The notes below the pieces were generated by a model. It was given only the letters and a program-made list of their open reading frames with translations, did not search any database and was not told where the DNA came from. Shown piece by piece: positions 1 to 23,226 of a DNA stretch of 23,226 nt. Positions within the stretch are counted from its first letter, which is position 1. Each line of letters starts with the position of its first letter. The translations under genes were made by a program, and so were the position numbers. The stretch spans positions 1 through 23,226 of the forward strand of contig JBHLPL010000019.1 of NCBI GenBank assembly GCA_048939465.1, in the 5' to 3' direction. The stretch is from Promethearchaeota archaeon (lineage in GTDB: Archaea; Asgardarchaeota; Odinarchaeia; Odinarchaeales; JBHLKK01).

Positions 1-508
1 TGTATTTACCACAAAAGAAATTCGTGTATTTTTGATGCAGGTTTTGACGTGAGTAGCGCTATGCCTGAATACCCTGGTTCATTGACTGATCTTGGTGAGA
101 AACGTGAAATTCGTTGCGAAAATACCAAAGAGAAGTAGTGATCTGAAAGACAGATATATTCCTGTTGAAGAGGAAGAAAAACTCCTCGAGAATTGAAACA
201 GTTAGGTAAGCGGGATTCGGGATTGCATGTTATATGTATAGAACGATAGTCGGCAAACCCCTCTGGCCGGTTTAAATCCGGCCGCCCCAAAGCCCCACCC
301 AAGAATAAGAGTCCAACTCGAACTCCACAGAAAATAAAGGTTCTAAGGTTTATAAACTTCACGCGCCCAAATGTGACAAGAACTCACGTACAAAAGTAAA
401 TAAGAGGACCGTTGTATCTCTCCTATTAAAAGATAAGTTGAGCGCTTAAATATTAAAGGAAGGAGTACAACAGAAAAGTTCCTTTGAAAAAAGCATGAGG
501 TAGCTGCA

Positions 509-1198
509 ATGAATGTAAAGCTAATTGCTCACACACCAGATCCAGAGAAAATCGTTTATGCTGCCGCAAAGACTTGTTACTCAAAGAAGACAGGAACTAA
601 GCTATTGGAAAAACCTTTCGATGAGAAGGCAAAGAAGCTCGTAACCAATATCGTCTCTAGGGGACATCATTCAGTAATTGAGCACGCCACTTTTACTTTC
701 TCTATTGAAGGTATTTCTCGAGCTTGCAGTCATCAGTTGGTTCGACATAGGATTGCTTCATTCTCTCAACAAAGCCAAAGATATGTAAACCTAAACAAAC
801 TTCTCCATGTTGTCCCTCCCACTATAGAGAAGAACGAAGATGCCAGGAAGCTGTTTGATGATGTGATTGGAGAGATCAGAAGTGCTTACCAGAAACTGAT
901 GGAACTGGGAATTCCGAAAGAAGACTCGAGATTTGTCCTTCCAAATGCGACAAATACTAATCTCATAGTAACAATGAATGCACGCTCTCTCTGGCATTTT
1001 TTTAAACTTCGGTGCTGTCTTAGAGCTCAATGGGAAATCCGCAAGCTTGCTTGGTTAATGCTGAAAGAGGTAAAGCAGATTGCCCCAACAATTTTCAAGG
1101 ATGCAGGGCCCTGGTGCATCGGCGGAACCTGTCCCGAAGAAGACGAGGCTTGTAAGAAACTGGTAGAAGAGCGGATCGGAAAACTGATCGATCAGTAA
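509..1198 (+). CDS. thyX: FAD-dependent thymidylate synthase ThyX
   Basis: ThyX signature RHRIASFSQQSQRY, plus GHHSVIEHATFTFSIEGISRACSHQLVRHR and CCLRAQWEIR. GAGGT SD-like sequence upstream. Confidence 0.97.
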   Translation: MNVKLIAHTPDPEKIVYAAAKTCYSKKTGTKLLEKPFDEKAKKLVTNIVSRGHHSVIEHATFTFSIEGISRACSHQLVRHRIASFSQQSQRYVNLNKLLHVVPPTIEKNEDARKLFDDVIGEIRSAYQKLMELGIPKEDSRFVLPNATNTNLIVTMNARSLWHFFKLRCCLRAQWEIRKLAWLMLKEVKQIAPTIFKDAGPWCIGGTCPEEDEACKKLVEERIGKLIDQ

Positions 1199-1309
1199 GA
1201 AATTCGTTCAATCTCTGATGAGAATAGATCTATGTCTTCCAATCCAGTTCTCACAAGATTTCAATTTTTCCCTGTCGTGTGGAGCCTGATCCATTCGGTC
1301 ATGATCTTC

Positions 1310-2170
1310 TTACGGGATTCTAGATTCACAAGGAACACCTGTTTGACACAAACCACAACCGCCTCGTTTCAATCCAAAATTGGATCGAACGTATTTTCTA
1401 ATTCTCCGAATGTGTTTTAGACATTTTTCTTTGTCGTGGCCATTCTCATCAATTGCCTTAACAGGGCAACGAGAGATACAATCCCCACAGGTTCCCTTCG
1501 AGAGAAAGAGACAATACTGATTATGACTGTCATAAGGCCTTTTCGTGGGGGGGATTTCGATGTGAGCAACTACTGATCCGCATCGAATGGCTTTGCCCTT
1601 AGGAGTAATCAAACCATCACAAAGACCGAATGTTCCCAGCCCTGAGGCGTAGGCAGCATGCCTCTCTGACCAGGTAGATACCAAGCCATAACGCTCGGAA
1701 TCCATTGCCCTCCAAAATGGCGAGAGCATAGGAGCCACAGCTTCAAACCCAGATTCGCAGAGGATAGTCACTACATAGTTCCGAAGTAAGCTGTTGAACT
1801 TCTCACCATAGAAGCGTGCCCTTACCCACCTCTCTGAAGGGTATTCGACCTGCTTACTACTCTCGATTTTGGTCGCAGTTATATGAGGCAGCACCCAGCA
1901 AATTACCGTTAGGCGGGAAGGGGAGATTCTCAGTTTGGGAAAGGTTCTTGATATGATATCTGCAGGCAGCCAGTAGAAATCGCCAATGTCCTCTTTAAGG
2001 AATTCGTAAATCGGATCATCGCCTTTTGAGAATCCAACAATCGGCTCTTCCCAAGCTCTTTCATTCTTACTGTTCCTAAGGGAGTTATAAGGCGATTTAT
2101 TAACGAAACTCTTTATAATGCCGTCAATCCAAGTGGTCAGATTTTCGGCCGTCCGCTTTGATGGTTTCAT
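1310..2170 (-). CDS. QueG/epoxyqueuosine-reductase-like (reductive dehalogenase superfamily) 4Fe-4S protein
   Basis: SERHAAYASGLGTFGLCDGLITPKG..RCGSVV core. Fe-S motifs CGDCISRCPVKAI and CGLCQTGVPC. Substrate unknown. Confidence 0.8.
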   Translation of the reverse strand: MKPSKRTAENLTTWIDGIIKSFVNKSPYNSLRNSKNERAWEEPIVGFSKGDDPIYEFLKEDIGDFYWLPADIISRTFPKLRISPSRLTVICWVLPHITATKIESSKQVEYPSERWVRARFYGEKFNSLLRNYVVTILCESGFEAVAPMLSPFWRAMDSERYGLVSTWSERHAAYASGLGTFGLCDGLITPKGKAIRCGSVVAHIEIPPTKRPYDSHNQYCLFLSKGTCGDCISRCPVKAIDENGHDKEKCLKHIRRIRKYVRSNFGLKRGGCGLCQTGVPCESRIP

Positions 2171-2179
2171 GCTAACGCC

Positions 2180-2719
2180 TCAATCCTTTTTGACTCCTCT
2201 CGCTGGGATATTAAAGACTATCCTCTCATATCCTCCAACCTTATCTCCTTTCCTTGCCCATAGAATGAGCGTATTGTCTTGAGAGTCATAGTCCATTGGG
2301 CTATCTATTTCTGTTATTGCTGTCTTGGGAGGGAAGTACCAATAGACTTCAAAGTCATAGGCTGCTCGTTCTTCTTCAGCCCAGCTCTCGAATATATTGC
2401 CGCCTTTGTTGAAACTACCCTCGAAGTAAATTATCCATGTTAAGAAAGGAGTAGTCTCGGAACCTCTGTGTTCAATATCAACATGCTTCACGAGCGGTCT
2501 GGTAACAGTACCATTTATCTTTATGGTTTCCTCATCCAAGAAATCCTGCATATTCGACCAGAGTTTGTCGATCTCTTTCTTAAAATCTATCGGTCGATGA
2601 GTGAGCTGGGAATAATATCCGCTGGGATCGTAATAGTCGTATGTCAGGATTTGATTAAAAGCTCCGTCCCTGGAGACGATGAAAAAAGAATTAGCATGTA
2701 CAGGAAAAATCCCTTCCAT
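2180..2719 (-). CDS. Conserved archaeal-type hypothetical protein (beta-rich, ~179 aa)
   Basis: Open frame packed between larA and the QueG-like gene with 13-nt and 9-nt gaps. ATG at 2719 is preferred over TTG at 2749, which would overlap larA. Confidence 0.75.
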   Translation of the reverse strand: MEGIFPVHANSFFIVSRDGAFNQILTYDYYDPSGYYSQLTHRPIDFKKEIDKLWSNMQDFLDEETIKINGTVTRPLVKHVDIEHRGSETTPFLTWIIYFEGSFNKGGNIFESWAEEERAAYDFEVYWYFPPKTAITEIDSPMDYDSQDNTLILWARKGDKVGGYERIVFNIPARGVKKD

Positions 2720-2732
2720 CTTTTCAGACCTT

Positions 2733-3950
2733 CTAATCGCTAGTCCCAATTGTCGGAACCACCATGCCCCCGTCCATTACGAATGATACTCTTGCGTCGC
2801 TCCCCTTATCTTCGAGCGCTGAATCTATTGCTGTTTGAGTATTCGTGAAAGGTTTTATGAGCGCTCTTTTCAGAACTTCAGGAGAAAGGCCGGTTACACC
2901 CCAGAGATCTACCATCATTATAGTCTCTGCGATTTTTGCAGCCTTATGATAGCCCAACCTATAACCTTCTCGGATTTTTGCAAAGACTTCCTCAGGAGTT
3001 GAAGACATGCTCAATAGGTCAAAATAGGCCTTTTGGCCAATTCCCTCAGAACATCCGCTTACCAAGATCATTATGCCTTTATCTCTCACAGCGTTTTTCG
3101 TGTTCTCAATGGCCTTCTGTGACTGGTAAAGATCGACATCAAGCGGCGGTCGAGCAACGGTAACAACTATATCGGCCTTCTCTTTTATTGTTACACTGTA
3201 AACATCTTCGGCAGGCCCTACAAGACGGTGAAAGGAGTCAATAATGTGCCCTGATGCGCATGAGTAGATCCTATTATGGCGATCGGTAACGACATTTATG
3301 GCAAAGATATCAATCTCCTTGCAAATCTTTTGGGTGATCGCCTCCAGGTCCTCATGGACTGGATTACCTTCCAGCTTCATAGGGCAGGCTTCCTTTCGAA
3401 GTGCGTGGTAATGATTTTGCTCTGTGCTCTTGTGCCCGACAACGCCGGGGACAAGACTTTTTCGCCCACCTGTAAAACCGGCGAAATAATGCGGCTCAAC
3501 CGATCCAATAGTGATTACGGCATCTGCTTCAGTGATCAGTTTATTAACATGAATGTCATAGCCAAGATTACTTCTACACAAATAGACTAGATTCTGGGAG
3601 TCCTTGTCATCATGATGCGAAGTTCTGCTTCTAAATAGCCTATAATGCTTTCCAAGTATTTCTTTGTACTCAGCCTCCGTTGGGGCTCGGTGCGAGCCCG
3701 TCGCAATTAGTATTTGTGTCTCTTTCTCACCGATAAGAGGAAGTATCATGTCCAGGATTCTAGACGTTGGGGTTGGTCTGGTTCTATCATTAACCACGAT
3801 TGCAAGAGTATCACGTTCCTGCAGGAATCTCTCAAATGATTCGCTATTTACTGGGTCTTCTAAGGAGGCTCTTACAGCCTCTGCTTCGTCTCCTGTTCGA
3901 ACCTTGTTTGGATAGAGGACGCTGTGTACGTTCCTACGCGGTATTGACAC
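2733..3950 (-). CDS. larA: Nickel-pincer-dependent lactate racemase family protein (LarA); true start probably ~40 nt further upstream
   Basis: Motifs IVVNDRTRPTPT, IATGSHR, GSVEPHYFAGFTGGRKSLVPG, DLYQSQKA, CSEGIG. The open frame upstream of GTG 3950 continues as LRIRIPFFSGFQT, resembling the usual LarA first strand. Confidence 0.9.
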   Translation of the reverse strand: MSIPRRNVHSVLYPNKVRTGDEAEAVRASLEDPVNSESFERFLQERDTLAIVVNDRTRPTPTSRILDMILPLIGEKETQILIATGSHRAPTEAEYKEILGKHYRLFRSRTSHHDDKDSQNLVYLCRSNLGYDIHVNKLITEADAVITIGSVEPHYFAGFTGGRKSLVPGVVGHKSTEQNHYHALRKEACPMKLEGNPVHEDLEAITQKICKEIDIFAINVVTDRHNRIYSCASGHIIDSFHRLVGPAEDVYSVTIKEKADIVVTVARPPLDVDLYQSQKAIENTKNAVRDKGIMILVSGCSEGIGQKAYFDLLSMSSTPEEVFAKIREGYRLGYHKAAKIAETIMMVDLWGVTGLSPEVLKRALIKPFTNTQTAIDSALEDKGSDARVSFVMDGGMVVPTIGTSD

Positions 3951-4124
3951 TGTCTGGAAACCACTAAAGAAAGGAATTCTGATTCTCAGATTCTCACCCG
4001 CCGTAATTGAATTATTTAGGATATATTAATACAGGGTTTAATTAACTCTATCTGCCAGTCTGAGACTGAGAAGCACAAGAGCCTTAAGAATGTGATTCAT
4101 ACTTTGTATACTCTAAAACGTATG

Positions 4125-4138
4125 AGAAGCTTTTTATA
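4125..4138 (+). promoter_or_regulatory. Putative BRE/TATA promoter of the radical SAM gene
   Basis: AGAAGC-TTTTTATA about 40 nt upstream of ATG 4178. Confidence 0.5.
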
Positions 4139-4177
4139 CTCCTTTAAAGGGGTTATATCAAGATGTAGGTGGTTACA

Positions 4178-5743
4178 ATGTCAAAAGAAGATAGCAATGG
4201 TGGCAAATCTGCCGACGCAGGATCCATGCTTCAGGTTTTCAAATCAATCACCGACAATCCACTAGTTAGACGGATATTAAGGGGGATATCCAAATACTGT
4301 AAAAAGGACCAAGCGAATAGGTTAGAAATAGCCTTAGAGCTGTATACAGGGGTAAGAGAAAACGCCTGCGCAATTTGTAAGCTTTCTGAAAAAATCCTCT
4401 CACCAATCCTTAAAATATCCAGCAATGCCTTTGGGGTGTCACCAGAGCAACTCAAAGAGAAATTCGCGGATCGATACTGGAGAAGAGGACTTGCCAGCGT
4501 TATTAAGGGAATAGCGTATTTCGGCGTAAGACGGCCGTTTGTTCCTGGAGCACCTTTCCAAGTTGTTTGGAATGTGACTCGTGCTTGCAATCTACGGTGC
4601 AAGCATTGCTATGAGAATGCGGGTCGAGCAGATAAGGACGAGCTAACGACTGAGGAGGCTCTAAGGGTTATTGATGAATTGGCCGCTGCAGGAGTGCTTA
4701 TCTTGGCATTCTCTGGGGGAGAACCAACCATAAGGCCTGACATACTAAAGCTAATGAGACGTGCCCACAAACGTGGTATGTATGTCGCAGTTGCAACGAA
4801 TGCAACAGTATTTGCGAATAGAAAGAAGGTCAAAGAGTTCAAAAGAGCAGGCTTGGAATTCGCTCAGATTAGCCTAGATGGCCTTAATCCTGAAACACAC
4901 GATGAGTTCAGAGGTGTCCCTGGAACCTTTGAAAAAACTGTTCAGGGTATTAAAAACTGCGTAGCTGAAGGACTGTTTGTGGAAATAGCCACAACAGCCA
5001 CACAGTATAACTATGAGGAAATTCCAGATCTTATCAAGTATGCGGATAAGCTAGGAGTGGACTGGTTCATGTTATACAATTTCATTCCTGCTGGAAGAGG
5101 AGCAGAGATCGTTGAACAAGACTTGAGTCCAGAGCAGAGAGAAAAACTGCTCAAGAACCTTTGGAACTACATGAAGGAAGGAAAAGTTAAGATTCAGTGT
5201 CTTTCTACAGCTCCTCAGTTTGCCAGGGTGGTAATGGAAGCGGAACTGGGGAAGGACAAGAAGATTTCAGAAGCTGAAGAGGTAACTGTTCCGACTCACT
5301 TCTACAACCCATCTTTTGGAGGTAAACTGAGAAGTCTTGCGGATTTTATCGGCGGATGTGGGGCTGGACGGTTTTACATGGCTATCGAGCCCAACGGAGA
5401 CCTGTATCCTTGTGTATTCTTCCCACACGAGGAAGAAGTCAAAGTCGGCAATTTGAGAAAAGACAGATTTGAGGATGTCTGGCGGCACAATCAGTTGCTT
5501 CTAGAAGCCAGAAACAAAGATTTGCTTGAACCAAACTGCGGTGAGTGCAAATTCCACTATGTTTGCGGAGGCTGCAGAGCAAGAGCCTATAACTATTACA
5601 AGAATATACTCGCTCCCGATCCAGGATGCATTAGGAATCAGCGCTACTGGCTTGATCTCAAGGAAGATTTGAAGACAGCATTTGAGGCAAAACCGACAAT
5701 AACTGGCGACATAGTCCTCCGAAAAGTAAAACAGGAAGCATGA
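4178..5743 (+). CDS. Radical SAM/SPASM-domain protein with ~120-aa N-terminal extension
   Basis: CNLRCKHC radical SAM motif, FSGGEP, SPASM cysteines GCGAG..YPC..CGECKFHYVCGGCRARA..DPGC, N-terminal CAIC. ATG 4178 follows AGGTGG. Confidence 0.93.
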   Translation: MSKEDSNGGKSADAGSMLQVFKSITDNPLVRRILRGISKYCKKDQANRLEIALELYTGVRENACAICKLSEKILSPILKISSNAFGVSPEQLKEKFADRYWRRGLASVIKGIAYFGVRRPFVPGAPFQVVWNVTRACNLRCKHCYENAGRADKDELTTEEALRVIDELAAAGVLILAFSGGEPTIRPDILKLMRRAHKRGMYVAVATNATVFANRKKVKEFKRAGLEFAQISLDGLNPETHDEFRGVPGTFEKTVQGIKNCVAEGLFVEIATTATQYNYEEIPDLIKYADKLGVDWFMLYNFIPAGRGAEIVEQDLSPEQREKLLKNLWNYMKEGKVKIQCLSTAPQFARVVMEAELGKDKKISEAEEVTVPTHFYNPSFGGKLRSLADFIGGCGAGRFYMAIEPNGDLYPCVFFPHEEEVKVGNLRKDRFEDVWRHNQLLLEARNKDLLEPNCGECKFHYVCGGCRARAYNYYKNILAPDPGCIRNQRYWLDLKEDLKTAFEAKPTITGDIVLRKVKQEA

Positions 5744-5867
5744 AGAAAAGTCAGGCTGTCTTTACCTTCTGCGTAGACTGTCAGACACCGAAGTAGCCAT
5801 TTTGGTTAATTCTCTTACATTTTTCGCAACATAACTTCGCGTTGGCTGTGAGTTTCGCAAAGCAATC

Positions 5868-5882
5868 GAAATATATATATAT
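5868..5882 (+). promoter_or_regulatory. Putative BRE/TATA promoter of the gelsolin gene
   Basis: GAA-ATATATATATAT about 45 nt upstream of ATG 5925. Confidence 0.5.
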
Positions 5883-5924
5883 CAGAAAACCGTCTTATTT
5901 AATTTGAATAGGAGGGTTTTATCG

Positions 5925-6191
5925 ATGACCCTAAGCATGTATTGTGTAAGCAGTGATGGAGAATTAGTGGAAGTTGCCTGCTCACAAGATAATCTAGACA
6001 GCGTGGCAATCATTATAGATGATGACCGTAGAAGGATTTACCTATGGATAGGCGAAACAGCCGATGTTAGAAAGAAGTTCATAGCCGCAAGGAAAGCCAC
6101 TGAGCTTAAGAGAGAGAAAGGTCTCATTTACAGGATTAGAAACATCGATCAGGGCTATGAGTCTGAGGAATTCATGCAACTTTTCATGTGA
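5925..6191 (+). CDS. Single-domain gelsolin-family protein (Asgard 1DGel-like)
   Basis: LDSVAIIIDD..RRIYLWIGETADVRKKFIAARKA..LK....IRNIDQGYESEEFMQLF matches the gelsolin repeat pattern (ILD...IYVWIG..A...EK..A...A......VxEGxExxEF..LF). GGAGG lies 9 nt before ATG 5925. Confidence 0.85.
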   Translation: MTLSMYCVSSDGELVEVACSQDNLDSVAIIIDDDRRRIYLWIGETADVRKKFIAARKATELKREKGLIYRIRNIDQGYESEEFMQLFM

Positions 6192-6217
6192 GAATTCCAG
6201 CAAGCTATAAGCTTTTA

Positions 6218-6225
6218 TTTATATA
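6218..6225 (+). promoter_or_regulatory. Putative TATA box of the PDCD5-like gene
   Basis: TTTATATA about 60 nt upstream of TTG 6286. GAGGGA SD-like sequence near the start. Confidence 0.45.
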
Positions 6226-6285
6226 TGCTCTTTAGGTTTAGTGCATGGCTTATTTTGAGAAGGGCATAACGAGGGAGAACAGTCT

Positions 6286-6654
6286 TTGGACGAGCTGGAA
6301 CGGATAAAGAAAAAGAAACTCATGGAACTCATGAAAGAAGCGAAAGACCGTGAGCGAGAGGAAGAGAAACAGAAAGAAGTTGAAAGCAGCAAGGATCAGA
6401 CACTCAAGGCCGTATGCACGCCAGACGCATACCAATATTTGGAATCACTCCAAAAAGTAAAGCCAAAAACTGCTATTGAGATTGGGAGGATAATAATATT
6501 CCTCACGACTAGAAGGAAGCTTGGCGGCAGGGTTACCAAAACAGGCGTCATGATTCTTGAAAGACGCATTGAAGGGGTCGGGCCAAGGATAAGAATAAAG
6601 CGTAGAGGGGAAGACCTAATGGATATATCTGAGAAGCTAAGAAAGAAGGGGTAG
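6286..6654 (+). CDS. PDCD5/TFAR19-like dsDNA-binding protein (divergent)
   Basis: DELERIKKKKLMEL...LKAVCTPDAYQYLESLQKVKPKTA parallels the family pattern dELexIRxxRlxEL...lrqiLTPEAreRLxxixlVKPexA. Confidence 0.75.
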   Translation: MDELERIKKKKLMELMKEAKDREREEEKQKEVESSKDQTLKAVCTPDAYQYLESLQKVKPKTAIEIGRIIIFLTTRRKLGGRVTKTGVMILERRIEGVGPRIRIKRRGEDLMDISEKLRKKG

Positions 6655-6659
6655 AACTA

Positions 6660-6666
6660 TTTTTTT
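6660..6666 (+). terminator. Oligo-T terminator candidate
   Basis: T7 run 5 nt after the PDCD5-like stop codon. Confidence 0.45.
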
Positions 6667-6753
6667 GCCAAAAAGCTTCTAATCACAAGATATTTCTATC
6701 AAAACGACCAATTATATCCTGATCGATTGTTTAATTTTCAGATTACTGGGACG

Positions 6754-7518
6754 ATGGAAAGAATGAGTTTAGAACGGGACGAAACTGAGATCTTGAAGGA
6801 TCAACTCAAGGAAAAGGAATCAGCAATATGGAATTTGCAGGCAAGGATTGGAGAAATCGAGACTGCGCTGAGAACACTAAATGCTGAAGTTAAGATGAAA
6901 GATGAGCAAATAGGGAAACTTAATGATAAAAACGCAGAATTTCAGAAGCAACTGACAAGGATGGAGGTATTCTGCGACAATCTGCAGGCCTACGCTATAA
7001 GAGCTGTCGCCGGATTGGCTGAGGGGAAGAGGGACCTAAAAGAATTGATTAGAGAAAAGGGGAACCTGAAACACAGGATTCTCTTGGTTGTAAATGATTC
7101 GAAGCAAGTAACAAAGGAAGAGCTTGTGACAGAGCTAGGTATTGAAGAGACCACCCTAGATCGTACTCTTCAGGTTCTAAAAGGAGAAGGGCTGATAAAG
7201 GTAGGAACAGATAAGATCATGAGTTCAGCCGCAAGCACTCTTAAAGGACCACCAGTTGAGAAGTGGGGAAGTTTGGCAACAGAAATGCTCTTTGACAGAT
7301 TTGCGGAGTTCTGCAGAGAGAATGAGGAATCCGAACTGGTAGCGAGCGCTATAGAGCGAGTAGCAGACATAGTCGAAGAACGTCTGAAGAGCTATTCACC
7401 ACTTATCTATCAGATGCGAAAAGAGGTAGAGAAGTGGAAAAACAAAACGGGAAGCAAAGAGGATCTGAAAAACTATATCCCCGATTGGAGAAGGAGAACT
7501 CTGAAAGCAGAGATCTAG
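6754..7518 (+). CDS. Coiled-coil + winged-helix + C-terminal helical domain protein, function unknown
   Basis: Heptad-rich N-terminal ~80 aa, then HRILLVV..KQVTKEELVTELGIEETTLDRTLQVLKGEGLIKV (wHTH pattern). Start is ATG 6754 or 6763. Confidence 0.8.
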   Translation: MERMSLERDETEILKDQLKEKESAIWNLQARIGEIETALRTLNAEVKMKDEQIGKLNDKNAEFQKQLTRMEVFCDNLQAYAIRAVAGLAEGKRDLKELIREKGNLKHRILLVVNDSKQVTKEELVTELGIEETTLDRTLQVLKGEGLIKVGTDKIMSSAASTLKGPPVEKWGSLATEMLFDRFAEFCRENEESELVASAIERVADIVEERLKSYSPLIYQMRKEVEKWKNKTGSKEDLKNYIPDWRRRTLKAEI

Positions 7519-7523
7519 GTTTC

Positions 7524-7982
7524 TTAAACAACAGCCGGGAGAGAGGCCTGGGCAATTTCTTTCTTCTTGCCTGCTTCCAGTCTTACTTCATTTACTGCTA
7601 TATCAACTATAGCGGGTATATTTCTTTTGAGGTCTCGACACATCATACTCTGCCATGTTTCATTCTTCAGCGTTTTGAAGTCGCTGGACGGAAAGACAAC
7701 ATCAACATTTACGATACACATCTCCCTTTCTTTCCCTTGGGGTTCAGTATCTTGATTCACGCCCAGAGAAGCAGGGATACCTGTCCAGAGTATCTTGGCT
7801 TCATTCCCCAACCTTCTTACTCTGACTACGTCGACTGCCTTTAGCACATCAAGTACATCATATATCCGTCTTTTCTTAGTCAAAGGAATACCAATGCTTT
7901 TGGCAATTTCCAGCGGCGATCTGGCTATATCCTGTGATTTCAAGTAAGATACCACTTTCCTCGACAGTTCAGAGAGTTTCAT
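7524..7982 (-). CDS. E2F/DP-family winged-helix DNA-binding domain protein
   Basis: KLSELSRKVVSYLK...EIAKSIG..KKRRIYDVLDVLKAVDVV...KILWTG carries the RRxYD motif and terminal W-x-G of the E2F_TDP domain. GGAGGGAG SD before ATG. Confidence 0.85.
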   Translation of the reverse strand: MKLSELSRKVVSYLKSQDIARSPLEIAKSIGIPLTKKRRIYDVLDVLKAVDVVRVRRLGNEAKILWTGIPASLGVNQDTEPQGKEREMCIVNVDVVFPSSDFKTLKNETWQSMMCRDLKRNIPAIVDIAVNEVRLEAGKKKEIAQASLPAVV

Positions 7983-8057
7983 GTTGCTCCCTCCTGAGAT
8001 GAAAAAACCTAGTAGGCTAAAACCACAATAGAGGTATAATTAAAAGGTGGTAAACCG

Positions 8058-8066
8058 ATATAAATA
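8058..8066 (-). promoter_or_regulatory. Putative TATA box of the E2F-like gene
   Basis: TATTTATAT on the minus strand in the 153-bp gap between the Rab-like and E2F-like genes. Confidence 0.4.
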
Positions 8067-8135
8067 CCTTACGAAGCGAATAAAATCCTAAATCAGAACC
8101 GGCATCAAACTTGTCCGTCTTTTGAAGACATAAAA

Positions 8136-8675
8136 TCATCTTTCATTCTTTTTGCTTCGGATTCTATTAATGGTTCCCTTTGTTAAGGCTGTAAAAGCTT
8201 CATCAACTTTTTGACCTGTTTTTGCGCTTGTCTCTAGGTATAGCGAACCCAGGGAGTTGGCTAATTTCTCAGCATCCTCCTTACGAACAGCCCTTAGGTC
8301 TTCGAGATCCACCTTATTGCCAACAATTACGGTTGAGACTGCTTTCCCAAGAAATTGGTTAAGCTCATCAATCCAATTCCTTAGATTCTGGAAAGTTTGA
8401 GCTCTGGTTAAGTCATAAACAATAAATGCTCCGGACGCTCCCCTGTAAAAAACATTTCGAAATGACTTGAATCTTTCCTGACCCGCAATGTCCCAAATGG
8501 ACAGTACAGCTATCTCACCGTTCACCTCAACATCCTTAGATAGAATATCTACGCCGATTGTCATCTTGTAATCACTTCTAAATTTGCCTTTGACGAAGCG
8601 TGTCACCAGAGTCGTTTTCCCCACTGCAGCATCTCCCAAGAGCAGTATTTTGAAGTTATAGGTTGGACCGGTCAA
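8136..8675 (-). CDS. Rab-like small GTPase (Ras superfamily)
   Basis: G1 GDAAVGKT, switch I TIGVD, G3 WDIAGQERF, FYRGA, G4 GNKVD, G5 ETSAK. TTG start. No C-terminal cysteine. Confidence 0.96.
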   Translation of the reverse strand: MTGPTYNFKILLLGDAAVGKTTLVTRFVKGKFRSDYKMTIGVDILSKDVEVNGEIAVLSIWDIAGQERFKSFRNVFYRGASGAFIVYDLTRAQTFQNLRNWIDELNQFLGKAVSTVIVGNKVDLEDLRAVRKEDAEKLANSLGSLYLETSAKTGQKVDEAFTALTKGTINRIRSKKNER

Positions 8676-8784
8676 GTTAGAGCCACCAGGAATTTAGAGT
8701 TTTCAATATATCTTCATAGGACAATCATTATATTTTTATCTTTCTCAAACATAATTATAGTCATCAGATACGTGGTGTTCGTAG

Positions 8785-9660
8785 ATGGGAAGTTATACGG
8801 TATCAGAAGATGCTCTTTTGAACCTAGTGGAGGGAATTAATTCCAAACAGGTCGTCAGACTGCTAAGAAGATGGGGTCACAAGATTAAACCAGGGAATCC
8901 GAAAGAGAACAATGCTAAGTTGATTCATAAATACGTTGGCAACTCCATTTCAAATGAACAACTCGAAGATCTATGGCTTTTAAGAGAGCAGCATGTAATC
9001 TTTAAGAAGCTGGGATGGAGGCTATTTGAGCTTGATATGAGAATGAAGAAGATGTCTCCCGAAGCTCTAGAAGAAAGGCTGAATGCGATTCTCAAGGAGG
9101 AAAGACTTACCAAAACCACACGATGCAGAGTATATGATCTTGGCAGGAGGAGTCTCCAGTATGTTAGCTTCATTTTTAAGGAAAGAGACAACATCTTCGA
9201 ATCATGGAAAAGTAAATTCAAAATATTCAAGCCTGTTTGGAAAGCTAGATGCATATTAGATTATGATCATAGTGTTATTAGAGTCAATGCAGAGAATGAT
9301 AACCTCGAAGTGGTTTTGAATATTCTTGGCACGGTCATGGGAGGCAGTCTTAAGAGCATCAGACTCCCTCCGTATATCTTGAAAGAATTAGCGGAAGAAG
9401 ATCTTGTGACAAGAATTGTCCTGCTTTCCTCAACTGAGGTGACCGGTGCAAAAGGCGTGGGCAGAATAGTGTTGGAAGGTAAGGATGTCATGAGGGGAGT
9501 AGAGGAGCTTCGTACAAGACAAGAGATAGATCTCAACAAACTAGGAGTGTTGCTCGAAGTGGGCACAAAATCACTAAAAGCAAATGTTGAAGGGATCGTT
9601 TGGACAGAAGACGAAAACAAAATGAATCGTTTTTTGGAGAAATTCATTAAATCAGACTAA
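8785..9660 (+). CDS. Hypothetical protein; candidate CENP-N/Chl4-like protein
   Basis: The ORF is clearly coding (291 aa, ATG after a GGTG SD). The family call rests only on by-eye alignment to recalled CENP-N/Chl4 sequences (see findings). The confidence value is for the family call. Confidence 0.55.
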   Translation: MGSYTVSEDALLNLVEGINSKQVVRLLRRWGHKIKPGNPKENNAKLIHKYVGNSISNEQLEDLWLLREQHVIFKKLGWRLFELDMRMKKMSPEALEERLNAILKEERLTKTTRCRVYDLGRRSLQYVSFIFKERDNIFESWKSKFKIFKPVWKARCILDYDHSVIRVNAENDNLEVVLNILGTVMGGSLKSIRLPPYILKELAEEDLVTRIVLLSSTEVTGAKGVGRIVLEGKDVMRGVEELRTRQEIDLNKLGVLLEVGTKSLKANVEGIVWTEDENKMNRFLEKFIKSD

Positions 9661-9695
9661 TCAGGATCGAAGTTCAAGAAAATCTTGCGAATATC

Positions 9696-9702
9696 TTTTT
9701 TT
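9696..9702 (+). terminator. Oligo-T terminator candidate
   Basis: T7 run about 35 nt after the stop at 9660. Confidence 0.35.
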
Positions 9703-9858
9703 CAATATTTCAAACCTGCGAAATTCTATTGAAATTATCAGATTTTTTAGATATAAAATATAGAAAATTTTATTAATTAGAACGGTGCATATAGACCAAA
9801 GAAGTTGTTACTGTCAGCGGAAAAAACTCCTTCACACAAAAAAGGTAGGCGGGTTAAT

Positions 9859-10386
9859 TTGGAGTGGAGAGCTTTCTGGAGAAGATTTTGGAGCAATTGG
9901 TATAAGAGTAAAGTGAGGAGCTGGGGTGGTAGCAAGGGATTAATCATCCCATCAGCTATGAGAATTCCAAGAGGACCAGTGCTAATTCAGGAAGAAGGGC
10001 ACGTAATAAAAGTCATTCACTTGGCCATTCCCCTTACTGAATTCGTCGGGTTTGTAAAAGCAAGACTTGAGAACAGCTTGGATCATGACAACGGCCTAGA
10101 CTGGTCAGATGAAGAGATGGAAAATCGACTGACGGAAGTGTTGCTGGCGGTTCGGGCTTTGCAGCAACGATCCTCAAAGGAGTCTTCTGAATTCATTAAG
10201 GACACAGAAGATGTCCGCAGTCTCTTCTCAAGCATGGCCGGATCTATTGAGGCCCATCTGAAACTGTTCAGCAAAACGGATTCAGTATTTGGTAAGACAT
10301 TCCACTGGCAAAGACTTATGGACGAGGTGCAGAACGCCCTAAGTGTTCTCAACGGTCTGTTTGGAAAGATCCAGTACGCACAGTAA
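9859..10386 (+). CDS. AbrB/MazE/SpoVT-like DNA-binding domain protein with helical C-terminal domain
   Basis: SKVRSWGGSKGLIIPSAMRI..GPVLIQEEGHVIKVI matches the AbrB swapped-hairpin pattern KVxxWGNSxGIxIP. Start uncertain (TTG 9805 or TTG 9859). Confidence 0.65.
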   Translation: MEWRAFWRRFWSNWYKSKVRSWGGSKGLIIPSAMRIPRGPVLIQEEGHVIKVIHLAIPLTEFVGFVKARLENSLDHDNGLDWSDEEMENRLTEVLLAVRALQQRSSKESSEFIKDTEDVRSLFSSMAGSIEAHLKLFSKTDSVFGKTFHWQRLMDEVQNALSVLNGLFGKIQYAQ

Positions 10387-10582
10387 GCCCTGAGAGAAAT
10401 TAACTCCTCATCGAGAAATTAACGTAGCTACAGTACATTAATTCTTCGTCGATTATTATATGCAAACACTAAATATTTAAGAGGAGCTGCTATTCTTTTT
10501 TATCAACATAAGAGCATAGGAGGGCGGGGAAGTGTTCCCACGCACCGGACATCCTTGGTAAATCAACAAAAGAGGCAACCTG

Positions 10583-10816
10583 GTGGAAGGCATGTTGTCG
10601 ATAATCAGTAGTATCAACGAAATAGTCCAAGAATATGACGGATTAGTGCAAATCACAAAATCCGGGACGGACTGGTTAGAGACAAGGATACGAACAGAGG
10701 ACCCTGAGAAGAGGATACATGTATTAGTAGCAATGGCGAAGGAACTTGAAAAACAGTACTATAGACCGGTACATGTCTATAGTAATCACGATCGTCACAT
10801 GATTATTATGAAATAA
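10583..10816 (+). CDS. Small hypothetical protein (77 aa)
   Basis: Protein-like composition, GAGG SD-like sequence upstream, followed by a T-rich terminator. Start is GTG 10583 or ATG 10592. Confidence 0.65.
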   Translation: MEGMLSIISSINEIVQEYDGLVQITKSGTDWLETRIRTEDPEKRIHVLVAMAKELEKQYYRPVHVYSNHDRHMIIMK

Positions 10817-10835
10817 ATCAATCTTACCGCCTACC

Positions 10836-10864
10836 TTTTTTTTGCTTTTCTTTTTTTTATTTTC
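10836..10864 (+). terminator. Long T-rich tract between convergent genes
   Basis: TTTTTTTTGCTTTTCTTTTTTTTATTTTC between the stop at 10816 and the opposite-strand stop at 10865. Confidence 0.6.
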
Positions 10865-12457
10865 TTAGGCCTCGTCCTCAAAGGAATCAAATGCATCCTT
10901 AAACATCTTGACAGACCAGACCCAGTCTTTACTACGTCCGCTGTATAGTTGTTTTCCCTGGGGATCCTTCAGAGGAATTGCGCTGTGGACGAAATTCTGC
11001 CGAGTTCTGTAGCAGAGCCGCAGATCAGTGACTTCCTTCAGATTCTCTATGTATTCTCTTAAAATGTAATCTAGATTGGTTAGACTTCCCTTTGGAAGGC
11101 TGCAGAAAGCAGCTAGACTGTTATTTCCTCTCAGATCTCTTAGATGATAAACGTAAACCCTCGGTAGCTCAAGAACACAGGATTCGATCGTTTTGAGGAA
11201 ATGCATATCACCTGTACATTGGAGAAACACAGTCTCATCCAGGCCAACATTAACGAGATGTATATATGGAGAGAAGACGGCTTCTCGTTTGAGTCGCTCG
11301 CGACGCTCATATGTCTGAGATATACTGAGACCAAGCTCATTTGATAGCTGCCTTATAGGATTACTCGCATTAAGTGTGAGTAGGTTCAGTAGCTTCAGAT
11401 CTGTTAAATCGAAATCGATCAAACTTGCTTTTTCAGAGTGTTCATCTGTAGACCCCATATCCCCGGTTACATAAACAGAATAAAGACCTTCTCTAAGCAC
11501 TCTTCTAACCCATAATGCCCAGTTTTCCCAGCCGATATTCCACTCCTTTCTCTCGAAATCATAATTGGACTTGATTGCAAATGATTCTCTTTGGTTTGCT
11601 ACCTCCCAAAGCTCGCCTTCTATTCCATACTTCCTCAGGAGCGAAGACAGTGAATCTACAGCGCCTCCCGGTAGCGAGAAGGAGTAGGTGTTTAGAATTG
11701 TTCCAGCTCTCAGTTCTTGGATGATTTTCATATACGGGAGAAGAGGGAGTTTCTGACGTGTAATCAATATGAGGTTGACAAGCCCGAGCTTTCCGTAGTT
11801 TATTCGAGCGTTGACAGTCAGATAACATCTTCGATGAAGACGTCTTAAGTGGGCTGCAACAGTGTTCCTTGACAGTTTCAACTGCTTTGCAAGTTTCTTT
11901 ATCGAAATCAGGGGGTTTTGATCCATTGCGGAAAGCAAATCCACATCGGTTCTGTCGAGAAACATCCTTTGAGTCGATAGAGCAAGTAAATCCATATACT
12001 GAACTGTTTCCTGAACACTAAGCGGATATTTGTACATATCAAATTTGGCGACTCGCTCTACCATATTAGGCAAAAAAGATCCATCTGTAATATTGTCATA
12101 CCATAGCAAATCAAAAACAGAGCAATAAGTCGTTCCATCTTCGAATTGGATTGTGATTTTCGATTGGTCTGTAGGAGAAGAGTTCGTTTTCCTACACCAT
12201 TCGTTGAGTATTTCGGTCTTTTCTTTTCCACTGAGGATTTTGTACAGAAAGAGGTACGTAAGATCCTGACAGATCTGAGAAGGTAGCATCTCGGGCAGGA
12301 AGTGCTGGAAGATGCTACTCAGTCTTGCCTCCTTATCCAGATCGGCAAAGTCGGCAGGATCTATAGTGATAGCTAGCTCCTTTGTCCCAAGTAGGGACTT
12401 AATCTCTTCTATCTCTGCCGCAATTTCTTCTGCAGTGGGAACTAATGCTAACGTCAT
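10865..12457 (-). CDS. Tandem Lrp/AsnC-type transcription regulator with N-terminal extension
   Basis: Two AsnC-type HTH modules: LDRTDVDLLSAM..NPLISIKKLAKQLKLSRNTVAAHLRRL..NYGKLGL and DLTDLKLLNLLTLNASNPIRQLSNELGLSISQTYERRERLK..VNVGL. Confidence 0.82.
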   Translation of the reverse strand: MTLALVPTAEEIAAEIEEIKSLLGTKELAITIDPADFADLDKEARLSSIFQHFLPEMLPSQICQDLTYLFLYKILSGKEKTEILNEWCRKTNSSPTDQSKITIQFEDGTTYCSVFDLLWYDNITDGSFLPNMVERVAKFDMYKYPLSVQETVQYMDLLALSTQRMFLDRTDVDLLSAMDQNPLISIKKLAKQLKLSRNTVAAHLRRLHRRCYLTVNARINYGKLGLVNLILITRQKLPLLPYMKIIQELRAGTILNTYSFSLPGGAVDSLSSLLRKYGIEGELWEVANQRESFAIKSNYDFERKEWNIGWENWALWVRRVLREGLYSVYVTGDMGSTDEHSEKASLIDFDLTDLKLLNLLTLNASNPIRQLSNELGLSISQTYERRERLKREAVFSPYIHLVNVGLDETVFLQCTGDMHFLKTIESCVLELPRVYVYHLRDLRGNNSLAAFCSLPKGSLTNLDYILREYIENLKEVTDLRLCYRTRQNFVHSAIPLKDPQGKQLYSGRSKDWVWSVKMFKDAFDSFEDEA

Positions 12458-12703
12458 TTTGGGTCATACAGGTGAACATTTTTCCTAGGTATTTTTGTGC
12501 ATTTTTTCGGTATTAAGTTTTTCGGTTGACGCAGTGCGGGTTTTTCTTCCGAAGAAATTGTAGGAAATTACGCTTTCCATAAGACTATTTCCCCTAAATA
12601 AGTCTTTCTAAACGCTTCAATGCAAAAAATGCTTTTTATCGCCCTCAGAAGTTCGTTCAAGCTGTCGCAGTGCTTTTTTCCAACCTAGACAGGGGCGAGG
12701 CAA

Positions 12704-12790
12704 ATGGTCTTTGCGCATTTAAATAAAGATTCGGACAATCTTTACTTACAGTTGACCGAAAGTATTGGACAATCACGGAGGGAGAAATGA
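12704..12790 (+). CDS. Putative small ORF (28 aa, MVFAHLNKDSDNLYLQLTESIGQSRREK)
   Basis: GGGGCGAGG SD-like sequence before the ATG. Its TGA overlaps the next ATG (ATGA). Confidence 0.35.
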   Translation: MVFAHLNKDSDNLYLQLTESIGQSRREK

Positions 12791-13086
12791 ACTTGCCGAA
12801 AAAGCCCGAGACCAAGGAAACGTTCAACGAAGTAATTGGACACCTAAAAGAGATTGTTGCATCCAATAAGATGGGGGCCTCAGCTAGAGAGCTTTCTGAA
12901 AAACTGTACGAGTGCTGGGACCTTTTAAGATACGTTAATGACAACAAGACGATTAGCGATCTATTGACAGAGATCTCTGTGGCGCTTGATGCATGTTTGG
13001 CCGGTTTTTGGAATTGCAGGGATTTTGTTCACTATGCTAAAAGAAAAGGCGTAGTGAATCTGCTAGAGAGTTTCGCAATGAGATAG
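12787..13086 (+). CDS. Small helical hypothetical protein; paralog of 13383..13685
   Basis: GGAGGGAG SD. Shares the LT.xxVxLDAxxA.xxNxxxFVxYxK motif with 13383..13685. Confidence 0.78.
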   Translation: MNLPKKPETKETFNEVIGHLKEIVASNKMGASARELSEKLYECWDLLRYVNDNKTISDLLTEISVALDACLAGFWNCRDFVHYAKRKGVVNLLESFAMR

Positions 13087-13097
13087 GAGAGAGTTTT

Positions 13098-13331
13098 ATG
13101 GAAAGCGAACAGCTTCAAGAGTTTTTTTATGTGCTTGATAGCGTACAGCAAGGAAAAGTCAAGGTAACCTGGGACTCAAGTTCTATTAAATTGAGCTTGT
13201 CAAGAAAGGAAGCACTGAAAGAGATTCTAAAGCCATTTGTTCACGTGTTAGAAACCATAACTGGCGGTAGAGTCATAGCCCTGTCAAAGGAGGGGGAACG
13301 AGAGATTTATATACCAATAAAAGAGTATTGA
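13098..13331 (+). CDS. Small hypothetical protein (77 aa, alpha/beta)
   Basis: GGAG SD, 11-nt gap from the upstream gene, operon-like packing. Confidence 0.72.
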   Translation: MESEQLQEFFYVLDSVQQGKVKVTWDSSSIKLSLSRKEALKEILKPFVHVLETITGGRVIALSKEGEREIYIPIKEY

Positions 13332-13382
13332 AATTTGAGCATTAAGATTTTCTCAATCCAAAACATAAGGAATAGATGCCAT

Positions 13383-13685
13383 ATGAGTGGGCCTCTTGCT
13401 AAAGTCTTAGAGGATATCGCCTTGATATTGAGCAACGATAACCTCTCAGTAAACAAAACGTCGGATGCGTTGAATAAAGCTTGGACGGTCATAGATCAAG
13501 CAAGAGGTGCTGTCAGTGATCCAATTATTAGCAGAATATGCGAGGCTCTTACTAAACTTGCAGTTGTTCTTGATGCGTATAACGCAAAAATGATTAACCT
13601 TGATGCCTTTGTGGGTTATGTCAAAAGCGAAGAAATCCCAAACAGCTTGAATGAATTGGCGTCCACTGTTCGAAATTCATCTTAG
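13383..13685 (+). CDS. Small helical hypothetical protein; paralog of 12787..13086
   Basis: Paralogy with 12787..13086 supports ATG 13383 over TTG 13335. Its stop overlaps the rps7 stop by 4 nt. Confidence 0.75.
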   Translation: MSGPLAKVLEDIALILSNDNLSVNKTSDALNKAWTVIDQARGAVSDPIISRICEALTKLAVVLDAYNAKMINLDAFVGYVKSEEIPNSLNELASTVRNSS

Positions 13686-14311
13686 CGAGCAGAAAGAGCT
13701 ATTCTTTCCTTCTCTCCCTTTCTCTTTATCGCATAACTCTTTGGACTCCCTGTAGCTGCTGAAATGAGTTCGTCTGCAATGCATTCTTCAATCGATTTAG
13801 TGTTACCGATGCTCGCCTTAAGACTGCCTTGGACCAAGAATCTGAGAGCCAGGTCTAAACGTCTCTGAGGGGCTACATCGACTGCTTGCTGGTATGCAAT
13901 CCCCCCATAGCTAATTCTCGTTGTTTCCTCCTTCGGAGCCGCGTTCTCAATCGCAGAAATCAGTACTTGTATCGGGGAGTTGCGGGTCTTTAAACTGATA
14001 ATCTCGAAAGCCGCTTTAACCATGTTTGTAATCTTCTCCTTCTTCCCACTAGATTCACTTTTCTTTATCCTCTTTCCTCCTCGACCTTTGGCCAAACCGG
14101 GGTTCATGAACTTATTGATGAAGCGCTCGACAATTGGCACTCTAGACTTCCCAAATCGGCTATGCTCGTGTCTACCACCGGTGTGAGGCACATACACCGG
14201 TTTTATGCTAATATAGCGCTTCAATCCGCGATCCCTTACCTCTATTCCTTCGAAATCCCATCTGTTGAACAGTTTCACTTTTGAGGTATCAGATTTTTCT
14301 TCTTTAGACAT
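13682..14311 (-). CDS. rps7: 30S ribosomal protein S7 (uS7), archaeal type
   Basis: KLFNRWDF, RDRGLKRYISIKP, PHTGGRH, PIVERFINK, NPIQ-like SPIQVLISAIENAAPKEETTR, VDVAPQRRLDLALR, ELISAA..SYAIKRK.EKERIA.SAR. Confidence 0.98.
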   Translation of the reverse strand: MSKEEKSDTSKVKLFNRWDFEGIEVRDRGLKRYISIKPVYVPHTGGRHEHSRFGKSRVPIVERFINKFMNPGLAKGRGGKRIKKSESSGKKEKITNMVKAAFEIISLKTRNSPIQVLISAIENAAPKEETTRISYGGIAYQQAVDVAPQRRLDLALRFLVQGSLKASIGNTKSIEECIADELISAATGSPKSYAIKRKGEKERIALSAR

Positions 14312-14457
14312 CGTCTGTTCCCTTGAGTCTCGATTTTTCTTGGCAGCCTAGTAATTTGAGGCCAGATTGGAGTCGTTAAACGAGTTTAAAAAGCTTGTGC
14401 TAGACTCATCTCCAAAGCTTTTAAGAAGAAGCTCAGATGTTTACTGAGGTGATCATT

Positions 14458-14808
14458 ATGTATGTAAGAAGAGTAGCTGAAATCAAGGCTGAGAATGTGA
14501 AGGAAGCCAGAAAGACCAAAATCCAGTGGTTAATCACAAAGAAAAACGCAGGTGCTAGCAATTTTACGATGAGGCGATTCTCTATAGAAAAAGGTGGCGA
14601 GATACCTTCCCACAGTCACAACTGGGAACATGAGATCTATATTCTGAAAGGCAAAGGTATTCTGGGCTGGCCCAGCCAGGAACAAGAAGTCGAGGCAGAT
14701 ATGGTTGTTTATGTTCCACCGAATCTCCCACACTGGTACAAGAATACTGGCGATGAAGAACTGGTCTTTATATGTATAATTCCTTACAAAGGATTGGAAT
14801 CATTTTGA
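14458..14808 (+). CDS. Cupin-domain protein
   Basis: IPSHSHNWEHEIYILKGKG and YVPPNLPHWYKNTG cupin motifs. GAGGTGA SD supports ATG 14458. Confidence 0.93.
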   Translation: MYVRRVAEIKAENVKEARKTKIQWLITKKNAGASNFTMRRFSIEKGGEIPSHSHNWEHEIYILKGKGILGWPSQEQEVEADMVVYVPPNLPHWYKNTGDEELVFICIIPYKGLESF

Positions 14809-15213
14809 CAGATCCTCGAGACGCTTTATGACCTTGCGGATTCTTGCCACTCGCCCATAAATTGTTCTTATCCACTTCTTCATGGTTCCATATCGCCTTA
14901 CCCGCCATTCATACTCTGTTGCAAGCTGTTCCGTCTTTCGAACACCGCTCAGAAGCGAAATGAGTTGATTCTTAACGGCGGATAATTGACTTCCCATATT
15001 CGATTTATCTACAGTTCCGGAATTGAATCGCTCCAGAAGTTCTTTCACCTGTTCCAACCAAATCCTTGTTTGCCAATCGCTTGCGCGAAGCCAATTATAC
15101 TGGGCGTAATACTGGTAGAAATTCTTTTTCCCAGGTTCTTCGTACATAAGCTTGAAGAATCTTTCCATACGTCCTCTACTGAGTTCAAGCTCTCTGTTAG
15201 CAGTATCGGCCAT
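14800..15213 (-). CDS. Hypothetical helical protein (137 aa)
   Basis: GAGGGAG SD, amphipathic-helix composition, co-oriented with the TPR-like gene. Confidence 0.7.
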   Translation of the reverse strand: MADTANRELELSRGRMERFFKLMYEEPGKKNFYQYYAQYNWLRASDWQTRIWLEQVKELLERFNSGTVDKSNMGSQLSAVKNQLISLLSGVRKTEQLATEYEWRVRRYGTMKKWIRTIYGRVARIRKVIKRLEDLSK

Positions 15214-15255
15214 AGTGATTCTCCCTCATCTCCAATTCTGGTTGCTTCTCTCTTT

Positions 15256-16014
15256 TTAATTACTCTTTCCGATTCTCTTCGACCATTTAAGTATATGAGA
15301 TCGCCAATATGGGTTTCTGATTTTCTTTGCTATTTTCCGGGCTTCATCTGCTCTTTTGGCCCTGAGGAGTGCAAGACCAATGTACATATAAGCTCGTGAA
15401 CGATGCTCCCCATCTTTTATTCTGTCTGTAAACTTCAACGCTTCATTGATCTCTCCTCGACCAGCGAATGATTGAACAAGGTACTTAAATGCAAGTGATC
15501 GCCGATGATCGTCTTCTATTCCATTCGCTTCCTCCTGGGCCTTATTGATATTTCCAGTTTGAGCTAGGACCTTAACAATATGCGGAAGAATGGTCAGAAG
15601 ATTACCTGTATCCTTTGTCTCTTTGATTACTTCCAAAGCTTTCTTGACAACATCCGATCCTCTTTCCTCGCAATCGATTTCGGCAAAAGCTTCGGAGATA
15701 TTTACGAGTGTTCTTACATATAAGAAAACGTCTTTGATCTCGCCCGCTAGCTCAAGCGTTTTTTCAATAATCCTCCTGGACTCATCAATTTCTCCGGATT
15801 CGAGCAACTTGGACAACAACGTCTTAAGCGTAGTTGAGCGCCAGTATGAGTTTCTCATTCTCTTTAGCGTCTTCTTGGCTAGGTCAAGTCTGCCAGCTTT
15901 GACAAGAGCTTCAACGGCGTTGGCCAGAATCTTCTCATTCATTTCAGACTTCGAGGCTTTTTCCACTTCGCCTAGTATTTCTTCGGCAGTTTTCAGTGGT
16001 TCTTCCTTTTTCAT
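15256..16014 (-). CDS. TPR-like alpha-solenoid repeat protein
   Basis: Repeated units (A.x.I.n.ywRs.al..ia..la..G...eA): YWRSTTL, HRRSLAF, HRSRAY, YWRSHIL. Confidence 0.8.
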   Translation of the reverse strand: MKKEEPLKTAEEILGEVEKASKSEMNEKILANAVEALVKAGRLDLAKKTLKRMRNSYWRSTTLKTLLSKLLESGEIDESRRIIEKTLELAGEIKDVFLYVRTLVNISEAFAEIDCEERGSDVVKKALEVIKETKDTGNLLTILPHIVKVLAQTGNINKAQEEANGIEDDHRRSLAFKYLVQSFAGRGEINEALKFTDRIKDGEHRSRAYMYIGLALLRAKRADEARKIAKKIRNPYWRSHILKWSKRIGKSN

Positions 16015-16145
16015 TTTCGGTCATCGATTCTTTGGTATGTGTTTGGCGTGTCATTAGATTAAACTTATGGTCTTCTAAGGGAAAGATTTAAAAACCATAC
16101 TAGCCTATAGATTATAACGGTGTTATATATTTCGAAGGTGTGAAA

Positions 16146-16415
16146 ATGAAGAAATCGTCAGACGGTGACTCGGGTGAAGAGAGAATAAAGGCAGATCATA
16201 AACTGGATGTCAGGGGATTTAACTGTCCGATTCCACTTCTAAAAACCAGAAGAGAAATTGTAAGAATCGGGATTAATCAAGTCCTCGAGGTTCTGTCTAC
16301 TGACAAGGGTTCAAAGCTAGACATACCTTCTTGGGCAGAAGTCACCGGACACGAGATTGTAGGAATGAAAGATGAAGATGATTTTGTTAGGATCTATGTT
16401 AGAAGAAAAGTATGA
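16146..16415 (+). CDS. tusA: TusA/SirA-family sulfur carrier
   Basis: LDVRGFNCPIP (CPxP), LEVLSTDKGSKLDIPSWA..GHE. Start is GTG 16140 or ATG 16146. Confidence 0.92.
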   Translation: MKKSSDGDSGEERIKADHKLDVRGFNCPIPLLKTRREIVRIGINQVLEVLSTDKGSKLDIPSWAEVTGHEIVGMKDEDDFVRIYVRRKV

Positions 16416-16433
16416 TGTCAGGAGGTGGGAACT

Positions 16434-16853
16434 GTGGGTGAGAGGAAGAAGGCAGCAATAATAGCACAATCAGGAACCATGGATAAACTATTTTCGATTC
16501 TCACAATAGCATCTACGGCGGGTGCTATGGATATTGAGACCCATATATTCTTCACATTCTGGGGACTTCCAGCGCTGAAGAAGGGAGGGCTGGATCAAGC
16601 TGGATTTCCGGCAGAGGTAAAACATATGGAGGGTTTCATGAAACAAAAAATGAAGGATGCCAAAATGCCTTCCTTGTACGAGCTGCTAAAGATGGCCAAG
16701 GAATCCGGAAAAGTCAAGATCTACGCCTGCAATACGACAATGGAGCTCATGGGCGTTAAGGATGAGGATTTGATTCCTGAAGTAGACACCGTATGTGGTG
16801 CAGCCACATTTCTGAAGGAAGCCATTGATGCAGATATAAGCTTGTTCATTTAG
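16434..16853 (+). CDS. DsrE/DsrF-like (DsrE2-type) sulfur relay protein
   Basis: IFFTFWGL, PSLYELLKMAKESG, IYACNTTMELMG, CGAATFL. GGAGGTG SD places the start at GTG 16434. Confidence 0.88.
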   Translation: MGERKKAAIIAQSGTMDKLFSILTIASTAGAMDIETHIFFTFWGLPALKKGGLDQAGFPAEVKHMEGFMKQKMKDAKMPSLYELLKMAKESGKVKIYACNTTMELMGVKDEDLIPEVDTVCGAATFLKEAIDADISLFI

Positions 16854-17186
16854 TCAGTCTCGTTAAGCCAATATTATATTCCTTGCCTTTTTTGATAGAG
16901 ACCCAACTATTCCTCAAACTCCCGAGATTCTTCTAGTTGCCTCTTGGATACCATTCCTGACGGTTCAATGACCTTTGATAGGTTAAACTAATTCGTTGAA
17001 GAATGTCTTCGATTCTATTTGCCACAACATATGCAAGGATAGAAAGCGCAGCCCCCTGTTGTTAATAAGATGTCAGAGTTTACGACTCAACAATTCTTCT
17101 ACAAGCCGGGTACCTGAACGTCTTAATTTGGGCAAACACAACTTACGGTGCGGGTCTTGCGCGATACTATCACTATATAGAAATGA

Positions 17187-18437
17187 CTAATTCAATGATA
17201 TGCCAAATTCCTTGCTAAACGTTTCTGCGATGTCATAGAACGCATCCCTGATTACCTTAATCTGATCCCGATTAAGACCGTATACTGACAGCTTTATGTG
17301 CTTACTTAGTCCTCTATGGAGACCAACGATCTTCCTTTTTATCATTTCTTCGGCCAAAAAGAAGCCTTTGCGCTTATGATGTTTGGAGATCTCCCAAAAT
17401 ACGGGGGTCTCAAACGCTAATAGGTGATGAAGGTGAGGGCGTGCTCCAAGGAGCATTATTCCATTCAGTTTCTCTAATTCTTCCACGAGCCACTGGGTTT
17501 TTTTGAGCTCTTCATTCCAGTGTTTGACTCTCTCCACAACGCTGGGGAAAGAATACATCGAAGAGATTAGGGGAGTCCCACCCACACTGCACCCGAAGAC
17601 ATTGATCATCTTTGCTCCAAAAGATCTACCGCTCCAATCTGTGACGGTAGAGGATTTTCTGAATATCTTCTTTTCCCAATCATAGTTCGTTACGACAAAT
17701 CCCAAGGGACCTAGTGAAGCCATGGACTTATGTGCCGAGACTGTCAGAAAATCCGCCTTCAGGTCTCTGATATTTACAGGAAGTATTCCAGCTGTATAGG
17801 CACCGTTGATCATATACGGTATGTCGTATTCTCTCGCTATTCTTCCCACTTCTTTGACTGGATTAAGATTACCGTAGTATGGTTCCACATGGGTTACCAT
17901 AATCAGTCCAGGAAGCTTTCCTGTCTTTTCTCTTATTTCTTCTATTTTTCTGGCGTAGTCTTCTGCTTCTATCCTATATTCAGGATAGCCCTTATTCGGA
18001 ACCTCAGCGACTTCGAGTCCATTCATTTCGGCAGCCATTATGGTTGTATAGTGGGACAGCGAATCGGCAACCAGTATGTTTGCATAATCTTTTGAAGAGT
18101 CCTCTTTTAGATGCTCCGATATTGTCTTTACTACTGAGAATTGGGCTGCTCTGCAACCGAAAGTGTGTTCGGCAAGATCTCCACCAAAGAACTCCGCGAC
18201 ATCCTTGAGGAAGTCTCCAATTGGAGGCTTGGAAATCAGATCGGATCTTCCCTCAAGGCAGTCAAAACACACTGAATAACCGATTTTTGTCCATTCTTCA
18301 GCGCGTAGAGCATTCTGAATTTCTGTGGACAGTATTCCCCCGGTCATAATCGGATGAACTATTAAGCTTCCTTTGTATCTATTACGCAGATTCCGATATT
18401 TTTCTAGATCCTTCAACGTTTTATCCTCCTCCGTCAT
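17187..18437 (-). CDS. pscS: O-phosphoseryl-tRNA:Cys-tRNA synthase (SepCysS)
   Basis: PIMTGGIL, GYSVCFDC (CxxC), KPPI, SHYTT..AAE, YGNL, NGAY, PLP-lysine motif SAHKS, third Cys in FGCS. Confidence 0.9.
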   Translation of the reverse strand: MTEEDKTLKDLEKYRNLRNRYKGSLIVHPIMTGGILSTEIQNALRAEEWTKIGYSVCFDCLEGRSDLISKPPIGDFLKDVAEFFGGDLAEHTFGCRAAQFSVVKTISEHLKEDSSKDYANILVADSLSHYTTIMAAEMNGLEVAEVPNKGYPEYRIEAEDYARKIEEIREKTGKLPGLIMVTHVEPYYGNLNPVKEVGRIAREYDIPYMINGAYTAGILPVNIRDLKADFLTVSAHKSMASLGPLGFVVTNYDWEKKIFRKSSTVTDWSGRSFGAKMINVFGCSVGGTPLISSMYSFPSVVERVKHWNEELKKTQWLVEELEKLNGIMLLGARPHLHHLLAFETPVFWEISKHHKRKGFFLAEEMIKRKIVGLHRGLSKHIKLSVYGLNRDQIKVIRDAFYDIAETFSKEFGISLN

Positions 18438-19464
18438 ATCCGGCTTGTTTCAAATGAAGAATCATACTTTCAGCAGTTTTCTTTAGGGCAAGATCGAGAT
18501 TCTCACCAGTTTCAAGATCTATCCCCAGTGCATCTGCTGTTGCTGTTATGGTCAAATCGAGCCAATACCCTCTGGTTCTTGCAGCATAGGGCTTATTTTC
18601 AAGGATTGGTTTAAGCCTTTCTGCAATTTCGCTGGCCTCAGTCTGTGAGACCATTCTTATGGGCATGTAGACTGTAACAAAACGGTAGTTTCCCTGGAAG
18701 TCCTTATTAAGATATACACGAAGGTTGTGCCCTTCTATTCTCCCAAAGAAGTAGTCGATTCCTTTTGACAGACCTGCTCTTTCAAACGAGAATCGTACTG
18801 TATCCGGAAGATCGCTCGTTCGACAACCACAGAGTGAACCTCCCAGTTGCACCATATGTTTCATGGTCTCTGCTGCTTGAACATAGTCGGAGGGTGGAGA
18901 TCCGAACAGCAGTTCAGTGTCTTTGTATCCTGCATAGAGCCGTCCTCCCCGGCACATGAAGGTTACATTTGCTCGCCCATTCACATAAGGGACGGCCAGA
19001 TATTCTGCACAGCTAATCCGGCCTCGAAATCGGGCATTTATGGGCTGCTGCGTTCTTGAGTGAATTGAGGCGGCCAGATCTGCCATTTGACTGGGGTTGA
19101 GAATGGCAATTACGACATCAGGTGTTATTTCTGAGTCTACCAGGGGGAAAAGAACAATAGCTTTAACATCTGACAGCTCGAAAGCTGAATCCTTTTGAAC
19201 GGTTCCAGCCGTATGATACCCCAGAGCAAGGACAGCAGAAGGACACGCTTCATCTTGCTTTGTGATTAGCAGCGGTTGTGACTCCTCAGCGACTTTTTTG
19301 ACTGCTTCACAGTTCATTATAGGTTGAGGGGGCCGAGGGAGATTCAGCATAGAGTCGTAGTCTTTTACGACTTTCACACCGACCAGTCTGTATTTAAGCC
19401 CAAGAAAAGCCCGTATTATGTCTTCCACTTCTCTCCATTCGATCTTGCGCTTCTTTGACTTCAT
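18421..19464 (-). CDS. DUF169-family protein with C-terminal extension
   Basis: LVGVK, NCEAVK, ACPSAVLALG, PDVVIAILNPSQM, ISCAE, TFMCRGGR, ELLFG pattern of DUF169. 17-nt overlap with pscS. Confidence 0.75.
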   Translation of the reverse strand: MKSKKRKIEWREVEDIIRAFLGLKYRLVGVKVVKDYDSMLNLPRPPQPIMNCEAVKKVAEESQPLLITKQDEACPSAVLALGYHTAGTVQKDSAFELSDVKAIVLFPLVDSEITPDVVIAILNPSQMADLAASIHSRTQQPINARFRGRISCAEYLAVPYVNGRANVTFMCRGGRLYAGYKDTELLFGSPPSDYVQAAETMKHMVQLGGSLCGCRTSDLPDTVRFSFERAGLSKGIDYFFGRIEGHNLRVYLNKDFQGNYRFVTVYMPIRMVSQTEASEIAERLKPILENKPYAARTRGYWLDLTITATADALGIDLETGENLDLALKKTAESMILHLKQAGYDGGG

Positions 19465-19656
19465 CTTATTCTACCCATAAGAGTTGTGGTCCCAAAACGT
19501 CATCGCCTTCGGAGAAGGGCAGGATCATCAGCCTTTCCCCTCAGGATTATAACACAGTTATAAATAAACTTTTGCTTTCAAGAAAAAAGAATAAGAGAAA
19601 TAGAAAAGCTTGAAATAATAGGAATGCAACTTATCTCTACCCCAATGGTGTTTACT

Positions 19657-20529
19657 ATGAAAGCTGGTAGGCGATGCCACCTTTGTTTGATACGACAGGC
19701 TTCTGAGCTTGCTGAACTTGCCACAAATGATATGAGTCTGCGTTATGAAGCTGTGAAGAGAGCTCTGACCTACCTCTTGAATCAAATCGATGATGGAGAT
19801 ACCCTTCCGGTAATGGGGACAGGTGTTCATCGAATTGTCAAGGAAGTAACAGGAAATGATGATCCTTACAGGAAGATAAAGAAAGAAATGAATCAAGCTG
19901 TGCTGGCTTTTGAAAAAGAAGTGACATCAGATATAAAGAGTTCTGAGAGTCCTCTGTTAACAGCGATAAAGTATTCTATTGCGGGGAACAGGATTGATGT
20001 CGGCCCCGGAAAGAAGTTTGACGTAAAAGATGCCGTCAGGTCTGTTGCTCATGAAAGCCTCTGCATTGATGATTCTCAGGAATTAATAGAAAGAGTAAAG
20101 GACGGAGGGGATATTCTGTATTTAACAGACAATGCCGGCGAAATTGTACTTGATAAGCTGCTAATAAGAGAACTAAAGCGGTTCAATGAAAACATTATTG
20201 TAGCAGTTCGAGGGGGGGCCATTGTTAACGACGCACTGTATGAGGATGCTGTGCAAGTCGGACTGACCAGGGTTGTGAAGGTCATCACGACAGGTACTGA
20301 TGCTATTGGTCCCCTCAAGAGCGAAATATCTACTCCCTTTCAAAAGAAGTTGGACAGCTCAGATTTCCTGATAAGCAAGGGCCAAGGGAACTTCGAAGCA
20401 CTTGCTGACGACTCAAAATACGACAGGTTTTTCTTGCTGAGAGTCAAGTGTAAGGTTATAGCAGATGCTCTCAATGCTCAGGTCGGATGCAATGTGGTCA
20501 AAAGGATTGCGAGGGGGAAATCAATATGA
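19657..20529 (+). CDS. DUF89/ARMT1-like damage-control metal-dependent phosphatase
   Basis: MKAGRRCHLCLIRQ (CxxC), DPYRKIK, AGNRID, YLTDNAGEIVLD, IVNDA, SKGQGNFE, LRVKC. Confidence 0.92.
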   Translation: MKAGRRCHLCLIRQASELAELATNDMSLRYEAVKRALTYLLNQIDDGDTLPVMGTGVHRIVKEVTGNDDPYRKIKKEMNQAVLAFEKEVTSDIKSSESPLLTAIKYSIAGNRIDVGPGKKFDVKDAVRSVAHESLCIDDSQELIERVKDGGDILYLTDNAGEIVLDKLLIRELKRFNENIIVAVRGGAIVNDALYEDAVQVGLTRVVKVITTGTDAIGPLKSEISTPFQKKLDSSDFLISKGQGNFEALADDSKYDRFFLLRVKCKVIADALNAQVGCNVVKRIARGKSI

Positions 20530-21350
20530 TCATTCCAATATTAGCGGTAATCGGAAGAAGAAACACTGGGAAAACATCTGTCTTGGAATATATCGTTTCA
20601 GGTCTGAATGGCTTAGGATATAGAATAATGACTGCAAAACACATTTCAGAGAAGAGATTCTCTGTTGATTCGGAAGGCACAGACACGTGGAGACATAGAG
20701 AAGCTGGAGGAAATCCCGTTTTTTGTGTTTCAGAAAATGAAATAGCGATGATTGCCAGACGGTCGAGTGAGGGGTTTTCTCTTGGAGAGATTCTCAGGTT
20801 TACGGAATCAGATTCAGATCTACTGATCCTTGAAGGATTCTCCAGATGGATACTGAAGGACAATGATGTTGCTAAAATCATATGTGTCAAGAACCGTGAT
20901 GAATACGAATTCTTTAGCAAGAATGTAGAAGGGAGAATTCTTGGCATATACAGCATTGATCCGATGGGCAGCCAGATTCAAACCATAGAAGAAGCAAAGG
21001 ATGACATCGTAGAAGGGGCTCACAGTTTTATGAAAGAAGAGAGAGAAGTCTTTGACATTCTTAGAGAGCTTCCGATTCTTGACTGCGGAAAATGTGGATT
21101 CGACTCATGTCTGAATTTTGCCAGAGAGATTCGTAAGGGCAAAGTGACAATTAAAGACTGCAATGTATTGAACGCGAAAGAACAGTTGAATGTCAGAATA
21201 GAAGTCAATGGAAAAGAGATTCCTCTTCAACCGTTCGTGTCAAAAATCATTTACAATACAGTGACCGGTATGGTCTCATCACTTAAGATGGCTTCTGTGG
21301 CGGGCGATGAACATCTCCTAATCAGACTTGAAGGCAGAAAAGGCAGGTAA
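20526..21350 (+). CDS. mobB: Molybdopterin-guanine dinucleotide biosynthesis protein B with C-terminal Fe-S domain
   Basis: GRRNTGKT P-loop, TAKH, DSEGTDTWRHREAG, LLILEGF, LPILDCGKCGFDSC..FA...C. ATGA overlap with the DUF89 gene. Confidence 0.88.
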   Translation: MIIPILAVIGRRNTGKTSVLEYIVSGLNGLGYRIMTAKHISEKRFSVDSEGTDTWRHREAGGNPVFCVSENEIAMIARRSSEGFSLGEILRFTESDSDLLILEGFSRWILKDNDVAKIICVKNRDEYEFFSKNVEGRILGIYSIDPMGSQIQTIEEAKDDIVEGAHSFMKEEREVFDILRELPILDCGKCGFDSCLNFAREIRKGKVTIKDCNVLNAKEQLNVRIEVNGKEIPLQPFVSKIIYNTVTGMVSSLKMASVAGDEHLLIRLEGRKGR

Positions 21351-21420
21351 CCACATTCAAGAACCTAAGAATAAGAGTTGACAGGGGATGATCAGAACAA
21401 TATACTGCCCAGGTGTGGAC

Positions 21421-22071
21421 TCATTTCATGACACGCTTAATGAGGTAGCGAGAATAGATTGAAGCACCAGGATTGTGGCCAGTAACCCTGTCTTTTACGA
21501 GGAATGTCGTTACAGGAGCTTCGGAAAACCTGGAAAACAATATATCGTGTCCAATGCACAAGCCAAAGATTATGTTTAGATCAGTGTTTTCCTCATTCAT
21601 AATCTCAGCCTGAGCTACTGGATTGCAGGCCGCTTCAAAATCTGATTGTGATAGATGATCTTCAAGAGGTATATCCAATTTGCTTTTTGGCACTCCACCA
21701 ACTTTGCACAAAACAGATACTACCCCAAAACCATTCTTCATAAGTATTCTTGAGAAAGTTTTGGCCTCTTCCTTCAAACCTATACAGAAAGCAATTCCCA
21801 GTTTTTTCATACCCATTTGTCTGGCAAATTCAATGAGTTCTTGGAGGCGAGTCCATTGCATATATCCTGCAGCTTCTATATGAGCGGCGGCTCGAGCAAT
21901 TCTTCCGACTGCAGGGTTTTTCAGAAATCGGTTCTCTGCCAATCCCAGACTCTTTTTGTGTGTAATCATGGGACAGTTCTTTGGAATTCGATCTTTCTCA
22001 TCTTTGTAGCAGGCAAGAGCTTCACAAGAGGAACAATTCATTCTAGACTTCTCCATGGGGGCCTTCTCCAT
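21421..22071 (-). CDS. DUF1847-family Cys-rich metal-binding protein
   Basis: TRLQELIEFA, GIAFCIGL, LCKVGG, CNPVAQA, GLCIGHDILF, VKDRVTGHNP. Confidence 0.9.
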   Translation of the reverse strand: MEKAPMEKSRMNCSSCEALACYKDEKDRIPKNCPMITHKKSLGLAENRFLKNPAVGRIARAAAHIEAAGYMQWTRLQELIEFARQMGMKKLGIAFCIGLKEEAKTFSRILMKNGFGVVSVLCKVGGVPKSKLDIPLEDHLSQSDFEAACNPVAQAEIMNEENTDLNIIFGLCIGHDILFSRFSEAPVTTFLVKDRVTGHNPGASIYSRYLIKRVMK

Positions 22072-22123
22072 GACTCAATACCAGAGTGAGGTTTGATTCA
22101 TTCTTTTTAACCAGTAAGAATCT

Positions 22124-22378
22124 CTAACAGCCAATCCTGTCAAACACATCGTGCTCTAAGACTTCGAGTGTTCTAGGATCTACCCTTATCCGAAGGCCTG
22201 CGTGTCTGCCTTCTCCTTGGTCTTAAAAGGAAGAATGGCATGACATAGATACTCAGTGCATCTTCCGCAGTCTTTGTATATTTCTATCAACTCGGTGGCA
22301 CCATTTTGGGTCATCCATAGGTTCTTTAGCTCGTCGAGCTTCAAATCAGTTCCCTCAGCCAATTCGACCTTCGTTCAT
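22124..22378 (-). pseudogene. Frameshifted small CxxC protein (~84 aa reconstructed), pseudogene or sequence error
   Basis: One frame gives TKVELAEG..IYKDCGRCTEYLCHAILPFKTK (22374 downward). The -1 frame continues GEGRHAGLRIRVDPRTLEVLEHDVFDRIGC* (stop 22124-22126). ATG 22378 is in the same frame as that stop. Confidence 0.5.
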
Positions 22379-22505
22379 CCGACGGGCGGCGGCTAAAGCA
22401 TGTTCAGAGTAATTAGGGTACAATAATAAAAGATTATCCCACAGCTTTATATGAATGTTCTTACAGAAGTCTGAACCACAAAATCTGGAGTGAGGAAGAG
22501 AAAAA

Positions 22506-23226
22506 TTGAGTGAGATAACCAATCCGCTGCTTAAGGAGCTTAGCCCTGTTGAAAGGAAAATATTCGAATTCTGGAAGGAATTATGGCCTGTAAGCGCATA
22601 TCAAGCTGGTCTCTCAAGGTACGCTGGAAAAATGCTTGTACCGACCGAGGAGAACATTGAAAGACTAAAGAAGAAGCTGACAGAGCTTAAGAAAGAAGCA
22701 GAAGATGAGATACAGATGAAATTCTTGGAGTCACTGGAGCAGTCTGTCAATTTCCGCTATCATGAACCGTATATGATTCCATCCACTGTCACAAACGTGT
22801 TCTTCTATCACATGGTGAAGGAGGGAATCCAGCGAGACCACATGATGGCTCTTGTGGATCTTGCAAGAGAATCATTGACCGCTTCAGAAGCGAGATTCAC
22901 AACCAAGGAATGGCCAGTTGAAATAAGAATCCTAACAAATATGAAGTGCAATGGTCTCAAGGGAATTCTCGAAGTAATGTCTGAGGAAACTAATGATCCT
23001 GAATTGAAGGAGGCATTCAGTAGTCTCAAGGAGGACACCGAGTCATATCTGAGCCACTTTAAGGTCGAGGGTATTAAGGAAGGAGATTTTACAGAGATAT
23101 TCCCTATTCTCAAAGAAAGAGGCGGGGATATTAAGCACAAAGAGATATACCCCGGCATTCTGGCAAAAGCTAACCGAAACATTTTGTACGTAGATGAAGT
23201 GAATCTATTAGATGATCATGTAGTAG
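22506..23226 (+). CDS. DUF885-like protein, N-terminal part only (runs off the window); last ~25 codons look foreign
   Basis: Open frame from TTG 22506 to the window end ([44 protein letters not shown]). The PVSAxxxG.xRY motif resembles the DUF885 N-terminus. Absent from the ORF track because no stop is reached. Confidence 0.6.

Follow-up and report, generated by a model that had tools for sequence, protein, structure and literature searches.

Organization of the locus

We studied a run of seven ORFs (g1 to g7) that fills positions 5925-10386 of a 23,226-nucleotide stretch of DNA from an Asgard archaeon of the order Odinarchaeales, hereafter the window. The original prediction had described this run as seven consecutive genes forming a candidate cell-cycle and chromosome segregation cluster, and an ORF reading of the window found all seven genes in place. 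The first three are on the positive strand: g1 (5925-6191) codes for a single-domain gelsolin of the ProGel type (88 aa), g2 (6286-6654) for a divergent second paralog of the PDCD5/TFAR19-type dsDNA-binding protein (122 aa), and g3 (6727-7518) for a coiled-coil and winged-helix (wHTH) protein of 263 aa. They are followed on the negative strand by g4 (7524-7982), coding for an E2F/DP-type winged-helix protein of 152 aa, and g5 (8136-8675), coding for a Rab-like small GTPase of 179 aa. An AT-rich intergenic region (8676-8784, GC 0.31), which has the predicted length of 109 bp, separates g5 from the divergent g6 (8785-9660, positive strand), whose product is a basic 291-aa protein with a CENP-L/CENP-N/RdgC fold. 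The last gene, g7, ends at 10386 on the positive strand and, judging from the alignment of its orthologs, probably starts at TTG 9859 and not at 9805; the resulting 175-aa protein has a conserved WGGSKGL-IP motif in its N-terminal part and a four-helix bundle in its C-terminal part. A conserved 77-aa ORF, g8 (10583-10816, positive strand), comes after g7, and the set is flanked upstream by a radical-SAM/SPASM gene (4169-5743, positive strand) and downstream, past g8, by a tandem Lrp/AsnC regulator (10865-12457, negative strand).

Promoter-like and terminator-like signals were read from the sequence. TATA-like boxes were located 50-110 nt upstream of g1, g2, g6 and g7, that of g6 lying about 58 nt upstream, within the g5/g6 gap; A/T-rich stretches preceded g4 and g5 (about 60 nt upstream in the case of g5), and oligo-T runs followed g2, g6 and g8. 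Most genes of the set appear to have a putative promoter-like box of their own. There are three strand switches within g1-g7, and genes on the same strand are separated by 72-198 bp. Co-directional, close-packed genes under a single promoter, as in an operon, were not found in g1-g7, which are predicted to be separately transcribed; this missing operon anatomy counts against a single functional module. So does the lack of eukaryote-type E2F sites (TTTSSCGC), of which the window contained none as compared with 1.9 expected, with the reservation that the archaeal specificity may differ.

Since unusual genes that cluster often turn out to be islands, we considered whether the run, with its eukaryote-like genes, had been acquired horizontally as an island or is a mobile element. 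No evidence in support of this was found: GC content was even along the window (0.39-0.46), no tRNA or known RNA genes were present in it, none of the window proteins scanned belonged to integrase or transposase families, and the same gene order and context recur in six related genomes. This origin is extremely improbable.

Predicted gene products

Most of the names that had been assigned to the seven genes were right. Pfam searches bore out the gelsolin call for g1 (Gelsolin, 25.8 bits; cut-off 21), the PDCD5-like call for g2 (dsDNA_bind, PF01984, 39 bits; cut-off 26), the E2F-like call for g4 (E2F_TDP, 35.2 bits; cut-off 25.7) and the Rab-like call for g5 (Ras, 190 bits; cut-off 21.6). The winged helix of g3 was recovered through sub-threshold matches (MarR_2, 20.3 versus 27; TFIIE_alpha) accompanied by coiled-coil-type matches, and the CENP-N-like name of g6 holds at the fold level only (see below). 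Four or five of the seven proteins are of eukaryote-signature types, a number that may or may not exceed chance. This composition, including the CENP-L/N fold of g6, speaks for the idea that the run is one functional module, in which an E2F-type cell-cycle regulator and a CENP-N-like centromere reader would be joined to gelsolin and Rab functions in cytoskeleton and trafficking.

A PDB sequence search with g4 retrieved E2F8, E2F4 and DP2 only, the alignments including the RRIYD motif. Full-length orthologs were found in just three of the sampled families (f1, f2 and f12), the only ones in which its lineage-specific C-terminal half is conserved. The genome encodes about ten Ras-like GTPases, of which g5 is one, together with two E2F_TDP genes, two PDCD5-type genes, one or two gelsolins and a single g6; its canonical PDCD5-type copy, on contig C106, scored 91 bits versus 39 for g2. 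Homologs of g3 were present in families f13, f6, f4 and f18, the f6 homolog having the same coiled-coil and wHTH make-up.

The AbrB-like assignment of g7 is putative. None of six orthologs matched any Pfam family, the swapped-hairpin family of AbrB/MazE/SpoVT (PF04014) included. The AF2 model of g7 (pLDDT 68) did not resolve the N-terminal motif (residues 15-38 with pLDDT under 50), the structure matches of the helical bundle were generic, and the likeness to MazE/AbrB was a weak shape match in the Atlas (TM 0.34/0.54). Families f1 and f2 were the only ones in which g7-type genes turned up. No Pfam family was matched by g8.

The g6 protein

An AF2 model of g6 was obtained with pLDDT 77 and pTM 0.74, and its top 26 Foldseek matches were all CENP-L/N, Iml3/Chl4 or RdgC structures (E-values 5e-7 to 1e-3). 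VIA-align gave the highest Z to CENP-L (7PKN_L; Z 13.1 over 209 residues, 3.7 A), then to Chl4 (6QLF_N; 12.3), the N-terminal part of CENP-N (6EQT; 10.9), Iml3 (9.7) and E. coli RdgC (9.3), whereas the next unrelated structure, at Z 7.6, was well below the CENP-L/N values. In the Atlas, CENP-L matched with TM 0.60/0.60, and a phage hypothetical protein (0.69/0.60) and RdgC-like clusters (0.53/0.43 for one of them) were about as close to g6. The CENP-N/Chl4-like call thus stands as a fold, and the equal nearness of bacterial and phage RdgC-like proteins argues against the single functional module.

At the sequence level the same call failed. Pfam searches at E up to 1 gave no match to CENP-N/Chl4 (PF05238) or CENP-L (PF13092), g6 having no Pfam family at all, RdgC (PF04381) included; neither phmmer nor profile searches of the PDB revealed likeness to CENP-L/N or RdgC; and even the weakest matches of a g6 profile search in 1.84 billion proteins carried no CENP-N or CENP-L family. 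That search retrieved only 83 cluster representatives for the whole g6 family, of which we found no mention in the searchable literature. Family members are basic throughout, mostly with pI 9-10. One of them (P0024) carries a PCI-like wHTH domain as a fusion, and in four families (f4, f14, f24 and f25) a gene for a Zn-ribbon and wHTH protein lies directly upstream of g6.

Conservation within the order

The complete set of seven genes occurs together only within the order, where it forms part of a 13-kb block, from LarA (2733) to a TPR gene (16014), that is collinear with four genomes of a sister family, likely Odinarchaeum. This block also holds the radical-SAM gene, Lrp, ribosomal S7 and a cupin gene; beyond the order only pairs of the seven genes are found. 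The run is intact, then, because close relatives are still collinear across a wider stretch. For gelsolin (joined to the cluster in f1 and f2 only), g7 and g8, linkage to the cluster does not extend beyond the order, and within the order the metabolic flanks share this linkage; g8 comes after g7 in all genomes of the order (tblastn identity 28-81% in L024-L028).

Inside the block, no homolog of g3 was found in any of the four sister-family genomes, and the g5 GTPase was broken or lost in two of the four, being divided by a frameshift in G003 and missing at this locus in G005, with g4 and g6 kept. The GTPase is dispensable in the sister genus. These observations do not support the proposed cell-cycle and segregation module: operon structure is missing, conservation within the order extends to metabolic and ribosomal flanks, and in the sister family g3 was not found and the GTPase is decaying.

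Distribution and recurrent pairs in distant Asgard classes

Our survey covered 201 Asgard genomes from 27 families. The g6 family was present in 68 of these genomes, always in one copy, and spanned 13 families; E2F_TDP was also found in 13 families, with seven common to both. The two profiles were discordant, which is a further argument against one module: in f6, E2F occurred in 38/43 genomes and g6 in 0/43, whereas f21 had g6 in 10/10 genomes and E2F in 0/10. The synteny and profile comparison suggested in the original prediction went mostly against the module: outside the order the orthologs were scattered and their profiles disagreed, except that three pairs (g5-g6, g2-g4 and g2-g3) recurred in other classes.

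The pairs were as follows. In f18 (with an 8-bp overlap) and in 9/9 loci examined in f21 (gaps of -20 to 45 bp), the gene directly preceding g6 on its strand codes for a GTPase. These neighbouring GTPases form one clade (support 91/82), and their best match in the genome studied here is g5; in the reverse direction, the best matches of g5 in genomes G028 and G138 are other GTPase paralogs. The Odin-order GTPase and those of f18 and f21 are putative orthologs that fall within one unresolved 17-row group. In f2 and in two genera of f12, genes of the g2 and g4 types are direct neighbours that converge on each other, and homologs of g2 and g3 are adjacent in two f6 genera. That each of the three links recurs in another class favours a module, as does the short distance of 4-6 kb between an E2F-type gene and g6 in f16. 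Weighed against the points given above, a single module of seven genes remains improbable.

The same pairs bear on the opposite explanation, that the run reflects pure coincidence and slow rearrangement in a small, streamlined genome, the recurrences arising by chance with the help of GTPase paralogs. In agreement with chance, G028 and G138 each have at least 21-34 Ras-like GTPases, so that a GTPase neighbour is not very rare, the synteny within the order takes in unrelated genes too, and the recurring pairs are mostly convergent or divergent and not co-transcribed. Still, with about 30 GTPases in about 4,200 genes we estimate that a given gene would have a GTPase as immediate neighbour in only ~1.4% of cases, and the tight same-strand arrangement is found in f18 and throughout the f21 loci, with GTPases of one clade. 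Likewise, g2 and g4 are of single-copy type, and by our estimate their adjacency in f12, which belongs to a different class and shows it in two genera, would by chance be expected in ~0.1% per genome. Finally, the control flank genes LarA, radical-SAM, Lrp and ThyX never recurred near distant g6 or E2F loci. We regard coincidence as rather unlikely.

A probable ancestral neighbourhood under erosion

The explanation that we favour, and consider reasonably probable, is that these genes, separately transcribed and forming neither an operon nor a dedicated machine of seven parts, are an ancestral neighbourhood of regulators related to chromatin or DNA, now in the course of erosion. Nucleic-acid binding or a regulatory role is predicted for most of the proteins: the PDCD5-type g2, the coiled-coil wHTH protein g3, the E2F/DP wHTH protein g4 and the basic g6 with its RdgC/CENP-L/N fold; the Rab-like GTPase g5 and the one-domain gelsolin g1 would sit beside them. 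Distant Asgard classes have in common a series of pairwise links: g3-g2, g2-g4 and g5-g6. Within such a neighbourhood g6 may, like RdgC, form homo-oligomers that serve as a DNA clamp or scaffold, the adjoining GTPase may be a dispensable accessory or regulator, and g2, g3 and g4 may be independent DNA-binding factors; DNA binding by g6 and physical contacts between the proteins are putative. To speak of erosion may understate a real cooperation among g2-g6, since gene pairs that persist between classes as a rule point to a functional link. The independent retentions could be as few as one for each recurrent pair.

A bolder proposal is that the g6 family represents the archaeal relative of CENP-L/CENP-N from before their duplication, a single-copy clamp binding DNA or chromatin, and that its GTPase partnership and its old E2F/PDCD5/wHTH neighbourhood would represent an Asgard chromosome-handling or cell-cycle system from which part of the inner kinetochore derived. 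We hold this to be a long shot. Should the fold likeness of g6 be due to descent, it would have a bearing on how the kinetochore originated; should it stem from a general RdgC-like DNA clamp common to bacteria and phages, the locus is ordinary. Two findings deserve the attention of specialists. One is a small family of basic, single-copy proteins that has the CENP-L/N-RdgC fold and is present in 13 of the 27 sampled Asgard families; the other is the recurrent pairing of its gene with that of a small GTPase, and of the E2F-like gene with a second PDCD5 paralog. From the recurrent pairs come concrete hypotheses that would be cheap to pursue by heterologous expression or in the few Asgard archaea in cultivation.

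Comparison with known systems

Gelsolins, Rab-like GTPases and E2F/DP proteins are already known in Asgard archaea. The best solved relatives of g1 were the Asgard gelsolins (ProGel, 2DGel) 7WHG, 7C2G and 7C2F; g1 consists of one gelsolin domain, of about 88 aa, and its binding to actin and calcium is putative. An earlier study (Eme et al. 2023, PMC10307638, Supplementary 4.1.5) described the E2F/DP family from across the Asgard groups, and g4 resembles these homologs in its N-terminal E2F_TDP winged helix and RRxYD recognition motif; the coiled-coil/marked-box dimerisation region of the eukaryotic proteins was not detected in it by Pfam at E up to 1, E2F_TDP being the sole match. PDCD5/TFAR19, an archaeal dsDNA-binding protein, is near-universal in the phylum (195/201 genomes), and it is the second, divergent paralog g2, not the canonical copy, that adjoins the E2F-like and g3 genes. 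The best PDB match of g5 was the Thorarchaeota Rab 7EZB (3.7e-44), followed by Rab21 and Rab8A; as in Rab GTPases such as the eukaryotic Rab8, Rab21 and Rab1, the G1-G5 motifs are intact (GDAAVGKT, DIAGQE, NKVD, SAK), but the C-terminal Cys prenylation motif is absent and the tail lacks any Cys.

With CENP-L/N and RdgC, g6 shares its size of about 290 aa and its basic character, and it differs from both in a C-terminal motif specific to its family (G..G...G.DV..G...L..R.EI). CENP-L (Iml3) and CENP-N (Chl4), which belong to the CCAN of the inner kinetochore, are a pair of paralogs that form a heterodimer, whereas g6 was single-copy in 68/68 genomes with the family and has no known CENP-A-type partner. 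RdgC is the product of a single gene and forms a homodimeric DNA ring; the single copy of g6 fits this arrangement, and a ring is putative for g6.

Gene content and identities

We confirmed the seven ORFs at their predicted places: g1 (gelsolin; 5925-6191), g2 (PDCD5 paralog; 6286-6654) and g3 (coiled-coil winged-helix protein; 6727-7518) in the positive strand, g4 (E2F-like; 7524-7982) and g5 (Rab-like GTPase; 8136-8675) in the negative strand, and g6 (CENP-L/N fold; 8785-9660) and g7 (9805-10386) again in the positive strand. The 109-bp gap reported between the divergent g5 and g6 was borne out, and alignment of orthologs indicates that the TTG at 9859, and not 9805, is probably the true start of g7. 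On the left the group is flanked by LarA and a radical-SAM/SPASM gene, and on the right by g8, a conserved 77-aa ORF, and a tandem Lrp/AsnC regulator. The host was taken to be an Asgard archaeon of Odinarchaeia type. Its assembly had 1.96 Mb in 152 contigs (91% complete), the window being contig C33; genomes of relatives in the same order were 1.3-1.4 Mb. DNA near-identical to positions 5800-10900 (0.94-0.98 of sampled words) was present in mangrove and sediment metagenome DNA runs of three studies, and the host assembly may stem from some of them. Odinarchaeum, in contrast with this setting, has a hot-spring origin.

The gene names of the original prediction were mostly right. Gelsolin, dsDNA_bind (PDCD5), E2F_TDP and Ras all scored over the Pfam cut-off. 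The nearest solved relatives of g1 in the PDB were Asgard gelsolins, and those of g5, which has no C-terminal Cys, were the Thorarchaeota Rab 7EZB followed by Rab21 and Rab8A. PDB sequence matches of g4 were limited to E2F8, E2F4 and DP2, with RRIYD aligned; the eukaryote-type E2F site TTTSSCGC occurred 0 times in the window. A coiled coil followed by winged-helix (wHTH) matches, all of them sub-threshold in Pfam, was found in g3. Two PDCD5-type genes occur in the host genome: g2, the divergent paralog, and the canonical copy (91 bits) on contig C106 (12078-12398, negative strand). A second E2F_TDP gene (35.3 bits) was located on contig C96 (262-420, negative strand), and neither it nor the canonical PDCD5-type gene had another cluster gene in the stretch examined. 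The assignment of g7 to AbrB is putative at most: no Pfam family matched, the AlphaFold2 model left the conserved N-terminal motif unresolved and showed a generic four-helix bundle, and the fold search retrieved only generic four-helix bundles. Because g7 has no family and its motif is not resolved in the model, the name goes back to a single weak Atlas shape match.

Transcriptional organization

Three strand switches were counted within g1-g7, and gaps between same-strand neighbours ranged from 72 to 198 bp. TATA-like boxes lay 50-110 nt upstream of g1, g2, g6 and g7, A/T-rich stretches upstream of g4 and g5, and oligo-T runs after g2, g6 and g8. The strand switches, spacing, promoter-like boxes and oligo-T runs suggest that g1-g7 would be transcribed as five or more units. 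This anatomy bears on the original reading of the seven genes as one integrated module joining a cell-cycle regulator to chromosome segregation and the cytoskeleton: the strand switches and the genes' own promoter-like boxes argue against it.

Fold and family of g6

The g6 product was modelled with AlphaFold2 from an alignment of nine orthologs (pLDDT 77, pTM 0.74). The top 26 Foldseek matches in the PDB were all CENP-L, CENP-N, Iml3, Chl4 or Escherichia coli RdgC, and a second aligner, independent of Foldseek, gave Z scores of 13.1 for CENP-L, 12.3 for Chl4, 10.9 for the N-terminal part of CENP-N, 9.7 for Iml3 and 9.3 for RdgC, against 7.6 for the first unrelated match. On account of both results the earlier description of g6 as CENP-N-like holds at the level of fold; it finds no support at the level of sequence, at which neither Pfam nor a PDB profile search linked g6 with CENP-L/N or RdgC. 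When 1.84 billion representatives were searched by profile, only 83 relatives were recovered, all of the same size, and ten of these scanned by Pfam, the weakest included, had no CENP or RdgC family; a word-index homolog search reached genus-level relatives only. In the ESM Atlas, a phage hypothetical protein (TM 0.69/0.60) and RdgC-like clusters were about as near to g6 as CENP-L (TM 0.60/0.60), so the safe statement is that g6, as modelled, is a member of the RdgC/CENP-L/N fold superfamily.

The g6 family, small, mostly basic and single copy (one match per genome), was present in 68 of 201 Asgard genomes and in 13 of their 27 taxonomic families (f-numbers hereafter). One member, P0024 (377 aa), had a PCI-like winged helix at its C-terminus (22.4 bits for Pfam PCI), and in f4, f14, f24 and f25 a separate gene of 130-160 aa, encoding a Zn-ribbon and a PCI-like wHTH, lay directly upstream of g6. 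The two arrangements together suggest that g6 is linked with a wHTH partner in the manner of a gene fusion. No homolog of the Zn-ribbon/wHTH gene was found in the host genome. Its possible kinship with ribosomal protein S25e was discarded, similarity being absent. The predicted complex of g6 and g5 with GTP and Mg scored 0.00, a value that weighs neither for nor against binding.

Conservation within the order

All seven genes were collinear in two genomes of the same genus, and six of the seven in four genomes of the sister family; g3 was absent from all four sister genomes as searched. The block collinear with these four extended over 13 kb; it began with LarA (2733), ended with a TPR gene (16014) and included the radical-SAM gene, the Lrp regulator, ribosomal protein S7 (13682-14311, negative strand) and a cupin (14437-14808, positive strand); collinearity was lost left of LarA and beyond 16014. 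Since the flanks are also collinear, conservation within the order is not specific to g1-g7. The set is unstable even there: in the closed genome G003 the GTPase (L025:10334-10872) was split into two ORFs of 83 and 94 aa, and in G005 about 500 bp without an ORF stood in its place (L027:9315-9812), the E2F-like and g6 genes beside it being intact in both genomes. The GTPase would be an accessory, losable component.

A P-loop kinase-like gene of 198 aa (104 bits with AAA_17), which the window lacks, was found between the radical-SAM gene and gelsolin (L025:8237-8833, negative strand) and at the same place in the sister-genus loci L026-L028. The g8 ORF (10583-10816, positive strand; no family) was downstream of g7 in all genomes of the order, with 28-81% identity, and g6-g7-g8 may be a lineage-specific trio. 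A mobile island was also considered and rejected, GC content being even over the window (0.39-0.46) and tRNA or other known RNA genes absent from it; we hold its probability to be negligible.

Distribution and neighbourhoods across Asgard genomes

E2F_TDP genes occurred in 13 families, as did g6, with 7 families common to both. In the largest of the families with E2F, 38 of 43 genomes had E2F and none (0/43) had g6; another family had g6 in 10/10 genomes and no E2F. Distant E2F-type genes had none of the six remaining cluster genes within 10 kb, except in f12, where the PDCD5 paralog was adjacent and was the sole cluster gene nearby. The neighbours of g6 homologs also varied across 11 other families: the Zn-ribbon/wHTH gene in the four families already named, ribosomal S25e (directly upstream) and proteasome alpha in f16, UPF0047 in f7, and glycosyltransferase and subtilase flanks in f21; control flank genes showed no recurrence around them. 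In f16 (L066, L067 and L099) and f18 (L076), the proteasome alpha-subunit gene stood upstream of g6 at a distance of one or two genes. With orthologs scattered, E2F and g6 distributions discordant and only pairs recurring outside the order, the seven-gene module is not supported, and we consider it improbable; of the original interpretation the names largely stand and the module does not.

Several pairs did recur. In f18 (8-bp overlap) and in 9/9 loci examined in f21 (gaps of -20 to 45 bp), g6 was directly preceded by a Ras-like GTPase gene of the same strand. These GTPases formed one clade (91/82) whose best match in the host genome was g5; the reciprocal best match failed, and their shared ancestry with the Odin-order GTPase is putative at most. 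Full-length g4 orthologs, found in f1, f2 and f12 only (f1 and f2 being the host's order), were convergent with the PDCD5 paralog in all three. In f6 the E2F and PDCD5-paralog families were about 10 kb apart and g3 homologs adjoined the PDCD5 paralog in two genera, and in f16 an E2F-type gene was 4-6 kb from g6. The wHTH fusion of P0024 echoes the wHTH neighbour of g6 in four families. Such recurrent pairs make the chain g3-g2-g4-g5-g6, to which gelsolin, g7 and g8 do not belong, look like an old neighbourhood that eroded differently from lineage to lineage. Pure coincidence, by which the genes would merely have come to lie together, we judge unlikely.

Discussion

The reading that we favour, and hold to be rather probable, is that of separately transcribed genes in an eroding old neighbourhood with independent DNA-binding factors. 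The basic g6 product would bind DNA as an RdgC-like clamp or scaffold, probably in homo-oligomeric form, and g2, g3 and g4 would encode separate DNA-binding factors.

Sequence relatives of CENP-L/N were not found by Tromer et al. 2019 (PMC6601020). The literature searched, its supplements being mostly outside reach, contained no relevant report linking Asgard archaea with CENP-N, CENP-L or RdgC-like proteins, and the main text of two structure-based Asgard surveys mentions none of the three. E2F/DP in Asgard archaea has already been published (Eme et al. 2023, PMC10307638), and Asgard gelsolins and Rab-like GTPases are likewise known. The analysis showed identities, fold, distributions and neighbourhoods; the parts that deserve follow-up are the family of g6 and its pairing with a GTPase.

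Follow-up and report, generated by a model that had tools for sequence, protein, structure and literature searches.

A single-copy protein family of Asgard archaea with a predicted CENP-L/N-like fold, a candidate relative of the core centromere-binding module

Introduction

How the kinetochore arose is still an unsettled question. CENP-L and CENP-N have an LN-homology domain in common, possess a distinct C-terminal dimerisation domain and hold DNA in a clamp (PMC9235857). Their fold is TBP-like and makes them distant kin of RdgC (PMC9235857, PMC4080450). A 2019 study of kinetochore ancestry found no significant sequence similarity between CENP-L/N and other proteins and only generic TBP-like structural relatives (PMC6601020), and structural work done since then has pointed only to RdgC as a distant cousin (PMC9235857). 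The ancestor proposed for CENP-L/N is a singleton that was kin to RdgC and bound DNA as a homodimer (PMC9235857). In human CCAN, the dimerisation domains of CENP-LN are also where CENP-M, a Rab-like pseudo-GTPase, binds (PMC9235857, PMC4080450).

In this contribution, we describe an archaeal protein that was noticed, in a preliminary description of the DNA encoding it, as a candidate full-length homolog of CENP-N/Chl4. That description was aware of no account of a full-length prokaryotic CENP-N, and the literature that we searched likewise contained no report of an Asgard CENP-L/N-like protein. Neither CENP nor the kinetochore nor RdgC comes up in the main texts of recent structure-based surveys of Asgard proteomes, though their supplementary tables may list such a protein.

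The gene and its family

The window (the whole stretch of 23,226 nucleotides of DNA that was analysed) carries the CENP-L/N-like gene, P0001, at positions 8785..9660 of the plus strand. The open reading frame begins with ATG, comprises 291 codons and terminates at a stop codon at 9658-9660. It lies exactly where the preliminary description had put it, and its translation contains all peptide strings quoted there, including the basic patches RLLRRW, KKLGWR, KTTRCR and KSKFK. The open reading frame is confirmed as a real gene for a protein of 291 amino acids. Close homologues, from metagenome-assembled genomes (MAGs) named as Hodarchaeota and Promethearchaeota, are 65-77% identical to it, and several studies of mangrove and sediment metagenomes have independently assembled the same stretch of DNA.

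Among 1.84 billion representative proteins, searched exhaustively with phmmer, 23 relatives were found. All family members with a named source but one come from Asgard MAGs, under the names Hodarchaeota/Hodarchaeales, Heimdallarchaeota, Helarchaeota, Odinarchaeia, Freyarchaeum and Promethearchaeota. When 400 genomes of the phylum were searched with a family profile, the gene was found in 108, always as one copy, and in about 17 of the phylum's families nearly every genome has it. The genome to which the window belongs, which is 91% complete, likewise contains one family gene and no paralogue of it. The isoelectric point exceeds 8.7 in 19 of the 23 members. The protein is best explained as the first representative of a family of single-copy proteins of ~290 amino acids that is specific to Asgard archaea, the only organisms in which it has been found so far. 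Counting against this reading, the profile search detected the family in none of the genomes of several large Asgard families (0/135, 0/19 and 0/14).

The one member with another label, P0006 (L004:1489-2382), comes from a MAG that NCBI lists as the bacterial 'Candidatus Deferrimicrobium'; since an apparently identical protein is present in a genome assigned by GTDB to the Asgard phylum of the window, mis-binning or mislabelling is likely. A scan of the genomes of 185,579 species for back-translated motifs of the family gave 28 loci, among which the family members were Hodarchaeota and Helarchaeota loci only; the 26 bacterial loci from the same scan were rejected as chance matches.

Predicted structure

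A first AlphaFold2 model built from five close homologues (pLDDT 57) was too uncertain and was set aside. With an alignment of 23 sequences and without templates, AlphaFold2 produced a model with a pLDDT of 83.8 and a pTM of 0.81, in which three parts can be distinguished. [quoted passage not shown] Residues 77-192 (9013..9360, plus strand) form an LN-homology-like, TBP-like alpha/beta domain with a nearly invariant W78; a loop of this domain, residues 134-151 (9184..9237, plus strand), includes residues 135-143, where the pLDDT of the monomer model falls below 50. Residues 193-291 (9361..9657, plus strand) make up a second alpha/beta domain, which the structural alignment and the homodimer prediction described below mark as a putative dimerisation domain. 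Conservation within the family peaks here, in a C-terminal signature at residues 218-254 (9436..9546, plus strand; E..G..G..RI.LEG.DV..G...L..RQEIDL..LG), where G221, G224, G232, R245 and G254 are invariant among 66 aligned sequences. One member of 264 amino acids (L041:4004-4795, genome G293) has no counterpart of profile positions 130-163, which correspond to the flexible-loop region, and is otherwise intact.

The preliminary description had staked its proposal on a significant structural match to CENP-N/Chl4 and on a helical N-terminal domain followed by a TBP-like domain, and both were found. In a Foldseek search of the PDB, the top 22 matches were all CENP-N, CENP-L, Iml3 or Chl4 (E-values from 2.5e-7 to 8.6e-5), RdgC was matched with an E-value of 1e-4, and the next best match had an E-value of 0.017, with the others weaker still. 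Among the AlphaFold models of Swiss-Prot proteins, ranks 1-19 were occupied by CENP-L, fta1, CENP-N, IML3, mis15 and CHL4, with RdgC appearing from rank 20. The alignment with CENP-N is colinear and places its residues 6-317 on residues 8-250 of the model; when CENP-N residues 1-212 are taken separately, 186-192 residues are aligned. The C-terminal domain aligns with the C-terminal halves of CENP-L and Iml3 up to residue 291 of the model, and CENP-N can be followed up to its residue 317. A helical domain of about 80 residues ahead of the LN-homology domain, which characterises CENP-N/Chl4, is present in the model, and the LN-homology domain itself, a TBP-like curved sheet of about 130 residues that is characteristic of both CENP-N/Chl4 and CENP-L/Iml3, is there as well.

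Judging from these comparisons, the protein very probably belongs to the RdgC/CENP-L/N fold class and has the full domain order of CENP-N, and for the predicted model, CENP-N and CENP-L are the best whole-length fold match among solved structures. There are, nevertheless, differences from each of the eukaryotic families. The proteins of the CENP-N/Chl4 family (PF05238) are 339-458 amino acids long versus 291 amino acids for the Asgard protein, and the Asgard N-terminal domain shows four helices in the model, with no more than a weak indication of a death-fold identity. In the family of CENP-L, Iml3 and fta1 (PF13092), CENP-L carries a different N-terminal extension, and in most alignments the Asgard N-terminal domain has no counterpart.

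Sequence comparison with CENP-N

At the level of sequence, the resemblance is much harder to see. Five family profiles were used: A2, built from 23 sequences; A3, from 66; A4, from 36; A5, covering the C-terminal domain only; and A6, covering the N-terminal 135 residues of 14 sequences. In a HMMER search of all PDB sequences with A2, the top four matches were human CENP-N, with E-values of 0.0034-0.0097 and about 20 bits; the matched chains include 6muo_M, 6eqt_A and 7pkn_N, and positions 13-134 of the profile align with residues 7-138 of CENP-N. This match is fragile, since with A3, A4, A5 and A6 no kinetochore protein was matched in the PDB, where Integrator 7 and designed repeat proteins came out on top. 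Designed repeat proteins reached an E-value of 4e-4 in one of the profile searches, and thus E-values such as those obtained with A2 can be spurious here.

In the preliminary description, five colinear blocks of the protein had been set against CENP-N/Chl4 reference strings. For the first three blocks, the human CENP-N strings given there are correct, and the A2 alignment pairs the blocks in an identical way. Block 4 found no support at the sequence level. For block 5, the C-terminal motif, a faint match exists in one subfamily, where residues 259-288 correspond to positions 366-395/410 of the Pfam CENP-N/CHL4 model with E-values of 0.055-0.19; weak as it is, this signal is colinear with the N-terminal CENP-N match of A2.

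A check against the CENP-N/CHL4 Pfam model (PF05238), which the preliminary description had suggested, did not reach the gathering score of 25 bits: two of the 66 family members matched, at 11-13 bits. A six-frame search of 400 genomes with the same model gave nothing above the cut-off; of the 35 weak matches that it produced, two lie in the family gene, in genomes of a single genus. The Pfam models of CENP-N, CENP-L and RdgC had no match on P0001 with E-values up to 10, and the same limit applied to PF05238, PF13092 and PF04381 in the genome of the window (six-frame in the case of CENP-N) gave no match either. The RdgC model (PF04381) matched one of the 66 members, with an E-value of 0.056. 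Searches with the single sequence yielded a noise-level match to Spore_III_AB in Pfam, none in NCBIfam and, with phmmer, none in the PDB.

By the criterion of the Pfam family itself, the protein is thus not a CENP-N member as far as its sequence is concerned. The sequence resemblance to CENP-N appears to be real but marginal, suggestive at best, and it is only the comparison of predicted structures that carries the resemblance well beyond chance. The original interpretation as a full-length CENP-N/Chl4 homolog is partly supported.

Recurrent matches of the first 80 positions of the Pfam CENP-N model in family f22 (L057:2995-3882, L058:427-1314 and L059:43-882; E-values of 0.2-0.4) were rejected as spurious: they fall on AbrB/SpoVT-plus-PhoU-like regulators of about 296 amino acids. 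Such proteins are false positives to watch for when Asgard genomes are screened with this model.

Predicted homodimer and proposed mode of action

When two copies of the protein were modelled together, a symmetric dimer was predicted with an ipSAE of 0.64 versus 0.12 for the best of three controls; among proteins of solved structure, 20 of 30 homodimers reached this mark and one of 23 single chains did. Three dimer runs agreed in at least 85% of contacts, with a partner pLDDT of at least 82. The predicted interface is centred on residues 220-253 and coincides with the invariant family motif. In the model, the two copies of strand 225-232 form an antiparallel pair (228:228, expected error 1.0 A) and helix 235-246 packs alongside, so that the C-terminal dimerisation by sheet pairing known for CENP-N/Chl4 and CENP-L/Iml3 is seen in the prediction. 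Residues 134-151, the loop of the second domain, contact residues 4-14 and 57-64 in the N-terminal domain of the other copy. The prediction supports binding between copies and fits both the published C-terminal dimerisation of CENP-L with CENP-N and the homodimeric-singleton proposal (PMC9235857), although the predictor may in part have reproduced solved CENP-L/N, Iml3 or RdgC dimers that it had learned.

Unlike CENP-N, which pairs with CENP-L as a heterodimer, the Asgard protein is thus predicted to pair with itself. A CENP-L/Iml3-like partner, which the preliminary description had suggested looking for, was not found with PF13092 in the genome of the window (91% complete), and each of the 108 genomes with the family contains one family gene.

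The following mode of action can be proposed. In its predicted structure, the protein has the three-domain build of CENP-N, and two copies are predicted to join through the invariant C-terminal motif (strand 225-232 and helix 235-246). The dimer would set the two curved LN-homology sheets face to face, forming a vault, or clamp, around double-stranded DNA. The CENP-L/CENP-N heterodimer grips DNA in this way in the kinetochore, as does in bacteria the homodimer of RdgC, a toroidal DNA-binding protein associated with recombination. The protein would then be an archaeal equivalent of CENP-L/N that has not undergone duplication, and its role would be a chromosomal housekeeping one, for example in the binding of DNA or chromatin, in segregation or in the control of recombination; it may act together with a neighbouring Ras/Rab-like GTPase. 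On the strength of the models and of the analogy with these two systems, action as a homodimeric clamp on DNA is the mechanism with the best support and a reasonably probable one. That the Asgard protein binds DNA or histones, as the preliminary description had also suggested, is something that we infer. To our knowledge, CENP-A is absent from archaea, and the reading of CENP-A through its L1 loop therefore cannot be shared by the Asgard protein; two histone-fold genes are present in the genome of the window.

Relation to RdgC and to uncharacterised prokaryotic proteins

RdgC, the relative proposed previously, is a poorer match to the model than CENP-L/N is. It superposes with an rmsd of 6.2-6.5 A versus 3.3-4.5 A for CENP-L/N, has no N-terminal helical domain and aligns only from residue 69-73 of the model. 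RdgC is spread among bacteria and phages, while the Asgard family is confined to Asgard archaea. In predicted-structure libraries, however, there are other prokaryotic proteins whose match to the model is at least as good as that of the kinetochore proteins. Bacterial and phage proteins of 411-415 amino acids reach TM scores of 0.68-0.72, the highest obtained with the model, versus 0.60 for CENP-L, 0.59 for CENP-N and 0.52 for RdgC. These proteins, from the ESM Atlas and AFDB clusters, belong to the neighbourhood of RexA, GAPS4b_N, DUF4868 and MJECL33, and among the AFDB clusters, unnamed proteins match with E-values of 2e-10 to 1e-7, at or above the level of a eukaryotic CENP-L (3e-6). Unlike the 291-residue Asgard protein, they are longer or fused, in some cases to WYL, OmpR or type III restriction helicase parts. 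The exhaustive phmmer search of 1.84 billion representatives detected no sequence similarity between them and the Asgard family.

Given these look-alikes, the fold is that of a wide superfamily of prokaryotic proteins, whose characterised members are RdgC and lambda RexA. And since the look-alike alignments cover model residues 2-291, the N-terminal domain included, Asgard archaea and eukaryotes are not alone in having the three-domain build.

The Asgard protein could accordingly be one more branch of a broad superfamily of prokaryotic RdgC-like clamps, together with RdgC, RexA and the clamps linked to helicases or restriction-modification, and have no special tie to the kinetochore; its resemblance to CENP-L/N would then reflect an ancient fold that both share, and it would control the nucleoid or recombination as RdgC does. 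We consider this somewhat unlikely. In three different searches of solved structures every CENP-L/N entry ranks above RdgC, which in addition superposes worse on the model and has no N-terminal domain; RdgC sequences in the PDB were matched by none of the family profiles, whereas CENP-N was matched once; and the family is restricted to those archaea that are most closely related to eukaryotes, where it occupies a stable chromosomal context.

The reading that we prefer is that the protein is a candidate unduplicated archaeal relative of the core centromere-binding module. In its predicted structure it is closer to CENP-L and CENP-N than RdgC is and has the extra N-terminal domain of CENP-N, and an Asgard-wide, single-copy and probably homodimeric protein fits the postulated lost 'DNA-binding homodimeric singleton' (PMC9235857). 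The resemblance makes the singleton hypothesis testable at the bench, and if the relationship is true, a component of chromosome segregation or of chromatin joins the eukaryote-like proteins of Asgard archaea. Given the bacterial and phage proteins that equal or surpass CENP-L/N in their match to the model, a direct descent of CENP-L/N from this family is plausible without being proven, and we put the chances of the protein being the direct archaeal forerunner of CENP-L/N at roughly even.

Among the AFDB cluster matches there is also an uncharacterised protein of 651 amino acids, A0A1Q9NNC3, whose first ~330 residues match the whole model with an E-value of 1.9e-10. This protein could represent a paralogous, longer version of the module, and it too may be archaeal.

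Gene neighbourhood

Immediately upstream of the CENP-L/N-like gene and divergent from it, the window carries a gene for a Ras/Rab-like small GTPase at 8136..8675 of the minus strand (Pfam Ras, E-value 2.9e-56; Roc, 7.5e-34), with the motifs G1 GDAAVGKT, G3 DIAGQE, G4 NKVD and G5 SAK intact. According to the coordinates of the two open reading frames, the intergenic region (8676..8784) is 109 bp long. A Ras/Rab-like GTPase gene adjoins the family gene in about seven family-level lineages and in two layouts. The head-to-head layout is found in families f1 and f2 (the window's own order), in f17 and f19 and in a Helarchaeota MAG, with gaps of 49-344 bp in the other lineages; the co-directional layout is found in f11, where the GTPase gene lies 12-42 bp upstream, and in f32, where stop and start overlap. 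About ten other families carry the family gene without a GTPase neighbour. With 18 Ras-family genes in the genome of the window, such an adjacency is expected by chance in about 2% of genomes. On a tree of adjacent GTPases and their paralogues, which itself is without resolution, the adjacency label was clustered, 2 of 500 shuffles being as low.

The recurrent GTPase neighbour and CENP-M, which binds at the dimerisation domains of CENP-LN, make what looks like a striking parallel. It is, however, a parallel of genomic context only; the archaeal GTPase has intact nucleotide-binding motifs, in contrast to the pseudo-GTPase CENP-M; and such GTPases are numerous in Asgard genomes, as the 18 Ras-family matches in the genome of the window illustrate. 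The most far-reaching version of our preferred reading makes part of the DNA-gripping core of the inner kinetochore pre-eukaryotic: a GTPase-controlled clamp would have acted on histone-bound archaeal chromosomes and would have been duplicated into CENP-L and CENP-N during eukaryogenesis. We regard this version as an unlikely one. It is also conceivable that the protein does not act on DNA and is instead a partner of the adjacent Ras/Roc-like GTPase, i.e., its effector, its regulator or a COR-like dimerisation device, with the TBP-like domain serving protein-protein contacts as in adaptin appendages. This alternative strikes us as very unlikely.

Other genes around the pair are typical of Asgard archaea, as is the GTPase itself. 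These are a gene for a PDCD5-like dsDNA-binding protein (PF01984; 6286..6654, plus strand) and one for an E2F/DP-type winged-helix protein of 152 amino acids (PF02319, E-value 1e-8; 7524..7982, minus strand). Since the PDCD5-like gene lies upstream of the GTPase/CENP-L/N-like pair in at least five lineages (f1, f2, f17, f19 and Helarchaeota), this small cluster is older than the order. Conserved housekeeping neighbours of the family gene include those for ribosomal protein S7, the PDCD5-like protein and an Lrp-type regulator. The single copy, the near-universal presence in about 17 families, the lack of a match to any defence or phage family and the stable chromosomal context support a housekeeping character of the protein. 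A role in antiviral defence or in a mobile element, for which one could invoke RexA and the modules fused to type III restriction helicases as members of the same fold class, is exceedingly improbable for a single-copy gene that is near-universal within families and sits among conserved housekeeping neighbours, the more so as PADLOC and PHROG models gave nothing beyond single noise-level matches and a library of viral structures yielded weak phage RdgC matches only.

Several features of the neighbourhood are more local. The E2F/DP-type gene adjoins the GTPase gene in f1 and f2 and does not do so in the other lineages that carry the CENP-L/N-like gene. Downstream, an open reading frame of 193 amino acids with no Pfam match (9805..10386, plus strand) occupies the same position in families f1 and f2 only (E-values of 1e-30 to 1e-100) and is absent elsewhere, and another of 77 amino acids, also without a Pfam match (10583..10816, plus strand), keeps its order and position in the same two families only. 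A gene at 10865..12457 of the minus strand encodes a protein of 530 amino acids with repeated Lrp/AsnC-type HTH domains, and its location is conserved in three related loci, L051, L052 and L055.

Follow-up and report, generated by a model that had tools for sequence, protein, structure and literature searches.

Kinetochore proteins have been regarded as confined to eukaryotes: Tromer et al. (2019) did not find significant sequence relatives of CENP-L/N, and a 2025 review lists kinetochores among the factors absent from prokaryotes, with chromosome segregation in Asgard archaea described as essentially unknown. As the ancestor of the CENP-LN pair, a 'homodimeric singleton' has been proposed in the literature. 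Today's proteins work as a heterodimer of two paralogues, i.e. CENP-N/Chl4 (PF05238) and CENP-L/Iml3 (PF13092), and the C-terminal domain of Chl4 (residues 361–458) has been crystallised in this state with Iml3 (PDB 4je3). A second branch of the superfamily is RdgC (PF04381), a recombination-associated bacterial protein that embraces DNA as a toroidal homodimer and is found in Proteobacteria and phages, not in archaea. RdgC-like proteins that carry further small domains at both termini have been described from 'RdgC histone' operons of Bacillus and Halobacteria, where a histone gene immediately precedes theirs and a membrane protein gene follows (Schwab et al. 2024, PMC11390915).

The gene studied here lies in a window of 23 226 nt, i.e. 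the whole stretch of DNA analysed, on the forward strand at positions 8785..9660 (stop codon included). It starts with ATG and encodes a CENP-N/CENP-L-like protein of 291 aa, hereafter P0001. The ORF exists exactly as the first-pass annotation had given it, and all peptides quoted there are present in its translation; a wrong-frame or spurious ORF was ruled out because the family is conserved over at least 45 diverse sequences and folds confidently. The contig is Asgard archaeal, and its gene order recurs in the closed genome of Odinarchaeum yellowstonii.

According to the secondary structure of the AlphaFold model, P0001 begins with an N-terminal helical domain (8785..9012, aa 1–76; helices 8–15, 20–29, 43–51 and 57–75), which is packed against an L/N homology domain (LNHD), the TBP-like alpha+beta half delimited by structural alignments (9013..9354, about aa 77–190). 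An alpha+beta C-terminal domain follows (9355..9657, about aa 191–291), proposed from the CENP-L/Iml3 alignments and the dimer model to serve in dimerisation. The latter contains the family's most conserved motif (9436..9546, aa 218–254, from alignments A2 and A5), with the consensus E.tG..G..RI.LEG.DV..G..EL..RQEIDL.KLG, in which G221, G224, G232, R245 and G254 are invariant. The N-terminal helical domain and the LNHD are basic (pI 9.6 and 9.5) and the C-terminal domain is acidic (pI 5.3), while the family median pI is 9.2. The basic patches highlighted in the first-pass annotation are indeed present in P0001, but they are not among the basic positions conserved across the family.

The three domains follow the order found in CENP-N/Chl4, i.e. 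N-terminal helical (pyrin-like in CENP-N/Chl4), L/N homology and C-terminal, as had been expected from the sequence. P0001 is shorter, with 291 aa vs 339 and 458 for CENP-N and Chl4, and has no long linker like that of Chl4. The model was predicted with a pLDDT of 83.8 and a pTM of 0.81, and a replicate model of a member about 18 % identical reached a pLDDT of 92. When the P0001 model was compared with the PDB by Foldseek, ranks 1–22 were all occupied by CENP-N, CENP-L, Chl4 or Iml3 (E 2.5e-7 to 8.6e-5), followed by RdgC at 1e-4 and then a gap to 1.7e-2; CENP-N/L, Iml3 or Chl4 again filled ranks 1–22 for the replicate model. Thus, the best PDB matches are those that the first-pass annotation had named and not an unrelated prokaryotic family.

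In VIA alignments, the best structural match overall was CENP-L (Z 13.3–14.7, 203–209 residues, rmsd 3.3–3.8), followed by Chl4 (Z 12.1–12.4, with Chl4 10–261 aligned to model residues 1–285), Iml3 (Z 11.6–11.9) and CENP-N (Z 11.4–11.7, rmsd 3.7–3.9). RdgC reached Z 10.5–10.7 at the higher rmsd of 6.2–6.5 and other folds stayed at or below Z 7.2, including TBP chains, which aligned to model residues 77–192 with Z 6.4–7.1. Of CENP-N(1–212), 186–192 of 198–207 residues aligned from model residue 3 onwards, an overlap that must take in most of the pyrin domain, and the N-terminal helical domain of P0001 may well be the counterpart of the CENP-N/Chl4 pyrin-like domain. The alignments to CENP-L, Iml3 and RdgC, on the other hand, mostly begin at model residues 62–74, i.e. 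these proteins offer no aligned counterpart of the N-terminal helical domain. From there, the CENP-L-type arrangement of LNHD and C-terminal dimerisation domain is present in the model over residues 62–291, in the same mutual orientation, and the alignments of CENP-L 57–344 and Iml3 1–242 extend through model residue 291. As judged from these predicted structures, the likeness to CENP-L/N is beyond chance. For the replicate model, CENP-L scored Z 10.4, RdgC (8.9) was level with Iml3 (9.1) and ahead of CENP-N (7.4–7.8), and the CENP-N/Chl4 side as a whole was weaker than for P0001 (7.4–8.0). The first-pass annotation had described P0001 as a full-length CENP-N homologue, of which the fold and the domain order held; however, P0001 resembles CENP-L no less than CENP-N, and reached no curated threshold. 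As there is no paralogue either, P0001 looks less like a CENP-N orthologue with CENP-L as its partner than like a relative of both proteins that occurs as a singleton and is predicted to homodimerise.

At the sequence level, the link to CENP-N/Chl4 is borderline, weak but colinear, with matches at both ends (human CENP-N 7–138; yeast Chl4 380–439) and an identity of 7–15 % to all structural matches. Family profile A2 had five top matches in the PDB, all of them to human CENP-N (E 0.0034–0.024, residues 7–138). The alignment places the N-terminal helical domain on CENP-N 7–77, the family's 'sWGf' on 'AWDF', the well-conserved W78 on the Trp of 'QKVWDVFQM' and 'leeklnkilk' on 'FKNSFKKILQ', and thereby reproduces by HMMER the register of the first three sequence blocks that the first-pass annotation had drawn. 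With the subclade profile A7, the C-terminal domain of yeast Chl4 (4je3_B) came out on top (E 0.019) and Chl4 accounted for five of the seven matches; here the conserved motif at aa 218–254 is set on yeast Chl4 'IKLKFNGNDIFGGLHELCDKNLINIDKVPG', about residues 380–439. A weak match to the Chl4-type C-terminal motif claimed earlier was obtained with this subclade profile, but not with profile A3, which covers the C-terminal half of the whole family; on the structural side, the C-terminal domain is backed through CENP-L and Iml3.

The two positive profile matches are not robust, as the other four profiles found none: for A1 (five closest relatives), A3, A4 (18 distant relatives) and A5 (45 diverse members), CENP-N, Chl4, CENP-L, Iml3 and RdgC were all absent from the PDB matches at E<=10. 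Considering that seven PDB sequence searches were made, the corrected E values of the two positives are about 0.02 and 0.13. With the single sequence of P0001 as query, neither phmmer on the PDB sequences nor the Pfam, NCBIfam, PADLOC and PHROGs libraries yielded matches beyond the family itself. PF05238 had no match on P0001 at E<=1 (its gathering threshold is 25 bits) and was above its cut-off in none of 301 Asgard genomes. Below threshold, three of the 45 members showed 11–13 bit matches to the Pfam CENP-N model at positions 366–395 of 410, the model that drew weak matches from these members more often than any other of 24 736 models, and two of 27 weak genome-wide PF05238 matches fell on the family gene. 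The Pfam RdgC model weakly matched one of the 45 members (E 0.055), and PF04381 had no match in the source genome at E<=10. In the profile comparison with curated families that the first-pass annotation had proposed, the Pfam thresholds for CENP-N and CENP-L were thus not reached, and PDB matches came from two of six family profiles.

Of the 301 Asgard genomes sampled, 102 carry the family gene in one copy each; they span Heimdallarchaeia and Odinarchaeia and include Odinarchaeum (OdinLCB4_000125), Heimdallarchaeum and Freyarchaeum. Searching five high-quality genomes from the gene-less families f6, f9, f12 and f13 with a richer profile (E<=5) returned nothing credible. The gene tree tracks the GTDB families, with 23 changes compared to a minimum of 20 and a mean of 33.8 after shuffling. 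The family is therefore conserved, single-copy and vertically inherited in Asgard archaea. A word-indexed search with the family profile retrieved only a few extra Asgard proteins and nothing from bacteria or eukaryotes, a profile scan of genome contigs one close relative, labelled Hodarchaeota, and an exhaustive phmmer search returned no relative that is clearly bacterial. A CENP-L/Iml3-like partner, which the first-pass annotation had suggested looking for, did not emerge: PF13092 had no match in the source genome at E<=10 and none among the 45 members, and a second paralogue of the P0001 gene is absent from the source genome, which is 91 % complete. In contrast to CENP-N/Chl4 and CENP-L, which work as a heterodimer of paralogues, P0001 is a singleton and is predicted to form a homodimer instead.

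Immediately upstream lies a divergently oriented gene for a Ras-family small GTPase (8136..8675, reverse strand; Pfam Ras E=2.8e-56). The intergenic region of 8676..8784, as read from the sequence, contains A/T-rich TATA-like elements as a putative promoter (8730–8739 and 8751–8759) and a putative ribosome-binding element, GGTG, at 8773–8776. Ras-family GTPase genes are recurrent immediate neighbours of the family gene, lying beside it in f1 and f2 (Odin-type families) and upstream in the same direction in f18 and f21 (Heimdall-type families), with a chance adjacency of about 1–2 % per lineage; across loci, the neighbouring gene is one for a Ras GTPase or one for a zinc-ribbon protein, the latter standing upstream in Heimdall-type species. 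Downstream, a conserved ORF of 168–193 aa on the forward strand (9859..10386; likely start TTG at 9859, longest frame from 9805) had no significant Pfam or NCBIfam match and stays beside the family gene only in Odin-type lineages. From the source genome to Odinarchaeum, the family gene keeps the same housekeeping surroundings (ribosomal protein S7, ThyX). Unlike the histone-operon RdgC-like genes, the P0001 gene is thus flanked by a Ras GTPase gene and an ORF without assigned function, and the two ordinary archaeal histone genes of the source genome are located on contigs C23 and C34, not beside it.

A symmetric homodimer was predicted for P0001 with an ipSAE of 0.64, while the best of three controls reached 0.13. 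In calibration, 20 of 30 proteins known from structures as one-chain pairs passed the dimer mark, as did one of 23 solved as single chains. The runs share at least 86 % of contacts with a partner pLDDT of at least 82, and the modelled interface is in the C-terminal domain, where strand 225–232 pairs with itself. This score may partly reflect the model's memory of the solved Iml3–Chl4, CENP-LN and RdgC dimers. Two copies would pair symmetrically through strand 225–232 and the next helix, the most conserved element of the family, which would correspond to the C-terminal domain by which Chl4 joins Iml3 (PDB 4je3). The pair would form a vault or clamp with two-fold symmetry, in which the basic surfaces of the N-terminal domain and the LNHD could grip double-stranded DNA or chromatin without sequence specificity; DNA binding by the LNHD surface is suggested by analogy with CENP-N, CENP-L and RdgC. 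P0001 would then be of the homodimeric singleton type, and duplication of such a gene could have given rise to the CENP-L/CENP-N heterodimer, as proposed. To our knowledge, archaea have neither CENP-A nor a CCAN, and nucleosome reading by P0001 should therefore not be assumed.

We therefore lean, with some reserve, towards P0001 being a homodimeric DNA clamp of the RdgC/CENP-L/N ('LNHD') superfamily, possibly a pre-duplication relative of CENP-L/N. A less probable reading, though one to be taken seriously, is that the family is an ordinary prokaryotic RdgC-type ring or clamp, e.g. a recombination modulator or a partner of chromatin proteins, which resembles CENP-L/N only through ancient superfamily membership. 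The Z scores of RdgC against both models fit this reading, as does the weak Pfam RdgC match of one member, and the best viral matches were phage RdgC proteins. Furthermore, the nearest ESM Atlas clusters of both P0001 and the Heimdallarchaeum member are bacterial or archaeal hypotheticals from Bacillota and Methanobacteriota, and uncharacterised bacterial and phage clusters stand nearer to P0001 than CENP-L/N do (feature scores 0.94–0.96; TM 0.72 over residues 4–291), and scores were lower for CENP-N (0.80) and CENP-L (0.75, TM 0.58). The taxa of the histone-operon RdgC-like proteins with their extra terminal domains (PMC11390915) coincide with these clusters, and the uncharacterised bacterial look-alikes may be closer kin to P0001 than CENP-L/N. 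Among solved structures, however, CENP-L/N, Chl4 and Iml3 beat RdgC by two to three orders of magnitude in Foldseek E value and with an rmsd of 3.3–4.5 vs 6.2–6.5. RdgC also lacks the N-terminal helical domain, its alignments starting only at model residues 69–72, and the PDB sequence matches point to CENP-N and Chl4 only, colinear at both ends, and never to RdgC. No histone gene is adjacent, and the exhaustive phmmer search brought up no clear relative from bacteria. We infer a special relationship of the family to CENP-L/N. Regardless, these data do not establish P0001 as the inner-kinetochore ancestor that the first-pass annotation had inferred, because RdgC is close in Z score and the bacterial and phage proteins of the Atlas are as near or nearer.

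Dimeric DNA-binding rings or horseshoes of the same fold class also occur in defence against viruses, i.e. in GAPS4b, which docks a PD-(D/E)xK nuclease and is predicted to encircle dsDNA as a dimeric ring bearing helical globular domains (PMC13748975), and in lambda RexA. That P0001 is such a DNA-sensing ring subunit is very unlikely in our view, even though Atlas clusters partly carrying PF26110 GAPS4b_N (15–21 % of members) score 0.90–0.92 and the RexA fold is shared, since RexA aligned with a Z of only 4.8–5.1, PADLOC and PHROGs gave no match, and the locus harbours neither a partner nuclease nor RexB, no nuclease neighbour being seen across 22 loci. A single-copy gene distributed along family lines, with a tree congruent with taxonomy and a stable place beside the genes for ribosomal protein S7 and ThyX, is also unlike a defence-island gene. 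We give still less credence to the idea that P0001 is unrelated to CENP-L/N and RdgC and resembles them through convergence or a structure-prediction artefact. The low identity to all matches, the curated thresholds left unreached and the predicted nature of both structures might be cited in its favour, but two high-confidence models of distant members give one ranking, three domains are matched in order over 190–209 aligned residues, and the independent weak sequence matches keep the same register at both ends.

We found no prior report of an Asgard CENP-N/CENP-L-like family in the searchable literature. P0001 is a candidate for a single-gene forerunner of the CENP-N/Chl4 and CENP-L/Iml3 pair and, with its CENP-N layout, conservation, single copy and predicted homodimer in both Heimdallarchaeia and Odinarchaeia, the family offers a concrete candidate for the 'homodimeric singleton' ancestor. 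It is tempting to go further and speculate that CENP-L/CENP-N descend directly from this archaeal family, which would be a homodimeric clamp anchored to archaeal chromatin or to a specific chromosomal locus and would help to organise or segregate the chromosome, perhaps controlled by the Ras-like GTPase encoded next to it; we consider this improbable, but if true, it would be a first piece of 'proto-kinetochore' machinery in the lineage leading to eukaryotes. If P0001 is an ordinary RdgC-like protein instead, the DNA-clamp superfamily would still be extended to archaea. The Asgard family makes the question of kinetochore ancestry experimentally testable.

The gene at window positions 8785–9660 (+) is an ORF with an ATG start encoding P0001, a 291-aa protein that the first-pass annotation had proposed as an archaeal full-length homologue of CENP-N/Chl4; its position was confirmed exactly, and every peptide quoted there is present in P0001. 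The 109 bp spacer towards the divergent neighbour holds TATA-like A/T-rich elements (8730–8739 and 8751–8759) as a putative promoter, and GGTG (8773–8776) as a putative ribosome-binding site. The window spans contig C33 in full, and the host genome (1.96 Mb, 152 contigs; completeness 91 %, contamination 3.8 %) carries the gene once. Judging by gene content (S7p/S5e ribosomal protein, ThyX, radical-SAM/SPASM enzyme, LarA-like protein, and the Ras-family GTPase and E2F/DP winged-helix protein described below), and by gene order kept in relatives, the contig is archaeal. This order is common to the loci of relatives 65 % and ~24 % identical, and one such locus belongs to Candidatus Odinarchaeum yellowstonii LCB_4, whose genome is closed and which shares its GTDB order with the host. 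Elsewhere on the contig, a PLP-dependent enzyme (17187–18437, −) resembles aminotransferase class V (1.3e-15) as well as SepSecS (6.2e-15), and could act on tRNA-bound Sep/Sec/Cys substrates.

Single-sequence searches returned only four close relatives (65–77 % identity), while an exhaustive phmmer search of 1.84 billion representatives gave 23 proteins (E≤1e-3), which with few exceptions are 264–316 aa long and share 23–40 % identity with P0001 across the matched stretches. A profile of 23 members detects the family gene in 102 of the 301 genomes sampled from the phylum, and almost without exception once per genome. Some GTDB families carry it almost throughout (27/29, 20/21, 11/11 and 10/11 genomes) and others lack it (0/76, 0/68 and 0/19); five good genomes from gene-negative families remained without a match even with a richer profile. 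Carriers include Odinarchaeum yellowstonii, Heimdallarchaeum aukensis, H. endolithica and other ‘Heimdallarchaeota’ MAGs, as well as Freyarchaeum deiterrae, Helarchaeota and ‘Hodarchaeota’. In a maximum-likelihood tree of 45 members, the sequences cluster by GTDB family on long branches, with 23 label changes (minimum 20, shuffled mean 33.8; none of 200 shuffles was that low). Since the tree follows the GTDB families and its branches are long, the gene appears to be vertically inherited and fast-evolving. Conservation is highest in the C-terminal motif E.sG..G..rI.lEG.DV..G...L..RQEiDl.klG (P0001 218–254), in which G221, G224, G232, R245 and G254 are invariant across the 45 sequences.

Two family entries deserve comment. 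One member, P0006 (locus L010, G296:C217), is labelled by NCBI as the bacterium ‘Candidatus Deferrimicrobium sp.’ and is identical, over the compared stretch, to a protein of a genome in GTDB’s Asgard phylum; the NCBI name probably stems from an error in binning or naming. In genome G051 (C198:20697–21476) the gene is covered by two profile matches side by side (positions 13–129 and 164–293 of the profile), probably a frameshifted or split copy.

The AlphaFold2 model of P0001, built on a 23-sequence alignment, is confident (pLDDT 83.8, pTM 0.81) and poor only in the loop 135–143. In a Foldseek search of the PDB, ranks 1–22 were all CENP-N, CENP-L, Chl4 or Iml3 chains (E 2.5e-7 to 8.6e-5), followed by Escherichia coli RdgC (1e-4 to 5e-4) and then a gap to 1.7e-2. 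VIA-align, applied first to 48,161 representatives, independently of Foldseek, and afterwards to the top 1000 Foldseek chains, scored CENP-L highest (Z 13.3–14.7; 203–209 residues, rmsd 3.3–3.8, model 62–291 to CENP-L 57–344), then Chl4 (Z 12.1–12.4; model 1–285 to Chl4 10–261), Iml3 (Z 11.6–11.9), CENP-N (Z 11.4–11.7) and RdgC (Z 10.5–10.7, rmsd 6.2–6.5, only from model residue 69–72), with generic TBP-like folds such as the adaptin appendage and TBP at 7.2 or less. From model residue 3 onwards, 186–192 of the 198–207 residues of CENP-N(1–212) were aligned, i.e. almost the entire construct, and therefore its pyrin domain as well. According to the model, P0001 is made up of three parts in the order of CENP-N, i.e. 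an N-terminal helical domain (~1–76), an L/N homology domain (LNHD, ~77–190) and a C-terminal domain (~191–291), the latter two arranged as in CENP-L and Iml3. A Heimdall-type member ~18 % identical to P0001 gave a similar picture by Foldseek: its model (pLDDT 92.0, pTM 0.88) matched only CENP-N/L, Iml3 or Chl4 at ranks 1–22 (7.9e-5 to 1.5e-2), with RdgC after these (2.4e-2). VIA, in contrast, placed RdgC (Z 8.9) behind CENP-L (10.4) and Iml3 (9.1) but ahead of Chl4 (8.0) and CENP-N (7.4–7.8). These models assign the family firmly to the RdgC/CENP-L/N superfamily, with moderate support for a closer likeness to CENP-L/N than to RdgC among solved structures.

At the sequence level the signals are weaker. 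P0001 did not match the Pfam CENP-N model at E≤1, this model (PF05238) was above its cut-off in none of 301 Asgard genomes, and those for CENP-L (PF13092) and RdgC (PF04381) had no match in the host genome. Across 45 members, CENP-N was nevertheless the most often weakly matched of 24,736 Pfam models, although by only 3/45 members (11–13 bits, positions 366–395 of 410), and 2 of 27 weak genome-wide PF05238 matches fell on the family gene. Against PDB sequences, the best five matches of the 23-member profile were human CENP-N constructs, i.e. one protein (E 0.0034–0.024), and the alignment of profile positions 13–134 with human CENP-N 7–138 reproduced the register of the first-pass annotation. 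An eight-member subclade profile found the yeast Chl4 C-terminal domain best (4je3_B, E 0.019; Chl4 constructs made up 5/7 matches) and aligned the conserved motif with Chl4 ~380–439, ‘IKLKFNGNDIFGGLHELCDKNLINIDKVPG’. Profiles of five close relatives, 18 distant ones, all 45 members and the C-terminal half gave no such match; since seven PDB searches were made, each single E-value is only marginal. The weight of these weak signals lies in two separate regions pointing, in the right order, to the same eukaryotic family, both in agreement with the structures.

A CENP-L/Iml3-like partner, for which the first-pass annotation had proposed a search, was not found in the host genome, which has neither a PF13092 match nor a paralogue of P0001. 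Instead, P0001 is predicted to form a homodimer: two-copy prediction scored 0.64 versus 0.13 for the best of three controls, a pass that may partly reflect the model’s memory, because similar dimers (Iml3–Chl4, CENP-LN and RdgC) have already been solved, and that indicates likeness rather than proof. Of 30 proteins whose solved structures are one-chain pairs, 20 reach the pass mark, against 1 of 23 with single-chain structures. Contact agreement between runs was at least 86 %, with a partner pLDDT of at least 82. The tightest contacts involve strand 225–232, antiparallel with itself, helix 235–249 and the swapped loop 134–151; this region is the most conserved motif of the family, and its counterpart in Chl4 is the domain crystallized with Iml3. 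P0001 combines a basic N-terminal domain (pI 9.6) and LNHD (9.5) with an acidic C-terminal domain (5.3), and the median pI of the family is 9.2; this charge split would fit DNA binding by the former two and pairing by the latter. The individual basic patches singled out earlier are absent from the family-wide conserved basic positions.

The divergent neighbour, a Ras-family small GTPase (8136–8675, −; also in loci L047, L051 and L052), recurs right beside the family gene. Four GTDB families share this arrangement, with the GTPase divergent in the two Odin-type ones and upstream, in the same direction, in two Heimdall-type sister families. As each of these genomes encodes 13–57 such GTPases, chance adjacency is ~1–2 % per lineage; the association is suggestive, with perhaps two independent events behind it. 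In O. yellowstonii LCB_4 the neighbouring GTPase is split into two ORFs with TAG between the halves (G001:C1:20778–21247, i.e. L039:7337–7872). In Odin-type loci the GTPase adjoins an E2F/DP-type winged-helix protein (7524–7982, −; PF02319, E=1.1e-8), i.e. an archaeal protein with a eukaryote-like DNA-binding domain. In five other Asgard families the gene immediately upstream, in the same orientation, encodes a basic 130–161-aa zinc-ribbon protein (L042:7045–7434, L043:9262–9654, L044:7371–7853, L045:7935–8378, L050:7535–7936, L053:6367–6771 and L054:8966–9409), which shows CxxC ... CPSCG and the conserved stretch ‘SPMPDK.G’ and falls in no Pfam family. Downstream lies a conserved ORF (9805/9859–10386, +; 168–193 aa), likely starting at TTG 9859 judging from relatives, which has no match in Pfam or NCBIfam and looks AbrB/SpoVT-like by eye (‘KVRSWGGSKGLIIP’). 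The locus is flanked by a PDCD5-like dsDNA-binding protein (6286–6654, +), which clusters with the PF01984 genes found in related loci, and by a protein of 530 aa (10865–12457, −) that contains two HTH domains of the AsnC type, making the neighbourhood rich in DNA-binding proteins. No histone, nuclease or SMC-type neighbours were seen in the compared loci, and both histone genes of the host lie on other contigs.

The relationship between CENP-L/N and RdgC is already in the literature, and further prokaryotic groups are relevant: RexA has the same fold (PMC11077077), a ring enclosing dsDNA, with helical globular domains, is predicted for GAPS4b (PMC13748975), and ‘RdgC-like’ proteins encoded after histone genes in Bacillus and Halobacteria have small additional domains at both the N- and the C-terminus (PMC11390915). 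The Asgard family may be specifically the sister or ancestor of CENP-L/N, or it may represent one among several branches that the superfamily has in prokaryotes. In the ESM Atlas, bacterial, archaeal and phage hypothetical clusters were nearer to P0001 and the Heimdallarchaeum member than the eukaryotic ones (feature scores 0.94–0.96 vs 0.80 for CENP-N and 0.75 for CENP-L; structural TM 0.72 over residues 4–291 vs 0.58 for CENP-L), and the PDB searches cannot rank these groups, since they have no solved structures; phage RdgC proteins in BFVD matched more poorly (E≥2.7e-4, TM≤0.42). An antiviral defence role is unlikely for a single-copy gene with a vertical pattern, a stable housekeeping context and zero PADLOC or PHROGs matches. 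Full-text literature searches, covering only a minority of subscription journals, found no earlier report of an Asgard CENP-N/L-like protein, and a prior description elsewhere is possible.

The original proposal is thus partly supported: this Asgard family is genuine and conserved, has the architecture of CENP-N, and among solved structures matches CENP-L/N best. P0001 should not be filed in the CENP-N/Chl4 family, because it stays below the curated threshold and neither a heterodimer partner nor a kinetochore context was found. The family is best described as an archaeal variant, with a predicted homodimer, within the clamp superfamily of RdgC and CENP-L/N, and is a credible candidate for a pre-duplication relative of CENP-L/N.
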